From an uncultured virus (IMG/VR IMGVR_UViG_2912927692_000003) (taxonomy: Duplodnaviria; Heunggongvirae; Uroviricota; Caudoviricetes): 64,000 nucleotides of DNA. Of this stretch, positions 1-64,000 are shown piece by piece. The notes beneath the pieces were generated by a model that had not been told where the DNA came from, searched no databases, and saw nothing but the letters and a program-made list of their open reading frames with translations. The translations under genes were made by a program, and so were the position numbers. Within the stretch, counting starts at the first letter, position 1; every line of letters begins with the position of its first letter. The DNA lies in IMG/VR virus record IMGVR_UViG_2912927692_000003; one strand, given 5' to 3'.

Positions 1-1041
1 ATGCGGCAGGGGAAGGCAGTTTATCAGGAAAGCCAGACATTCGACCGGAAGGCGGCGGCCCAGAACTGGCTGAAGCGCCGAGAGGCAGAGTTGGCCGCTC
101 CAGGCGCGATCGAGCGAGCCAACCGCAAGGGCGTCACTGTACGGGAAATGATCAAGCAGTATCTTGAGGAGTACGGGAAACTGCGACCGTTGGGCAGGAC
201 CAAGGAGGCGACGCTCCAGGCGATAGCTGCGACATGGCTGGGGGATGTGGTCGACCGGGACCTGACTTCCCAGGTGCTGGTCGAGTACGCAATGGATCGC
301 ATCGAGAAGGGCGGCGTGCAGCCGCAGACCGTAGGCAATGATCTTTCTCACCTCGGCGCCGTCTTGACGGTTGCACGCCCAGCATGGGGCTACGAGGTGG
401 ATCCGGTGGCCATGGCCGACGCCAGGCGCGTTCTGCGCAAGATGGGAGGGGTTTCTAGGAGCAACGAGCGGGACAGGCGCCCAACTTTGGAGGAGCTTGA
501 CACCATCCTTGCCTACTTCGTTGAAATGCGGGAGCGTCGCAAGCAGCAGATCGACATGGTTCGGATGATCGGCTTTGCGATTTTCTCAACGCGCCGCCAG
601 GAAGAGATCACCCGGATCCGCTGGGACGCCATCGACGAAGCACGCCAGGCAGTGCTGATCACGGACATGAAGAATCCGGGCCAGAAATACGGGAATGATG
701 TCTGGTGCCACCTGCCAGACCAGGCATGGCGCATTTTGCATTCGATGCCCCGGCGCGAGGAGTTCGTGTTCCCCTACAACGCGAAGTCGGTCAGCGCTTC
801 GTTTACCAGGGCTTGCAGCTTCTTGGAGATCGATGATCTCCACTTTCACGACCTGCGCCATGACGGCATCAGTCGGCTTTTCGAGATCGGATGGGATATT
901 CCGCGCGTGGCCAGCGTCTCGGGCCACCGGGACTGGAACTCGATGCGGCGTTACACGCATCTGAGAGGGAGCGGCGACAAGTACGAAGACTGGCCGTGGT
1001 TGGAGCAGATAATAGAGGGCCCCACGATCGAGGCCCGGTAG
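1..1041 (+). CDS. int: Tyrosine recombinase/integrase (true start probably upstream of window)
   Basis: Catalytic motifs TRRQEEI (R), HFHDLRH (HxxR), SGHRDW (H), RRYTHL (Y). Confidence 0.95.
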   Translation: MRQGKAVYQESQTFDRKAAAQNWLKRREAELAAPGAIERANRKGVTVREMIKQYLEEYGKLRPLGRTKEATLQAIAATWLGDVVDRDLTSQVLVEYAMDRIEKGGVQPQTVGNDLSHLGAVLTVARPAWGYEVDPVAMADARRVLRKMGGVSRSNERDRRPTLEELDTILAYFVEMRERRKQQIDMVRMIGFAIFSTRRQEEITRIRWDAIDEARQAVLITDMKNPGQKYGNDVWCHLPDQAWRILHSMPRREEFVFPYNAKSVSASFTRACSFLEIDDLHFHDLRHDGISRLFEIGWDIPRVASVSGHRDWNSMRRYTHLRGSGDKYEDWPWLEQIIEGPTIEAR

Positions 1042-1050
1042 GCGGGAAGG

Positions 1051-1335
1051 CTAGGATGCACGGCGCAGGGTTCTGCGACCCATGAGCTTTTCGTGCTCTT
1101 CCTTCGCCGTTCTGTGCCGTTCGTCAAGGTAGTTCGCCAGGTCCGTCAGGTGTACGCCACGCGCAGACTTCTGGCTGTTCTCCATGCGTACCAGCGGCAA
1201 GTCGATTTCGCCGGCCGCTACCTTCATCTTCATTTTCTCGGGGGGCAGGTGGCTGAAGTAGTCGGCGCAGACGCGTTCGAGGGGAATGATAGCGGCGCCA
1301 TCGTACTGAGCCATCAACAGAAACAGGGTGTTCAT
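1051..1335 (-). CDS. Pyocin activator PrtN-family protein, possible excisionase
   Basis: MNTLFLLMAQY..IPLERVCADYF..SQKSARGVHLTDLANYLD signature; convergent with int. Confidence 0.85.
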   Translation of the reverse strand: MNTLFLLMAQYDGAAIIPLERVCADYFSHLPPEKMKMKVAAGEIDLPLVRMENSQKSARGVHLTDLANYLDERHRTAKEEHEKLMGRRTLRRAS

Positions 1336-1410
1336 TGGGCGTTACCTATCCCAGCTCTCCGGCCGGGCTGTTCCGCGGCCCTTTCCGTTGGGCCGCGGGC
1401 ATGGATGATT

Positions 1411-1797
1411 TCAGGTAGGATGCACCGGCTCACCGGTGACGGGACCAGCCTTGGCGGGCATGTGCCCCTGATCCGGTGGGCTTTCGCTGGGCGAAGGTCT
1501 GGCCGGAAACGGCGTTCCCGGCAGGATGCCCAGGGCGTCGGTGGCGCGTTGGACGATGTTGAGCGCCACTTGCAGCGCCGCCGCGTCGTCTTGCATTCGC
1601 ATGAGCGCGGTCATCTTGGGCCGGTGCTCGGCACACACTCTGTCGCGAAGCTGACCGGCGGCGCGGCGAACAGCGTCGGCCGTGCCGTGGTGCTGGAGCA
1701 CCAGGGCCATGACCAGTACCACGTCGACGCTGTGCATCTGCATCGTTGTGGTCCGCAGGAGCCAGCGGGGAAGGGCGATGCCTGGTTTCTGCTTCAT
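1411..1797 (-). CDS. Hypothetical phage protein
   Basis: ATG at 1797 overlaps upstream stop (ATGA). Confidence 0.65.
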   Translation of the reverse strand: MKQKPGIALPRWLLRTTTMQMHSVDVVLVMALVLQHHGTADAVRRAAGQLRDRVCAEHRPKMTALMRMQDDAAALQVALNIVQRATDALGILPGTPFPARPSPSESPPDQGHMPAKAGPVTGEPVHPT

Positions 1798-1916
1798 CCG
1801 AAGCACCCCGTCTGCCAGGCCGCCAGCGTGCGGATGATCGGGAATATCTCCACCAGCCCCACCACGGCCAGGCCGAGGGCTGCGATGATGCCGAGGGCGG
1901 TCAGTGCTCTACGCAT
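1794..1916 (-). CDS. 40-aa single-TM membrane protein (not in ORF track)
   Basis: MRRALTALGIIAALGLAVVGLVEIFPIIRTLAAWQTGCFG; overlaps both neighbours. Confidence 0.65.
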   Translation of the reverse strand: MRRALTALGIIAALGLAVVGLVEIFPIIRTLAAWQTGCFG

Positions 1917-3696
1917 CACTTGGCCCTCCCTGACTCGCCGTTGCTCGGTCGAGGCGTTCGATCTCGGCAAGGGTCAAGGCGCAGGCCTTGACTAGCATCG
2001 TTCGACCGTCAGACCACTTGAATCCAGCCATCCAAGGCCAGGACTCCGGCTGTTTGCACGGCAGCCCGCCGCTGAGTGCATGCCACGAAACCTCGATGTA
2101 TGCGCGCGCCGCTTTCGATAGTTCGTAACTGATGTAATGGCTGTCACGAAACCCGTGGTAGCCCTCGACCTCGACTTGCCGGCGGCGCTCGGCTTGAACA
2201 TCGAGCCAGGCCTGCGGCACTTCCTTGCCGGGCGCGGCGGCGGGCAGCTTAATCACGGTCCCGGCCGGGTAGTAGCTGTGCGACTGCATGTCGGGGAAGG
2301 TATGTGCGTTGATGTCGCGTATCTCGACCCAACGGCTCTCGTCCTTCAACTGACGGAGGGCGATCCCGGCAAGGCTTTCGGCTGGTCGCGTGGTGTAGCT
2401 CACGTAAGCCGGCACGCTGTGCTGAGCCTGGGCTACAGGGGCGGTGACATCATCGCTGGCAACAAGTACATACCGGCCACCACAAGCTGGGCACGCCGCT
2501 GTCATGCAGTTTTCGCGATGACATCCAGGGCACTTGTCTTCGTCTGGCTCAGGGCCTGTCCAGTCGCAGTCGTGGCAGGCGGCCAATCCGTCGGCGGAAT
2601 CGTTGATCCCCCCATGCTGGCACTCGTCGCACTGGCGGGCCTCGACGTACACAGTGCCTTTCTCAAGCTCCGCGACCCTGGCCAGGGCGACTTCTTCACT
2701 CGACCGTAGCGCGTCTATCTGCTCCTGCATGATCTTCACTAAGTCACGATCGGCCTCGACTTCGGCCAGGGCGGCGTCGCGCTCTTGCTCTGCCGTTGCG
2801 CAGGCCGTTGCTACTTCGTGCAGACGGGCGTTGGCAGCGTCGCGCTCGGATCGCAACTTCCAGCGGTCTCCATCGCTCTCGTCGAGGGCGTCATGAAGCT
2901 GGCCGGTGATGCGCTCATGCTGGGCGACGGTCATCAATGGCTCGACGCGGTACGGCCCTTCCTGCGTTGCAGCGATTTCGGAGATGTTCACCGAGCGCGC
3001 CGCTTCTTCTTCGGTGCGGCATGGGACATGGGAGCGCGTCCCTACCTTCCAGTTCGACCAGGCCACCACCTCCGGCCGCTCCGCCTCTGCCTGCTCGGCT
3101 GGTGCCTCGGTCACGTCCTCCACGAAGAACCCGCAATGTCGGCACTCGCGGCCGGTCTTGATGACGCCGTTGTCATTCCACCAGACGCCCGCGAAGTCGT
3201 GGGCGCAGTTCTGCGTGGTGCTGAACCGGTGTTGCGTGCCGCGCTCGGCCAGGTCCGACGCCGGAGAGGGTTGCGGCGTACCGAGTAAATCCTCTCCCTG
3301 CTGGGTGATTTCCCAAAGCGCTGGGCTGCGCTGCACCCGATTGAGCAGCCCGACCTGAGTCAGCAGGTCAAGCCAGTGCCGACCGATATCTACGCCGCCC
3401 GATTCGAAGTCGCTGGCGCAGTCATAGAAGCGGCGCAGCTTGGCCAGCACCTTCTCCGCGAAAGGCGGTAGTGTCAGGGAGGGTTGCGCCAGGGCGGTGC
3501 CGGCCAGGCCCTGGGAATCTAGCGTCGGCGCCTGGTCCTTGATCAGGGCCAGCAGGCTCTCGGCTGAGGAATGAACGTCGTCGAGGTCCGTTGACCAGCG
3601 GTGCGGGCTGGTGTCGTGGATGTTGTCCAGTGCTTCGATGATGCCGCGTAGGCGGGTGGCGCACTGCTCGATCAGTTGGTGTTGGGTAGAGGACAT
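1909..3696 (-). CDS. Mosaic multidomain early protein (Zn fingers, coiled coil, LysM-like, C-terminal ERRRQ..AEIERLDR domain)
   Basis: GGAG RBS before ATG 3696; CxxC clusters; YTTRPAESLAGIA..GTVIKLP LysM-like segment. Confidence 0.75.
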   Translation of the reverse strand: MSSTQHQLIEQCATRLRGIIEALDNIHDTSPHRWSTDLDDVHSSAESLLALIKDQAPTLDSQGLAGTALAQPSLTLPPFAEKVLAKLRRFYDCASDFESGGVDIGRHWLDLLTQVGLLNRVQRSPALWEITQQGEDLLGTPQPSPASDLAERGTQHRFSTTQNCAHDFAGVWWNDNGVIKTGRECRHCGFFVEDVTEAPAEQAEAERPEVVAWSNWKVGTRSHVPCRTEEEAARSVNISEIAATQEGPYRVEPLMTVAQHERITGQLHDALDESDGDRWKLRSERDAANARLHEVATACATAEQERDAALAEVEADRDLVKIMQEQIDALRSSEEVALARVAELEKGTVYVEARQCDECQHGGINDSADGLAACHDCDWTGPEPDEDKCPGCHRENCMTAACPACGGRYVLVASDDVTAPVAQAQHSVPAYVSYTTRPAESLAGIALRQLKDESRWVEIRDINAHTFPDMQSHSYYPAGTVIKLPAAAPGKEVPQAWLDVQAERRRQVEVEGYHGFRDSHYISYELSKAARAYIEVSWHALSGGLPCKQPESWPWMAGFKWSDGRTMLVKACALTLAEIERLDRATASQGGPSDA

Positions 3697-3797
3697 GGTG
3701 GTGTCTCCGGTTGCTCCGGCGCCGGCGGCCGGCAGCGGAAGCATTTGCACAGGCCTATCCGTTGGCCCGTGGTGCGGCAGATGGTGGGGCGGTTCAT
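3672..3797 (-). CDS. 41-aa Cys/Pro-rich peptide
   Basis: MNRPTICRTTGQRIGLCKCFRCRPP..; fills the gap between operon genes. Confidence 0.5.
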   Translation of the reverse strand: MNRPTICRTTGQRIGLCKCFRCRPPAPEQPETPPCPLPNTN

Positions 3798-3805
3798 TGC
3801 GGTGC

Positions 3806-5572
3806 TCAGGTAAGTTCGAACGGCGGTTGCTGGTGAATCGGGGTTGGATGGCTGGTGCGCGGAACCTTGACGCCGTGATCGGCGAGGAAGCGCTGGGCGA
3901 GTTGGCGCAGTTGGTTCTCGCCAAGGTCGCGGCGTTCTACCAGGTGCTCGCCTGGGTTGCGCACGCCCTCGATCTGCTCGAGCTTGACTCCCAGAACGTC
4001 GGAGACGATCGGGTCGCTTCCCTCGTTGGAGATCAGGAAGAACGCTTGCACAGGCTCGCGCTGGCCGTCGCGGTGTATCCGGCCGATGCATTGCTCATGC
4101 ACGCCCGGCGACCAGTCGAGTTCGCCGAACACCACCGTGCTGCAGGCGTGTTGCAGGCCATCGATGCCTGCGCCGGCGCGTAGGCTGATCAGCATCAGGC
4201 GGCTGTCGCCGGCGACAAATGCGTCCTTCGCGGCCTGTTTCTCCTTTGGCGACTCGGTGCCGGTGTACATGACGGGGTTGTAGTCGGCCAACTTCTCCCG
4301 CCAGATGCTGTAGACCTCACGGTGCCAGCCGAACAGGAGCACCTGCTGTCCGCTTTCCAGTAGCAGGCGGACGAACTCCGCGACGTATGGCGCCTTCGCG
4401 ACGCCAGTGGCTTGGCGCACCAACTGGTCGAACTCGCCGGCCGCACGCATCTTCTCGCCGCGGTAGGCCTCGTTGTGAGCCAGGATGGTCTTGGCCAGTG
4501 CTACCGCGTCGCCGGTGATCCGCTCCAGGGCCGCGCCGTCCGACTCGATCTCGTGCGGGATCTTCGAGAGCGCCGGAAGTTCTCGGCCGACCTCGGCCCG
4601 GGTGCGCCGGAGCATGATTCCCTCCCGACGCAGGTAGGCGCCGAACTGCTCGGCGTCCTTCAGGCGTGGTTTTTCGCCAACGCTGCCGCCCACGCACCAC
4701 TCGCGCAGGAACTCGTCGTAGCTGCCCAGGCAGTCCGGGATCAGTGGGTTGACGACGTGGTAGAACTCGGAGCCGTAGTTGTAGATGGGCGTCGCGGTCA
4801 GGCCCATCCGCAGGCGTGCCTGCCCGGCCAAGTACTCGCAGGCCTGGTAGATATTGCTGCTTGGGTTCCTGAGCTGCTGGCATTCCTCGAAGACCACGTA
4901 CTGCACGATCTCGCCCAGGACATCGGCCCAGCCCCTGAGCTTGTGATAGCTGACAAGGATCACGTCGGGCAGCGTGTCCCAGAGGTCCGGGATGCGCTGG
5001 CGTGGCTGGCGGACCAGCGGGTAGGGTTGGCCCTTGCGGATGTGATGCACGCGCAGGTTCGGAGCGAACTCGGCGAGCTTTTCCGGCCAGTGGTTCGGGA
5101 GGGCGGCAGGGTAGACAACGACCGCCGGCAGGTTGCCGGGTTCCGCCATCGGGCATATCCCAGTGATGGTCTTGCCCAAGCCCAAGTCGTCCGCCAGCAG
5201 CAGGCCGCCGCGGATCGTGACCTGGGCGCCTGCGAAGCGCTGGTACTCGCGCGGCGGCTTGGCCAGCTTGAATGCCGGCAGCGGGATCCGCCCAGCGACC
5301 AGTTCGGCCAGGTTCTGCTCCATCTGATGGTGCTGCTGCGCCAACTGCTTGAGCGATTCCTGTGCGTCCGTGTCGATCTCCATTGGGTAGCGCTGTAGGA
5401 ACCACAGCAGTTCCCGGCTGTTTTCGGGGCTGCCGAGCAGGTCGATATGCTCACCCGGAGCCTGCGGCACACGCGGAAATACCCGCTTCAACCTGGCGCG
5501 CACCTGTGGTTCGCATGTGATCCGCCAGTACCGGCCGTTGTAGACGATCCGGCCGTAGGTGGTTGATGTCAT
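3806..5572 (-). CDS. SNF2-family helicase/ATPase
   Basis: LLADDLGLGKT, FEECQ, LTATP, SLRAGAGIDGLQ, EQCIGRIHRDGQ. Confidence 0.9.
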   Translation of the reverse strand: MTSTTYGRIVYNGRYWRITCEPQVRARLKRVFPRVPQAPGEHIDLLGSPENSRELLWFLQRYPMEIDTDAQESLKQLAQQHHQMEQNLAELVAGRIPLPAFKLAKPPREYQRFAGAQVTIRGGLLLADDLGLGKTITGICPMAEPGNLPAVVVYPAALPNHWPEKLAEFAPNLRVHHIRKGQPYPLVRQPRQRIPDLWDTLPDVILVSYHKLRGWADVLGEIVQYVVFEECQQLRNPSSNIYQACEYLAGQARLRMGLTATPIYNYGSEFYHVVNPLIPDCLGSYDEFLREWCVGGSVGEKPRLKDAEQFGAYLRREGIMLRRTRAEVGRELPALSKIPHEIESDGAALERITGDAVALAKTILAHNEAYRGEKMRAAGEFDQLVRQATGVAKAPYVAEFVRLLLESGQQVLLFGWHREVYSIWREKLADYNPVMYTGTESPKEKQAAKDAFVAGDSRLMLISLRAGAGIDGLQHACSTVVFGELDWSPGVHEQCIGRIHRDGQREPVQAFFLISNEGSDPIVSDVLGVKLEQIEGVRNPGEHLVERRDLGENQLRQLAQRFLADHGVKVPRTSHPTPIHQQPPFELT

Positions 5573-5949
5573 AGCGTTTGCCTTCTCAGCCTGACAATGT
5601 GGAAGGGCTTGCCCGCCAACTCCGGCCGTTTGGCCATGGCGGTATCGGCCCAGCGTTGAGTGCTGGCGAGCAGCACAGCGTGGACCTGCGGAAGGGCCAG
5701 GTAGCGCTGGCACTGCCGGAGTGCGGCGGCGAGGGAGCCGTCTACTTTCACCTCGATGACGATCCCCTCCAGCCAGAAGTCCGCGCGGTTACGTGCGTCG
5801 AGCGCCACCTCGCGCTCATGCTCGAAGCCGGCGCCGGTCAGGACGGTGGAGAGAGCCTGGTGAAGCTGTACCTCGCTGCCGTATCGGTAGTGGTACCCGC
5901 CCACCAGGGACGCCAGGCGGGACAGGTGCATGTGGTACTCGGCGCTCAT
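5569..5949 (-). CDS. PD-(D/E)xK-type nuclease
   Basis: E..RADF..IEVK..QCQRY; translationally coupled to helicase. Confidence 0.7.
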   Translation of the reverse strand: MSAEYHMHLSRLASLVGGYHYRYGSEVQLHQALSTVLTGAGFEHEREVALDARNRADFWLEGIVIEVKVDGSLAAALRQCQRYLALPQVHAVLLASTQRWADTAMAKRPELAGKPFHIVRLRRQTL

Positions 5950-6269
5950 CGTGCATCCTCCGCTGGACCGGTGATGTGCTCCGCGTGCAGAGCGCGCATT
6001 CCGAGGTTGGTGGCCACGGTGAACTCCAGCCTGGCGCCCTTCGAGTCCATCCAGCCCGGCAGCAGGGCGATTGCCTGGCAGGTGAGCAGCTTCTGCAGGT
6101 CGAGCCGCAGGTAGTCGGCCCACTCGAAGCCCGGAATCTCGCCGTGCTCGGCGGGGTTCTCGACCTGGTACCCGAGGCTGCGCAGGCGCGCGGCTTCGGC
6201 GTGGAAGGCGGGGAAGTTGTGTTCCGGCAGGCCGGTCATAGGCCCGGCGAGGTAGATGCGCTGGATCAC
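5946..6269 (-). CDS. DUF4406 / nucleoside 2-deoxyribosyltransferase-like protein
   Basis: IYLAGPMTG..NFPAF..NPAE..LLPGWMDSKGARLE; GTG start overlapping upstream TGA. Confidence 0.85.
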   Translation of the reverse strand: MIQRIYLAGPMTGLPEHNFPAFHAEAARLRSLGYQVENPAEHGEIPGFEWADYLRLDLQKLLTCQAIALLPGWMDSKGARLEFTVATNLGMRALHAEHITGPAEDAR

Positions 6270-6913
6270 GGCAGCAACCCCTCCCCGATCTGGCGGGCAT
6301 GCTTGAGGCTGCCGGCCCTGATGCGCGTCCAGTTCTTGCCCCAGTCCTCCGTCAGGCCGCCCTGGTCGCGGAAGAAGGGACCGTGCTTCACGAACACGGC
6401 GCCGCCGGCGTTGCGCATGACGAAGTAGGTGTTGTCGTCGATCGGGTCGTCCGCGCGGTTGTGCTCGATCGCCTTGTCGGCCGGCGCCGTGCGCCAGTCC
6501 GGCCAGGTGCGCGACTCGTTCTTCGCCTGCTTTGCCAGCAGGGCGTCGATGATCTGCGCCGGAGTGGCGCCGGTGCGCCAAGCCCCGTCCAGGGCCAGGA
6601 TCACAACGTCGATCCACTCGGCCAGGTCGCCGGGGGCTTCTTCGATTTCGCGCAACTCTTTGCGGATGTGGTCGACGACGCCAGCGGCGCGCGACCCAGG
6701 CCCGAACGTGCGTTCGCTGAACCGGCGCTGGCGCTCCAGGTGCAGGTCGAGACGGAACACGTCCAGCCGCCCTCGGGCGCGGCCAAGCGCGTAAGCCTCG
6801 TCCTGGAACATCAGGAGGTGATCGCTGGTGCGTCCGGTCAGGACATCGAGATAGCGGCTGTGGAGCGCTTCAATGGCAAGGTGATCGTCGGGGTGGTTCT
6901 GGTTCGTCGTCAT
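6266..6913 (-). CDS. DUF550 dATP/dGTP pyrophosphohydrolase-domain protein
   Basis: FSERTFGPG..HIRKELREI..EWIDVVILALDGAWR..KNESRTWPDWR. Confidence 0.85.
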   Translation of the reverse strand: MTTNQNHPDDHLAIEALHSRYLDVLTGRTSDHLLMFQDEAYALGRARGRLDVFRLDLHLERQRRFSERTFGPGSRAAGVVDHIRKELREIEEAPGDLAEWIDVVILALDGAWRTGATPAQIIDALLAKQAKNESRTWPDWRTAPADKAIEHNRADDPIDDNTYFVMRNAGGAVFVKHGPFFRDQGGLTEDWGKNWTRIRAGSLKHARQIGEGLLP

Positions 6914-7338
6914 GGCTGCACCTGCTGAAGTGGGCGATGGCCTGGTTTCGGCGGTAGGTGTGGGGTGAGCAGCGCGTCCTCGAGGGACATGCCTGCGGCG
7001 AGTCGCCGGCGGACGGTGCTGGCCGAGACGGGGCTCGGCAGCAGGTCGACCAACTCTTCGAGGGTTCCGGTTCTGCCGCGCACGGTGTGGGTGTGCTTTT
7101 CCTTGCGTGCCTGGCGGGCCTGGTCCAGTGCGCGGGCGAGTGCCGGCGTGCAGTAGCCCTGTTTCTGCGAGTTGGCCCGCTTGTGGTCCAGCGACTGGCC
7201 CTTCGCCGGCCACTCGATGTCCGGCATCAGGGTCAGCAGCTCTCGGAACTTCCAGGGGCCCATGCCGAGCGCGTGCATGGTGGCGCGCCGGGAAAGCCCG
7301 CGCGCGGCCGCGTTGCGAATGAACTGTTCGGTGTTCAT
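6910..7338 (-). CDS. Hypothetical, probable DNA-binding protein
   Basis: Coupled ORF; C-terminal STVRRRLAAGMSLEDALLTP helix-turn-helix-like segment. Confidence 0.65.
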   Translation of the reverse strand: MNTEQFIRNAAARGLSRRATMHALGMGPWKFRELLTLMPDIEWPAKGQSLDHKRANSQKQGYCTPALARALDQARQARKEKHTHTVRGRTGTLEELVDLLPSPVSASTVRRRLAAGMSLEDALLTPHLPPKPGHRPLQQVQP

Positions 7339-9455
7339 GCCGCCACCTGCTGCGGACTCGGGCGTAGCCGCCGCTTCCATGGGTCGTTCGCCCGGGCGTA
7401 TGCGGCCATCGTGTTCGGGCTCACGCTGTTGCCGCACATGTGAACTTGCTGGGATAGAGTGAACCGCTGCCCGTTGTGGCCCCGCTCGATGATGTAGCTG
7501 TCGGGGAAGCCCTGGGCGCGATACAACTCGCGCGGTTTCAGCATTCGCAGCCGGATGTCGACGATCACGTATGGGCTACCGCTGATCCACACGGTGACCA
7601 GGGCCAGCCGGTCTTTGGTGGTGATCGTGGTTAGCGGATCGTCCAGCTTCGCCCACTGCCCGCCGGTCGAGTGGTAGCGCATCAGGAACGACGACACCCA
7701 CAGCGCGCCGTCCAATTGCTCCGGGGTCAGGCTGCTGGCGACCATTTCCGCGGTGACCAGACCGTGGTGCGTGCCGCCGGCGCTGACCGTGTGCAGCGGC
7801 TCGTCGGCGGCGCGCGCGTCGCAGTTGCCGCGCAGATGCAGCAGGTGGGCGGCGACCAGGCCGTGGTGGTCCGTGCCGGTTTGCGTGCCCAGCGGTCCGT
7901 CCACCGGTGCGCCATGCGATCCCTTCCGTAGCGTTACCAGGTGTGCCGTGGCGAGCTGCTGCTGGCTGCCGCTGTTCGTGATCGTGCTCATCGGCGCGTC
8001 GGCCGGCCGGCTGAAGGTCGTGTTGTAGCCGCCGTTCATCTGAGCGAGGAAGGCGGTGGCGATCGCGTGTCCGCCGCTGCCGCTGGCGGTGACCGTCGGC
8101 AGCGGTTCCTCAACCGAGCGAAAGCCCTTGCCCCAGCGCTTCACGCCGTCCGGCTTCCCGTCACCATGTGCTGCGCCGACCAAGACAGCGCTGGCCAGGC
8201 CCAGGGCGTGCGCCGCGCCGGCCGGGCGCTTGCACTCGCCGCCGCTGGTGATCGTCGGCATCGGCTGGTCGACCGGTGCGCCGGTGGCGTCGAAGCGGAA
8301 CTTGACCAGGTGGGCGGCCGCGACGGCGTGCTTGATGCCGCCGGCGACCACGGTGCCGAGCGGTTCATCCAGTTCAAGGACGCGCGGTGCCTGTCCGTCG
8401 CGCTCGCCGTAGCCGACTTGGATCAGTGTTGGGGTGGCAACGGAGAAAGCGCCGCCCTTCGGCCAAGCGGTGATGGTGTTCAGCGGCTGGTCCACCGGAT
8501 GCACGGCTTCGCGCGACCAGTTCGCGATCGGCACGATGAAGGGCTTGGCGCGCTGTAGCACCTCCTTCTCGATGCCCTTGGCGATCCGGCGCATGGTGGC
8601 CTCGGCCAGCGGGCGCTTCCGGTTGCGGATCGACTGACCGAGATCGCTCCAATCGATGCACTCTGCAGCAGTACGGTACGGCTTCAGCCCCTTGCTGGGC
8701 TTCGCGGCATGGGTCTTCTCCGCCGCCACTGGCTCGAAACCACCGTCGGTGGCCACCAGGTACAGGCGCTGGCGGGTGGTCGGGTCTCCGTAGTCGCAGT
8801 TGCGCTCGACCCAGTAATCCACCTGGTAGCCGAACCCGCGCAGCGCGTGCAGGAACTGACGCCAGGTGCGGCCCTTGCGCTTCGGATCGGGCACGAGGAA
8901 CTGCTCGTGGCGCGGCACCCGCTCGCCAGGCTGGGCAACGGTGCCGTCGAGACGCACGACACGGCCGGTCGCTTTGTCGCGCTTGGCGATCAGCGGGCCC
9001 CACTGCAGGATCTGCTTCACGTTCTCCAGGCTGATCACCCAGGGCCCGCGGCCGAGCTTCTGGAGCTTGCCGGCCCACTTCACAACAACCCAGGACAGGT
9101 CGCGGATCTCTTTCTTGCGCGGCTGGCCGCCGGCGGCCTGGCTGTGGTGCCGGCAGTCCGGTGAGGCGTGCAGCCAGCCCACGGTCTTGTCCTTCGTGCT
9201 CGCGATGGGGTCGATGCCCCAGACATCGGTCGGCAGATGCTCGGCGTGCGGGTGGTTGGCCTCGTGCATGCTGATTGCGGCCGGGTTGTGGTTGATGGCC
9301 AGGTCGACCTTGCGGCCCAGGCCCATTTCCAGGCCGGTGCTGGCACCGCCGCCGCCGGCGAACAGGTCGACGATGATCGCGTCGTCGGTGTCGTCCAAGG
9401 CCAGGCCGTACTGGGTTTTGAAGTCGAGCGGGGAGGGCTTCTTGAGGGAAGTCAT
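7335..9455 (-). CDS. DNA (cytosine-5) methyltransferase with repeated variable region
   Basis: DLFAGGGG, ASPDC, LENV, RQRLY, RMLKPRELYRAQGFP, GNSV. Confidence 0.92.
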   Translation of the reverse strand: MTSLKKPSPLDFKTQYGLALDDTDDAIIVDLFAGGGGASTGLEMGLGRKVDLAINHNPAAISMHEANHPHAEHLPTDVWGIDPIASTKDKTVGWLHASPDCRHHSQAAGGQPRKKEIRDLSWVVVKWAGKLQKLGRGPWVISLENVKQILQWGPLIAKRDKATGRVVRLDGTVAQPGERVPRHEQFLVPDPKRKGRTWRQFLHALRGFGYQVDYWVERNCDYGDPTTRQRLYLVATDGGFEPVAAEKTHAAKPSKGLKPYRTAAECIDWSDLGQSIRNRKRPLAEATMRRIAKGIEKEVLQRAKPFIVPIANWSREAVHPVDQPLNTITAWPKGGAFSVATPTLIQVGYGERDGQAPRVLELDEPLGTVVAGGIKHAVAAAHLVKFRFDATGAPVDQPMPTITSGGECKRPAGAAHALGLASAVLVGAAHGDGKPDGVKRWGKGFRSVEEPLPTVTASGSGGHAIATAFLAQMNGGYNTTFSRPADAPMSTITNSGSQQQLATAHLVTLRKGSHGAPVDGPLGTQTGTDHHGLVAAHLLHLRGNCDARAADEPLHTVSAGGTHHGLVTAEMVASSLTPEQLDGALWVSSFLMRYHSTGGQWAKLDDPLTTITTKDRLALVTVWISGSPYVIVDIRLRMLKPRELYRAQGFPDSYIIERGHNGQRFTLSQQVHMCGNSVSPNTMAAYARANDPWKRRLRPSPQQVAA

Positions 9456-12082
9456 GCGGCGGGTTCCTTCTGGATGATTTCAGCATCAGCCTCGAGCAGG
9501 GCGAACAGGTCGGGCATGGCCATCTCTTCCTCCGCGGACTTGCAATAGCCGGCACCGTCCAGGAAGTAGCGGGAGTTCAGTTCGTGGGCGCGGGTTCTGC
9601 GCTTGAGCTTCAGCGCGCAGTACGGGACGGTCATGATCCCGCCGAAGGGATCGAAGACCAGGTCTCCTTCCATGGAGTACTGCACGATGGCCCGGTCGAC
9701 GATGTCGAACTGCAGCGGGCACAGGTGCATTTCCTGGCCCTTGCTGTACTGCTGGGCGTTGAGCGTCCGCATGCGGGCGACGTCGGTCCATACGTCCGGG
9801 TGCCAGGACTGCGGTGGCAGCAGCATGAAGCCGGTGGGCAGCTTCCCGGTGACCTCCAGCGATTCGCCGATGCGGACGTGGTGCTCGAAGTCGTAGACGG
9901 TGGACAGGCTGTAGTCGCGGTACAGCTTGAACATCACGTCGTGCGGAATGCCTTCGAAGTCCGCTTCAGTCAGCGGACGGTTGCCGTTGCTGCGGGTGAA
10001 GCCGTGGGCGTCCAACTGCCAGCGTGCCCGGCTGTAGCCGTTGCCGCGGGTGACGGTGAGCTTCTTGTCCATGGCGAAGGGGACGATTTGGCCGTCTTCG
10101 TCGATGCACAGAGGCTTTGCCTTGACCACCGGCACGTCGCCGTAGGCGTTGGAGTTGTCGGTGGGCGGCTTGCGGAAGATCAGCAAGTACTCGGGCATGC
10201 CGACACCCATCTTGGTGCCGTCCTTGCACTGCTCCGTCCACGAAAGGCGGTAGGTCTGGGCGTTCTCGCGAACCACGTCGGTGACGATGGTCTTCATGCC
10301 CATATAGGCCCAGCCATGCTTGACGAAGGCTCGAGTCACTTCCATGTGGAAGGGGTAGACGGTCTGGAAGCCAAGGCCGGTCATTCCGCCGGGAATGATG
10401 CGATCCTTCACGTGGATGCAGGCCAGACGCCCGGGGATGGTCACGCGCAGCAGTTCCGGGATCAGATAGTCCATCTGCTCGAAGAAGTGCGCGTTGTCGT
10501 CGGTGTGGCCGAAGTCGGCGTAGTTCGGCGAGTACTCGTACTGGGTGCTGAAGGGGATGCTGGTGATGGTCAAGCCGACGCTGTTGCTTTCCATGCGGCG
10601 GGTTTCGAGCACGGTGTCGTTGTTGACGATGGTGTAGTCCTTGCCCTTGATCTCGACGCGCTCCACGCCCATGGAGCGGGTGAGGGTCTGTGCCATGGCG
10701 GCCACGGACAGACCGTACTGCTTGATGATCTCGGTCATGCGCTGAACCATGGTGTTGTGCTGCTGCCACTTCCGTTCGAGTTGGCGGCGGATGTCGCGCT
10801 CGGCCTCGGTATAGATCAGGTCGATGCGCACGCGGCCGGTCTGCAGGAATCGGTGCAGGCGGTGAATGGACTGGATGAAGTCGTTGAACTTGAAGCCGAT
10901 GCCCAGGTAGATGGCCCACGAGCAGTGGCGCTGGAAGTTGCAGCCGCTGCCTGCGATCACCGGCTTGGCAGCCAGTTCCTGGAACTCGCCGTCGCTGAAC
11001 TGGACAATCGCGCGCTCGCGCTCCTCCAGATCCTGGGCGCCGTAGACGCTGACGGCGGCGGGGATAGCGGCCTCGATCGCGTGGCGTTCCGCCTCGAGGT
11101 CATGCCAGATGATCCGGTGAGCATCTGGAGCCTCGGCCCGGATCTCCATCAGTTTGGCGATCCGGGCAGGAAGGCTCTCGCGCTTCTCTGCGGCGGCGTC
11201 CTGCACGCCAATGGCGGTGTTGCGAAGCAGGCGGCCCTGGCCGTTACGCTCATGGCCAGCGTGCGAGTGGTCGGACGGTACTTCGTGCCAGCGGATGTCC
11301 AGTTCCGGTAGCGCGTAGCCTTCGTCGCTGAACCCGAGGTCGCTGGGGCGCTGAACGAAGATCGCCCAGGACGCCACCCACATCCAGAACTCGCCCTCTT
11401 TGTGGGCATGGATGGTGAGTTGGTCGGCCTTCTCAGAGTTGCGTTTGAAGAACCTGGTCTTGGCCTGGCCGACATCCATCACGCCGAGGAAGGCCGAGTA
11501 AGCCAGTAGCTCGATGTATTCGTTCGGGCTTGGCGTGGCAGTGGCCACGTACCGGTACCGGACGCCATCGCCGCGGATGCCGGCGGCGCGATCGTCACCA
11601 GCGAACAGAGCCATGAACTCGCGGAACGTCTTGCTGCCGCCGAAGCCGCGAAGGCAACTGGCTTCGTCCAGGCTTGCCACGCTGAACCGGCGAGGGTCGA
11701 GCTTGCCGTCGCGGACGGTCTCGTAATTGGTCAGGTAGATGGTGGCGGGGTCGTCTACCTCGTCGAAACTGCGGATGAACCGGACGGTGATGCCGAGCAT
11801 CGCGGCGTCGCGGTAGAACTCCTGGCGCACACCCAACGGAATGGTGATGAGAGCGTAGCCGCCGGCTAGGTCGCGGGTGACGCGCACCACCTCAAGCTGC
11901 ATTACCGACTTGCCCAGGCCGAAGGCCGCGAAACAGGCCGCGCGGCCTTGGCGCACCAGCCAGGTAGCGATGGCGCGCTGGTGCGGCTTGAGCAGGGGGT
12001 TGAAGGCCGAGGGCTCCACTTCGAAGCCTTTCGGCTCGGCGAGGCGGACCTTCGCTCGCAAGAAGTCTTCATAGGCGGTCAT
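9452..12082 (-). CDS. SF2 helicase fused to N4-C/N6-A (beta-class) DNA methyltransferase
   Basis: FGLGKS, DEAS, TATP, QSIHRLHR; then TSIPF, HLCPLQ, VFDPFGG; AAGGA RBS. Confidence 0.88.
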   Translation of the reverse strand: MTAYEDFLRAKVRLAEPKGFEVEPSAFNPLLKPHQRAIATWLVRQGRAACFAAFGLGKSVMQLEVVRVTRDLAGGYALITIPLGVRQEFYRDAAMLGITVRFIRSFDEVDDPATIYLTNYETVRDGKLDPRRFSVASLDEASCLRGFGGSKTFREFMALFAGDDRAAGIRGDGVRYRYVATATPSPNEYIELLAYSAFLGVMDVGQAKTRFFKRNSEKADQLTIHAHKEGEFWMWVASWAIFVQRPSDLGFSDEGYALPELDIRWHEVPSDHSHAGHERNGQGRLLRNTAIGVQDAAAEKRESLPARIAKLMEIRAEAPDAHRIIWHDLEAERHAIEAAIPAAVSVYGAQDLEERERAIVQFSDGEFQELAAKPVIAGSGCNFQRHCSWAIYLGIGFKFNDFIQSIHRLHRFLQTGRVRIDLIYTEAERDIRRQLERKWQQHNTMVQRMTEIIKQYGLSVAAMAQTLTRSMGVERVEIKGKDYTIVNNDTVLETRRMESNSVGLTITSIPFSTQYEYSPNYADFGHTDDNAHFFEQMDYLIPELLRVTIPGRLACIHVKDRIIPGGMTGLGFQTVYPFHMEVTRAFVKHGWAYMGMKTIVTDVVRENAQTYRLSWTEQCKDGTKMGVGMPEYLLIFRKPPTDNSNAYGDVPVVKAKPLCIDEDGQIVPFAMDKKLTVTRGNGYSRARWQLDAHGFTRSNGNRPLTEADFEGIPHDVMFKLYRDYSLSTVYDFEHHVRIGESLEVTGKLPTGFMLLPPQSWHPDVWTDVARMRTLNAQQYSKGQEMHLCPLQFDIVDRAIVQYSMEGDLVFDPFGGIMTVPYCALKLKRRTRAHELNSRYFLDGAGYCKSAEEEMAMPDLFALLEADAEIIQKEPAA

Positions 12083-12101
12083 GCTGTTTCCTTGAGGAAC
12101 G

Positions 12102-12184
12102 GCACGCACCGGACGCCGCCCTGCCTGACAGGGCGGCCCACGAGGCATGGTTGAATCGCCCACAGGGCGGCGTCCGGTGCGTGC
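12102..12184. repeat. Perfect 22-bp inverted repeat with a competing internal 9-bp hairpin
   Basis: GCACGCACCGGACGCCGCCCTG (12102-12123) / CAGGGCGGCGTCCGGTGCGTGC (12163-12184); alternative partner CAGGGCGGC at 12129-12137. Confidence 0.9.
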
Positions 12185-12226
12185 TGGAAGAGATAGCGCC
12201 CCGGGTGGGGCGCTCGGCGGGTGGCG

Positions 12227-12436
12227 TTAGAGCGGGCGGATACTGCGCGCCACTTTCGGGTCACGCTGGATGTAGCCCTTGTTCTCGAGGGCGGTCAGGC
12301 GCTGCTGGATGGCGAACTGGCGGACGCCGGCCTTGGCTGCCAGTTCTGCGACGGTGGGTGCGTAGCCTTTCTCCGCCCAGAACGCTCGGATGTGCCCGAG
12401 CGTTTCGTTCTGCATCGTCGAGGGGGCCGACTTCAC
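12227..12436 (-). CDS. Stand-alone LexA-type winged-helix DNA-binding domain
   Basis: [31 protein letters not shown] resembles the LexA N-domain; no peptidase domain. Confidence 0.8.
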
Positions 12437-13659
12437 GACAGAACCTCGCGAGATCCGTCTCCCTTCATCGACCCGACGATATTCAGCAATTCCATTTCCT
12501 CGACCAGACGGGCCGCGCGGTTGTAACCGATCTTGAGTTTGTGCTGGATGGCGGAGATCGAAGCGCGGCGCGTCTCGCGGACGAAGCGAATGGCTTCCTT
12601 CAGCAGCGGGTCGTCACCGGGCCCGTTGGCCTGGGGGATATGGAGGGTCGCGGTGATACCGTCGCGCATCCCTAGCGCCTTGGTTACGTCGATGCCGGCG
12701 CCAGGCGCTGGCTCGGGCTCATCGTACGCACCGTCGATTCCCTGCGGGAACTCTTCGCCGCCCAAGGCCTCCACCAGTTGCGGTATGAACTCGCGGAAGG
12801 TGAGCATCATCAGGACGAAGCTGGCATCGGCCTGGGCGAACTCGTCGGAGTCCCTGCCGGCGTCGTCCAGAGCCCGCTCCTGCAGCAGGTCGTCGAAGCG
12901 GAGGCTGCGGATCACCAGACCCTCGTCGAGCACGAAGTAGAGGTCTTTCTTCCAGGCGAGAGCGAGCTTGGTGACGCTCTTACCTGAGTCGAGGTGCTGG
13001 CGGATCACGTCGCTCGTCAGGTCTTGGTGCTTGGCGGTGATGCTGCCTTGCTCGTCGGTGTCGCGGAGCAGGGCGCCGTCGCACAGCCAGAAGTCGCCAC
13101 CCGCATTGGTTTCTTGGCTTCGCAGCCACTCGGTCATGGTGGCCGTCGGCGAAACCTTGGTTGCCATCGGTCGGACGGGGAGAGAGCCCAAGGCCTCGCG
13201 TAAGGTCGACAGTAGATCCTCGGCGGCCTTCGGCGTGGCGGTGTCTACGATCACCAGGCCTTCCGCCGGCATGATTGCGGCGAAGGTGCGCTTGCGGCGG
13301 CTGAACGCGCGCGGTAGGAGGGTCTGGACGATCTCGTCCTTCAACTGGTCGCGCTCTTTCTTGTAGACCTTGCGCTGCTGGGTTTCCTCGATCTCTTCGA
13401 CCTTCTCCTTCAGCGCGTCGTTGACCACGCTGCCAGGCAGGATCTTCTCCTCCTTGCGGCAGCAGATCAGCCAGAATCCGTTCGCCTCGCGTACCAGCGG
13501 TGCGTCACCCTTGCCGACCGGCGGAGCGAAGCCGTAGGTGGTCAACTCCTGGGAGGCACAGGGGCGTGCCGGCTTGCTCGCCAGGGCACTTTCCAGAGCG
13601 CTGGCCGTTGTGTCGATGGGTTGGGTGAGGCGGTAGATCAGTAGGTTGCGGAACCACAT
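12433..13659 (-). CDS. rdgC: Recombination-associated protein RdgC fused to C-terminal FtsK gamma domain
   Basis: [40 protein letters not shown]-terminal [27 protein letters not shown]. Confidence 0.92.
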
Positions 13660-13685
13660 GGGGCTGTCTCCGGGCGGCCCGGCGC

Positions 13686-14183
13686 TCAGACGATGCGCCA
13701 GAGCCTGCGGTAGGGGTTGTCGAAGGGGATGTCGTCGTCGTAGCTGTCGTAGTCGGTCGCCGGTTGCGGCTGGTGGTGAGTGGTCGGCCGCGGTGGCGGC
13801 TCGCGGCCAGGGCCACGCGCCTGGCCTGCCTGCTCAGGCTTGCCGCCGAGCAGTTGCATGTTGCCGTTGATGTCGACCACTACCTCGGTGCTGTAGTGGT
13901 CCTGGCCGTCCTGGCCCTGCCACTTGCGGGTGCGTAGGCTGCCTTCGATGTAGACCTGGGAGCCCTTTCGCAGGTATTGCGCTGCGATTTCGGCCAGCCG
14001 GCCAAAGAGCACGACCCGGTGCCACTCGGTGCGCTCCTGCTGCTGGCCGGTCTGCTTGTCTTTCCAGCTTTCGCTAGTGGCCAGACTGAGGGAGGTGACC
14101 GCCTTTCCGCCCGGGGTAGATCTTGCGTCTGGATCCTGGCCCAGATGGCCGACCAGGATTACCTTGTTCACTCCGCGTGCCAT
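13686..14183 (-). CDS. ssb: Single-stranded DNA-binding protein
   Basis: [42 protein letters not shown]. Confidence 0.97.
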
Positions 14184-14186
14184 GGC

Positions 14187-14792
14187 TCAGGCCTCCGCCT
14201 CAGCCGGCGGCACCGAACTGGCCGGCGCCACATCGACTCCCTGCAAAGCGAAGTAGATGCGGGCGCAGGCTTGGGCGTCCGGCATCGCGCGGTGAGCCTC
14301 CACCAGGTCTTCCCCGGTGAAGTGCTTGTATGCCTCGGCCAAGGTCGGCAGCTTGTTGCGGGGAAGCGCGACCTGTGCGCGGGAGCGATAGCAGGTGCAG
14401 AACTTCTCACCCGATTCCTTGAAGGCGTTGGCCGCAGCATCGTCCTGGTAGCGCATCAGCGCGATGCGAGTGATACGGTCGTCGAAGCTGATGTTGTGCG
14501 CCGCGCGGCGGGCTGCGCGGCCGTTGATCGCAAGAAAGCCCTCCAGAGCCTCGGCCTCGCTGATGCCAACATCCATCGCCTGTTCGTGGCTGATGCCGTG
14601 GATCGCTGTCATTTCGGGGGTGATTTCCCAGCCGTTGGGTCGCACGATCGCCTCAAAGCGATCGATGGTGTTGCCGGCGGCATCGCAGAGTAGAGCGGCA
14701 ACTTCCACGATGTGGGGCTGGCACGGGTCTTCACTGGGCAACTTCCACTCGGGAATACCCGTCGTTTCGAAGTCGAAAATGTTGGTGAGCAT
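14187..14792 (-). CDS. DEDDh 3'-5' exonuclease (DnaQ-like)
   Basis: FDFETTG, AHNISFD, AHRAMPD. Confidence 0.92.
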   Translation of the reverse strand: MLTNIFDFETTGIPEWKLPSEDPCQPHIVEVAALLCDAAGNTIDRFEAIVRPNGWEITPEMTAIHGISHEQAMDVGISEAEALEGFLAINGRAARRAAHNISFDDRITRIALMRYQDDAAANAFKESGEKFCTCYRSRAQVALPRNKLPTLAEAYKHFTGEDLVEAHRAMPDAQACARIYFALQGVDVAPASSVPPAEAEA

Positions 14793-14901
14793 GGTCTGTC
14801 CTCAGTGGTTGGGCATCAGGCTGCGCGCTCGATGAACGCGCACCCGGATGCCGCACCGGCGGCGGGCGCCGGCGCAGGCGGTTCGGAGGGGTCGGGGGGG
14901 A

Positions 14902-15456
14902 TTAGGAGGAGGGGTGCTTGCGGTAGCCGATGGCGTACAACCGTTCAGCCTGTTCGCGCGTGAGCATGAACGTACAGGAGCCAACCTTGTACTGGTAGTC
15001 GCTGAGCATGGCATCGACAGCCTGGGCGGCGATCTGCTCGGGGGTGGGGAGCGGGCGGAACAGCATGTCGCGCGTGCGGTAGTACTGTTCTTGGCCGTTG
15101 TCGTACGCAACTAACGACTCGTCGCTGATGTACCGAATTTCACAGCGCCGATACTCCGGCCAGATCATGTGCCTGTATTCGCATTCCACGCCGACCGGCG
15201 GCAGGCCGTCTTGGCCGTTCCACTGTATGACAGGCTCCTTTGCCTCATCAGCCACAGGACGACGTTCCACCAGTCGCCATGCGTGGTCCAGTTTGGTCAT
15301 GTCGCAGGTGTTGAAGTCTGGCCGCAGGTTGCCCACGCGCTGGCGTTTGCTGATCCGGCAGCCCCATCCTTCAACCCAGTACATATCGTTGCCGTGCTCG
15401 GTAGTGACCACTGCCTGCGCCCAATGAGGCGCGATGCTCCAGTCGATACTGGTCAT
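14902..15456 (-). CDS. Hypothetical protein with own RBS, currently in frame with the upstream gene
   Basis: AAGGA RBS before ATG 15456; IDWSIAPHWA..WNGQDGLPPVGVECE. Confidence 0.7.
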   Translation of the reverse strand: MTSIDWSIAPHWAQAVVTTEHGNDMYWVEGWGCRISKRQRVGNLRPDFNTCDMTKLDHAWRLVERRPVADEAKEPVIQWNGQDGLPPVGVECEYRHMIWPEYRRCEIRYISDESLVAYDNGQEQYYRTRDMLFRPLPTPEQIAAQAVDAMLSDYQYKVGSCTFMLTREQAERLYAIGYRKHPSS

Positions 15457-15503
15457 TCTCGTTTCCTTGAACTGTGCCGGCGTGGCCGGCGCGAGGTGGC
15501 TAG

Positions 15504-16521
15504 TCAGGCCGCTTTCGCGGGGGGCCTTTTCGACGATCACGCCCGGCAGATTCAGCGTTTGGCCCTTGCTGTTGGCCAGGTTGTCCAGGGCCGGCTGGTC
15601 GACGACGAGCAAGTCCTCGGTGGCCAGGCCTTCGGCGATGGCGGCGATGAGCGCGGTTTTATCAACGACGCGGGCGCGCCACTGGGTAGCGCTGGGCTCT
15701 GCTGCCTTGCTGGCTGGCTTGATCTGGGCGGGTGCTGGTGCAGCCTCGACCCTCGGCGCCTCCGGATCGACAGCGGCGGGTGTCTCCTGCTCGGCGAGTT
15801 GCTGGCGCGCCGCGGCAAGCTCTCGCTGCTGGCGTGCCAGTTCTTCGCGTTGGCGTTGCATTTCCTCCTGTTGGCGGCGCATTTCCGCGTCTTGCTCCTC
15901 CATGCGGCGGCGCATTTCGGCTTGCTGGGCTTCCAACTCCTGCCGCTGGCGCTCCGCTTGCTCGAAGGCCAGGCGGTCGGTCAGCATTTGGGTCAGTTCG
16001 TCCATGGCCGTCTGCTGTGCGGCTTGGGCTTCCTTCGTCAAGTCGTAGAAGTCGTGTGCTGTGTCGATTTCGCCACAGCGGTCGATCATCGCGGCAATCT
16101 CGTCGCTGGTCTTGCCGCGTACCTGGGCCGGCATCCCTTTGATGGCGTCGACCTTCGACAGCAGGCGTGCGATCCGTTCCTGGCGCTCGCGTTCGACGCG
16201 ATCGTCGACCTCCTTCTTGGCGGCCTTCATCGGATCTTCCAACGTCACCAGTGCGGCGGTGATCCGCTTCGCCTCGGCGTCGATGATCTGGCCTGCCTCG
16301 ATGTAAGGCGCCTTTTCACGCTTGCGAGCGGCTTCCAGGCTGGTGCGCAGTGTGGTCAATTCCTTGATACCGGCCTTGATGAACTCGTAGCCATCGGCGG
16401 TATTGGCGTCCGGCAGCGTCGCGTACTTCTCGCGAAGTTTTGCCAGGGCGGCGTTGGTTGCGTTGTACTCGGCGACCTCGACGGTACCGTTTTCCAGGTC
16501 AACATTTTTCAGGATGGTCAT
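15504..16521 (-). CDS. Coiled-coil recombination-module protein; natural stop apparently displaced by an extra base in a G6 run
   Basis: GAGGA RBS; long coiled coil; removing one base at 15519-15524 gives ..KAPAKAA-stop at 15504. Confidence 0.7.
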
Positions 16522-16525
16522 GGTG

Positions 16526-17281
16526 TCATTCCTCGGGGCTGGTAGGAGCGGGGGAAAGCTGGCGCAGGCGCTCATCGGCGGCTTCATTCACGCGCAGCTC
16601 AATCTCTGAGGGGTTGAAGTTGACGACTGGCGCTTTGGCGCGGGCCTTCTCGGCGACTTGCTTACGCATTAACTCCAGGGCGCGGGAGTTCGGTGCCGCG
16701 GCGATCGCGTCGAGTTGTGCGCGAAGCCAGGTCTTGAATTCGTCCTTGGCTTCGTCCAGGGCTGTCTCGGGATCGCCGGCATCGGCCAGGCGCTCTTTCA
16801 GCTTCAGGCCTTCGACATAGGTCGTGTCGTCGAACATGCCCATGTGAATGTCGGCGCTGAACCCGAGGAGTGACAGACACTTCTTGATGGCGTCGGTGAG
16901 TGACTTCTTGCCGTAGTCGTGGTCAGTCTTGAAGCCCCACTCGGTCTTGTAGACGTAGGGGGTGTGCCCGTATTGGCGGGCGTGATTGATCGTCCCGTCG
17001 TGGCGATACCAGAGTTCGATGTACAGGGTGTGGGTCTTGTCGTGGCAGATGACCGCACCGTTCTTATCGAGGTGCGGTGCGCCTTCATCGAAGCGCTCTA
17101 CCAAGACTTTCCAGCCCCAGCCCTTGCCGACGGGGCCGAATAGCTCAGTCGCACGACGGACGATATACAAGCCGTTGATGGACGTCATGTCCTGACCGTT
17201 GAGCTTCGCCTGCCTTGTGTACCTGGTGTCCGTCTCTTTCACCTGGTCCCAGATAGCCATGTTGCTATTCATGTTTGTCAT
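16526..17281 (-). CDS. Rad52/Sak-like single-strand annealing protein
   Basis: ATELFGPVGKGWGW..KKSLTDAIKKCLSLLGFSADIH; beside ssb and exonuclease. Confidence 0.75.
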   Translation of the reverse strand: MTNMNSNMAIWDQVKETDTRYTRQAKLNGQDMTSINGLYIVRRATELFGPVGKGWGWKVLVERFDEGAPHLDKNGAVICHDKTHTLYIELWYRHDGTINHARQYGHTPYVYKTEWGFKTDHDYGKKSLTDAIKKCLSLLGFSADIHMGMFDDTTYVEGLKLKERLADAGDPETALDEAKDEFKTWLRAQLDAIAAAPNSRALELMRKQVAEKARAKAPVVNFNPSEIELRVNEAADERLRQLSPAPTSPEE

Positions 17282-17430
17282 GGTGTTGCTCGCTTGACGG
17301 CTGCCGGCGCCGTGGCTGGTTGTTCCGCGGTAATCAGTCCGCCCCAGATCGGGCCTAGGGCGAGAATGAGCAGGAAGAGGAGGCCGCCAATCAGGCCGCC
17401 CACCCAGATGGCTTTGCGTTTCGCGTTCAT
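17278..17430 (-). CDS. Small membrane protein
   Basis: MNAKRKAIWVGGLIGGLLFLLILALG; ATGA-coupled. Confidence 0.65.
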   Translation of the reverse strand: MNAKRKAIWVGGLIGGLLFLLILALGPIWGGLITAEQPATAPAAVKRATP

Positions 17431-17546
17431 GTCGGGAGCATCCTGTAGATCAGCCAGCCGTAAAACGGAGCCACCAGGGCCAGCACGCCGATGGCCGACG
17501 CAACTTCGGTGAGCGCCCGGCGGGCGCCAGTCGCATTTGGCTTCAT
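17427..17546 (-). CDS. 39-aa membrane peptide (not in ORF track)
   Basis: MKPNATGARRALTEVASAIGVLALVAPFYGWLIYRMLPT; ATGA overlaps at both ends. Confidence 0.6.
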   Translation of the reverse strand: MKPNATGARRALTEVASAIGVLALVAPFYGWLIYRMLPT

Positions 17547-17914
17547 GCGGAGGCCCCTCCCTTGGCTTTGTCGATTGCGCTTCGGGCCGCCTCGATCGCC
17601 GCAGTTGTGATCGCGTTGCGATGCTGCGGCAGATAGCCGACCAGCGCGCAGTACGCCTGCTCCAGGGCGATGAGTAATTCGGGGCCGTAGCTTTCAACGC
17701 GCCGCCGTGCTGCGCGTTCCGCCCGCTTGCGGTTGTCGCGCTCGATTGCAGACTGCGCTTCCTGTTCGGTGGCGTAGAACCTGTACCAGTCAGCGCGCTT
17801 CGCGATGCGCGTGCCGTCGGCTCGAACGTAGTAGGCCTTCGTTTCCCGAACGAACTCACAGCGGCTAGCTGCGTCTCGGCCGGCCCGGACTTGAAAACGG
17901 GTGATTGGATTCAT
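17543..17914 (-). CDS. Hypothetical protein
   Basis: ATGA-coupled ORF in early operon. Confidence 0.65.
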   Translation of the reverse strand: MNPITRFQVRAGRDAASRCEFVRETKAYYVRADGTRIAKRADWYRFYATEQEAQSAIERDNRKRAERAARRRVESYGPELLIALEQAYCALVGYLPQHRNAITTAAIEAARSAIDKAKGGASA

Positions 17915-18138
17915 ACCCGAGTGCTCCTGAGTTCTGCCCAGCGGGCGTCCGCCGCGGCGTCGAGCCGGCGGCGCATGTCGTCGTATTGCCGAGTGCCGAT
18001 GGCGTCGAGGGTGTAGGCCATCTCGATCTGGCCGCGCCATACCAACTGGTCGTGGCGCGGGATCACCGACCGACGCATTGCGACGATCGCTTCCTCGATC
18101 ACGCCCTCGGCGCGTTCATTCGCCCAGGCCATCGTCAT
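17911..18138 (-). CDS. Hypothetical protein
   Basis: GGAGG RBS; coupled to downstream gene. Confidence 0.65.
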   Translation of the reverse strand: MTMAWANERAEGVIEEAIVAMRRSVIPRHDQLVWRGQIEMAYTLDAIGTRQYDDMRRRLDAAADARWAELRSTRV

Positions 18139-18262
18139 CCTCCTGCTCTTCGTCGTCGGGCTCCGGGTCCGGCTGGTCCCAGAGCGGGTCTCTGGCGAAG
18201 TCCCAGGCGTGCTGGGCGTTGCTGAAAGCCGCGCGGTTGCGGCGCTCGCGGTATGTCCACAT
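18116..18262 (-). CDS. 48-aa peptide, basic N-terminus and acidic tail (not in ORF track)
   Basis: MWTYRERRNRAAF..DPEPDDEEQEDDDGLGE; ACGGAG RBS. Confidence 0.6.
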   Translation of the reverse strand: MWTYRERRNRAAFSNAQHAWDFARDPLWDQPDPEPDDEEQEDDDGLGE

Positions 18263-18361
18263 CGGGATGCTCTCCGTGGTTCACCTGCATTCGGCAGCAC
18301 CCAGGCGCACGGCAGTCGCGCCCGGTGGGGCGCCGTGGTGGGTGCTCTCGAATGGAGGTTG

Positions 18362-18385
18362 AAAAAAGCCCGGCCGGAGCCGGGC
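18362..18385 (-). terminator. Rho-independent terminator within early operon
   Basis: GCCCGGC-TCCG-GCCGGGC followed by T6 on minus strand. Confidence 0.85.
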
Positions 18386-18428
18386 GAAGAGGGGGAACGC
18401 TGCGCCCTGGCTAAGCCAGGGAATCGGA

Positions 18429-18692
18429 TTAGGTGTTGAACCGATGCGCGCGGGTTGCGTAGCACCAGATCGGCCACATCTGCATCGCGGCGGCGATATT
18501 CGCGTTCGTACCTTCCCACCCCTCAAGCAGCGTCTCTGCCTGCTCACGAAGGGGCTTGGCTGATTCGAGTTCAAAGCGCTGCTCGCTATAACGCGCTGCA
18601 AACTCGCGGCTGATGTTGAAGACTGTGGTGGCCATGGTCAGTACCATGTCCTCAGCAATCTCAGCCGGGCTGCGTCCGTAAGTGGCGGCCAT
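18429..18692 (-). CDS. Hypothetical protein
   Basis: ORF with RBS in early operon. Confidence 0.65.
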   Translation of the reverse strand: MAATYGRSPAEIAEDMVLTMATTVFNISREFAARYSEQRFELESAKPLREQAETLLEGWEGTNANIAAAMQMWPIWCYATRAHRFNT

Positions 18693-18695
18693 CTC

Positions 18696-18908
18696 TCATC
18701 CCTCAATGCTGAAGTGGCGGCGTGCAACCTGCTCCCCGATCTCATCAAGGAGGGCCTCTGCGCCAAAGTGGTTAACGATCTGCTCGATGTCGAAGTTCTC
18801 CATCACCGAGGCGCCGTCCGCATCGAATGCAGAGACTCCAATCGTTGTGCGGCTGGAAGAATCGACATTGATCTTGTAGGCCGTGAAGTTCATAACGCTG
18901 ATGTTCAT
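18696..18908 (-). CDS. Small acidic hypothetical protein
   Basis: ACGGAG RBS; 70 aa. Confidence 0.7.
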   Translation of the reverse strand: MNISVMNFTAYKINVDSSSRTTIGVSAFDADGASVMENFDIEQIVNHFGAEALLDEIGEQVARRHFSIEG

Positions 18909-18991
18909 GGTGAAGTCTCCGTTGTGCGCGCCGTTGGACCGGCGAGCACTCGCCGTGGGTTAAACGTCCGGCAATGGGCCAGGCGCCGAAG

Positions 18992-19363
18992 TCAGGAGAT
19001 CGCTACGCAGTTGCGCAGCAGCACCGGCGTGGCCTGACCTTCTAGCCAGATCACCGCCATGCCGGAGGCGGAAACTTTGGCTTGAGTGAGCGTTCTGGTG
19101 CGGATGGGGATGGAGTCGCGGAGCGGACGGTACTCAACGGCCACCTGGGCCGGGTGCGTGCGATTCCACTCTTCAACCAGGTCTTTGGGTGAGGCGGGCC
19201 GGACGGCGCCAACCCGGGCGTAGATCTCGGCGCGATGAATGGCCATCGCTTCCGGAGCAACGATTCCGAGGCGGATCTGGCCGCCTCTGTTCTCGACGAC
19301 GGTCACGGTGATGTCGTCGCCAATGTGCAGGGTTTCGCCGACTCGGCGAGTGAGGATCAGCAT
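18992..19363 (-). CDS. csrA: CsrA/RsmA-family RNA-binding protein with ~65-aa C-terminal extra domain
   Basis: [39 protein letters not shown]. Confidence 0.92.
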
Positions 19364-19397
19364 GTGTGCCTCCGTTCAGGATGCTGGGCGCGCGGGC

Positions 19398-19610
19398 TCA
19401 GGCCGGCTCGCAGTGGGAAAGGGCAACGCAACCAGACACGCCGGCGAGCCAGACGACAGCGGTGTGGCCGCCGAGGACTTGGGCTTCAGTAGTGGTACGG
19501 GTGCGCTTCGGCGTGGCGTGGCGATGAGACCGGTAGTTGACCTCGGTGCCGGCGGGGTATGCGGAATTCCAGGCAGCAACGGTCGCCGCCGGGTTGGCGT
19601 TTCGCTTCAT
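19398..19610 (-). CDS. Hypothetical; paralog of the CsrA C-terminal domain
   Basis: WN..P...V.YR..R...P.RTRT.T.A.V.....AV.WL.G....V.L..C shared with 18992..19363. Confidence 0.8.
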   Translation of the reverse strand: MKRNANPAATVAAWNSAYPAGTEVNYRSHRHATPKRTRTTTEAQVLGGHTAVVWLAGVSGCVALSHCEPA

Positions 19611-19702
19611 CGGGTGTCTCCGGGGTAGGGGCTGTGATTGAGGTTTTGTTGCGGTAGGCTAGAGGCAGAATGCCAGCCTACTAGTCGAAGGGATGTGTGC
19701 TG

Positions 19703-20650
19703 ATGTCTTTAGAAATCAAATCTCCGGAAGATTTTGTTGATAGGCCTGACTATCGAGAGGTTTTGGATTTTGGTGAAAAATCCGGCAGAGAGCTTTTAGA
19801 GATTCTTGGTGCGTACATATTTCCGGATACCAAGTCTGTGAAGTGTGGGATTCGGAACTGCCGTACTCCGCATCGGCGCGGATATTTGATCAGCACCACA
19901 GATGGCCTGGAAACGAACATAGGAAATGTCTGTGGGAAAAAACACTTAGGAGCAATATTCACCGAGAAGACGAATCAGTATAGAAAGAAGCAGGCCTATC
20001 AACGGAATTTAGAACAGTTTCATATTGTTAAGTCTCGCGTTCAGGAGTTGTGGGGAGAGTTGGATGAACTAAAGCTTGCGGCTGAACGTATATCCAAGTT
20101 GAAGATACTCCTGAATAAGTGTCATCCAAATCTCGTTCGTGTTCTTGTTAACCGAAGCAAGATCAATAACTCTGCTCTGGGAAGGCGCATTCCCATGACT
20201 CGAGAAGAGGCAGAGCGCTTGTACGTCCATGAGGCGAAAGAAAGCGTCGATGGAAAGGTTCAACAATTTGAGGCATGGCTGGCAAAAGGGTGGCCCAAGA
20301 AGCTGGTAGTGGCCGGCCAGATCGCTGGGCTTAGGTTCTGGATGAGCGATCTTCACCAAGTACTAAGACAAGAGATCCTAAACCCAGCTGAAGAGATACA
20401 GAAAATCGATATTAATGGAGTTGAACAGCTAAGCCTTAGGAAACTGACGGAGTTCTCACGTTGGTCACAGCAACTAGATACAAATTTGGAAAAAGCCAGA
20501 ACCATAATTTTAGACGGAGAGGCGTTTTTCGAGTTGCAGAATGTTCAAATGTTGAAACTGTTGGGGGATGAGCTTGACGCAGCGTCTAGCATATTACTAG
20601 AGCCTGCACTGGGCGACTTCAGGACTCAGGCGGGTTGGTTCTACGGATAA
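19703..20650 (+). CDS. AT-richer accessory protein, N-terminal Cys/His Zn-binding motif then helical region
   Basis: CGIRNCRTPH..ETNIGNVCGKKH; long ORF opposite to early operon. Confidence 0.8.
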   Translation: MSLEIKSPEDFVDRPDYREVLDFGEKSGRELLEILGAYIFPDTKSVKCGIRNCRTPHRRGYLISTTDGLETNIGNVCGKKHLGAIFTEKTNQYRKKQAYQRNLEQFHIVKSRVQELWGELDELKLAAERISKLKILLNKCHPNLVRVLVNRSKINNSALGRRIPMTREEAERLYVHEAKESVDGKVQQFEAWLAKGWPKKLVVAGQIAGLRFWMSDLHQVLRQEILNPAEEIQKIDINGVEQLSLRKLTEFSRWSQQLDTNLEKARTIILDGEAFFELQNVQMLKLLGDELDAASSILLEPALGDFRTQAGWFYG

Positions 20651-20724
20651 CTCATGTATTAGTGTTAGTGGTGGCTTTTCGCCCCTGATAATCTCTGGGG
20701 CGTCGATATTTCGGGACTCTGGTC

Positions 20725-21036
20725 ATGGATGCGAAAAATCTTGCAGTTCTGATGCAACTGAAGAAGGCGATGGAGGAGGCGAATCCGCCAGCCATCCCTA
20801 CACCGTTTGAACCGACGCCGGAAAAGCCTCAGAAAACGGGCTGGATCGTGAAGAACTGTCGGTTCTGCAAGACCACAAAGTTCCGTTATCGGGCCGAGTG
20901 GGTTAATCCTCCCGTGATGTGCGAGGGATGTCGAAACGAGCGCAAGACTCGCTACAAGCCTGGCAAGGGCGATACCCTCTATGCTGAAACGAAAGTCTTT
21001 CATGGTGGCGGCCCTGGCACGGGACGCCGAAAGTGA
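20725..21036 (+). CDS. Basic CxxC-x17-CxxC zinc-ribbon protein
   Basis: CRFC-17aa-CEGC; ends GGGPGTGRRK. Confidence 0.7.
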   Translation: MDAKNLAVLMQLKKAMEEANPPAIPTPFEPTPEKPQKTGWIVKNCRFCKTTKFRYRAEWVNPPVMCEGCRNERKTRYKPGKGDTLYAETKVFHGGGPGTGRRK

Positions 21037-21296
21037 ACGGTAAAAAGGAGGCTCAGAAGAAAAGGAGCCGCGCGCTTTCAACGAAAGAGAAGGTCGCTAG
21101 GCTTGAAAAGCAAATCGAAGAGCTTGAGGCAGCCCTTCCCGAAGCATCGTCAAGGCAAGCAGGCAGTATCGAACGCCAACTTCGTCTTCTGGGGGAGCAA
21201 CTTCGAATCCAGAAAATACACCTCGTGTCCAAGCTAGACAGTGTTCGCCACTACACTGTTTCTGGCTCTTACGGAACCGGTCGTCGTACGAATTGA
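21033..21296 (+). CDS. Small basic coiled-coil protein
   Basis: GTGA overlap with upstream ORF; ends VSGSYGTGRRTN. Confidence 0.65.
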   Translation: MNGKKEAQKKRSRALSTKEKVARLEKQIEELEAALPEASSRQAGSIERQLRLLGEQLRIQKIHLVSKLDSVRHYTVSGSYGTGRRTN

Positions 21297-21568
21297 TGCT
21301 TTCCGCATGGCTCAGCGTTGAGCCATCTGGAGAGCATCCGGCCCGCGCAATGCGAGCCGGTATCTCTCTTCCTCTTGCACAGGCTGCGGTCGCTTACCCG
21401 CGAGGTTTTCACGATTGCCCGGGAAGCGTGCCTCGGTCGGCTATCCATCGTTACTGACCTCAATCTCGCTTGAGTGGCCTGTGCCCGGCACGGAATGTTG
21501 TCCGCTGCCGCCTACCGTTGCGCGATAGGTCCGCTGGCTATGCATCGGCCAGCTCGGCGTCCATCTGG

Positions 21569-21581
21569 TTGTTAAAGAGCG
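21569..21581 (-). promoter_or_regulatory. boxA antitermination element (nutL-like)
   Basis: CGCTCTTTAACAA on minus strand just downstream of predicted PL. Confidence 0.85.
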
Positions 21582-21620
21582 GTCGGCCAACTCTGGTCTT
21601 GCGGTGAGTTGGCATGAGCA

Positions 21621-21682
21621 AAACTAGCGTAACGCTATTCGCATGTAAATAGCGAAACGCTAGATTTTTTCGCGAAACGCGA
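21621..21682 (-). promoter_or_regulatory. PL promoter and OL operators
   Basis: -35 TTTACA (21649-21644), 17 bp, -10 TAGTTT (21626-21621); palindromes TAGCGTAACGCTA 21625, TAGCGAAACGCTA 21650, TCGCGAAACGCGA 21670. Confidence 0.85.
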
Positions 21683-21746
21683 AACGCCGAGTCCAGCATC
21701 CAGGTCTGTGCCGTATGGGCAGTGGGGTTAGTGGTAGTGAGAGACG

Positions 21747-21772
21747 AAAAAGCCCGGCTCTAGGCCGGGCTT
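21747..21772 (-). terminator. Terminator after repressor gene
   Basis: AAGCCCGGC-CTAGA-GCCGGGCTTTTT on minus strand. Confidence 0.8.
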
Positions 21773-21827
21773 CAGGTTGGCAAGGATGGTTTGAGAGGGA
21801 AGGGGCAGCTAGTCGCTCTTGACGGGG

Positions 21828-22301
21828 TTACCGTCCGACCAGACGAGCTTTAGCATTGGTCGCCTCGGTTGAGCTTTTGACGACGGCTTCCTCCGCAGCA
21901 CATCTGAGTGAGCGCAGCGCCATCAGAGCGGCTGTGTCCAGCCAGGCAGGTTGGGTAACGATTCCTAGCAGTAGATCTACTATTGCTCTATCGGAAGCAG
22001 ATGCTTGTTCGTAGGCTCGAAGGAGAGGAGGCGTGGGTCGTTCTCTGACCTCATCCTGTCCCCCCTGACTGTGGTCGGTATCCAGCCAGCCGGCTGGTTT
22101 ACCAGTAGCCTCTTCAATCCGACGAGCGGTAGTCTTCCGCATGCCTCGCCGCACCCCCGTTTTGGAGTCCTTGACTCCATCGCGGAGGTTGCCGAACTGC
22201 GATGGAGACATCCCAATTCGATCAGAGACAGCCGCCAGCCCCCCGAACTCCTGCTCGAGTAGGCGCATGTTTGCTCGACGAATTTCATCAATGTCTTTCA
22301 T
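21828..22301 (-). CDS. CI-like HTH repressor lacking an S24 autocleavage domain
   Basis: IRRANMRLL..IGMSPSQ..ARRIEEATGKPAGWLD; divergent from cro; flanked by operators. Confidence 0.85.
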   Translation of the reverse strand: MKDIDEIRRANMRLLEQEFGGLAAVSDRIGMSPSQFGNLRDGVKDSKTGVRRGMRKTTARRIEEATGKPAGWLDTDHSQGGQDEVRERPTPPLLRAYEQASASDRAIVDLLLGIVTQPAWLDTAALMALRSLRCAAEEAVVKSSTEATNAKARLVGR

Positions 22302-22308
22302 GTTGTCG

Positions 22309-22380
22309 ATTCCATAGCAAAACGCTAATTGTGTATATGTGCGTTACGCTATGGGAATTAATCTAGCGTTACGCTATATT
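22309..22380. promoter_or_regulatory. OR operators with divergent PR/PRM
   Basis: TAGCAAAACGCTA 22315, GTGCGTTACGCTA 22339, TAGCGTTACGCTA 22364; PR -10 TATATT 22375-22380; candidate PRM TATACA-17-TGGAAT. Confidence 0.85.
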
Positions 22381-22410
22381 TGGCTGGCGTCTGTCTACGG
22401 AAGCTGAAAA

Positions 22411-22650
22411 ATGAAGCTGAAACCTTACCTTGACCAGCGTCGCGGAGCTGGCTCCTGGCTCGCTCGCGAAATCGATGTTTCACCAGTCCTTGTGTCGCAA
22501 TGGGCCAATGGTGTGCGGCAGGTTCCTGCGGAACACTGTCCATCTATTGAGCGAGCAACTGGCGGGCTGGTCACCTGTGAAGAGATGCGACCGGATGTCG
22601 ATTGGGCCTGCTTGCGTCAGCGCCCAGTCCCGTCACTACAAGCGATTTAA
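22411..22650 (+). CDS. Cro/YdaS-like regulator
   Basis: LAREIDVSPVLVSQW..VPAEHCPSIERATGG.VTCEEMRPDVDW. Confidence 0.9.
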   Translation: MKLKPYLDQRRGAGSWLAREIDVSPVLVSQWANGVRQVPAEHCPSIERATGGLVTCEEMRPDVDWACLRQRPVPSLQAI

Positions 22651-22687
22651 CCATGGCGCTTGTCAGTGATCGAAGGTTGGTCCAGGT

Positions 22688-23656
22688 ATGAATCTCGCGG
22701 ACATGCTTGACCGTCCGATTGCATTCCAGCGTGCGTTCGTATCGTTGGGCGCCGGCATCACTGGTGCCTTGATGCTCTCGCAGGCGGTGTATTGGACCTG
22801 CCGCACCGAAGATGCGGACGGCTGGTTCTACAAGACCATGGACGAGTGGGAAGCCGAGACGGGCATGACCAGATCCGAGCAGGAGGGTGCACGCAAGAAA
22901 CTGGTGAAGTGCGGAGTCCTTGAGGAGATGAAGAAGGGTGTTCCTTGCCGGCTCTACTACCGAGTGAACATGGACGCGATAGCTGCAAACTTGAATGCGG
23001 AAAACCTGCAATCCAGTTTGCAGAAAACCCGCAAACAAGGATGCGGAAATCCTTCAGGCAAGTCTGCGGAAAAGCCGCAAGCCAGTACGCGGAAAAGCCG
23101 CGAGCAAGGTCGCGGAAAACCCGCAGTTCTTACAGAGACTACTTCAGAGATTACTTCAGAGATTACCCCTGAGATTTCTGCCGGGGAGGCTGCGCCGGCC
23201 CCGGGCGGGGAATTCGTCGGCGCCGAGCAAGAGCCCGGGCCGCGCTGCCAGATACCGGCCGACATGCCAGGCCCGAAAGACCCGAACTGCAAGGCGTACC
23301 GCACATGGGCCAACTACGCCATGGCCTATCGCACTCGATACACCGCTTGGCCGGTTTGGAACGCATCGGTTGCCGGCAAGCTTTCGAAGCTGATCGATCG
23401 TGTGGGCCAGGCCGACGCGCCAAAGGTGGCCGCGTTCTACGTCAAGTGCATCCACGATGCTCGACTGATTGCTCAGCACCATCCCCTCGGCCTGTTGCTG
23501 GCGAACGCTGAGGGCTACCACACGATGTGGTTGACCAATCGCCCGACCACCGGAACGCAGGCACGCCAGCAGGAGAACACCGCATCGAACTTGTCCGCCG
23601 CTGAGCAGGCCCTGGCCGAGCAGAGAGCGAGGAGGGCTGCCCATGCTGACGCCTGA
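22688..23656 (+). CDS. Replication initiator (lambda O-like)
   Basis: ALMLSQAVYW..GWFYKT..WEAETG wHTH; internal iterons. Confidence 0.85.
   Translation: MNLADMLDRPIAFQRAFVSLGAGITGALMLSQAVYWTCRTEDADGWFYKTMDEWEAETGMTRSEQEGARKKLVKCGVLEEMKKGVPCRLYYRVNMDAIAANLNAENLQSSLQKTRKQGCGNPSGKSAEKPQASTRKSREQGRGKPAVLTETTSEITSEITPEISAGEAAPAPGGEFVGAEQEPGPRCQIPADMPGPKDPNCKAYRTWANYAMAYRTRYTAWPVWNASVAGKLSKLIDRVGQADAPKVAAFYVKCIHDARLIAQHHPLGLLLANAEGYHTMWLTNRPTTGTQARQQENTASNLSAAEQALAEQRARRAAHADA
22996..23177 (+). repeat. Putative replication origin: six 23-bp-phased iterons plus 12-bp tandem repeats
   Basis: YGCRGAAA core at 22996, 23019, 23042, 23065, 23088, 23111; then AGAGATTACTTC-like repeats 23134-23177. Confidence 0.85.
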
Positions 23657-24500
23657 GCAACAAGACGAACTGCTGCTTTCCCTTTTCGGCACCGCCGAGG
23701 CAATGGGTCAGCAACTCACGCCGGCCGCTGCCCAACTCATGGTTCAAGACCTGGCTGCCTACGAAGAGCCAGTGCTGACCGCCGCGTTGCAGGCCGTTCG
23801 CCGGGAGGGCGGACGATTCACGGTTGCCGCTGTACTCCGGCATGTCGAGTCCGCCGACGGTCGGCCCGAGCCGAACGAGGCCTGGGCGATCGCCCTACAG
23901 AGCTTCGACGAGGCTGAAACGGTGCTTATGACGCCGGAAATCCAGCAGGCGGCTGTGGTAGCCGCACCGCTCATGAAGGGGCGTGGTGACCGGGTGGGCG
24001 CGCGCATGGCGTTCATTGCCGCCTACGAGCGCCTACTCACTCGTGCCAGGCAGCAGGCGCTGCCCGCCAGGTGGTCGCTGTCGTTGGGCAGCGATGCGGG
24101 CCGCCGAGCTGCTGCGATCGAGGAAGCGGAACGCCTGGGGCGTCTGCCGGCGCCGGCAGCGCAGTTGCTGCTCGAACAGCACGTACTCGAGCCGGTTACG
24201 CCGGCCGGCAGCGCAATCGCCGGGCTGCTGACTGGACCCTCCGACCGGCTGCTGGCACTGACGAATGACCCACTGACCCGCGAAGCCCTTGCGAGGGAGG
24301 TTGCTGGTGGGGGGGATGTGCCAGACGACATCCGTCGGCGGCTTGAAGGCATCAAGAAGCGCTTGGTCCGCAGGGAAAAGGCGAAGGCCCGGCTGCGTGA
24401 TCGCCACCTGCGCCACGAGCGCGAAGACATGGACCGTCGGCGCGCCGCGGTTCTTCAAACCATCGATCAGCTACAGAGCCAGGAGGTTCAACATGGCTGA
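23643..24500 (+). CDS. Replication accessory protein (putative helicase loader)
   Basis: Position after initiator; DGRPEPNEAW..ARMAFIAAY motif. Confidence 0.6.
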   Translation: MLTPEQQDELLLSLFGTAEAMGQQLTPAAAQLMVQDLAAYEEPVLTAALQAVRREGGRFTVAAVLRHVESADGRPEPNEAWAIALQSFDEAETVLMTPEIQQAAVVAAPLMKGRGDRVGARMAFIAAYERLLTRARQQALPARWSLSLGSDAGRRAAAIEEAERLGRLPAPAAQLLLEQHVLEPVTPAGSAIAGLLTGPSDRLLALTNDPLTREALAREVAGGGDVPDDIRRRLEGIKKRLVRREKAKARLRDRHLRHEREDMDRRRAAVLQTIDQLQSQEVQHG

Positions 24501-25044
24501 AGCACTATCAACCCAGGCGCCGGCCAAGAGCGCGGCGGCGAAGAGGAAGCGCGCCGGGCGGCCGATCTACCTGGAGTTCAAGCGCATGGTCGACCCGGAC
24601 ACCGGCGAGGTTCGCCTGGCGTTGGTCGCCGACAGCGGCATCGACAAGTTCCTGCTGAAGGAGCGCGGGTATAAGGCTGGCGCAAAAGTGCGCGCGGAGC
24701 TGAAGCAGCCGCGGGACGTTCGCAAGCACCGCCTGGTCCACCGCATGGGCCAGTTAGTCGCGCGCAATGTGGATGGGTTCCAGGGGATGGATGCGCACTC
24801 GGTGATCAAAAAGCTACAGGGAGACGCAGGGGTTTGCTGTAGCTCGGAGTATTTCGACCTGGGCGGGCTGGGGCGCGTGTCGCGCCTGGTGCCGGAGTCG
24901 TTGGCGTTCGACGAAATGCCCGAGGAGCGGTTCCTGGAGTTCTGGAGGGGCATCTGCCAGCACCTGATCGAGCACTACTGGACAGGCATGAGCGAAGAGC
25001 AGATCGGCGACATGATCAACATGATGCCCGAGGAGGTGGTGTGA
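24493..25044 (+). CDS. DUF1367-like nin-region protein
   Basis: KQPRD..HR..PESLAFDEMPEERF; AGGAGG RBS. Confidence 0.65.
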   Translation: MAEALSTQAPAKSAAAKRKRAGRPIYLEFKRMVDPDTGEVRLALVADSGIDKFLLKERGYKAGAKVRAELKQPRDVRKHRLVHRMGQLVARNVDGFQGMDAHSVIKKLQGDAGVCCSSEYFDLGGLGRVSRLVPESLAFDEMPEERFLEFWRGICQHLIEHYWTGMSEEQIGDMINMMPEEVV

Positions 25045-25364
25045 TGGCGAAGATCGCGTCGAAAGCTGTTCGGGACGCCGCGCGAGACGAGGAGTGCACG
25101 GTACGAATCGCCGGCATCTGCAACTACAGGACCGACACGACGGTGTTCGCGCACCTGCCGGACGAGAGCAAGGGCATGGGCACGAAAGCGGACGACCTGA
25201 GTGGTTGCTTCGCATGCAGTGCGTGCCATGATGCCCTGGATGGTCGGAGGAAGCACGACCTGAGTGCCGAGGAGGTCGAGTGGTACATGCGTAGGGCTTT
25301 GGTCCGGACCTGGCGCCGCCTCTTTGAGAAGAGAGTCATGACGATCAAGGGGGCGGCAGCGTGA
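25044..25364 (+). CDS. DUF1364/YbcO-like Zn-binding nuclease-domain protein
   Basis: AARDEECTVRIAGIC..TTVFAH..GMGTKADD..ACSACHD. Confidence 0.85.
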   Translation: MAKIASKAVRDAARDEECTVRIAGICNYRTDTTVFAHLPDESKGMGTKADDLSGCFACSACHDALDGRRKHDLSAEEVEWYMRRALVRTWRRLFEKRVMTIKGAAA

Positions 25365-25708
25365 GCCAGCATCGATTCCAAGCGCTTGGCCGGCTGAAAA
25401 CCGGCCAGATGAACAAGACCGAGCAGGCCTACGACCAGCACCTGGCCTACCGAAAGCTCGCAGGGGAGGTCGCTTGGTATCGGTTCGAGGGCATTAAGCT
25501 GCGCCTGGCCGATAACACCTTCTACACCCCTGACTTCGCTGTGATGCTCACCGGCGGTGAGTTGGAACTGCACGAGGTGAAGGGGTACTGGACCGACGAT
25601 GCCCGGGTGAAGACCAAGGTCGCCGCCGACCAGTATCCGCTCCGTATTATCGCGGTGTCGCCGAAGCCCAAAAAGGCTGGTGGCGGTTGGGCAGTGGAGG
25701 AGTTCTGA
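25361..25708 (+). CDS. DUF1064-like PD-(D/E)xK nuclease
   Basis: YTPDF..HEVKG. Confidence 0.75.
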   Translation: MSQHRFQALGRLKTGQMNKTEQAYDQHLAYRKLAGEVAWYRFEGIKLRLADNTFYTPDFAVMLTGGELELHEVKGYWTDDARVKTKVAADQYPLRIIAVSPKPKKAGGGWAVEEF

Positions 25709-26202
25709 TGGCGAAGAAGTCTTCGACTCAAGCTGTGCTCGACGCCGTTCGGGAACTGCACAGCCAGCAGCAGATCGTTACTCGCCAGACCCTGGTCGAA
25801 CTCACGGGGTTGAAGCCCGGCGTTGTCGATGACCGCCTGTCCGTCCTGGTGGACGACTTGCTGGTGCTGCGCGTCGAGCGCGGAGTGTTCGTACCGGCAC
25901 CGCAGTTCGATCCGCCCAGGCCTATCACCATTACGCAGATCCCCGGTGGCTGGGCGAAGGTCGAGATCAGCGATGATCACGTCATTACGCTTACGCCAGC
26001 GGAGAAGCGGATGCTCGGCGAACTGTTGGCGGGTGCTGCTCAGCAGTTCGCAGCGATCGATATCGGGCATTCGAACCAGATACTGGCTGCGGAACTGGCG
26101 ATCAAGATACGGAAGCTGGAAAGGGAAGTGGCAGCATTACGCGCAGACAGGACCGATGGCGACGAAGCCCAGCTTTCCCTGTCGATGGACCACATCGCCT
26201 GA
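25708..26202 (+). CDS. Winged-helix protein, candidate late-gene regulator
   Basis: VTRQTLVELTGLKPGVVDDRLSVL..RVERGVF; last gene before terminase. Confidence 0.6.
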   Translation: MAKKSSTQAVLDAVRELHSQQQIVTRQTLVELTGLKPGVVDDRLSVLVDDLLVLRVERGVFVPAPQFDPPRPITITQIPGGWAKVEISDDHVITLTPAEKRMLGELLAGAAQQFAAIDIGHSNQILAAELAIKIRKLEREVAALRADRTDGDEAQLSLSMDHIA

Positions 26203-26203
26203 T

Positions 26204-26244
26204 CCCCCTGTAAGGTTCGACCCATCCCCTCTGGCCCGGACAAT
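26204..26244 (+). promoter_or_regulatory. Late-operon motif copy 1
   Basis: CCCCCTGTAAGGTTCG then GACAAT at 26239. Confidence 0.7.
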
Positions 26245-26252
26245 TCCGGGTC

Positions 26253-26819
26253 ATGACTCAGAAGCCCAGTACCAAACCGAAGAAGGCCCCGGTAGCGAAG
26301 AAGCGCGCTACTGGGGCTTCCGCACGTCCCCCAGCCAAGACCGCAGCGAAACGGCCACCGGGTCGCCCGAGCAGGTATACGCCCACTGTCGGCCTGGCTG
26401 TCTGTACCGCGCTTGCCGAGGGCATGAGCCTGCGGAAGGTATGCCAGTTACCGGGCATGCCAGCGATGTCCACGTTTCTCCGATGGCTGGCCGACGAGCA
26501 GCATGCGGATTTGCGAGAGCAGTACGCGCGTGCGCGCGAGGCACAGGCCGACACACTCGCTGAAGAGATCCTGCAGATCGCCGACGACGGCTCGAACGAC
26601 ACCTACACGGACGATGAAGGCCGCACGCATGTCGACTACGACCATATCTCCAGGTCGAAGCTGCGCGTAGATGCTCGAAAGTGGTTGGCGTCGAAGATGG
26701 CGCCCAAGAAGTATGGCGACCGCATCACCAACGAGCACACTGGCGCGAATGGTGGCGCCATAGAGGTCAAGAGCACAGTCACCTTCGTGCAGCCCAAGCC
26801 TCGAGGTGACGACGAGTGA
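26253..26819 (+). CDS. terS: Terminase small subunit
   Basis: GRPSRYT..GMSLRKVC..QYARAR..LRVDARKWLASKMAPKKYGD. Confidence 0.92.
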   Translation: MTQKPSTKPKKAPVAKKRATGASARPPAKTAAKRPPGRPSRYTPTVGLAVCTALAEGMSLRKVCQLPGMPAMSTFLRWLADEQHADLREQYARAREAQADTLAEEILQIADDGSNDTYTDDEGRTHVDYDHISRSKLRVDARKWLASKMAPKKYGDRITNEHTGANGGAIEVKSTVTFVQPKPRGDDE

Positions 26820-28099
26820 CCACCTTCGTCGCTGCGCCTCTCAACCTGAACATCACGCTCCCCTTCAAACTGGCGCCACTGTACGAGGCGCGCCGGTACA
26901 AGGTCATGCGTGGTGGGCGCGGCGGCGGTAAGTCCCATGGCGTGGCCCAGGTGCTGCTCGACATGGGCGCGCGCAACCCCCTACGCATCCTCTGCGCGCG
27001 GGAAATCCAGAAGTCTATGCGCGACTCGGTTCACCGGCTCCTGCGCGACTACATCGTCAAGCTCGGCCTGACCGAGTTCTACGAGGTGCTGGACACCGAG
27101 ATTCGTGGACGCAACGGCACGCTGTTCCTGTTCTCCGGCCTGCAAGGGCACACCGTCGATTCCATCAAGTCCTTTGAGGGCGTGGACATCGTATGGGTGG
27201 AAGAAGCCCAGGGCGTGTGCAAGAAGTCCTGGGACGTGCTGATCCCGACCATCCGCAAGGACGGATCGGAGATATGGCTGACGCTCAACCCAGCGATGGA
27301 CACCGACGATACCTACGTGCGGTTCTGCGCCGCGCCGGATGACGACGTGTGGCTCTGCGAGATCAACTGGCGCGACAACCCGTGGTTCCCTGATGTCCTC
27401 AACCAGGAGCGCCTGCGCGCCAAGCGCTCCATGTCGCAGGAGGACTACGAGCACATCTGGGAAGGCAAGCCGCGCACCGTGGCCGAGGGTGCCATCTACC
27501 GCCATGAAATCCTGGACCTGATGGAAAGCGGGCGCGTTCGCCCGGTTCCATACGACCCTCTGCTACCCGTCCACACGGTATGGGACTTGGGCTGGAACGA
27601 CGCCATGACCATCGGCTTTGTCCAGCGCGGGCCGATGGACGTGCGAATCATCGACTATATCGAGGACAGCCATCGCACGCTGGATTGGTACGTGGCGCAG
27701 ATCGAGAAACGCCCGTATCGCTGGGGCATCGACTACCTGCCGCACGACGGTCGTACCCGCAACTACCAGACCGGCAAGAGCACCGAGGAACAGCTACAGG
27801 CGATGGGCCGCAAGGTCCACGTCCTGGCCGCCACCAGCGTGGAGGAAGGCATCAAGGCCGTCCGCATGCTGTTCCCGCGCTGCTACTTCGACAAGGACAA
27901 GACCGGGCGTCTGGTGGAGTGCCTGAAGCGCTACCGCCGCGCCCTGCACCAGCATACCGGAGAGGCCATGGCTCCCCTGCACGACGAATACAGCCACGGC
28001 TCCGACATGTTCCGCTACGTCGGCCAGGCCGTGGAAATCATGCCCAACGAAATGGAACGCACCTACGAGGAAGCGGAAGCGCCTGACTGGCGACTGTGA
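26816..28099 (+). CDS. terL: Terminase large subunit (PBSX-family-like)
   Basis: GGRGGGKS, CAREIQKS, WVEEAQ, WDLGWND, SHGSDMFRY. Confidence 0.96.
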   Translation: MTTFVAAPLNLNITLPFKLAPLYEARRYKVMRGGRGGGKSHGVAQVLLDMGARNPLRILCAREIQKSMRDSVHRLLRDYIVKLGLTEFYEVLDTEIRGRNGTLFLFSGLQGHTVDSIKSFEGVDIVWVEEAQGVCKKSWDVLIPTIRKDGSEIWLTLNPAMDTDDTYVRFCAAPDDDVWLCEINWRDNPWFPDVLNQERLRAKRSMSQEDYEHIWEGKPRTVAEGAIYRHEILDLMESGRVRPVPYDPLLPVHTVWDLGWNDAMTIGFVQRGPMDVRIIDYIEDSHRTLDWYVAQIEKRPYRWGIDYLPHDGRTRNYQTGKSTEEQLQAMGRKVHVLAATSVEEGIKAVRMLFPRCYFDKDKTGRLVECLKRYRRALHQHTGEAMAPLHDEYSHGSDMFRYVGQAVEIMPNEMERTYEEAEAPDWRL

Positions 28100-28108
28100 G
28101 GACACGAC

Positions 28109-30427
28109 ATGCAGATCACTGAGAATGACCGCCAGTACATGAATGGCCTGCCACCGGCCGGCGACACGCCGCTGACCGTGGACGAGTACGCCGACATCAA
28201 CTACGAAATCGAGGACCAGCCCGCGTGGCGCGCCGTCGCCGACAAGGAAATGGATTACGCGGACGGGAACCAGCTCGACACCGACCTGCTGCGTCGCCAG
28301 CAGGCGCTGGGCATCCCGCCAGCGGTGGAAGACCTGATTGGCCCGGCCCTGCTGTCCCTGCAAGGCTACGAGGCCGTCACTCGCACCGACTGGCGCGTGA
28401 CGCCGAACGGCGACGTGGGTGGCCAGGACGTGGCCGACGCCCTGAACTACCGGCTGAACACGGCAGAGCGCCAGTCTGGTGCCGACCGCGCATGCTCCGA
28501 AGCGTTCCGGCCGCAGATCGCGTGTGGTATCGGCTGGGTAGAGGTCAGCCGCGAGTCGGACCCGTTCAAGTTCCCGTACCGTTGTCGGCCAATCCGCCGC
28601 GACGAAATCCACTGGGACATGAAGTGCGGCGACGACTGGGAGGCCTGCCGCTTCCTGCGCCGGCAGCGCTGGCTGTCACCTGATCGCATTGCCCTGGTGT
28701 TCCCGGAGCATGCCGAGCTGATCGGCATGGTAGGTAAGTACGGCAGCACCTGGTGGGGCCAGCCCGATCTCGGAATGATGGAAGGTGGCACATCCACCGG
28801 TCTGCACAACGCATGGAACGAGGCGCGGGCCTGGACCGTGCAGGAGGACCGCTGGTACAACCCAAGCAGCAAGGAAATCTGCCTGGTGGAACTCTGGTAT
28901 CGCCGCTGGGTGCAGGTCCACGTCCTGAAATCGCCCGATGGCCGAGTCGTCGAGTACGACCCGAACAACCTGGCGCACAACATCGCGCTGGCGTCCGGCC
29001 GCATTTCACCGAAGAAGGTGACGGTATCCCGCGTGCGCCGCTCCTATTGGCTCGGGCCGCACTGCCTGCACGATGGGCCAAGCCCATACACACATCGCCA
29101 CTTCCCCTACGTGCCGTTCTTCGGTTTCCGAGAGGATGCCACCGGAATTCCATACGGGTACGTGCGCGGCATGAAATACGCCCAGGACAGCCTGAATAGC
29201 GGTATGTCCAAGCTCCGCTGGGGCATGAGCGTCACTCGAGTGGAGCGTACCAAGGGCGCGGTGGACATGACCGACGCCCAACTACGCCGGCAGATCGCAC
29301 GTCCGGATGCCGACATCGTGCTGAACGCTGAGCACTTCGCAAGCAACAGGGGCGCTCGCTTCGAGGTAAAGCGCGACTACACCCTGACCGACCAGCATTT
29401 CCAGATGCTCCAGGACAACCGCGCCACCATCGAGCGCGTAAGCAACATCACGGCCGGTTTCCAAGGGCGCAAAGGCACGGCCACTAGCGGCATCCAGGAA
29501 CAGCAGCAGATCGAGCAGAGCAACCAGTCAATTGGCCGGATCATGGACAACTTCCGCGCCGGCCGGACCCTGGTGGGCGAACTGCTGCTGGCAATGATCG
29601 TCGAGGACATCGGCCAGGAGCGCACTGAGGTTGTTATCGAAGGCGATGCCGTGACCGCCGATCGTGTCGTGGTGCTCAACGAGCCGCAGCGCGATCCGCA
29701 GACCGGCGCCGCCTACCTGTCCAATGATCTGCTGCGCACTCGGATCAAGGTCGCCCTCGAGGACGTTCCCAGCACCAACAGCTACCGCGGCCAGCAGCTC
29801 AACGCGATGTCCGAGGCCGTCAAGAGCATGCCGCCGCAGTACCAGGCCGCTGTCCTGCCGTTCCTGGTCAGCCTCATGGACGTGCCGTTCAAGCGCGACG
29901 TGGTGGAGGCCATCCGGGCCGTTGATCAACAGCAGACCCCGGAGCAGATCCAGCAGCAGATCGACCAGGCCGTGCAGGACGCCCTGGCCAAGGCCGGAAA
30001 CGACATCAAGCTGCGCGAACTGGAGATCAAGGAGCGCAAGGCGGATAGTGAAATCAGTGGGCTGAACGCCAAGGCAGTGCAGATCGGGGTGCAGGCCGCA
30101 TTCAGTGCCATGCAGGCCGGCGCCCAGATTGCGCAGATGCCGATGATCGCGCCAATCGCCGACGCCGTGATGCAGAGCGCGGGATACCAGCGCCCGAACC
30201 CTGCTGGTGACGACCCGAATTACCCCGTAGCCGACCAGACGGCGGCAATGAACATCAAGTCGCCCTACATCCAAGGGCAGGGGCCGGCAGCAGCAGAAGC
30301 TGAGGCCGAGGAGGCTCCGGTACGCAGGAACACCAGCCCGACATATCCGCCGGTGCCGGCCGAAGCCCCGACCGGCCAGCGCGGAATAGAGACGCCGAGT
30401 ACGGCTGACAACCTGCCGCAGCCCTGA
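28109..30427 (+). CDS. Portal protein (P22-like)
   Basis: 772 aa directly after terL; YADGNQ, GIGWVEV, PYGYVRGMK.AQD..N. Confidence 0.88.
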   Translation: MQITENDRQYMNGLPPAGDTPLTVDEYADINYEIEDQPAWRAVADKEMDYADGNQLDTDLLRRQQALGIPPAVEDLIGPALLSLQGYEAVTRTDWRVTPNGDVGGQDVADALNYRLNTAERQSGADRACSEAFRPQIACGIGWVEVSRESDPFKFPYRCRPIRRDEIHWDMKCGDDWEACRFLRRQRWLSPDRIALVFPEHAELIGMVGKYGSTWWGQPDLGMMEGGTSTGLHNAWNEARAWTVQEDRWYNPSSKEICLVELWYRRWVQVHVLKSPDGRVVEYDPNNLAHNIALASGRISPKKVTVSRVRRSYWLGPHCLHDGPSPYTHRHFPYVPFFGFREDATGIPYGYVRGMKYAQDSLNSGMSKLRWGMSVTRVERTKGAVDMTDAQLRRQIARPDADIVLNAEHFASNRGARFEVKRDYTLTDQHFQMLQDNRATIERVSNITAGFQGRKGTATSGIQEQQQIEQSNQSIGRIMDNFRAGRTLVGELLLAMIVEDIGQERTEVVIEGDAVTADRVVVLNEPQRDPQTGAAYLSNDLLRTRIKVALEDVPSTNSYRGQQLNAMSEAVKSMPPQYQAAVLPFLVSLMDVPFKRDVVEAIRAVDQQQTPEQIQQQIDQAVQDALAKAGNDIKLRELEIKERKADSEISGLNAKAVQIGVQAAFSAMQAGAQIAQMPMIAPIADAVMQSAGYQRPNPAGDDPNYPVADQTAAMNIKSPYIQGQGPAAAEAEAEEAPVRRNTSPTYPPVPAEAPTGQRGIETPSTADNLPQP

Positions 30428-30454
30428 CACACCTCCGCTACAACTCGCCAACCT

Positions 30455-30514
30455 GAAACCCTACCGGGCCACCCCCTGTAGGGTTTCGTTCTTCCTGCAC
30501 CTGTCTCCGACACT
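30455..30514 (+). promoter_or_regulatory. Late-operon motif copy 2, overlapping a 10-bp hairpin
   Basis: CCCCCTGTAGGGTTTCG at 30472, GACACT at 30509; GAAACCCTAC/GTAGGGTTTC stem. Confidence 0.7.
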
Positions 30515-30612
30515 GCCGCCCAAGCCAAGGCGTCTCCGAACGCCGGCGAGACGCGGAGTAATCCGCATTGCTGATGACCCTTGCGGCCACGGCGATATGT
30601 GGCGGGATAGGC

Positions 30613-31704
30613 ATGAAAAAAGACGAGCTTTTCCAAGAGATAGACGGCGGACGGCCGACACCTGAACAGGCTGCCAGGATGATTGAACTGGCAATGGGCG
30701 ATACCAGCAATTTCATGCTGGACAGCGACGAGCCCAACGTCGCAGCCGACGCGGGTGCCGGCGATGCTGGCGAGGCCAGCGCCGATGCCGCCGATCAGGT
30801 AGACAACACCGAACAGAACACCGACGCGCAGCAGGGCGCGGGTGACGCCGGCGCTTCGGCTGGTGGCGACCAACAGGGCAAGACGCCCGACGCCAAAGAG
30901 CTAAACGCCGAGAACGCCGTGATCCTGGCCAAGGACGGCAAGCACACCATCGGCTACGAGAAGCTGGTGGAAGCGAGACAGGGAGAACAGCACTGGAAGG
31001 CCCAAGCCCAGGCCGCGCAGGCAGAGCTACAACGCCTGCAGGATGAGGCAGCAGCGCGCGCCACGGCAGGCGAGGCCCCGACGTCGCAGGACAACCAACT
31101 GGCGGCGGCTCAGGCTGCCATGGATCAGGGGGTTGACCCGGCGATCTTCGGAGACTTCAGCGAGGAAGCGCTGGCCGCAGGCATACAGAAGCTGATCGAC
31201 GCGAAAGTGGAAGCGCGCGTGAGCGCACTCGTGGACCAGAAGCTGGCACCGATCCAGAAGAAGGAAGCCGAGAGCGCCGCGAGCGCCCACCTGAATGCGA
31301 TCTACGAGGCCCACCCGGACGCCGACTCCATTGCGGAGAGCAAGGAGTTCGGGGACTGGGTGGCATCCCGTCCGTCCTATGAGCGCGCGAGCATCGCCAA
31401 GGTGCTGGAAGACGGCACCGCGGCCGATGTCATCGAACTGTTCGGTTCGTTCAAGTCCGCCACCGGAAACGCTCAGCAGTCGCAGCAGCAGCCGAACGCG
31501 CAAGACGCGAAGGCTGCGGCCCAGGCTGCCATCAACAAAGCCAAGACCGAACCGCCGGCCAGTCTCTCGGATATCCCGGGCGGCAAGCCTCCGGCTGGCA
31601 ACCGATTCGAGGCCATCGCCGCAATGGATCCGGCATCCATGTCGGACGCCCTGCGCGGCATGAGCCCCGATCAGGTCGAGGCATTCCTGAACCGGAACAT
31701 GTAA
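30613..31704 (+). CDS. Capsid scaffolding protein
   Basis: Acidic, Ala/Gln-rich, helical; between portal and capsid. Confidence 0.75.
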   Translation: MKKDELFQEIDGGRPTPEQAARMIELAMGDTSNFMLDSDEPNVAADAGAGDAGEASADAADQVDNTEQNTDAQQGAGDAGASAGGDQQGKTPDAKELNAENAVILAKDGKHTIGYEKLVEARQGEQHWKAQAQAAQAELQRLQDEAAARATAGEAPTSQDNQLAAAQAAMDQGVDPAIFGDFSEEALAAGIQKLIDAKVEARVSALVDQKLAPIQKKEAESAASAHLNAIYEAHPDADSIAESKEFGDWVASRPSYERASIAKVLEDGTAADVIELFGSFKSATGNAQQSQQQPNAQDAKAAAQAAINKAKTEPPASLSDIPGGKPPAGNRFEAIAAMDPASMSDALRGMSPDQVEAFLNRNM

Positions 31705-31716
31705 GGGAGCTACCCC

Positions 31717-33009
31717 ATGACCGCAAGCAAAACCACCATGCGTTACGGTGATCCGAACGCGATGATCCAACAGGCCGCCGGCTTGTTCGCGCTCTGCCAG
31801 GGCCGCAACTCGACCCTGAACCGTCTGACCGGCAAGATGCCGAGCGGCACCAGCGACGCCGAGAAGAAGACCAAGGGCCAGTCGAGCCTGGAGCTTCCCA
31901 TCGTCCAGGCCCAGGACCTGGGCCGCAACAAGGGCGACGAGGTGCGTTTCCACTTCGTGCAGCCGGCGAACGCCTTCCCGATCATGGGTAGCGAGTACGC
32001 CGAGGGCAAGGGCACTGGCCTGAAGATCGGCAGCGACCAACTGCGCGTCAACCAAGCCCGCTTCCCGGTGGACCTGGGCGATGTGATGTCGCAGATTCGC
32101 AACCCCTACGACCTGCGCCGCCTCGGCCGTCCGAAGGCGAAGTGGTTCATGGACGCCTACCTGGACCAGTCCATGCTGGTTCACCTGGCCGGCGCCCGTG
32201 GTAACCACTACAACAAGGAGTGGTGCCTCCCGCTGGAGACGCACCCGAAGCTGGCTGACATGCTGGTCAACCGCGTCAAGGCGCCGACCAAGAACCGTCA
32301 CTTCGTGGCCAGCGCCGATGCCATCACTGGCGTTGCGCCGAATGCGGGGGAGTACAACATCACCACCGCCGACGTGCTGGACGTGGATGTGGTCGACTCC
32401 ATCGCCACCTACATGGACCAGATCGAGCTGCCGCCGCCGCCCGTGAAGTTCGAGGGCGACGAGGCCGCCGAGGATTCGCCGATCCGCGTCCTGCTGTGCT
32501 CGCCGGCCCAGTACAACAGCTTCGCCAAGCAGGAGAAGTTCCGTAGTTGGCAGGCTGCCGCACTGGCACGCGCGTCGAACGCCAAGCAGCACCCGATCTT
32601 CCGCGTCGATGCGGGCCTGTGGTCCAACACCCTCATCATCAAGATGCCGAAGCCGATCCGCTTCTACGCGGGCGACACCATCAAGTATTGCGCCGCCTAC
32701 AACTCGGAAGCCGAGTCGAGCGCCGTGGTGCCGGATAGCTTCGGCAATCAGTACGCGGTGGACCGCGCCCTGCTGCTGGGCGGCCAGGCTCTGGCGCAAG
32801 CCTGGGCGGCTTCCGAGCACTCCGGCATGCCGTTCTTCTGGTCCGAGAAGGACATGGACCACGGCGACAAGCTGGAACTGCTGATCGGCGCGATCCTCGG
32901 CTGCTCCAAGATTCGTTTCGCCGTCGAGGCGACCAACGGCCTGGAGTACACCGACCACGGCGTGATGGCGATCGACACCGCGGTCAAGATCATCGGCCCC
33001 CGCAAGTAA
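31717..33009 (+). CDS. Major capsid protein (N4-gp56/DUF4043-like)
   Basis: DLGRNKGDEVRF..VDRALLLGGQALA; strongly biased codons; follows scaffold. Confidence 0.88.
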   Translation: MTASKTTMRYGDPNAMIQQAAGLFALCQGRNSTLNRLTGKMPSGTSDAEKKTKGQSSLELPIVQAQDLGRNKGDEVRFHFVQPANAFPIMGSEYAEGKGTGLKIGSDQLRVNQARFPVDLGDVMSQIRNPYDLRRLGRPKAKWFMDAYLDQSMLVHLAGARGNHYNKEWCLPLETHPKLADMLVNRVKAPTKNRHFVASADAITGVAPNAGEYNITTADVLDVDVVDSIATYMDQIELPPPPVKFEGDEAAEDSPIRVLLCSPAQYNSFAKQEKFRSWQAAALARASNAKQHPIFRVDAGLWSNTLIIKMPKPIRFYAGDTIKYCAAYNSEAESSAVVPDSFGNQYAVDRALLLGGQALAQAWAASEHSGMPFFWSEKDMDHGDKLELLIGAILGCSKIRFAVEATNGLEYTDHGVMAIDTAVKIIGPRK

Positions 33010-33015
33010 GCGACA

Positions 33016-33042
33016 AGGGTCGGTGATCCCGGCCCTTTCCTT
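33016..33042 (+). terminator. Hairpin after capsid gene
   Basis: AAGGGTCGG-TGATC-CCGGCCCTT then pyrimidines. Confidence 0.55.
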
Positions 33043-33067
33043 CGTCCAGATTGAAAGGAGGCCCGTT

Positions 33068-33547
33068 ATGGCCCAGTACAAGACCATCCCGCTCGGCGGC
33101 CAGTTCGGCGGTGTCACGCCGTATGGCAACCTGACCACCCTGCGTTACCAGCTCGCGACCAACGCGGCCGGCGTTCTGCTCAACAGCAATGCCGCCGCCG
33201 CGCTGGCGGTTGGAGATGTCGTGGCGTTCGAGTTCCCGTTGCCCGCCGGCTTCGTCGCCGAAGACCTGCAACTGGTGATTTCCGACCACTTCGGTGCCGG
33301 CGTGACCGCTGACGTGGGCTTTGCCTACGCCGACGGCGTGGACGACGCGACCTATCCGCAGGACGCCGCGTATTTCGGCGCTGGCCTGCTGCTGTCGGCC
33401 GCTGCGCGCCTGCGCACCAGTTCCAGCAAGGCGCTGTTCGCGCTGCCCAAGGACGCCAACCTGGTTATCACCATCAAAGGCGCTGCCGTCGCGGAGGCGG
33501 GCAAGCTCCAGGTGATCGTCCACGGCGAGCGCCTCGGCGCAGTCTAA
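33068..33547 (+). CDS. Virion structural protein (decoration-like)
   Basis: AGGAGG RBS; beta-rich; follows MCP. Confidence 0.7.
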   Translation: MAQYKTIPLGGQFGGVTPYGNLTTLRYQLATNAAGVLLNSNAAAALAVGDVVAFEFPLPAGFVAEDLQLVISDHFGAGVTADVGFAYADGVDDATYPQDAAYFGAGLLLSAAARLRTSSSKALFALPKDANLVITIKGAAVAEAGKLQVIVHGERLGAV

Positions 33548-33611
33548 GCGCCGCCGCCCCCCGAAGGGCCGGCCCGTGCTGGCCCTTCTGTCACGCAGGA
33601 GTAGGACATTC

Positions 33612-34484
33612 ATGAAACCCATCCTCATCGCCACCATCGCCCACGCGATCAATTCCGCCTACTGCCTCGCCATCGGCGACAAGGTGGCACCACCGTTCGC
33701 CGAGTGCCCGGAAGACATGCAGCGCGGCATCCTGGCCGGCGTGCAACTCCACCTGGACAACCCAGACACCACCCCCGAGCAGTCCCATGAGTCCTGGCTG
33801 GCGGACAAGCTGGCCAACGGCTGGGTCCATGGCGAGGTCAAGGACTTCGAGGCGAAGACGCACCCGTGCTGCGTTCCCTACGCCGAGTTGCCCGAGTCGC
33901 AGAAGGTCAAGGACTATCTGTTCCGCGCCGTGGTTCATGCACTCAAGGACATCCCGGACGCCGGGAGCCAGGACGCCGACGCGCGCGTGGCTGAGTTGCA
34001 AGACCAACTCAACGAGGTGCTGGGCAAGAATGCGGCCCTGGTGGCGCAGATGGCGAGCGACGGCGTGCCCATGCTGGATAACGGCGTGCCCATCAAGTAC
34101 ATCGGACCGCGGGAAAGCTTCACCGACCGCCTGTATGGCTCCGGGCTGATGTTCACCCAAGGGCAGGTGCGTAGCGTGCCCGGCGATCTGGCGCGTCGAT
34201 TCCTCAACCATCGCGACCTGTTCGAGCGCTCCACCGGCCCCGCGCCGGCCGGCGACGACACCAAGCAGGTGATCGCGCAGGCTCAGCAGGCCCAGCAGGA
34301 GCGCGCTCGCAAGGAGGAAGACCTATCGGCCCTGCACCGGGAGGTGGACAACTTCGCCGACTTCACCAGCCTGGCGGCATTCGCCAAGGACCGCTACGGC
34401 CTGAACCTGGTCAAGCAGCACGGCTTGGCGCGTTCCCGTGATGCCGTCCACGCGCGCATCGACCAGTTCGGTGGCGCGGTATGA
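33612..34484 (+). CDS. RyR-repeat-domain protein
   Basis: HESWLADKLANGWVHGEVKD..KTHPCCVPYAELPESQKVKD. Confidence 0.8.
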   Translation: MKPILIATIAHAINSAYCLAIGDKVAPPFAECPEDMQRGILAGVQLHLDNPDTTPEQSHESWLADKLANGWVHGEVKDFEAKTHPCCVPYAELPESQKVKDYLFRAVVHALKDIPDAGSQDADARVAELQDQLNEVLGKNAALVAQMASDGVPMLDNGVPIKYIGPRESFTDRLYGSGLMFTQGQVRSVPGDLARRFLNHRDLFERSTGPAPAGDDTKQVIAQAQQAQQERARKEEDLSALHREVDNFADFTSLAAFAKDRYGLNLVKQHGLARSRDAVHARIDQFGGAV

Positions 34485-35158
34485 CGCTGGCCGACCTGAT
34501 CCGCCGAGTTCGCACGGACGCGAACGACATGGTGGAGCCGTATTTCTGGTCGGACCAGGACGTGGCCGACTGGCTCAACGACGCAGTGCGCGAAGCCGCC
34601 GTGCGCGGCAGGCTGATCCACGAGAGCCAGGCCGACGCCGTGTGCCGCACCGAGGTGGTCGCCGGAACTGCCGTCTACCAGTTGCATGCGTCGCTATACG
34701 AACTGTCGCACCTGGGTTTCTACCCGGCCGATATGTCGCGCCCGACCATGCCGGTGCTGAAGTCGGCCGAGGTGCTGGACGTGGAGCTGCCGGAATGGCG
34801 CGCATGCACCGGCAAGCCGCTGTACGCCATCCAGGGCGACACTTCGCTGCGCCTGGTGCCAACCCCCGACCGGGCTGGCATTCTGCGCGTGGAGGGCTAC
34901 CGCACGCCCCTGGCTGACATGGCGCTGGCCGACAAGGACACCGCGCAGCCGGAGATTCACGCCGAGCACCACCGGCATCTGGTCCAGTGGGCGCTGCATC
35001 GCGGCTTCAGCATCCCCGACATGGAGTCGTTCGATCCGAACCGCGCCGCGCTGGCCGAAGCCGCTTTCACGGCCTACTTCGGCGAGCGCCCCGACTCCGA
35101 CCTGCGGCGCATCACCCGTGAGGATGTTCCTCACCATGTAGAGGCATTCTGGCCATGA
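34481..35158 (+). CDS. Head-tail adaptor protein
   Basis: MTLADLIRRVR..D..WSD....WLNDA; LRLVPTPD. Confidence 0.75.
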   Translation: MTLADLIRRVRTDANDMVEPYFWSDQDVADWLNDAVREAAVRGRLIHESQADAVCRTEVVAGTAVYQLHASLYELSHLGFYPADMSRPTMPVLKSAEVLDVELPEWRACTGKPLYAIQGDTSLRLVPTPDRAGILRVEGYRTPLADMALADKDTAQPEIHAEHHRHLVQWALHRGFSIPDMESFDPNRAALAEAAFTAYFGERPDSDLRRITREDVPHHVEAFWP

Positions 35159-35361
35159 GCAAGAAGATGAGCGTGGACCTGAAGGTCGGAGAGGTACTGC
35201 TGATCGATGGTACTGCCATCCGCCTGGAAAAGAAGTCCGGGCAGGTGGCGCGCCTGCAGATTTCGGCCGACGAAGGCACCGTTATTCAAAACCCCGCAGC
35301 AGCGCGCAGGAGTGCGCTCCAAGACCTGGAGCACACCCCTGATGGCAAATACCCTCTATGA
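35155..35361 (+). CDS. Small divergent CsrA-like protein
   Basis: LKVGEVLLIDGTAIRLEKKSGQVARLQISA follows the CsrA beta-strand pattern. Confidence 0.5.
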   Translation: MSKKMSVDLKVGEVLLIDGTAIRLEKKSGQVARLQISADEGTVIQNPAAARRSALQDLEHTPDGKYPL

Positions 35362-35749
35362 CTATGCCCGCCAGCGCTTCCTGGAGGGCCAGTTCAACTG
35401 GATGGCCGACACGATCAAGGTGATCCTGGTCGATACCGGCGCCTACACGCCGCAGACTGCGATCCACCAGTACCTGTCGGATATCCCGTCGTCGTCCCGG
35501 ATCGCTGGCCCGGTCACTCTTACCGCGAAGACCACCACTGGCGGCGCCGCCGACGGTGCGGATGTGACGTTCACCAGTGTGTCCGGCGCGAGCATCGAGG
35601 CAATCATCATCTACAAGGACACCGGTACCGAGTCCACCAGCCCGCTGATTGCATTCATCGACACGGCTACCGGCCTGCCGATCACCCCCAACGGCGGCGA
35701 CATCATCGTCACCTGGGATAACGGCACCAACAAAATCTTCAAGGTCTGA
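35342..35749 (+). CDS. Virion/tail structural protein
   Basis: DTIKVILVD..AADGADVTF..PNGGDIIVTW. Confidence 0.7.
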   Translation: MANTLYDYARQRFLEGQFNWMADTIKVILVDTGAYTPQTAIHQYLSDIPSSSRIAGPVTLTAKTTTGGAADGADVTFTSVSGASIEAIIIYKDTGTESTSPLIAFIDTATGLPITPNGGDIIVTWDNGTNKIFKV

Positions 35750-35772
35750 GCGCCTGCGCGCAGGAGTGCGAA

Positions 35773-36198
35773 ATGCAAGGGCATCAACACCCGCACGAGA
35801 AGAATGCCGACTGTCACTGCGTGGCATGCCGGCCGCTTGAACGCCCCTGTGATTGTGAGGGCTGCATGAGGCTGATGAGTGGCTCGGGCAAGCCGCCAGC
35901 GCAGGATATCGGTGTCAAGGGTATCGAGCCCAGGCCCATTGAACTGACGCCGAGCCAGGAAATGTACGTCAACTGGAAGGCTGTAGGCGCCTTGCCTCCG
36001 TTCCAGATGTTCGTTCACGAGCAGGCTCCATGTCCGCCCGACCGCTGCCAGCAGCAGTGGGCTATCGACTACGGTGTGCGCTACGGCGCCCAGGTCGGAG
36101 ACAGGGTGCTGCTGGAGCGCTATGCCCAGTGGCACCAGGCGAAAGGCTACTGGCCAGACGAAACGATCCTCGGTCAACCGGTTGAAGGAGCGAATTAA
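35773..36198 (+). CDS. Hypothetical protein (start uncertain)
   Basis: ORF within late operon, TAATG-coupled to next gene. Confidence 0.55.
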   Translation: MQGHQHPHEKNADCHCVACRPLERPCDCEGCMRLMSGSGKPPAQDIGVKGIEPRPIELTPSQEMYVNWKAVGALPPFQMFVHEQAPCPPDRCQQQWAIDYGVRYGAQVGDRVLLERYAQWHQAKGYWPDETILGQPVEGAN

Positions 36199-37055
36199 TG
36201 GCCGACACCATCGACCTGGACGGCGAAAAATTCGTCTCTCCATCATTCGTCACCAGTGCGACATCGCTCGACGACATCTATACCGCCTGGGTGGCCGACT
36301 TCCAAGGCTCAACGACTGCCTATAACCCTAGCTGGCCGAGCACCGATGATAGTGCGACGCTGCTACCAATCCCGCCGTTGTGGACCGGCGGGGCCGATAG
36401 GTTGGTTGTTTCAACCGAGTGCGGTGTGGAGATTGTCCCCTACCAGTTCACCTCGGCCAGTACGCACTACTCACAGGCGATCGCAGGAGTTAGCCGGTAC
36501 TACTCGATCAACTGCGGGCTGCGCCTGGCGATTATCTTCCACCCGACTGGTGTCGACTCAGGTATTACCAGCTTTTCGGGCAACTACAACGCCGACCTGG
36601 CGCTATTTCGCGGCACGCATAACCGATCCAGTGAAAACGTCCAATTCGTGGCGCGTGTCGTTCCGGGCAGGCAAGTTGATGTGGCCATCAAGAACACCGC
36701 CCAAACTGCTGGACTCCCCATCAAGCTGGTGGTCCTCAACGGCACCACTGTGGTGTCTTCCACCGACCTGACTACGATCGTTCAGGGTGGTGTCACACTG
36801 GTGACATGCTCCATCTACGGTGGAACCGTCTCGGGCACCGTCGTGGACCAGGCTGGCCAGCCTGCTACCCGCATCGTCCATGTTCACGAGCGCGAAACAG
36901 GGTCGGTGATCGGTAGAGGACGCAGCGACTCATCAGGTCTGTTCGAAATTCCGGTCATCGCGAAGGTGGGTACCACCATGTACGTAGTCGGCCTGGACGA
37001 TGAGAACTCGCCGCTGATCAACGCTGTGATCGCCGATCGCATCGTGCTGGAGTAG
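36198..37055 (+). CDS. Putative tail/receptor-binding protein
   Basis: Ser/Thr/Val-rich; C-terminal VSGTV..G.P..R.V....R.TG beta domain. Confidence 0.55.
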   Translation: MADTIDLDGEKFVSPSFVTSATSLDDIYTAWVADFQGSTTAYNPSWPSTDDSATLLPIPPLWTGGADRLVVSTECGVEIVPYQFTSASTHYSQAIAGVSRYYSINCGLRLAIIFHPTGVDSGITSFSGNYNADLALFRGTHNRSSENVQFVARVVPGRQVDVAIKNTAQTAGLPIKLVVLNGTTVVSSTDLTTIVQGGVTLVTCSIYGGTVSGTVVDQAGQPATRIVHVHERETGSVIGRGRSDSSGLFEIPVIAKVGTTMYVVGLDDENSPLINAVIADRIVLE

Positions 37056-37057
37056 CT

Positions 37058-40021
37058 ATGACCACGGGCGTAGAGCTGCGTTTTGACGCAGTACCCAGCG
37101 GCTACGTCCCCTCCAGCAGTCGCAACGTCACGCTGGGTGGCGGCCCGCCGGCGAACCTTCCCGAAGGAACCATCGGAGCTTGGGGCATTCAGCCACCGCT
37201 GCTCTCGCGCGATGCCCGGGTAGTGCGGACAATCCTTCCGGACCCGCACGCATCGGCGGATCTCGACTTCTCTACCGTTGACCCCGGCTACGTGCCGCCA
37301 GCGTCCAATGCTGTGCTGCTTCAGTGGGGTGAGTTGCCGCCGGTAGAGGGCCAAACGGTTTTCCCGGGCGGATTCAGCGATTCCATGGTACCGCCACCGG
37401 CGATCCGTACTCAGTATCGCTTTGTGTTGCCTGTAGGATCGTCGCACCAAGTGTTCGGCGCCGCCAAGGCTTGGAAGTACAGCACGTTCGTTTCGGCCTA
37501 CGGCTTCAATTCGAACGTCATCGGATCCCACAACGCACAGAACAAGCACCGAACGGTTCAGCCGACCGGATTTGTCGCCTACCAAAGCGGGCAGGCGAAC
37601 ATCATCAACCGAAACCGCTATGTGGCGGCCGGCAACATTGCGCCGCCGCCGTGGGGCGCGAATCCCACGGTTTGGCTGTACACCCGCTATCTGAAGCCTG
37701 GCGGCCTACTGGCGACCGCGATCCCGGATGTCCACCGCATCAGCCACGAACGCCAGTTCGTGCAGCTCAATGCTGGTGTTCCAGCGCCAGGCATGGGGAC
37801 GGCATGGGTCAGTCAGGGAACGCGCGTTCTGGAGCCCATTGGCACGTTTCTGGATGCCGTGGCCAGACCTATGGTCGGCGGCACGCGCTTCTTGGAGCCG
37901 CCAGGCTGGGATTCCTCGGCATTCGGCACGCGGATCATTCCCGAGTCGCAGACGGTCGCGCCTCAAGGCTTCGCCGAGTTGTGGGGGCAGCAGGCGATCA
38001 ACAACTGGCTCACCTTTGCCGAGCCGGCCGGATTCCAGAGCACCGTCCAGGAAGAATACCGCTGGGGCCGCGCAGACGTGTGGAACCTGCGCCAGTACGT
38101 GGTCCAGGAGTACGACCCGGACAGCGAGTTGAACCCGCCACCCTGGTCGCAGTGGACGCTGGTGGAGAACCGAAACCGTCAAGTGGGCACCATCGGCATG
38201 CCTTCGCCGCCGGCCGGCTTCCCGCAGATCGACAACAATGCCAGGCCGATCTTGCCAGGCGGCGTGGCGCCGCCGCAGATCACCACTGCAGCCATGATTG
38301 CCTACGGCCGCCGTTACCTGCCGCTGGAAGGCATCGAACCGCCGCCGATCCTGAATTGGCATGCCGTCTACAACGGCGCGAGGGTGTTGGTGCCGACCGG
38401 GAATGCTCAAAGCGCTTTCGGTGTGGCGAGACTGGAGAACACGCGGCGTTACTTCGACCGCATCGGCGGCTTCGACTCGGTGGATATCGGCATCGCGTTC
38501 ATCGATTTCGCCATTCGCGGTATCAGCATCGAGCCGCGCTACAGCATCGAGCCGCCGGATATCAAGTTGCCCGAGGTCAAGCTGTACACGCGCTATGTCG
38601 ATCCGGTAAGCAACGACATGCTGAACATGGGCCTGGCGGCTCTGTCGATCCACTTCAACGCGATCGGGCCGAGGTGGGCGCACAAAGACCTGTTCGGCGA
38701 TCCGCGCATCCACAACGTGACGCCGGAGGTCGCGACCTTCGGGGCGAACGCCGAGGAATTCGGTTCGGCCTTCGTGCGCCTGCAATGGCGTCCGGTGGCG
38801 CCGGACGGCAGTAACATGCAGTTGTTCGGCCAGGCAAAGATCGCCGACCGCAAGCAGACCATCACGGTTCCAGGCACCAACCTGCTCAGGATGGGCGACA
38901 AGCTGGTGGTGACCAAGACCGGCGCGCCGCCGTACTCGCCGCAGAACATCATGGTTGATCAGGCGGTTAACACCGGAGCGGTGCTCGGAAAGCCCGGTCT
39001 GAATCAGTACGTCCTGTACGCGACAGGCATCCGGGCGCCGGACATCGAGGAGCCGACGGTGCGCATCATGGGCGTGAACATCGACGCCGGCATCAAGGTG
39101 GACGGCTACGGCCTGCCAGCCGTGAGCTTGAAGCTGCGCAAGCTGACGGTGGACGAATGGCCCGACGCTGAAGTGTTCCAGCCATCCAAGCCGCGTCTCA
39201 CGCCGCACACCATCTGGGCGGTGAAGGAGGCACCCGAGCAGGCCAAGCAGAACCATCCAGCCGGTAACCTGCACTATGTAGGGGAAACGCTGGTTTATCC
39301 GCCGGGTGAGCGATTCGGCTCGGCGCGCATCAGCACCTACCTGGGCATCCTCAAGCCTTTCCCGCTGGGCGACGTGTCGAAGATGGGTGAGCATGCGATC
39401 TACCTGAAGCGTCGCTACCTGGAGCCGCGGGGTCTGCAGGCGTATCGCATGGGTTGGGCGATCGTGGGTGATGGCACTCAGTTCGTGACACAGTTCGCCG
39501 GTGCTGATTCGATGTTACTCGGGGTGCCTGCCGTAGACCGTGGCCCCTATTACGGCCCGCAAACAGTTCGGCCTGCTGGTCTGCCGGCTCCTGGCCCGGG
39601 TGGGGCTACATGGGTATCGCTGCTGGATCGTCGACTCCAGATGACCGGATTCCCGTCGCAGGCTATGGGATATTCGCGTGGAGAAGGTCCGTACCAGTGG
39701 CAGTCGCTGCATGTTGGACCGCCGATGCCGACCATTCCAAGCGGTACCGACACATCAGCATTCGGTACAGTCTGGGTTTCGCTGCGGGTGCGAGGGGTTG
39801 AGCCGGACGGTTGGGAGTCGTTCATCTGCGAATACGACCCGTCGCATTTCGCGGATCGCATGCGAGTCCGCAACATCTTCACCCCACCGGGTCCAAATGC
39901 CCAGTCCGTGGCACCTGTAGGGTTGGATTCAGTGGATGTGGGCGTGCCCAATGTGCGGCCAGGTGTCCACTACATCCGCCCTGACGGCAACGCCGATCAG
40001 TACCGCAAAGGAGCTTTCTGA
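37058..40021 (+). CDS. Large repetitive tail structural protein
   Basis: 987 aa with recurring P.G..S..FG motifs. Confidence 0.65.
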   Translation: MTTGVELRFDAVPSGYVPSSSRNVTLGGGPPANLPEGTIGAWGIQPPLLSRDARVVRTILPDPHASADLDFSTVDPGYVPPASNAVLLQWGELPPVEGQTVFPGGFSDSMVPPPAIRTQYRFVLPVGSSHQVFGAAKAWKYSTFVSAYGFNSNVIGSHNAQNKHRTVQPTGFVAYQSGQANIINRNRYVAAGNIAPPPWGANPTVWLYTRYLKPGGLLATAIPDVHRISHERQFVQLNAGVPAPGMGTAWVSQGTRVLEPIGTFLDAVARPMVGGTRFLEPPGWDSSAFGTRIIPESQTVAPQGFAELWGQQAINNWLTFAEPAGFQSTVQEEYRWGRADVWNLRQYVVQEYDPDSELNPPPWSQWTLVENRNRQVGTIGMPSPPAGFPQIDNNARPILPGGVAPPQITTAAMIAYGRRYLPLEGIEPPPILNWHAVYNGARVLVPTGNAQSAFGVARLENTRRYFDRIGGFDSVDIGIAFIDFAIRGISIEPRYSIEPPDIKLPEVKLYTRYVDPVSNDMLNMGLAALSIHFNAIGPRWAHKDLFGDPRIHNVTPEVATFGANAEEFGSAFVRLQWRPVAPDGSNMQLFGQAKIADRKQTITVPGTNLLRMGDKLVVTKTGAPPYSPQNIMVDQAVNTGAVLGKPGLNQYVLYATGIRAPDIEEPTVRIMGVNIDAGIKVDGYGLPAVSLKLRKLTVDEWPDAEVFQPSKPRLTPHTIWAVKEAPEQAKQNHPAGNLHYVGETLVYPPGERFGSARISTYLGILKPFPLGDVSKMGEHAIYLKRRYLEPRGLQAYRMGWAIVGDGTQFVTQFAGADSMLLGVPAVDRGPYYGPQTVRPAGLPAPGPGGATWVSLLDRRLQMTGFPSQAMGYSRGEGPYQWQSLHVGPPMPTIPSGTDTSAFGTVWVSLRVRGVEPDGWESFICEYDPSHFADRMRVRNIFTPPGPNAQSVAPVGLDSVDVGVPNVRPGVHYIRPDGNADQYRKGAF

Positions 40022-41211
40022 TGGCCACGACTTCCCTGGTGCCGCTGGCCGGCATCAACAACGTCGCCGAAGATGCCGCGCTGCAACGCGGCGGCGAGAG
40101 CCCGAGGCTCTATGTGCGTGATGCGGTGAACATAGACCTGTCGCCGGCCGGCAAGGCGCAACTGCGGGCCTCTGTGCGCCAGGTCACGGACCAGCCGTTC
40201 CGCCAACTCTGGCAAAGCCCACTGCACGGCGACGCCTTCGGCGCCCTGGGCGACCAGTGGGGAAAGGTCGATCCGCATTCATGGACGTTCGAGCCGCTCG
40301 CACAGATCGGCGAAGGGGACCTGTCCCACGAGGTGCTGAACAATCGGGTGTGCGTCGCCGGAACGGCGGGCATCTTCACCTACGATGGCGCGCAGGCCGA
40401 GCGCCTGACGCTGGACACCCCGGCGCCGCCGCTGCTGGTGGCAGGCGCCGGATCGTTGAGTCAAGGCACCTACGGCGCGGCTGTGGCGTGGCTGCGCGGC
40501 CCCCAGGAGTCGGCGCCGTCGCTGATCGCCTTCGCGGACGTGACCGATGCCGGCGCGCTGGAAGTCACCTTTCCGCTGTGCTTGGATGCCAGTGTGACCG
40601 GCGCGCGCCTCTACCTGACGCGAGCGAATGGTGGCGAGCTGCTGTTGGCCGGCGACTACCCGCTGGGCGCGGCCACGGTCATCCTGCCGACGCTACCGGA
40701 GCTGGGCCGACCGGCGCAGTTTCGCCACCTGTCGCCCATGCCGACCGGCAAGCACCTGGCCTACTGGCGCGGGCGTCTGCTGATCGCGCGCGCCAACGTG
40801 CTGCGCTTCTCCGAGGCCCTGGCCTACCACCTGCACGATGAGCGCTACGGCTTCGTGCAGATGCCCCAGCGCATAACCTTCGTGCAGCCGGTGGATGGCG
40901 GCATTTGGGTGGGCCAGGTCGATCATGTCGCCTTTCTGGATGGCGCTGATCCGGCAAGCCTGAGCGTGTCGCGTCGTGCATCGCGGGCTCCGGTGCCTGG
41001 TAGTGCAGTCCTGGTCCCTGCCGAGGTGGTAGGCACCAACGCATCACCGGATGGCTCGCCGGTCGCCGTGTGGCTAGCGGAGAACGGCTACGTCATGGGC
41101 ACCAGCAGTGGCGCCATCGCCGAGGTTCATGCAGGCGTGCTCGCCGGCATCACCGGCCGTGCCGGTACCTCTGTAGTGTTCGACCGCCGTCTACTGACGG
41201 CAGTAAGCTGA
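40021..41211 (+). CDS. Tail structural protein
   Basis: GINN..VRDAVNIDL...G..R motif typical of podovirus tail proteins. Confidence 0.6.
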   Translation: MATTSLVPLAGINNVAEDAALQRGGESPRLYVRDAVNIDLSPAGKAQLRASVRQVTDQPFRQLWQSPLHGDAFGALGDQWGKVDPHSWTFEPLAQIGEGDLSHEVLNNRVCVAGTAGIFTYDGAQAERLTLDTPAPPLLVAGAGSLSQGTYGAAVAWLRGPQESAPSLIAFADVTDAGALEVTFPLCLDASVTGARLYLTRANGGELLLAGDYPLGAATVILPTLPELGRPAQFRHLSPMPTGKHLAYWRGRLLIARANVLRFSEALAYHLHDERYGFVQMPQRITFVQPVDGGIWVGQVDHVAFLDGADPASLSVSRRASRAPVPGSAVLVPAEVVGTNASPDGSPVAVWLAENGYVMGTSSGAIAEVHAGVLAGITGRAGTSVVFDRRLLTAVS

Positions 41212-41278
41212 ATCACCCCGAATATCGGGCCTTCAATCGCTGCGCAGGAGTGCGGCATGGGACTTCGGAGAGAACCCT

Positions 41279-41869
41279 ATGCAACGCATTAGCAGCGCTC
41301 TGCGCAAAGAAATGGCCGCCGACCTGGCCACTGGTAGCTTCGACATCACCGAAAACGGCATTGCCTTCCCGCGGCTCAGCGTACTGGCCGGTGGCGAGTA
41401 CTTCGGCCGCATCAACAGCGGCGAGTGGGAGAAGGAGGGCGACAACCTGATCCCCACCGAGGGCCTGGCGCACATCCTCAACATCGCGCTGGGCAGTAAG
41501 CCCAAGGTGTCGTATTTCCTGGCCCTGTTCGCTGGGACGGCAGCACCTGCTGCTAACTGGACCGCTGCTAACTTCGCCGCGGTGGCCTCGGAGATCACCA
41601 GCATGACCGAGGGTTACACCAGCGCTACCCGCCCAGCTTGGACGCCGACCGACACCGCTACCGGGTCCATCGACAACATGAACACCGTGGCGACCGTAAC
41701 CATCGCCACAGCGTCGCAGCTCAACGTCAACGGCGCCGCGCTGCTGACCAACAGCACCAAGGGTGGCACCACGGGTGCGCTGGTATCGGCGTCGAAGTAC
41801 GCGGCGACTCGTGTGTTCCAGAACGGCGATACCTACGATATCGGCTACCGGCTGAACCTTACCGTCTAA
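41279..41869 (+). CDS. Virion structural protein
   Basis: NLIPTEGL..EGYTSATRPAW; Thr/Ala-rich. Confidence 0.65.
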   Translation: MQRISSALRKEMAADLATGSFDITENGIAFPRLSVLAGGEYFGRINSGEWEKEGDNLIPTEGLAHILNIALGSKPKVSYFLALFAGTAAPAANWTAANFAAVASEITSMTEGYTSATRPAWTPTDTATGSIDNMNTVATVTIATASQLNVNGAALLTNSTKGGTTGALVSASKYAATRVFQNGDTYDIGYRLNLTV

Positions 41870-41873
41870 GCCG

Positions 41874-44471
41874 ATGTATTCGCCGCGCCCCTACGGACGT
41901 TTCGCGGAAGACGCGGAACTCTCCGCCGACGATGCCGCCGCTGTCGAGCGGCTGGCCAGGAACCTGACGAACTTCAAGCAGGCGTCTGAGCTGGCCAGCC
42001 TGAAGCGCGTTGCTGATCTGCCCAGCGGTCGGCAGGCGGTGGCCATCGACATGGGCGGGGTGTTTCGCATCCTGGTGCTCGAGCAGCATGAACTTCCGCA
42101 ATTCCGTTTCGACGGTGTGGCACAGACCAACATCCCCATGCTGTTCTCCGGCGTCATCACCCGCGCCCAGGTGCTGACCGATGGGCAGGGCGTTGGCATA
42201 AGGTTGACCGAGCAGGCCCGGCGCCGGCTGGTGGCCTACGACCCGAAAGCGGCGCTTCCGCCGAAGGACGTGGCGTTGCAACGCTTTGTCATCAAGTACG
42301 AACCGCGTTTCCAATACTTCGAGCCGCGCGAGCAGGGCATCTACACCTTCACTCAGTACGTCAAGCAGCGCCCGACCTGGTACAGCGGCGCCATGGCCGA
42401 GGTCATGCAGGTGGCTGGCGGATATGGGCGGCAGGTCATGGCCGAACTGCCAGAGGACGACCTTGAGCGCGCAAGGATGCTGATTCCTGAGCGCTACATG
42501 CACCGCATCCGCCAGGAAGTCGGCAACGTTCGGCTGCCAGCCTACACAGGCTTTCCGGACGAGCAAGGCCAGTTCAAATGTGACTACCTCGCCAGCCGCT
42601 GCAACGCCGTCGCTTTCGATGCCGGCAACAGTCCGTGGTTGCTGCAGATCAATGCGCGGGGCGTCTACGCGATGCCGCTTCCTGTGGTGCCGGCCACCAC
42701 CACCGAGGCTTTCCGTGACTACGTGCTGGATGTTGGTGACGACGAGCTGCTGAAGCTTCTGGACCGCTTCGGCGGCATGCCTACTGGTGAGGGGTTCCCC
42801 CAGCCGGAACAGGAGTTCGAGGCGTGGCGCCGGGCCGGCGTCATCGTCAAGGTCTGCGACACCGCCGACTTCTACAATTTCGAGGCCATGTACGCGGCGT
42901 GTGGCTGGGCGGTGAACAGCCGAGGCACCGAGGGCTTCAACACCTGCTGGACCTATGACGACGCCGGCCTGATGCAGGTCCATGCGTACAAGATGAGTCT
43001 GTCGCTGGCCCCGGCGGAGAACCAGGGGCGACTGAAGAACACCTGGAATTTCGATGATCCAGACGATGCAGCGAAACTCAACGCCTACCTGGCCCAGGTC
43101 TATGGCGCGCTGACCGATGGCTCCGCCAGAGAACTGGCCATCAAGTATAAGATTCGGCGGGTGCCGGCTGGTGAGATTCTTTCGCGCGCCTCTTCGGCCA
43201 GCGGCCCGGATCTGGACTACTGGGACAGCCTGGAACTACCTCCCATCGCCACCCACCAGGGCCGCGTGTCGCGCGTCGCCAGTGGCCCTTTCTACTGGCC
43301 GTCCAAGGTCTTGAAGTCCTGCACCCGCCTGAAGTTCCCCGAACTGACGGGGCAGGGGTGCGAGTCCTTCCCGCACATCTCGCCCGACTATTCCGGCGGC
43401 GCAGTGAAGTGCGACACCATAGTCTTCGGCTGCTATGTCGAGGACCAATTGCGTGTCATCAAGTATTTCTACGACGAACGCAAGTTCCAGCAGGAAACGA
43501 CAAGTACGTTCGAGCAGTACATGATCGTCGGCCAGTGGGAGAAGACCGAGACCTTCGGCCTTAGCGGGCTGATGGGGTTCTTCTACACGACCGACTTCGA
43601 CGATCGGCAGGAGCAGCCGGCGGTAACGGTCCATACCAACATCGTCGGCACCGACATGGGCTACGGCAACCCGGCTTACTCCACTCCGCCGACACTTTGG
43701 TGCGTCGGCGGCGTGAGCCGGTCCAGGTATTACATGCATCGCACCACGGTAGACACTACCGAGACGTTTACCCTGGACGTGGCGGCGCTGGTGCCGGTGT
43801 TCGAGCGCGATTGCATGCTCTACGCCTACCAGGACCATACCGGGGGACGCAGTTCCCACGAGGAAACGACGCAGGGCTCTGTGCCTGATCCCACATCCTA
43901 CGAACTCTGGTGCTACGACGACATCTGGCACTGGATGGGGCAGACGCGGAACGGGAACCGGGGCGACCCGCCATCCAAGGATGGGGTGCCGGTCTATGTC
44001 GATACGCTGGTCTACAGCCCAACCGAAATCAGCGACTTCGCCGAAAGCGGCAACTGGCTGAACCTGCCACCTGGCGGTTTTTTGGATGTCACGGGCATCT
44101 GTGGGCCGTACACCTACCGCAACTCCGTCCACAACGCCAACGGCGTCATTATCGGCGGCGAGGCGCCAGGCTTCGATCCGTACCGGAAGGACACCCAGTA
44201 CCCCAACGAGAGTAGCGGGCGCCTGAGTGTGTGCCTGTCCGTGGCCGGCGCTGTTCAGGTCAATAAGGACATGCCGCACTCGTGGTACTGGGGCTTCTCA
44301 CCCGAGAACGACCTTTACTTCTACCGCGACGCCGTGCATGTCGCCATCGGCGACGCCCGGTACGCCAGCATCTACGAGACGGGCCAGGATGGACTGCGCC
44401 GCCGCTGGGGGCATACCGCGCTCGCCGATCACAAGGCGGCCCACCACTTCATAGGGGTTATCAATGAGTGA
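41874..44471 (+). CDS. Large structural protein, function unknown
   Basis: 865-aa ORF in late operon. Confidence 0.7.
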   Translation: MYSPRPYGRFAEDAELSADDAAAVERLARNLTNFKQASELASLKRVADLPSGRQAVAIDMGGVFRILVLEQHELPQFRFDGVAQTNIPMLFSGVITRAQVLTDGQGVGIRLTEQARRRLVAYDPKAALPPKDVALQRFVIKYEPRFQYFEPREQGIYTFTQYVKQRPTWYSGAMAEVMQVAGGYGRQVMAELPEDDLERARMLIPERYMHRIRQEVGNVRLPAYTGFPDEQGQFKCDYLASRCNAVAFDAGNSPWLLQINARGVYAMPLPVVPATTTEAFRDYVLDVGDDELLKLLDRFGGMPTGEGFPQPEQEFEAWRRAGVIVKVCDTADFYNFEAMYAACGWAVNSRGTEGFNTCWTYDDAGLMQVHAYKMSLSLAPAENQGRLKNTWNFDDPDDAAKLNAYLAQVYGALTDGSARELAIKYKIRRVPAGEILSRASSASGPDLDYWDSLELPPIATHQGRVSRVASGPFYWPSKVLKSCTRLKFPELTGQGCESFPHISPDYSGGAVKCDTIVFGCYVEDQLRVIKYFYDERKFQQETTSTFEQYMIVGQWEKTETFGLSGLMGFFYTTDFDDRQEQPAVTVHTNIVGTDMGYGNPAYSTPPTLWCVGGVSRSRYYMHRTTVDTTETFTLDVAALVPVFERDCMLYAYQDHTGGRSSHEETTQGSVPDPTSYELWCYDDIWHWMGQTRNGNRGDPPSKDGVPVYVDTLVYSPTEISDFAESGNWLNLPPGGFLDVTGICGPYTYRNSVHNANGVIIGGEAPGFDPYRKDTQYPNESSGRLSVCLSVAGAVQVNKDMPHSWYWGFSPENDLYFYRDAVHVAIGDARYASIYETGQDGLRRRWGHTALADHKAAHHFIGVINE

Positions 44472-45627
44472 CTACCGCGACGACTCCAACGACACGGCGG
44501 TAATCAGCGACACGACCTGGCTGGGGTTGTCGGCCGTCAGCGAAGGCACCGCGCGCATCAGCGAGACGGTGCTGTACGGGCTGCTGGTGCTGCACACCGA
44601 TACGGCGGCGGTGTCGGATGAGGCTATCGACCGACCGGCGCACCTGCTGGCGGATCAGGCAACCATCAGCGACGCGGCGAGCGACCAGCTCCGCGCCAGG
44701 GTACTGGTGGTCGATACGGCCACCGCGGCGGATCGCGTCACCGGCACCCTTCGTGTCCTGCACGTCGATGACGCCCTGGTGTCGGATGGGGTGCTGGATC
44801 GCGTGCGCGGCCTGACGGTGGACGGTGCCACAGTGGCCGACGAAGCATTCGGCACCCGTCATGCGTTCACCCTGGTGCTGGATGCCGCGCGCATCAGCGA
44901 CAGCACTGGCCAGGCCGCCAGCGTCCTGGTCGAGGACGCCGCCACCGTCAGCGATCAGGCAACTGGGGCGCTGCACGGTCGCGTACTGCTGGTGGATGGG
45001 GCGTCCCTCGCCGACGAGGTGGTGGACGCGCATCAGGCCGTGCAGGCGCTGCTGGTGGACGGGGCATCCATTGCCGCGCTGGTGCTGGACCATCTGGCGG
45101 CGCGCGACCTGGTATCGGATGCCGTGGTGATCGAGGACATCACCGTGGGGGGCGACCAGGACGGCGGCCAGGCTTGGACCGCAAACGTCGATAGTTGGGC
45201 GATGAGCCGCTACGCGCCGTATACCTTCCGGTCGCTTGCTGTGATCGACGGTCGGCTGTACGGCATCGCCGAAGACGGCGTTTATGCGCTGGACGGTGAC
45301 AGCCAGCCGGTGGCCGGCAGAATCGCGACCGGGAAACTGGACATCGGCCAGGGCGCGCTGGTGCATCCGCATAGCGCCTATCTGGAGTATGCACTGGATG
45401 CTGATGGCACGGTGGCCATGGACGTGACCACCACGCAAAGCGGCAGCGCAGCGACCTACAGCTACCCGCTGGAGAGCGAGCCTGCAAGCGAGTTGACCAA
45501 TGGGCGCTTCAAGTTCGGCCGGGGCCTGCGCGGCAGGCACTTCACCTTCACGCTGCGCCTGACCGGCCGGCACGGCTATATCAATGACCTGAGCGTCGAA
45601 TCGGCGCCGACCAACAGGAGAGTGTGA
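44464..45627 (+). CDS. Structural protein with D.A..(S/A)D repeats
   Basis: Repeated DxAxxSD units; C-terminal RFKFGRGLRGR. Confidence 0.65.
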   Translation: MSDYRDDSNDTAVISDTTWLGLSAVSEGTARISETVLYGLLVLHTDTAAVSDEAIDRPAHLLADQATISDAASDQLRARVLVVDTATAADRVTGTLRVLHVDDALVSDGVLDRVRGLTVDGATVADEAFGTRHAFTLVLDAARISDSTGQAASVLVEDAATVSDQATGALHGRVLLVDGASLADEVVDAHQAVQALLVDGASIAALVLDHLAARDLVSDAVVIEDITVGGDQDGGQAWTANVDSWAMSRYAPYTFRSLAVIDGRLYGIAEDGVYALDGDSQPVAGRIATGKLDIGQGALVHPHSAYLEYALDADGTVAMDVTTTQSGSAATYSYPLESEPASELTNGRFKFGRGLRGRHFTFTLRLTGRHGYINDLSVESAPTNRRV

Positions 45628-47520
45628 ATGGGTATCGCACCGGATAGCATCCTTGGCGTTGCGGTGGACACCGTTACGGACAAGATGAATGACCTTGAGG
45701 CGCTGGGCAGCAAGTACAGCGCAGAGCTGTCTGCCGCGCTGGCGAAGATCGGCGACATCACGGTGGCTGACGTGCCGGCGCCGACGCGACCGGATGCGCC
45801 TATCGCTTCGCCGCCGCCCGTCAACCTCGGCGAGCAGCCGACCTTTAACCCTTCGTCCCTGGTCAAGCCGGAAGCCCCTGGGGGCTTGAACATCGACGAC
45901 TTGCTGGCCGACCTGGACGTGGGCGACATGGACGACCTACCCGACGCGCCGACAATGATTCCGATCAACATCCCGGACGCGCCGACCATGACGGCCATCC
46001 CGGTGCCGGAACGCCCGGACATCGACACCACGGTGGAGATTCCCGATGCGCCGCAGATCGTCATGCCGGACATGGAAGCGCTGGAACAGATCCGACTGCC
46101 GGAATTCGTGTTCCCCGAGTTGCCCACGTTCGACGCCACGCCGCCGGACGCGAGCGGGATCACGGTGCCCAACGTCTTCATCAACTGGCTGGAGCCGGAG
46201 TACCAGTCCGAGGTGCTGGACGAGTTGCAAGCGAAGATCAAGGAACTGATGGCGGGAGGCACCGGACTGCCGGCGCCCATCGAGCAGGCGCTGTTCGCCC
46301 GTGCCCGCGAACGCGACAGTGGCGAAACCACGCGCGCCGTGCAGGAGGCGGTCGATACTTGGGCCGCCCGCAATTTCTCCATGCCGCCGGGGATGCTCGC
46401 CAGGCAGGTAGATGTGGTGCGCGAGCAAGGCCGGCTGAAGGCGGCCGAACTGAACCGCGACATCCTGGTGCAAGCGGCCACCTGGGAAATCGAGAACCTG
46501 CGCTTCGCCGTGCAGCAGGGCCTGGCCCTCGAGCAGTTGACCGAGAACATGCACCAGAACATGGCGCAGCGCCTGTTCGAGGTCGCCCGCTTCCACGCGG
46601 AAAGCCAGATCAACGTGTTCAATGCGCAGATCAGCCTGTTCAACGCGCAGAACGCGGCCTTCGAGACGCTGGCGCAGGTCTACCGCACCAAGCTGGATGC
46701 GGCTATCTCCAAGCTGACTGCCTACAAGACGGCCGTGGAGGGCCAGGTGGCGCTGGGGCAGATCAACCAGCAGCGCGTCGAGGTGTTCAAGGCCAAGCTG
46801 GATGCCGTACAGTCGAGCGTCGAGGTCTACAAGGCGCTAATGCAGGGCGCTTCCGTACGCGCCGAGACGATCAAGAATCAGTTCGACGCCTACCGCGCGG
46901 ACGTGCAGGCGTATGCCGAGCAGATCGGCGCCGAGAAGGTCAAGTTCGACGCCTACGAGGCCCGCGTCAAGGGCGAGTCGGCCAAGGCGGACGTGCTTGA
47001 CGCGCAGGCCCGCGCCTACGCTTCGACCATCCAGGGGCTGGCGAACAAGGCCGATGTCAAGGTCAAGGGTGCGCAGATCAAGATGGAGGCGGCGCGCACC
47101 AAGGTGTCGAAGTTCTTGGCGGACGTGGACGCCTACAAGGCCACCCTGCAGGCCAACCTGAGCGAGGTGCAGTACAACACGTCGGTGTTCCAGGCCCAGG
47201 TAGAAGCCTGGCGCGCAGCGGCCAGTGCCAACGTGGCCGACGCCGAGATGCAATCGCGCTTTGCCGACATGAACAGCCGGACCAACATCGCATACGCGGA
47301 AATGCAGATCAGCGAGTACACCGCGAAGATGCAGAATGCCGTACAGCAGGCGCAGATCGCCCTGGAGGCAGCCAAGGCCTTGGGGCAGTACACCGCCCAG
47401 CTCGCGGCCGGCGCTATGTCGGCGGCACATGTATCGGCCAGCATCAGTGGCTCAGGAAGTGCTAGTACAGGTGAAACAAAATCCGAAACAACTTCGACTT
47501 CTTATAATTATAACTATTGA
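45628..47520 (+). CDS. Structural/internal protein with Pro-rich N-half and long coiled coil
   Basis: 630-aa ORF; Ala/Gln-rich helical C-half. Confidence 0.7.
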   Translation: MGIAPDSILGVAVDTVTDKMNDLEALGSKYSAELSAALAKIGDITVADVPAPTRPDAPIASPPPVNLGEQPTFNPSSLVKPEAPGGLNIDDLLADLDVGDMDDLPDAPTMIPINIPDAPTMTAIPVPERPDIDTTVEIPDAPQIVMPDMEALEQIRLPEFVFPELPTFDATPPDASGITVPNVFINWLEPEYQSEVLDELQAKIKELMAGGTGLPAPIEQALFARARERDSGETTRAVQEAVDTWAARNFSMPPGMLARQVDVVREQGRLKAAELNRDILVQAATWEIENLRFAVQQGLALEQLTENMHQNMAQRLFEVARFHAESQINVFNAQISLFNAQNAAFETLAQVYRTKLDAAISKLTAYKTAVEGQVALGQINQQRVEVFKAKLDAVQSSVEVYKALMQGASVRAETIKNQFDAYRADVQAYAEQIGAEKVKFDAYEARVKGESAKADVLDAQARAYASTIQGLANKADVKVKGAQIKMEAARTKVSKFLADVDAYKATLQANLSEVQYNTSVFQAQVEAWRAAASANVADAEMQSRFADMNSRTNIAYAEMQISEYTAKMQNAVQQAQIALEAAKALGQYTAQLAAGAMSAAHVSASISGSGSASTGETKSETTSTSYNYNY

Positions 47521-47554
47521 TTCTGCGGGTCACGGGACATGGAAGTTTCGTATT

Positions 47555-47905
47555 TTAAGGCTGGTTGTCTTTTTGAAGATTTTGATATTCTTCCCAAGGT
47601 TTTTTTTCTTCGTCATACAGCTTGCTGCATGCAATGAATATCATGCGGCCAGCTAAGTTGCTCGGTGTCTCCTTTCCTATTGCCATCATGCAATCTCTGC
47701 CTGACTTGTAGCCAAATAATCCTCTCCCAGACCCTTGTTCGACCTCTAAGAGTGCATTTGGGTATTGGCCTGCGCAAAGACTTATCACCACCCGGGCAGC
47801 CTGATCGTTTTGCACTTCTGGCATTTTATCCAAAATGCATGTTGCATAGTCTCCTGCTATTGAAGAGGTGGAGATAATTGTCAGTAGGAACAATAAATTT
47901 CTCAC
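47555..47905 (-). CDS. Secreted four-cysteine moron protein (VF_A0006-like)
   Basis: Signal peptide ..SSIA-GDYATCILDKM..C..C..ACSKLY; AT-rich; own GGAG RBS and TATATT -10; antisense to late operon. Confidence 0.8.
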   Translation of the reverse strand: MRNLLFLLTIISTSSIAGDYATCILDKMPEVQNDQAARVVISLCAGQYPNALLEVEQGSGRGLFGYKSGRDCMMAIGKETPSNLAGRMIFIACSKLYDEEKKPWEEYQNLQKDNQP

Positions 47906-47978
47906 AAGTACTTTTCTCCGGTTGTGCGCCCGGAATATATAGCTTTTGGTTCATTGGCGGAAAGTGGATACGCCATAG

Positions 47979-48021
47979 CCCCCTGTAGGGTTCGTCCAAA
48001 AATGAGACGAGCAGCAAGATT
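47979..48021 (+). promoter_or_regulatory. Late-operon motif copy 3
   Basis: CCCCCTGTAGGGTTCG then CAAGAT at 48015. Confidence 0.7.
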
Positions 48022-48054
48022 GAATCTGTATCCAAGCCGTTTTAGAGGCATCCC

Positions 48055-50217
48055 ATGTACGGATTCAAGAAGGGCGCCAAGCCCAAGCAACGATTTGCAG
48101 ATGGTGGGCGGGTGCGTGGTCCAGGCACTGGCACCTCCGACGACATCGACACCGAGGTGCCCGCGGGCAGCTACATCATGCCGGCCGATTCGACCGAGCA
48201 GATTGGGGAAGCGGCGTTGCAGGGTATGGGAGCGCCGGTCCCGGTCAGCCTGAGCAACGGCGAGTACCAGATGCCTCCCGAGCAGGTTCATGCCGTTGGC
48301 GTGCAGGCGCTGGACGCTGTGAAGAATGCCACTCATGTGCCGGTAGCCCAGCAGGCAAAAGGGTTCTCTCCGCGTAAAAGGGGAGAGAATGGCGCCGAGA
48401 AGCCGGAATTGTTCTTCGCCGACGGCGGGGTTGTCGATGAAGAGCGCAAAAAGCAGACCCGTTTCGACATCACCAACACGCCCGCCGCCCAGCGTGCCGC
48501 TGGCGTTGTGCCGGAGGCATCGTCTCCCGTAGCTACCAGCGGCTACAGTGCAGACCCCACCATGGCAAAGGCGCAGGCCAATATCGATGCTGAACGGCAA
48601 GCGATGGCTGTGCATCGCCAGCGCACTGCGGATGCCGCGAATCTCCAGCCGGGAGTGGCACCAGGCTACAGCGACAACCTCTATACCGCCAACGCCCAGG
48701 CACGTTCGGATGCAGCCCGGCAACAACAGGCTGTGGCGCAATCTGGCGCGCTGCCAGATGCGCCGTCGGCGCAAGGCTTCTCGCCCTCGCGACAAGGTAA
48801 TGACCCAGCCAGAGCGGCAAGGATGCAGGCTCAGTTTGATCAACCGGTAACGGGCCCTGCTCGATCCAAAGCGGCTGGTTTCACTCCGCAGTACCGTTCT
48901 GAAGGGCCTGGCTGGCGAACCGACTCGGTTCTCCGCGGGACGGGCGACGACGTAGCGCAGCAGTGGGCATCGGGTGAGTATGCCCGTGGCTTTGGGACCG
49001 GCGTGCGTGGGGCGCTTGCGGCGGTTCCCGCAGCATTCGCTGATGCTGGAGAGGATGTCGGTCGATTGGCGGAACCGGTGATCAACTTCGGTAAAGGGCT
49101 ATTCGGATGGGATGACACTCCGCCGGCGCTTCGTGGTCAGCAAGCAGCCCAGGGTGCAGCGGCGCCAAGTTCCAGTGCTGCGCCCGGGCGAGGCCAGGTG
49201 TTGCCGGCTGCTGGTGCGCCAACCGGAGCGCTGGAGTCGGCGGCGAATACTGGAGCTGCTATGCCAAGCGCCGGTGGCCCGGACCTGCCCAACAACGTGA
49301 CGCGGGTGGGCAACAGCTTCTCCGGCACAACAATCCGCCCGGGCTACACCGTTAACGGGGAAGCTCAAGCTGCGGGGTTCGCCCCAGGTGGTCAGCGGAG
49401 TGCTCAAAACCAGCGCGCAGTGGAGAACCTGCTGGCCCGAACGCCTGATGTGGGTATGGGGTTCAGGCCGAGTTCTGTCTCCCAGGTACCGCCGATGGCC
49501 CCGGACGCGTTGGCTCAGTACAACGCCGGTAACTCCGGCGCGCCTCGGGTAACCGTGGTTCCCGATAGCTCTCGGGCCGATAGCGTTCGCCAGGCCGCCT
49601 TGAATGCAGCCTCAACACCTTATCGCGGTTCGCCGAACGGGCAGTTAACTGCCCGCCAGATCGACAACCTGTTCGGGCTCCAGCAGAGCGATGACCGCAA
49701 TGCTACGTCCCTGGCGAGCACTCGGGCGAATAACGACACGGCCTTGGTGCGGGAGCAGGTGCAACAGCAGGGCGCAAATCAGCGCGCGGCTCTACAGGAA
49801 ATGGGGCAGGGCGCGCGCTTCCTCGCCGCCAACGAACTCGATCGCCAGCGCCTGGCTGGTGAGCAAGAGGCCAGGGGTTTCCAAACCCGCGCCGCCCAGC
49901 GCATCGAGAAGCTGTACGAGCAGTACGACAAGGCTGCTCCCGAAGACCGCGCCGCGATCGCCGAACAGATTCGTGTGCTTGCTGGTAAGGACGCTCCGAA
50001 TCGCTTCACCGTGGTACCTGGCGGCCAGGAGTACGACCCGCAGTCCATGCAACTTCTGACGCGCCCTGCACGAGTACTCAACAACCAGACCGGCCAATTT
50101 ATCGACCAGCAAACGCAGTCGGCGCAACCCGTCGCTCCGCGAACTGGTGAGGTGCGAAGTGGATACCGGTTCAAGGGAGGGAACCCTGCCGACCAGAATA
50201 ATTGGGAGAAGGTGTAA
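48055..50217 (+). CDS. Putative internal virion/ejection protein
   Basis: FADGGRVRGPGTGTSD..LSNGEY; low complexity; C-terminal GYRFKGGNPADQNNWEKV. Confidence 0.7.
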   Translation: MYGFKKGAKPKQRFADGGRVRGPGTGTSDDIDTEVPAGSYIMPADSTEQIGEAALQGMGAPVPVSLSNGEYQMPPEQVHAVGVQALDAVKNATHVPVAQQAKGFSPRKRGENGAEKPELFFADGGVVDEERKKQTRFDITNTPAAQRAAGVVPEASSPVATSGYSADPTMAKAQANIDAERQAMAVHRQRTADAANLQPGVAPGYSDNLYTANAQARSDAARQQQAVAQSGALPDAPSAQGFSPSRQGNDPARAARMQAQFDQPVTGPARSKAAGFTPQYRSEGPGWRTDSVLRGTGDDVAQQWASGEYARGFGTGVRGALAAVPAAFADAGEDVGRLAEPVINFGKGLFGWDDTPPALRGQQAAQGAAAPSSSAAPGRGQVLPAAGAPTGALESAANTGAAMPSAGGPDLPNNVTRVGNSFSGTTIRPGYTVNGEAQAAGFAPGGQRSAQNQRAVENLLARTPDVGMGFRPSSVSQVPPMAPDALAQYNAGNSGAPRVTVVPDSSRADSVRQAALNAASTPYRGSPNGQLTARQIDNLFGLQQSDDRNATSLASTRANNDTALVREQVQQQGANQRAALQEMGQGARFLAANELDRQRLAGEQEARGFQTRAAQRIEKLYEQYDKAAPEDRAAIAEQIRVLAGKDAPNRFTVVPGGQEYDPQSMQLLTRPARVLNNQTGQFIDQQTQSAQPVAPRTGEVRSGYRFKGGNPADQNNWEKV

Positions 50218-53200
50218 TGGCCGATACCAGCAAGCCATGGGAAGAGTTCGCGTCTCAACAGCCAGTAACTGGTGGCGAGAAGCCGTGGGAGGAGTTCGGT
50301 GGCGAGACGAAGGAGGAGGGAAGAGGCCTGATCGGGCATGCGCGCGACCTTGGCCTATCCGTGGCCAAGGGGGTGATTGGGGTTCCGGAAGCGGCTGTTG
50401 GCCTCGCTGATATCCCAACAGAGGGTCGCGTAGGTAAGTTCCTCGAGAACCAGGACGGCATGCTTGGCTTCCGGCCCCGGGAAGCGAGGGATTTCCTGAG
50501 TGATCTGCACACCGATCAGTACAAACAGCAACAGCAGGACTTTCAGGATGCCGATGGCGTCGTAGACAAGACGCTGCATGCTGTACAGAACCCGTCGATG
50601 GTCGTGAACACCGTAGCGGAGTCTTTGCCTTCCATGTTGGCGGGGGGCGCGGTCGGTCGTGGCGTTCGGGCGCTGGCTCCAGCGTTGGCACCTGTGGCAG
50701 CCGGCGCGGCTGGCGAAGGGGCGGTGATGGCTGGTCAGCAAGCAGAGCAAATCCGCCAAGAAACTGATGACGGCTTGCTCACTCCGGCGCAGTCGGGAGC
50801 CGCGGTGGCCACTGGTGTGTTGGGAAGCCTGTTTTCCCTTGCCGGCGGTAGCTTGGCCAAGAAACTGGGTATCGGTGATGCGGATACCCTCCTCGCTGGT
50901 GGTGCCAACCCAGGACAACTGGTCAGCGAGCTGGCGTCCATGCCGGCGAAGAGCATTCCGCGGAAGGTGATAGAGGGCGCGATCTCCGAGGGCTTCCTTG
51001 AGGAACTGCCACAGTCCGCATCTGAGCAGGTTCTGCAAAACCTGGCGCTGGGACGGGACTGGGCCAGCGGCCTGGATGAAGCGATGGTAATGGGAACGCT
51101 GGCCGGGATGGCCATGGGTGGGCCGGCGGCGGTTCTGCATGGCGGTCAGCCGGCAGCGTCCCGTGGCCTGGCGGATGCGGACGCCACCTTCGAGAGTACC
51201 CCAGGCCTTGAGGGGAAGAGCGAGACAACTGCGCCACTGGCACTCCCAGCTCCAGTGTATGAGGCTGGTTCTGACGGCCAGGTCCGGACCACGGTCGACC
51301 AGAACTCCGCTACCCAGGTACAGCGTCAGCAAGAGGCTGAACGTCTGGACCGAATCCGTCGAGGGGAAGTCACCGATGTGACTCCGGTCCCGGCGGCCCC
51401 AAAGCGCTCCGAGCAGATGGGGCTGGACCCGGCTACTGGGCCACTTTCTGGTGCTGCTGCGCAGGCCGTGGACAGTGGCGCAACTGACCAGTTGGTGCAG
51501 CAGGCCGCGCTCCAGCAGGCTGCCGAGGAGGCACAGAAGAGCGGCAGGAAAGGCGAACAGGTCAACCCGGAAACCGGTGAGATTACTGCGGAGCAGGGTG
51601 ATCTGTTGGCATCAGATCCTGTCACCGATCTGCAGGGCCGCCTGGAATTTGTTCACCGGCAAGCCCGTGCCACTGGATGGGACGCGAAGAAAATCGCCGA
51701 GCGCGATCGCTTGCAGGAAGAACTGGACAAGCTCGCGCCACCGCCGGATGCCGGCTACATGCAGCGCGTCGGTGAGCGCGTGAAGCGTATCGAGGCCGCG
51801 CAGAGCCCCGATGAAATTGCCGCGATCCTCGCCGAGGATCAGCAGGATGAGCAGCGCCACCAGAACGCCGCTGGCCGGGTGGAGCTAGCCGCCCGTGCTC
51901 GCGGCTTCGCCCTGGACCAGGCGGCGCAGCAGCAAGCCCCGACGCCAATCGGTGTGCAGGACGACATCCAGCAGGCCCAAGGCAAGGCTGACACGCAGCA
52001 GGCGCAAGCCGCACAACCGGTTGCATCGCCGGCGCCGGCAGCGGAATCCGTACCGGCCGCGTCTGCGCCTGCGATAGAGGCCGCGAAGCCGTCCAACCTG
52101 AAAGACGCCATCGCCAAGGTGCGCCAGGACAAGGCGCAAGCGCCGAAGGCCGAGCCGGTCCAGCAGACCGCCGCACCCGCCGCCGATCAAGCACGCTACG
52201 CCGACCTGGCGCAGCAGTTCAATGCCATGGTTCCGCAGTTGAAGGCGGCGCGCGAGGGCGGCAACACTTCCGAAGTGGAGCGCTTGACCAATGCCATGCG
52301 CCCGCTGGACACCGAAATGCGCCAGCTCCAGGCGCGCGAAACCAAGCGCACCTTGGATCTTGGCCAGCAGGCATCCAAGGCGAAGCTCGAGCAGGAACTG
52401 TCCGGCGAGGCCATCGGCACCCGCCGCCGCCCGAGTGAGCACGCGCCGGAGAAGGGCCTGTACTGGGAAAAGACCGGCACCAATGAATGGACCGGGCGCG
52501 GTGCGTGGTTCCAGAAGGGCAAGACCCGCACCGACGCGGACATGGCGCAGTTCGGCGGCACGCTGGTGATGCCGTCCGAGCAGGCCGCGCAGAAGGCCCC
52601 GAGCATCGAAGGCAAGGACATCGGCGAAGGCTGGGCGGAGTTCAGCAAGGAATCGGGCACCGCGGGTATCCCTCGCGCCGACATGCCGCAGATCAAGGCC
52701 GAGCACCGCGGCGCGATGGTGAACTTCCTGAGCGCTCGTGGCGTGCAGCATCAGGAAGAGACAGTTCCCGCAGATACCCTCAAACCGACGCAGGCGGAGT
52801 TCAGCCGGGATAAGGTGGCGAAGGCCAAGGGCTTCGAAGGTGGCAACCGCTCCATTCTGGTGTCGCGTGACGGCCATGTGCTGGACGGCCATCACCAGTG
52901 GATGGCGGCCCGCGACAACGGCGAAGAGGTGAAGGTGATCCGCCTGGATGCCCCCATCCGCGACCTGGTGAAACTGGCCCACGAATTTCCCAGTTCCACC
53001 ACCGATGCCAGCAGCGGGCAGGGCGCCACGGTTGAAGCGAAGCAGGTGAGGCCCAAGCCTGAGCCAGCAGCTCCTGATGTGCCTAAGAAGAAGCCGCGCG
53101 GCGTGCTGGCAAAGAGGTTACAGGCCGAGGCCCAGGCCCGCGCCGAATACTTCACCCCCGGCAACGTGGTGCGAGGTTACGGCGCCAACTACGACAGGGT

Positions 53201-56200
53201 TATCAGCTACAACCCGACCGAATCGGGAAGCTGGACCGTCACGGTGCGCAGTGTACGCAAGGAAGGCGACACTTGGGTGGATGTCCCGGGCGAGAGCGAG
53301 CGCACTCACATGACGGCGCCGGATGCGCGCGACATGAAGCGCGGCCCGGCCGGCCGTATCGCAACACAGGGGGCGCCAACCGCCGATGAGTTCCCCTTGA
53401 AGGAAGCCGCAGCCAGCTACTCCGGTATCTCGAACAGCAGCAGCCAGCGAGCGAAGTCCGATGCGGATGAGTTCCAGACCTACATCGACGTGGCCCGCGA
53501 CGCGGGCGCTGTCGTGGCACGCACCGATGCTCAGCAGGCGGCCGTGGAGCAAGCCACACGAGAATTGCGGGCCGATTACCTGGCCCAGTACCGGCGCCTG
53601 ATGAACGTGCGCGCCGGCACCTACAGCGGCTATGTTGTCGGGCGTTCTGGACTGAACAGCAAGCAGGCGGACAGGCGCAACAGCGCCTACGACCGCGCCA
53701 TCGACACATTCGTGGCCTGGCAGAAGTCCAATCAGGATCGCGTGCGCCAGGCGGCACTGGACGCCCGTACCGACGAGGAAAAGGCGGCAGATCGCCAGGC
53801 CGCCGAGCAGGCCCGTGCCGACAAGGCGCAGCGCAAGGAAGACGGGGACCGCAGCCTGATGCGCAGGATTCTGTCCTGGAAGAAGGGCAGCGAGCCGGTG
53901 GCGATCACCAAGACCGCGCACCTTGCCGGGGTGAACTTCGGCAAGGATGGCTACCCGACCAGCATTAAGTTGACGCCGACCGATGGCAGCGTGCTGACGA
54001 GCGACAAGTTCGACCTAGCGACGCTGTTCCGTGAGCGCGGCATGAGCGTGCCGGAGTCGAAACGCCGCGTGCGTGAACTGGTCGATTTCGTGCGTGCCGA
54101 GGATGCAGCCCGGCCCCAGTCCGAACCGGCAGAGGCACCCAAGCCCGATCCCGCGCAGCCCAGCGTTTCGAAAACCCCGACGCTCGATGAGCATGTAGCC
54201 CTCATGCAGCGCGCGCGCAGTGGGGAGGCGACCGCCGACGAGTTCCGCCAGGCATTCGAGCGTACGCAGAACGCCCGCGACGCCCTGGTGGCCGAGCTGG
54301 GCACTATGAAGAAGGATGAACTGCTGAAGTCAGGCGGCTACAGCTTCTTCCACCGCTACCGCAACGAGAAGAAGGCAGCGATTGTCGATGCCCTGGTCGG
54401 TCGCGTGTTGGAGGAATTTGCGCTGGGCCGCAGCTACGGCCCGAGCAGCTACGTGATGTCGGCTGCTGGCCTCGAAGCGCACCGCCAGGCCAAGGCCAGC
54501 GCGCTGGCCGAGCTGGTGGCGAACACCACCGACGACGACATCAAGGCGCACGCCGCCGAGGTCGCCGAGGCGCAGCAGGAAATCCAGGCCCGCCGGGCAG
54601 CGCAGCAGAAGGCTGTCGCCAACCCGCAGACCCTCGCCGAGTTCCGCCAGGCAGTGAGCTACAACATGGAGACGCACGGGGAGTCCCTGCGGGAGGCGTT
54701 CATGCGCCTGACGCCGGAACAGCGTATTCGCTACGACGAACTGGAGGCTGAGAGCACCAAGGCCCTGCGTGAGCAGGCCAAGGCACAGGCCAAGACCCGC
54801 GTAGCCAGCGCCGGGCAGACTACGGCCGGCGACATCATCGAGACGAAGCACACCAAGCACGGGCATGACCTGTTCGTGGTCCAACTGGCCGAGCGCGTCA
54901 GCCGTGAGGACTACGACACCCTGAACAATTCGGCGAAGCGGCTGGGCGGCAGCTACAGCAGTTATCGTGGGAATGGCGCCGTCCCCGGCTTCCAGTTCCG
55001 CACCCGCGAGGCGGCCGAAGCATTCCGTAAGCTGGTGACAGGCGACACCGCCGACGCGCAGGCCGTTGCAGAAGCGCGCCGCGACGCCTTCGAGGATGAC
55101 CGCAGTCAGGGCGCCGCCGAGCGACTGCGCACCATGGCTCAGGCCCTCAACGAGCGGGCCGATGAAGCGCTGAATCGCGAGCGCAAGCAGAACACCGAGC
55201 GCCGTGCGCGGATGGCCGCCCGCGCTGAGGCCTCTGCGCGGTCCGACAAGGCACTGGCCGCCACCATGAACAACCTGGCCGATGCCATCGAGGGCGGCAA
55301 GGCCAAGTTCCTGGACACCGTGCGGCAGAAAGTGCAAGTGGAGTTCCTGGCGCGGGAACTGCGCAATGCGAAGGACGCGCAGATTCGTGCGAAGTACCCG
55401 ACTTACGGCGAGCAGGAGAAACACCGCGGCGAGCCGGTGGACGCCGAGACGGTGGACTACTCCACCTTCCCCAGCTACACCGCCATGCGCTCCGACCTAG
55501 CGAGCCTGGCGCGCCAGATGGCGGATGTGGACGGCCTGAAGAAATTGGCCGCGCGCCTGGAGAAGGTCGCCGACGATGTGACCGAGGCCTACACGGACTG
55601 GGCCAAGCAGAATCTTCTGTCCGTCAGCCGCTTCACCCGCGGTGACCAGTTCGCCGACTTCAAGAGTCGCGAGGATGCCGAGCGTGCCATTCGCCGCTCC
55701 GGCCTCACCGGCAAGGCCATCGTGCTTCCGGTGAAACGCGGGCAGAACCGCATCGTCATGGCCCCCAGCGAAGCCATGAAGCTGGGCCTCTGGCAGGGCG
55801 ACGGCGACAAGCGCATAACGCTGTCCGGCGAGTTCGGCGGCGAACTGGTGCAGGCCCTCGGCCGGCGCAGTGGCAGCAAGATCACCGTTCCGTGGGCGCT
55901 GGAGAGCGCGCACGAAAAGCGCAAGCGCCTGGAGAGCATGGGCATCCTCACCGGCAGCGAGTACCGCTCTGCACTGCGCGAGTTCGTAGCGCTGCGCGAG
56001 GCGCCCGCCGAGCCCGACAAGATCAGGGAAATGGAACGGTCCATGATCGGCCGTCGAAATGACGGACTGGACTTCTTCCCGACTTCGGCCGCCGTCACCG
56101 AGGAAGCCGTCGACGCCGCCGACATCCAGGAAGGCATGGACGTGCTGGAGCCTTCCGCCGGCATGGGCCATATGGCCGACGCGATCCGCGAGCAGACCGG

Positions 56201-59200
56201 CGTAGAGCCCGATGTGGTGGAGCTTTCCAGCGAACGCCGCGAGTTGCTGGAGGCCAAGGGCTACAACCTGGTCGGCTCCGACTTCATGGAGGTGTCCGGC
56301 AAGCAGTACGACCGTATCGTGATGAACCCGCCGTTCTCCAAGGGGCGCGACATCCAGCACGTACAGCACGCCTACAGCCTGCTGAAGCCCGGCGGCCGCC
56401 TGGTTGCCATCATGGGCGAAGGCGCCTTCTTCCAGAGCAACAAGGCCGCCGAGAACTTCCGGGCCTGGCTGGACGGCCTGGGTGCCACCAGTGAACGGCT
56501 GCCGGAAGGTTCGTTTATGGACCCGGCGCTACCCGTCAATACCGGCGTGAACGCGCGCATGGTGGTGATTGACAAGCCGGCAGCCGAAGAGTCGGCAGCG
56601 CCGCAGCCCGGCGAACAACCGCCCGTGCAGTACTCGTTCGCCGGCCGCAATGCCGTCGGCGCCAACCTGCATGCCCTGAGCACCGCACAGCAGCGCATCG
56701 CCATTGGCGAAAACGCCGAGGCCGTTCGCCGAGATACCGGTTGGCACCGTAGCGCTGATGGCAAGTGGCGCTTCGAAATCAGCGATCATCAGGCCAGCAT
56801 CGCCGTGGCCGGTGAGACTGCTGGCGCCATCATCAATATGGCCCACCTCAATGCCATCAACGACGAGCGCAGTCGACCGACCGTCGGCGATGTGCTCAAC
56901 CATCCTCAACTGTTCGCTGCATATCCTGACCTGCAGCGTATCCCGGTGGCAGTGATGCCAGAGGGCATCACTGCGCTGGCTCGCCTACGTCGGTTCGCCA
57001 CGGGTAACCAAGTTGAGGTTCAGGCGAACATGCCGCGCACCGAGGTTGCCTCGGCGATCCTGCACGAACTCCAGCATGCGATACAGATCCGGGAAGGTTT
57101 CGCCATGGGTGGCTCGGCCAGGGCTTTCGTCAGCAACTTCGACAAGACTGGTGCGGCGACCTATCGTCGTTTGGCTGGAGAGGTTGAGGCGCGCAACACG
57201 CAGGCTCGGCTGAAAATGACGCCGCGCCTGCGCCGGGACATCGCACTCGATGAGTCGGCGGACATCCCTGCAAGTCAGGTGCTGGTGTCGTTCAATGGCC
57301 GCGACATCGAGAATGGCCCGTTGCCGCAGAACCTGACGGGGCGTCCGCCGATGACCTCGCAAAGCCTGGTTCGTGCTTTCGACCTGCAGTTCCCAGCCCT
57401 GGGCCAGGCTGTGCGCAAGATGCTGAAGCGCGGCAAGGAAGGACAACGGGGCGGCTTGGTGGTGATCGACAGCGCCGACCCGTTGCGCATCGCGCACACC
57501 TACGCGCGGAAATCCGGTACCGCACTGAGCGATGCCGTTCAACTGTTTGAGGATGGCGGGCGCATCAATGGCTTCTACGATGCCAGATCAGGTCTAACTT
57601 TTCTGGTCGGCCCGAACCTGAATCCGGTAACCGCACCGGCCGTGGTGCTTCACGAAATGGTTCACGGCCAGCAGCGGCAGAATCTCGACCAGGCTGCCCA
57701 CGCCATGCTGATGAATCGCGGCAACGTGCGGAGCGCCGAACTGCGCACCTTCCTGGACCGTGTGGCCAGCCGCATGATCGAGGCCGGCGAGAGCCGCAAC
57801 ATGAAGGAGGCCGCTCCGTATATCGTGGAGCAGGCTGTTATTGAAGGGCGAGAGCAGGGGTTCGCCGAGGCTGATAGCCGGTTCCTGTCCTGGGTAGACA
57901 GTGCGCTGGGCAAGCAGGTGGGTGACTTCCTGCGTAGGTTCCTGGCCAACATCCGTCAGTGGATGCTGCGCCACGGTCTGCCGGTTGGCCGTATCAGCGT
58001 GGACGATCTGGTGCGATATGCGATGGCTGGCGTGGAAAGCGCCGCCGAAGGCCGGGTACGGGGCGACGGCCTAGCCATGAGCCAGGACGACATGCGAAAG
58101 GCGCGCGTGCTGCAAGGCCCGCCGGTGGCCATCCTGGAGGGAAATGAAGCACCACAGGGCTTCGCTGCGGTTCGCGAGTGGGCGGCGAAGCTATTCGAGT
58201 CTCAAGGTGGCAAGGCAGTGAACCCGGACCTGGGCGACGTGGTGCTGGATATGCGCGCTGTGCGCGACTCGATGGCGCATGGCAAGGCCAACCCATACAA
58301 GTTCTCGGCGTTCGCGGCCGTCAAGGACGTGCTGGAGCGAGGTGTGGTGGTTCACCGCGCGGACTATGAGAAGGGGGAGAGTTTCTACGTGTCGGCGCCG
58401 GTGGTGATCGACGATAAGGATGACATCGTGACTGTGTTGGTGCGCCGCGATCCGAACATGCAGCGCATGTATCTGCATTCGGTGGCCACAAAAGAATATC
58501 TCCTGAACCGTCGAGTATCCGGTGCTGATGCCATGATGGCAGCGCAGCCTTCCGGCTCGTCCAGTTCAGGAGACGTAGCCAGTGTACTCCAGCGGCTGCT
58601 GACCGCAAGCCTGAATGAACCCGAAGGTCCGCAGTTCAGTCGCTCCGGTCTGCGCGAACTCACCAGCAAGGCTACCGCCGAACTGAACAAGACCTTCAGC
58701 GCTCCGGGAGGCCTGTCCTGGTGGCACAAGACCATCGGCACCATGTACAACCTCGCAGAGCGTTCCCCGGCATTCAAGCCGGTCTTCGAGTCGGCGCAAG
58801 GATTTATCGATGACGTGAGCTATTACGCCAGCGATGCGGCTGATCTGGCGCCGAAACTGCTGCCGAAGCTGGAAACCTGGCGCGACATTGCAAAGTCCCC
58901 GGTGGGCGCTGAGGACAACAAGGCGGTGGCCAAGCCGGTATTCGAGGGCACGCTGATGTGGGCGCGCGACGTGGACGGCAAGCCGGTGCGCGTCGATTCG
59001 CTGGCTGAGCGCGCCATGCGTCTGACGGCCGACGAGAAGGCGGACATCCTGCTGAAGCAGGGCAAGATTCCCGAGGGACTGCTGCGCGCCTGGCGCGGCC
59101 TGAGCCCCGAGCAGTTCGCCAAGATGATCGACAGCCGCTACGAGGCGCAGATGCTCAAGGCAGGCATCGTCTGGACCGACGCTGAGCTGCGCGACATATG

Positions 59201-61538
59201 GAAGCTCAACGATGCTCAGGTCGCGCTGTACCGCGAGTTCCGCGCCGCCACCGACCGTAGCCTGGACACCATGGCCCGCGCCGACATGCTGCGCTTCGGC
59301 GGCGAGGATGTGAAGGAACTGCGCGACCAGGTGATGGACGCGGCCGATGCGCAGGAGGGGGCCGCGATACTGCGCGACCACCTGGCGCAGATGGCTGATG
59401 CATGGCCGGAACGCGCCACGAACCTGCTGAACCTGGCACACGGCATGACGGATCGCGCCGAGAAGGTCGCCCAGTTGCAGGGCGAGGGCTATGCACCGCT
59501 GTCGCGCTTCGGCAAGTACACAGTGGACGTGGTGGGTCAGGACGGTCAGCGTGAATACTTCAGCCTGTTCGAGACGAAGCGCGAGGCCAACCAAATGGCT
59601 GAGCAGATGCGTGGCGCGTTTCCTGGCGCCACCGTGAGCCAGGGCACCCTGTCCGAGGAAGCGTACAAGCTATTCGCCGGCATCACACCGGAAACGCTGG
59701 AACTGTTCGGCAACGCCCTCGGTTTCGACTCACAGGGCGATAGCGCACGTGATCAGGCTTTCCAAGACTACCTGCGCCTGACAAAGACCAACCGCAGCGC
59801 AATGCGCCGGCTTATTCACCGAAAGGGCATCGCTGGTTATAGCGAGGACGTAGGGCGGGTACTGGCCTCGTTCGTATACTCCAATGCGCGGCAAACCGCC
59901 GCCGGTCTGCACATGGGCGACCTTTCCGAGGCTGTGAACGGCATCCCGCAGGCGCAGGGCGAACTGAAGGACGCCGCGGTACGGCTGGCCGACTACATCA
60001 AGAACCCGCAAGAGGAGGGGCAGGCGGTGCGCGGACTGCTGTTTGCGCAGTACCTCGGCGGGTCCGTCGCGTCAGCCTTCGTCAACATGACCCAGCCGGT
60101 CCAAGTGACTTTTCCCTGGCTGAGTCAGTATTGCGGGGTGAAGCGCGCTGCGGCGGAACTGGGGCGGGCAGCACGACAGATGGCGCAGCGCTCCTATCAG
60201 TTCGAACCGGACCTGGCCCGGGCACTAAAGCGCGCAGAGGATGATGGGGTGGTGTCCCCGCAGGAGGTCCACCAGTTGATGGCGCAGGCCCGCGGCAGCG
60301 GCTCGCTGCGCGCCGGGGACGGGACGCGCTTGGGTGATGCTCGAGCACTTGCGTCCAACAGCGTGGCGCGCCTGTCGATGGCCTGGGGCAAGTTGTTCGG
60401 CGCCGCAGAGCAGATCAACCGCCGCATGACCTACATCGCGTCGTATCGCATCGCCAAAGCGCAGAACATGGCCAATCCTGACGAGTTCGCACGCCGGGCC
60501 GTGCGCGAGACGCAGTTCGTATACTCCAAGGCCAGCAAAATGCGCTGGGGGCGTGGTGCCGTCGGCGGCACCTTGATGACCTTCAAGACGTACAGCGTGG
60601 CCTATCTTGAGCTGATGCATCGCTTGTGGAATCAGGGTGAGCCTGGTTCGCAGGAGCGCAAGGACGGTCGGAAGGCTGCTGCCCTGATGATCGGTATGCT
60701 GCTGCTCGTCGGGGGCGCCGGTGGCTTGCCGTTCGCCGAAGACGCCGAAGACCTGATCGACGGTGCGGCGCAACTCATGGGCTACAACTTTTCTACCGCG
60801 AAGGCCAAACAGGAGTTTCTTGAAAGTCTGTTCGGTCGGGTGCTTGCCGACTTCATTGATCGCGGGGTGTCCGGGCTGCCTGGGGCTCCGCTCGATGTAT
60901 CGGGCCGGCTGGGTATGGGGAACCTGATACCCGGAACCGGTCTGCTAACTGAAAAGACCAGCCATACGCGAGACGTCCTGGAAATAGCTGGCCCGATGGG
61001 AGACTTTGCCAGCCGAATAGCGAGTGGTACTCGCAAGGTGCTGGGAGGTGATATCGGCAGCGGTATCCTGGAGATGTCGCCGGGCGCGGTGCGAAATGCG
61101 GCCAAAGGCGTGGATATGATGGCCACTGGCATGTACAGGGACGCCAAGGGCTACAAGGTGCTCGACACCAACGTGCTCGAGGCCGCTATGAAGTCCATCG
61201 GCTTCCAGCCGGCCAGCGTAGCCACTATCCAAGGGGCCAACATGCTCAACCAGAAAGCAAAGGCCTTCTACAACTTGAAAGCCCAGGAAATTCGCAGTAT
61301 GTGGGCGGCCGGCATCTTCGAGAAAGACCAGGGCAAGGTTGAGCGCGCGCGGCAAGCAATAGCCGATTGGAATCGGCGCAACCCTGACCAGCCAATGGCC
61401 ATCCGAGTGCCAGACATCATGCGACGAGTCCGCGAAATGTCGCTATCGAAGGACGAACGGATAGCGAAGACCGCACCGAAAGCGATGCGGCAGCAGATGC
61501 GAGAGGATCTGGAGCGCACCCGCGCAACGCTGGACTGA
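50217..61538 (+). CDS. Giant polyvalent internal virion protein (ParB-like, N6-adenine MTase, two HExxH, nuclease-like, PLxRFG)
   Basis: LKPTQ..DGHHQW; FFPT..LEPSAGMG..MNPPF; GKWRFEISD; HELQH; HEMVH; PLSRFG. Confidence 0.88.
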   Translation: MADTSKPWEEFASQQPVTGGEKPWEEFGGETKEEGRGLIGHARDLGLSVAKGVIGVPEAAVGLADIPTEGRVGKFLENQDGMLGFRPREARDFLSDLHTDQYKQQQQDFQDADGVVDKTLHAVQNPSMVVNTVAESLPSMLAGGAVGRGVRALAPALAPVAAGAAGEGAVMAGQQAEQIRQETDDGLLTPAQSGAAVATGVLGSLFSLAGGSLAKKLGIGDADTLLAGGANPGQLVSELASMPAKSIPRKVIEGAISEGFLEELPQSASEQVLQNLALGRDWASGLDEAMVMGTLAGMAMGGPAAVLHGGQPAASRGLADADATFESTPGLEGKSETTAPLALPAPVYEAGSDGQVRTTVDQNSATQVQRQQEAERLDRIRRGEVTDVTPVPAAPKRSEQMGLDPATGPLSGAAAQAVDSGATDQLVQQAALQQAAEEAQKSGRKGEQVNPETGEITAEQGDLLASDPVTDLQGRLEFVHRQARATGWDAKKIAERDRLQEELDKLAPPPDAGYMQRVGERVKRIEAAQSPDEIAAILAEDQQDEQRHQNAAGRVELAARARGFALDQAAQQQAPTPIGVQDDIQQAQGKADTQQAQAAQPVASPAPAAESVPAASAPAIEAAKPSNLKDAIAKVRQDKAQAPKAEPVQQTAAPAADQARYADLAQQFNAMVPQLKAAREGGNTSEVERLTNAMRPLDTEMRQLQARETKRTLDLGQQASKAKLEQELSGEAIGTRRRPSEHAPEKGLYWEKTGTNEWTGRGAWFQKGKTRTDADMAQFGGTLVMPSEQAAQKAPSIEGKDIGEGWAEFSKESGTAGIPRADMPQIKAEHRGAMVNFLSARGVQHQEETVPADTLKPTQAEFSRDKVAKAKGFEGGNRSILVSRDGHVLDGHHQWMAARDNGEEVKVIRLDAPIRDLVKLAHEFPSSTTDASSGQGATVEAKQVRPKPEPAAPDVPKKKPRGVLAKRLQAEAQARAEYFTPGNVVRGYGANYDRVISYNPTESGSWTVTVRSVRKEGDTWVDVPGESERTHMTAPDARDMKRGPAGRIATQGAPTADEFPLKEAAASYSGISNSSSQRAKSDADEFQTYIDVARDAGAVVARTDAQQAAVEQATRELRADYLAQYRRLMNVRAGTYSGYVVGRSGLNSKQADRRNSAYDRAIDTFVAWQKSNQDRVRQAALDARTDEEKAADRQAAEQARADKAQRKEDGDRSLMRRILSWKKGSEPVAITKTAHLAGVNFGKDGYPTSIKLTPTDGSVLTSDKFDLATLFRERGMSVPESKRRVRELVDFVRAEDAARPQSEPAEAPKPDPAQPSVSKTPTLDEHVALMQRARSGEATADEFRQAFERTQNARDALVAELGTMKKDELLKSGGYSFFHRYRNEKKAAIVDALVGRVLEEFALGRSYGPSSYVMSAAGLEAHRQAKASALAELVANTTDDDIKAHAAEVAEAQQEIQARRAAQQKAVANPQTLAEFRQAVSYNMETHGESLREAFMRLTPEQRIRYDELEAESTKALREQAKAQAKTRVASAGQTTAGDIIETKHTKHGHDLFVVQLAERVSREDYDTLNNSAKRLGGSYSSYRGNGAVPGFQFRTREAAEAFRKLVTGDTADAQAVAEARRDAFEDDRSQGAAERLRTMAQALNERADEALNRERKQNTERRARMAARAEASARSDKALAATMNNLADAIEGGKAKFLDTVRQKVQVEFLARELRNAKDAQIRAKYPTYGEQEKHRGEPVDAETVDYSTFPSYTAMRSDLASLARQMADVDGLKKLAARLEKVADDVTEAYTDWAKQNLLSVSRFTRGDQFADFKSREDAERAIRRSGLTGKAIVLPVKRGQNRIVMAPSEAMKLGLWQGDGDKRITLSGEFGGELVQALGRRSGSKITVPWALESAHEKRKRLESMGILTGSEYRSALREFVALREAPAEPDKIREMERSMIGRRNDGLDFFPTSAAVTEEAVDAADIQEGMDVLEPSAGMGHMADAIREQTGVEPDVVELSSERRELLEAKGYNLVGSDFMEVSGKQYDRIVMNPPFSKGRDIQHVQHAYSLLKPGGRLVAIMGEGAFFQSNKAAENFRAWLDGLGATSERLPEGSFMDPALPVNTGVNARMVVIDKPAAEESAAPQPGEQPPVQYSFAGRNAVGANLHALSTAQQRIAIGENAEAVRRDTGWHRSADGKWRFEISDHQASIAVAGETAGAIINMAHLNAINDERSRPTVGDVLNHPQLFAAYPDLQRIPVAVMPEGITALARLRRFATGNQVEVQANMPRTEVASAILHELQHAIQIREGFAMGGSARAFVSNFDKTGAATYRRLAGEVEARNTQARLKMTPRLRRDIALDESADIPASQVLVSFNGRDIENGPLPQNLTGRPPMTSQSLVRAFDLQFPALGQAVRKMLKRGKEGQRGGLVVIDSADPLRIAHTYARKSGTALSDAVQLFEDGGRINGFYDARSGLTFLVGPNLNPVTAPAVVLHEMVHGQQRQNLDQAAHAMLMNRGNVRSAELRTFLDRVASRMIEAGESRNMKEAAPYIVEQAVIEGREQGFAEADSRFLSWVDSALGKQVGDFLRRFLANIRQWMLRHGLPVGRISVDDLVRYAMAGVESAAEGRVRGDGLAMSQDDMRKARVLQGPPVAILEGNEAPQGFAAVREWAAKLFESQGGKAVNPDLGDVVLDMRAVRDSMAHGKANPYKFSAFAAVKDVLERGVVVHRADYEKGESFYVSAPVVIDDKDDIVTVLVRRDPNMQRMYLHSVATKEYLLNRRVSGADAMMAAQPSGSSSSGDVASVLQRLLTASLNEPEGPQFSRSGLRELTSKATAELNKTFSAPGGLSWWHKTIGTMYNLAERSPAFKPVFESAQGFIDDVSYYASDAADLAPKLLPKLETWRDIAKSPVGAEDNKAVAKPVFEGTLMWARDVDGKPVRVDSLAERAMRLTADEKADILLKQGKIPEGLLRAWRGLSPEQFAKMIDSRYEAQMLKAGIVWTDAELRDIWKLNDAQVALYREFRAATDRSLDTMARADMLRFGGEDVKELRDQVMDAADAQEGAAILRDHLAQMADAWPERATNLLNLAHGMTDRAEKVAQLQGEGYAPLSRFGKYTVDVVGQDGQREYFSLFETKREANQMAEQMRGAFPGATVSQGTLSEEAYKLFAGITPETLELFGNALGFDSQGDSARDQAFQDYLRLTKTNRSAMRRLIHRKGIAGYSEDVGRVLASFVYSNARQTAAGLHMGDLSEAVNGIPQAQGELKDAAVRLADYIKNPQEEGQAVRGLLFAQYLGGSVASAFVNMTQPVQVTFPWLSQYCGVKRAAAELGRAARQMAQRSYQFEPDLARALKRAEDDGVVSPQEVHQLMAQARGSGSLRAGDGTRLGDARALASNSVARLSMAWGKLFGAAEQINRRMTYIASYRIAKAQNMANPDEFARRAVRETQFVYSKASKMRWGRGAVGGTLMTFKTYSVAYLELMHRLWNQGEPGSQERKDGRKAAALMIGMLLLVGGAGGLPFAEDAEDLIDGAAQLMGYNFSTAKAKQEFLESLFGRVLADFIDRGVSGLPGAPLDVSGRLGMGNLIPGTGLLTEKTSHTRDVLEIAGPMGDFASRIASGTRKVLGGDIGSGILEMSPGAVRNAAKGVDMMATGMYRDAKGYKVLDTNVLEAAMKSIGFQPASVATIQGANMLNQKAKAFYNLKAQEIRSMWAAGIFEKDQGKVERARQAIADWNRRNPDQPMAIRVPDIMRRVREMSLSKDERIAKTAPKAMRQQMREDLERTRATLD

Positions 61539-61539
61539 A

Positions 61540-61581
61540 CCCCCTGTAAGGATTTGCCGTTCTCTGGCTGTACCGAAAACT
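61540..61581 (+). promoter_or_regulatory. Late-operon motif copy 4
   Basis: CCCCCTGTAAGGATTTG then AAAACT at 61576. Confidence 0.7.
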
Positions 61582-61632
61582 ACCTGCCCAAGAAGCCGGG
61601 GCGTGATGCCCCGGCCTTTGGAGGATGGAGTT

Positions 61633-61890
61633 ATGTCGGAGAGGGCCGGAATGGCGGTAGAGGTGGTGGGCGTTTCGGTGGCCAACAAGACCACGCTGGC
61701 TGGCGCCCTTGCGGGCGCGTTGGGCTGGCTGGCGCAGATCAACTGGGTGGGGCTGATCGGCGTGCTGGTCGCCGTCATCGGTCTGCTGGCCAATATCTAT
61801 TTCCAGGTTCGCCGCGACCGCCGCGAATCAGCCGAGAGCGCTGCCCGCATCGAGGCCATCCGGGGGCGTTGCGATGTCGAACAGCCGTAA
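61633..61890 (+). CDS. Holin
   Basis: Small TM protein with basic C-terminus, overlapping endolysin. Confidence 0.85.
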   Translation: MSERAGMAVEVVGVSVANKTTLAGALAGALGWLAQINWVGLIGVLVAVIGLLANIYFQVRRDRRESAESAARIEAIRGRCDVEQP

Positions 61891-62407
61891 CCGCGTGCTG
61901 GTTGCCGCGCTGACCGTCAGCCTGGCCGGCTTCGGCGCTTGGATGAAGTCGGAGGATTTCAGCGCGAAACCATACGTGCCGACCAAGGGCGACATTCCGA
62001 CCATCGGTTACGGCTCCACCCGCTACGAGAATGGCCAATCGGTGAAGCTGACCGATCCGCCGATCACCCGCCAGCGCGGCGAACAACTGGCGCGCAGCCT
62101 GATGGCGAAGGACGAACAGCAGTTCCGCGACTCGCTGCCCGGCGTGAAGCTGTTCCAGGAAGAGTATGACCTGTACCTGGATTTCACGGGCCAGTTCGGC
62201 ATCACCAACTGGCGCGGTAGCTCGATGCGCCGCGACTTGCTCGCCGGCAACTACCGGCAGGCGTGCGACGACCTGCTGAAGTGGCGCAACCAGGCAGGCC
62301 GAGACTGCTCTCTGCCGAAGAACTGGGGGCCGAAGGGCTGCAAAGGTGTGTGGACCAGACAGCAGGAGCGGCATGCGCAATGCATCGCCGTGCAGGTGCC
62401 GCAATGA
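61874..62407 (+). CDS. Endolysin, GH24 lysozyme with probable SAR anchor
   Basis: Weakly hydrophobic N-terminus; E..PYVPTKGDIPTIGYGST; GVWTRQ. Confidence 0.9.
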   Translation: MSNSRNRVLVAALTVSLAGFGAWMKSEDFSAKPYVPTKGDIPTIGYGSTRYENGQSVKLTDPPITRQRGEQLARSLMAKDEQQFRDSLPGVKLFQEEYDLYLDFTGQFGITNWRGSSMRRDLLAGNYRQACDDLLKWRNQAGRDCSLPKNWGPKGCKGVWTRQQERHAQCIAVQVPQ

Positions 62408-62922
62408 CCGCCCGCGAGCTGGGCGCCGTTCTGGCTGCGATAGCGCTGGCTGGCCTGGTGGCCAGCACGCTGACCTATCGGCACCTGTACCAGGACGCCA
62501 CCGCCAACCTGAAGTCGCTGAGCGACCAGGTGGAGCGGCAGAACGCCAAGGCTGAGGCCAAGCTGGCCGAGCTGACCGCGCAGCGCGACATGAAACAGGC
62601 AGCGCTCAATAAGGCCGCTGCCGACCAAGAGAGGAAGGACAACGATGCTCAGGCTGAAATCGCTCGCCTTGCTGGTGAGCTGCGCGACCGCCCTGTGCGC
62701 GTGCGCATCGTCCCCGCCGCAGGTGGGGGCTGTAGTGGTGGCGCCGCAGGTGACGCAGCCGGCACCGCCGAAGCTGGTGCAGGAGACGCCGCCTCGGCCT
62801 ACGGGCTACTACCGGAAGAAAATTCTCGACGCTTTAACGACTCCCTGAGCGAAGTCGAAACCCTGAGCGCGGCCTACAACTCGTGTCGCGCCCGGTTGAT
62901 CCCCCAAGAGCCGACCCTGTAG
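62404..62922 (+). CDS. Inner-membrane spanin (Rz-like)
   Basis: N-terminal TM plus coiled coil after endolysin. Confidence 0.85.
   Translation: MTARELGAVLAAIALAGLVASTLTYRHLYQDATANLKSLSDQVERQNAKAEAKLAELTAQRDMKQAALNKAAADQERKDNDAQAEIARLAGELRDRPVRVRIVPAAGGGCSGGAAGDAAGTAEAGAGDAASAYGLLPEENSRRFNDSLSEVETLSAAYNSCRARLIPQEPTL
62645..62848 (+). CDS. Outer-membrane spanin lipoprotein (Rz1-like), embedded in +1 frame
   Basis: Lipobox LCAC then Pro-rich mature part; wholly inside Rz. Confidence 0.8.
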   Translation: MLRLKSLALLVSCATALCACASSPPQVGAVVVAPQVTQPAPPKLVQETPPRPTGYYRKKILDALTTP

Positions 62923-62932
62923 GGAGGAAACC

Positions 62933-63526
62933 ATGGCCTACACCGCATATCGGGTGCTCAAGGCACCTATCGACCAGATCGAGCGCTTCATGACCGAGGC
63001 CATCGCCGATGGCTGGCAGCCGCTCGGTGCGCCTATCCTGCTCTACCCCGACGACAAGGCCGTCTACCAGGCTCTGGTCAAGGGTACGCCGGATGGTAGT
63101 GGCACTGGCCCTGTCACCATCGTGGTGGACGACATCACCGATGCTTCCGCCATCGGCAAATCTCTGCTGACTGCCGTCAACGATGGCGATGGGCGTGCAG
63201 CAATCGGGGCCGGCACTTCCAATCTGCAGTTGGGCACCACCGCAACCACCGCCAAAGCGGGAGACTATGCGCCTGCCTGGGGGGATGTGACAGGGAAACC
63301 GGCGGTTATTGCGGCTGGTACTGATGCCGCGACAGCAAGGGGGGCTATTGGCGCGGGAACATCCAGCCTTGCGATCGGTACAACCGCTACTACCGCGGCG
63401 GCTGGCGACCACAACCATGCAATCACTGCTGATGCTGCCAGTGGGTTGGCTGCAGCCTCCAGCGTTCAAGATGCGTTCGTAGCGGTTTCGGCGCGAATCA
63501 AGGCTCTGGAGTCGGCTGCGCCGTAG
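62933..63526 (+). CDS. DUF1737-like domain plus fibre-like repeats
   Basis: AIADGWQPLGAP..YQALVK; two AIGAGTS.L..GTTATTA.AGD repeats. Confidence 0.7.
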   Translation: MAYTAYRVLKAPIDQIERFMTEAIADGWQPLGAPILLYPDDKAVYQALVKGTPDGSGTGPVTIVVDDITDASAIGKSLLTAVNDGDGRAAIGAGTSNLQLGTTATTAKAGDYAPAWGDVTGKPAVIAAGTDAATARGAIGAGTSSLAIGTTATTAAAGDHNHAITADAASGLAAASSVQDAFVAVSARIKALESAAP

Positions 63527-63634
63527 ATGAATGCAATATGCCATGGATGGCGCATTTGAAGGCACAGGGCCTTGCGCAGGCGGAAGGTGAGGGGGGACAT
63601 TACCGCATTCCACGGAGCTTCAACCAAAGGAACG

Positions 63635-64000
63635 ATGGTCATGTACATCAAGGTCGCTATTCGAACTGCGGCACCTATCGCCGTAGTGACTCTGCTCTCA
63701 CTGCCTATATCCGCACCTGCCCAGGTCTTCAAATGCATCGACAGCAGCGGGAAAATAACCTTTTCAGATCAAGGGTGTGCAGCGGGTCACTCAGCGGCCG
63801 CGATAGACGTTGCGCCGGCGAACACCCTCGACAGCTCGCAGTACCGAAATCCGCCGCCTCAACCTGAGGTACCAGATCGCGTTGCGCCCTCGGTGCGGTC
63901 TGGCGTTCAAGTTAACGTCGTCGGGGGCGACAACGATGCAGAACGTGAGCGGAAAAGGCTTTGCAAAGAGGCCTCGACGCCCTATCCCGGATCTCGTGGA
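63635..64000 (+). CDS. DUF4124-like secreted protein, runs off window (not in ORF track)
   Basis: AAGGA RBS; signal peptide then AQVFKCIDSSGKITFSDQGC. Confidence 0.75.
   Translation, partial: MVMYIKVAIRTAAPIAVVTLLSLPISAPAQVFKCIDSSGKITFSDQGCAAGHSAAAIDVAPANTLDSSQYRNPPPQPEVPDRVAPSVRSGVQVNVVGGDNDAERERKRLCKEASTPYPGSRG

Follow-up and report, generated by a model that had tools for sequence, protein, structure and literature searches.

A secreted-type protein of an F116-like Pseudomonas phage shares a class-specific peptide with the phage's own giant ejection protein and may act as an exclusion decoy

Secreted or lipid-anchored entry blockers encoded by prophages and phages include Ltp of Streptococcus phage TP-J34, which reportedly acts on the tape-measure protein, and Llp of T5, both of which differ in fold and hosts from the small protein described here; we know of no lipoprotein exclusion factor of this kind that copies a peptide of its own phage's ejected protein. 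How podophage ejection proteins recognise one another once they have left the capsid is, to our knowledge, largely unexplained. The SieA protein of P22 blocks injection, and since its escape mutations lie in C-terminal parts of ejection proteins gp16 and gp20, the target is taken to be the ejection-protein conduit (PMC10883804). In N4, the N-terminal domain of the giant protein gp50 associates with the tunnel protein gp51 and exits after it (PMC13434306), and in the N4 pair gp50/gp51 and the T7 pair gp15/gp16 a giant with an IVP-D-like part trails a tunnel protein out of the virion by a contact involving its own N-terminus (PMC13434306, PMC4819975). From the host side, the periplasmic effector HxsA of the HXS system stops phage DNA entry (PMC13128918). 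Finally, lysogens of the F116-like phage phiC725A exclude phiC725A (PMC5217972), which can be explained by repressor immunity together with pilus effects.

Here we describe a locus that compares with each of these systems in part. The DNA analysed, a single stretch of 64 kb that we call the window, comes from an F116-like (Hollowayvirus) phage of Pseudomonas aeruginosa and encodes a small antisense protein whose C-terminal tail carries a peptide of the same class as one repeated at the N-terminus of a giant virion protein. Like SieA (PMC10883804), the small protein is a prophage-encoded accessory protein, here with a putative envelope location; unlike SieA, it looks soluble and consists of a secreted-type four-cysteine domain whose peptide tail is class-specific, and its role in exclusion is that of a candidate. 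As in the N4 and T7 systems, the giant is an IVP-D homologue, in this case that of the F116 group, whereas the contact that we infer would join a short, twice-repeated peptide to a mini-domain of ~20-30 aa, in about twelve interchangeable classes; the accessible parts of PMC13434306 and PMC4819975 describe neither such a typed code nor a decoy against it. DNA entry would be stopped from the periplasm, as it is by HxsA, but HxsA belongs to a host system, undergoes radical-SAM maturation and is proposed to bind DNA electrostatically, and the accessible account of it involves no mimicry of a phage peptide (PMC13128918).

The small antisense gene and its neighbours

The small gene starts with GTG, with GGAG 10 nt upstream, and the 1-kb bin that contains it has a GC content of 0.53, compared to 0.62-0.66 in the adjacent bins. 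An earlier note on this DNA had correctly placed the antisense ORF, its KPWEEY, the two KPWEEF peptides of the giant and the overlap of the giant gene with the gene before it, here called mid (Table 1). The note had also assigned a signal peptide to the small protein; the N-terminus is signal-peptide-like, and homologues repeat its layout, with A-x-A ahead of [GA][ND][YF]A.C and, in two of them, a lipobox-like L-x-G-C. These N-termini, found family-wide, fit an extracytoplasmic location of the protein. The statement that the protein ends in KPWEEY needs correction, as the motif does lie in the tail but is followed by nine residues (QNLQKDNQP).

Table 1. Features of the locus and their positions in the window.
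Feature	Position	Strand	Basis
Single 511-nt contig of RNA-seq run X7	47417..47927		extends 22 nt upstream of the GTG and 138 nt beyond the stop
Variable slot holding the small gene	47521..48016		indel against F116; alignment break against Baskent_P6
116-aa four-cysteine protein, accessory "moron" (PF28034 / VF_A0006 family)	47555..47905	-	ORF and translation; antisense to the late operon
Tail peptide KPWEEY, mimic of the giant protein's N-terminal peptide	47585..47602	-	translation, six-frame scan, shuffles
Signal-peptide-like N-terminus (MR, a hydrophobic core, and SIA before GD)	47852..47905	-	MRNLLFLLTIISTSSIA followed by GD, read from the sequence
720-aa virion/ejection protein (mid gene), phrog_11341	48055..50217	+	position of T7 IVP-C
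Cassette of ~200 bp, mid C-terminus plus giant N-terminus	50111..50312	+	moves as one piece between types of F116-like phage
Mid C-terminal mini-domain GEVRSGYRFKGGNPADQNNWEKV, class pairing with P-W-x-x-[FY] peptides	50146..50214	+	recurrence beside PWxx[FY] giants
Giant 3773-aa virion polyvalent protein	50217..61538	+	PLxRFG / IVP-D-like C-terminus, methyltransferase and ParB-like parts
Giant N-terminal peptide, copy 1 (KPWEEF)	50232..50249	+	translation, six-frame scan
Giant N-terminal peptide, copy 2 (KPWEEF)	50280..50297	+	translation, six-frame scan

The four clusters closest to the small protein bear the precomputed label PF28034, which also makes up 64-94% of the three top-scoring Atlas clusters (0.91-0.92), named VF_A0006; a Pfam scan returned no family for the protein, using a copy of Pfam without the PF28034 model. 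As is characteristic of PF28034, a four-cysteine domain of ~80 aa follows the signal-peptide-like N-terminus, and in an alignment of 40 sequences C23, C44, C72 and C93 never vary, nor do G58, G60 and L96. A profile search with the family yielded 447 representatives at E<=1e-3. One of the peptide classes distinguished in this analysis is present in only 53 of 120 representative family tails, and some members exist without a neighbouring giant gene, including some (L010 and L016) without a recognisable peptide. Literature searches on the motif strings, on PF28034 and on VF_A0006 found nothing, those combining F116 with exclusion and those on PLxRFG turned up nothing about the small gene, and the words "periplasm" and "PLxRFG" are both absent from a paper on polyvalent proteins (PMC5512222).

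The AlphaFold2 (AF2) model of the small protein is all-alpha (pLDDT 90.5), and because its tail is modelled as a helix (pLDDT 86-90), the tail might pack on the protein's own core rather than hang free. The model had no match in the PDB by Foldseek at E<=0.001, the best of 48,161 chains compared by VIA-align reached a Z of only 3.4, and PADLOC-DB 2.0 gave no family at E<=0.1 for the small, mid and 630-aa proteins.

The small gene is accessory. Its slot is a clean indel against F116 and interrupts the alignment with Baskent_P6, which is elsewhere 95-97% identical; Baskent-type phages hold a different ORF, of 63 aa, in the same slot. The gene was found in 10 Pseudomonas phage records and is missing from F116, H66 and others, while the N-domain of the giant was found in 37. 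The contig from RNA-seq run X7 matches the window with no differences at a depth of 25.9 and is the only X7 contig on 46500-49000; an RNA contig of transcript size over just the small gene would fit separate expression of that gene. The evidence consists of one contig from one run, the contigs are strandless, and the missing X7 cover on the flanks is no sign of silence there. RNA runs X8 and X10, whose contigs continue through the late genes, and X1, which is probably DNA, are uninformative on separate expression. A scan around the small gene found no sigma-70-like promoters and no intrinsic terminators.

The assignment of mid to the position of T7 IVP-C is an argument from synteny (PMC4819975). 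The C-terminus of the mid protein reads GYRFKGGNPADQNNWEKV, and the TAA of its gene has one base in common with the ATG of the giant gene; in an AF2 model of the last 80 aa of mid (pLDDT 88-89), the last 20 residues form short strands. The giant opens with MADTS and then KPWEEF, with the second KPWEEF ten residues further on. It matches phrog_11358 at E=0 and phrog_2206, a virion RNA polymerase family, at 7.7e-12, its homologues are named PLxRFG or LPD-domain proteins, and its homologue in H66 is a structural protein and a homologue of IVP-D (PMC4819975). By homology and virion location, the protein is thus an IVP-D-like giant ejection or polyvalent protein, an assignment that also draws on PMC4819975 and PMC5217972.

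Two F116-like types, carrying the KPWEEF and the W-G-E-N-D-type classes, coexist among the phages of one host species and are otherwise 95-97% identical. Their 21-kb block of capsid, portal and tail genes forms a single 97% identical alignment, and what sets the types apart is confined to the slot, the 200-bp cassette and a single patch within the giant, which leaves no further virion protein that could read the peptide by class.

Tail, giant peptide and mini-domain correspond class by class

When all six frames of the 64 kb were scanned for W-E-[EK]-hydrophobic, a pattern picked after the data had been seen, four matches came up, all of which lie within the small, mid and giant genes. When the 19-aa tail was compared to the first 125 aa of the giant, the observed score was reached by 5 of 5000 shuffles of the tail. 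In the window, the tail lies 2.6 kb from the start of the giant and does not adjoin the mini-domain, and still it matches. The earlier note had described the tail as copying the giant: the likeness stands at the protein level, but as a DNA copy it fails, as only one of the five identical residues has an identical codon and 20 of 39 nt are identical. An inverted DNA repeat formed by the two peptide-coding stretches, which might have served as an inversion switch, was rejected on the same 20/39 identity and because most synonymous sites differ.

In other phages, family members lie antisense beside mid and giant homologues, and every tail shows the peptide that is repeated twice at the N-terminus of the same phage's giant, in about twelve unrelated classes. 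These loci were collected with a seven-sequence alignment, a first alignment having been too diverse, and they are biased to members with the N-terminal pattern G-[ND]-[YFL]-[AV]-[TS]-C-[IL]-L. For 41 loci, including the window, the tail was scored against the first 130 aa of the large opposite-strand ORF (best ungapped BLOSUM62). The median score was 40.5 for cognate pairs, compared to 19 for 870 non-cognate pairs (30 distinct tails), and 30 of the 41 loci exceeded the non-cognate 95th percentile of 34.5. Strikingly, the observed diagonal sum was reached by none of 20,000 permutations. Two of the three low scorers (L025 and L073) had been scored against the wrong ORF, and the N-termini of their true giants carry the D-W-E-x-G peptide of the tail; tail and giant match in L022 and L060 too. 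The match of tail and giant exceeds chance, and the family-wide test is far stronger than that within the window. Co-variation of the moron's tail with the giant's N-terminal motif was a test by which the earlier note had proposed to stand or fall, and the two do co-vary across all of these classes. The possibility that the tail motif is a mere family trait, unrelated to the bearer's own phage, was dropped once the cognate giants had been read.

A second set of 79 loci was seeded with the N-domain of the giant instead of the small protein. Fifteen of these loci have a family member, and the 14 that could be judged gave 13 clear matches and one weak match (L096); the matches include long-form family members whose end is the peptide. 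Family-wide, the same codon is used at 79 of 150 identical residues, indicating that selection acting on the protein maintains the match, which is no DNA copy.

The mini-domain follows the same classes. In 61 of 65 loci the stop of the mid-type gene adjoins the small gene, and mini-domain classes map one-to-one onto tail classes. As the ends coding for tail and mini-domain abut in most loci, simple linkage could account for part of this pairing. Mini-domain and giant peptide are paired in the same way in phages without the small gene (Mantel r 0.58, 0/5000, a statistic without control for phylogeny), and giants with PWxx[FY] occur on three different backbones, all with the same mini-domain class.

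Several tails carry more than one class. Six (L058, L065, L074, L119, L122 and L130) have a foreign peptide and then their own, and one (L030) has two foreign classes with its own class absent; in nearly all loci the own class is the last peptide of the tail. Judged from these sequences, foreign and double tails would agree better with a defence aimed at other phages than with a part in assembling the phage itself.

A putative periplasmic decoy and its alternatives

We lean, by a little, towards the small protein being a periplasmic decoy that competes for class-specific docking between ejection proteins and so confers class-specific superinfection exclusion. The 116-aa protein would be exported to the periplasm of the lysogen, where its conserved four-cysteine helical core would bear a variable C-terminal tail with one class peptide, here KPWEEY. 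The giant, ejected IVP-D-like protein, which shows two copies of that class peptide at the very start of its chain, would most likely use it as a handle for docking to the C-terminal mini-domain of mid (here GYRFKGGNP..NWEKV) while the trans-envelope conduit is being built. When a phage of the same class superinfects, a resident decoy would fill the partner site on that phage's proteins, no conduit would form and no DNA would enter; extra tail peptides would widen the range of excluded classes. A periplasmic competitor might act too late if docking is already made inside the virion. A broader proposal, to which we give slightly less than an even chance, is that F116 / IVP-D podophages use a typed lock-and-key code of at least a dozen classes, in which secreted VF_A0006 decoys exclude by class and phages escape by swapping the 200-bp cassette.

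The least unlikely of the alternatives places the decoy against a host factor. The giant's peptide would bind a component of the host envelope or a periplasmic entry component, which the small protein would saturate or mask, and the mini-domain would either co-vary for some other reason or bind the same host factor. Tail mimicry and the accessory, secreted nature of the protein are equally compatible with such a target, and lysogens of phiC725A additionally restrict an unrelated phage that depends on pili (PMC5217972). The coexistence of two classes in near-identical phages of one host species, within a total of about twelve, argues against a host target, which also leaves the in-step class switch of the mini-domain without a reason.

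A function in the phage's own cycle is also unlikely, and we place it behind a host target. The protein would act as a periplasmic partner that captures or neutralises the ejection proteins of sister virions, stopping wasteful or damaging re-infection of the producer or lysogen, or it would modulate lysis; it would not serve to fend off competitors. That the final tail peptide is nearly always of the own class agrees with this, as does the continuous phage shedding by F116-like lysogens (PMC5217972); in mechanism, however, such a role overlaps with exclusion, it accounts neither for the foreign-only tail of L030 nor for the added foreign peptides, and the gene is dispensable in many close relatives.

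We regard as improbable that the tail is a functionless passenger in a short recombining cassette, resembling the giant through old duplications. The adjoining ends of tail and mini-domain in those 61 of 65 loci and the directly seen exchange of cassettes are what such hitchhiking would produce, but the conserved core of the small gene and up to several kb lie between the tail and the start of the giant, and the tail of the window matches although it lies away from both. Additionally, the codon usage at the 150 identical residues, with the residues themselves retained, points to purifying selection in about twelve independent classes, and the double tails are assembled from recognisable peptide units.

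Chance likeness of short acidic-aromatic peptides has next to no probability: that a 116-aa protein should share a 5-mer with some part of a phage proteome is no rarity a priori (an estimate, uncomputed), but the shuffles and permutations above and the class-by-class match in two independently seeded locus sets already refute it.

Significance for ejection and exclusion

The co-varying triplet of tail, giant peptide and mini-domain locates a probable contact of two ejection proteins down to the residue level, and this contact comes in exchangeable specificity classes. If the decoy reading is true, it would represent a new logic of exclusion, in which a peptide imitates the handle that the invader uses for its own assembly, and the first case of exclusion through mimicry of a phage's own ejection protein, with an arms race over the docking peptide. 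An uncharacterised Pfam family with hundreds of members would then gain a function, and the protection range of a prophage would become predictable from sequence, which would bear on Pseudomonas phage therapy and on the reading of prophage cargo.

The small antisense gene and its setting

The 7-kb region around the small gene is the end of a virion operon in which the genes for a 630-aa protein, a 720-aa ejection protein (mid) and a giant virion protein all lie on the plus strand. This region is 98.9% identical to that of Pseudomonas phage phiC725A, and the 38 phage records that it matches are without exception Pseudomonas phages of the F116 group (genus Hollowayvirus). The giant is a polyvalent PLxRFG/LPD-domain virion protein, and published work counts its H66 homologue among the structural proteins and finds in it an IVP-D (T7 gp16-like) part (PMC4819975; PMC5217972).

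Most of what the earlier note described (the antisense ORF, its signal-peptide-like N-terminus, the KPWEEY tail, the KPWEEF repeats of the giant and the overlapping stop and start) is present in the window, but the small protein does not end in KPWEEY, its tail being ..DEEK-KPWEEY-QNLQKDNQP. The giant begins MADTS-KPWEEF, followed after ten residues by KPWEEF again, and mid ends in GYRFKGGNPADQNNWEKV, with one base common to its stop and the giant's ATG. A six-frame scan of the 64 kb found four matches to W-E-[EK]-hydrophobic, confined to the small gene, mid and giant, and the score of the tail against the giant's first 125 residues was equalled by only 5 of 5000 tail shuffles.

Features of the window discussed in the text
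Feature	Position	Strand	Basis
Low-GC segment	20001-23000		GC content
630-aa gene	45628-47520	+	ORF
RNA contig, run X7	47417-47927		RNA-seq
Slot	47521-48016		break between F116-like types
Small gene, 116 aa, GTG start, signal-peptide-like N-terminus	47555-47905	-	ORF translation
Mid gene, 720 aa	48055-50217	+	ORF
Mid N-terminal motif region	48055-48200	+	common motif
Cassette, 200 bp	50111-50312		break between F116-like types
Giant gene	ATG 50217 to 61538	+	ORF
Patch inside giant gene	52132-52593		break between F116-like types

RNA-seq run X7 yielded a single 511-nt contig, identical to the window, that runs from 22 nt upstream of the small gene's GTG to 138 nt past its stop; contigs of two other RNA runs extend into late genes and are thus uninformative on the small gene. 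A scan around the gene found no consensus promoter or terminator. Elsewhere, the low-GC segment (GC 0.49-0.57, against ~0.64 in the rest) is possibly other foreign cargo or a regulatory region, and the mid N-terminus shares the motif G-P-G-T-G-T-S-D..(P)-A-G-S-Y-I-(M/V)-P-A-D with homologues in distant phages (L012, L013, L015).

Close relatives of the small protein are few (four clusters), and a profile search recovered 447 family representatives at E<=1e-3. The family is PF28034, 'four-cysteine protein VF_A0006-like', according to precomputed labels and the ESM Atlas; no paper on this family was found. Its four cysteines are invariant, and the AF2 model of the small protein is confident (pLDDT 90.5) and all-alpha, with no match among solved structures. 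Past the last cysteine motif the sequence varies strongly, and 53 of 120 representative tails carry one of ~15 short peptide types, compared with 6 of 120 reversed tails. Two genome contigs (L010, L016) have family members with no giant gene nearby; the one in L016 is surrounded by ORFs of ordinary chromosomal appearance, and its tail, of 5 residues, has no peptide class.

Correspondence of tail, giant peptide and mini-domain

The DNA around the relatives comprised 9 genome loci and 58 viral contigs, the latter mainly 55-65 kb long, leaving out the partial matches L017 and L075. At most of them the family member is antisense between the mid homologue and the giant gene, and its tail peptide is the one that its own giant repeats twice directly after the start methionine.

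Examples of tail peptides and N-terminal peptides of the giant at the same locus (x2, the form occurs twice)
Locus	Tail	Giant
L009	DLFDEFGIEP	DLFDEFGID x2
L012	FSYEDAFGL	FSYDEAFGA / FSYEDAFGL
L013	DRFGGVLV	DQFGGDLI / DAFGGTLV
L014	LAQEFGL	LADEFGL / LAEEFGL
L039	GPWNQY	APWENY / GPWSNY
L047	NFFDQFD	NFFDQFD x2
L049	LRPFNGPLDGE	LKPFTGELD / LKPFNGTLDGE
L057	DWERGELSPP	DWERGTF / DWEKGAFSTP
L061	VDRFLNG	IDDFLSG / IDAFLG
L069	NPFKRFH	NQFAKFH / NPFSKFH
L071	FDPSTARP	FDPTTAKP / FDPGSATP
L072	WWKKNSTPI	WWKQGSTPV x2

Cognate pairs, tail and giant being from the same locus, had a median score of 40.5 and the 870 non-cognate pairs one of 19, as computed from the 30 distinct tails of the 41 loci where a large ORF lies on the opposite strand; at 30 of these loci the score exceeded the non-cognate 95th percentile, and none of 20,000 permutations reached the observed cognate sum. 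Tail and giant N-terminal motif thus co-vary in related phages, a check that the earlier note had suggested, and chance is excluded as the source of the match. The own giant was ranked first by 14 of the 30 tails, and those ranking another higher mostly chose a giant of their own peptide class, with L025, L030 (unmatched) and L074 (dual tail) as exceptions. Two of the three low scorers (L025, L073) had been scored against the wrong ORF and match their true giants. The sole true mismatch is L030, whose tail has two other-class peptides (F-G-E-N-D-type and I-D-R-F-L-type), its own giant having NPFSDPNYG twice; in this viral contig the family member lies downstream of the giant gene.

The match is not one of DNA. 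Identical residues in 21 cognate pairs have the same codon in only 79 of 150 cases, and the window's tail and giant peptide agree at 1 of 5 such codons and 20 of 39 nucleotides, so that the KPWEEF repeats were not literally copied as DNA, as the earlier note could be taken to say. It is thus at the level of the protein that the resemblance is kept up, and the same divergence rules out a recombination or inversion repeat.

A third partner lies at the mid C-terminus. At 61 of 65 loci the stop of the small gene lies no more than 40 nt from that of an ORF with the giant's orientation; in the window and six P. aeruginosa viral loci (L018-L023) this ORF encodes the 630-aa protein, not mid. Where a mid homologue abuts, its last ~30 residues, the mini-domain, fall into classes that map one-to-one to tail classes.

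Examples of mini-domain classes and the peptide classes with which they pair
Mini-domain	Peptide
G-[YW]-x-F-x-G-G-[DN]-P..N-W-x-x-[VA]	PWxx[FY]
..AAEFDxKYGxGA..	NFFDQFD
..REQKVEALRKLGYS	[IV]DxFL
..GGKPVYEDxxGNRF..	LxPFxGxLD

The PWxx[FY] pairing occurs on three different giant backbones. In a second set of 79 loci, seeded with the giant's conserved N-domain, phages lacking the small gene show the same pairing of mini-domain and giant peptide (Mantel r 0.58, reached by none of 5000 permutations in a test that ignores phylogeny). Family members occur at 15 of these loci; among the 14 that could be judged, 13 have clear tail matches and L096 a weak one. Six are long forms ending in their own giant's peptide (L113, L119, L122, L126, L127, L130), with an extra domain (HY..IY.AHPDAD..) between core and tail; L119, L122 and L130 carry a foreign D-W-E-R-G peptide ahead of the self peptide, and L126 and L127 have the gene and the giant on one strand. 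The AF2 model of the last 80 mid residues (pLDDT 88-89) has short strands in the final 20 only. Many giants with the same backbone (L108, L120, L123, L124, L128, L132, L144, L149) have no peptide pair and begin with a conserved ~45-aa leader of M-D/N-I-x-E/Q-..-Y-P-D type, perhaps a folded module that offers another way of docking.

Joint replacement in F116-like phages

The small gene, unannotated in nearly all records, is present in 10 Pseudomonas phage records (seven phages after merging duplicates) and absent from F116 by a clean indel. In a second F116-like type (Baskent_P6, PA8 and the CF/BR series), slot gene, mid C-terminus and giant N-terminus all differ together from the window type: the slot holds a different small ORF, mid ends ..EYEALPKGTQYMKDGQLRVKG, and the giant, matching only from residue 33 on (16 records), has a [WF]-G-x-N-D-x-[IV]-V peptide twice at its start. 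In the remaining structural region the types align as a single block of 21.3 kb at 97% identity, broken only at the slot, the cassette and the patch, the last lying in otherwise 95% identical sequence when compared with Baskent_P6. Because the Baskent-type slot holds a different, 63-aa ORF (forward strand, two hydrophobic segments; 939-1130 of the Baskent_P6 locus L004), we regard the slot as a hot spot for small cargo genes directed to the envelope. In the F116 record NC_006552, the giant is annotated as two genes (p59 and p60) and its N-terminus matches in two pieces, which may reflect a frameshift or sequencing difference exactly at the peptide pair; at L086 the leader is out of frame.

A possible decoy for conduit assembly

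According to the data, tail, giant peptide and mini-domain correspond class by class, in a three-way match that selection keeps. The giant's peptide would dock on the mid mini-domain as the ejection proteins exit the virion in order and assemble; an analogue is the N4 model (PMC13434306), in which the tunnel protein gp51 leaves ahead of the gp50 N-terminal domain that associates with it. The family member, if exported as its N-terminus suggests, would display this peptide in the periplasm, where it would compete and so keep incoming phages of its class from assembling their conduit, giving superinfection exclusion. This account is the simplest, and we consider a periplasmic decoy with class-specific exclusion somewhat more probable than all else together. 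Smaller shares go to a decoy for a host factor, to a self-directed role of the small protein and to passive linkage. An arms race fits the added or wholly foreign tail peptides, the small gene's status as an accessory gene and the swapping of the cassette between phages that are otherwise nearly identical.

Exclusion at the DNA-entry step is already a known kind of function; P22 SieA (PMC10883804) has a related target, but the small protein would act by mimicry instead. The main-text literature consulted, which included PMC5512222, does not describe the peptide pairs, the mini-domain classes or a function of PF28034. If the proposal is true, DNA-entry exclusion would have a new variant, in which a secreted decoy imitates, within a typed code, the peptide by which the invader itself docks.
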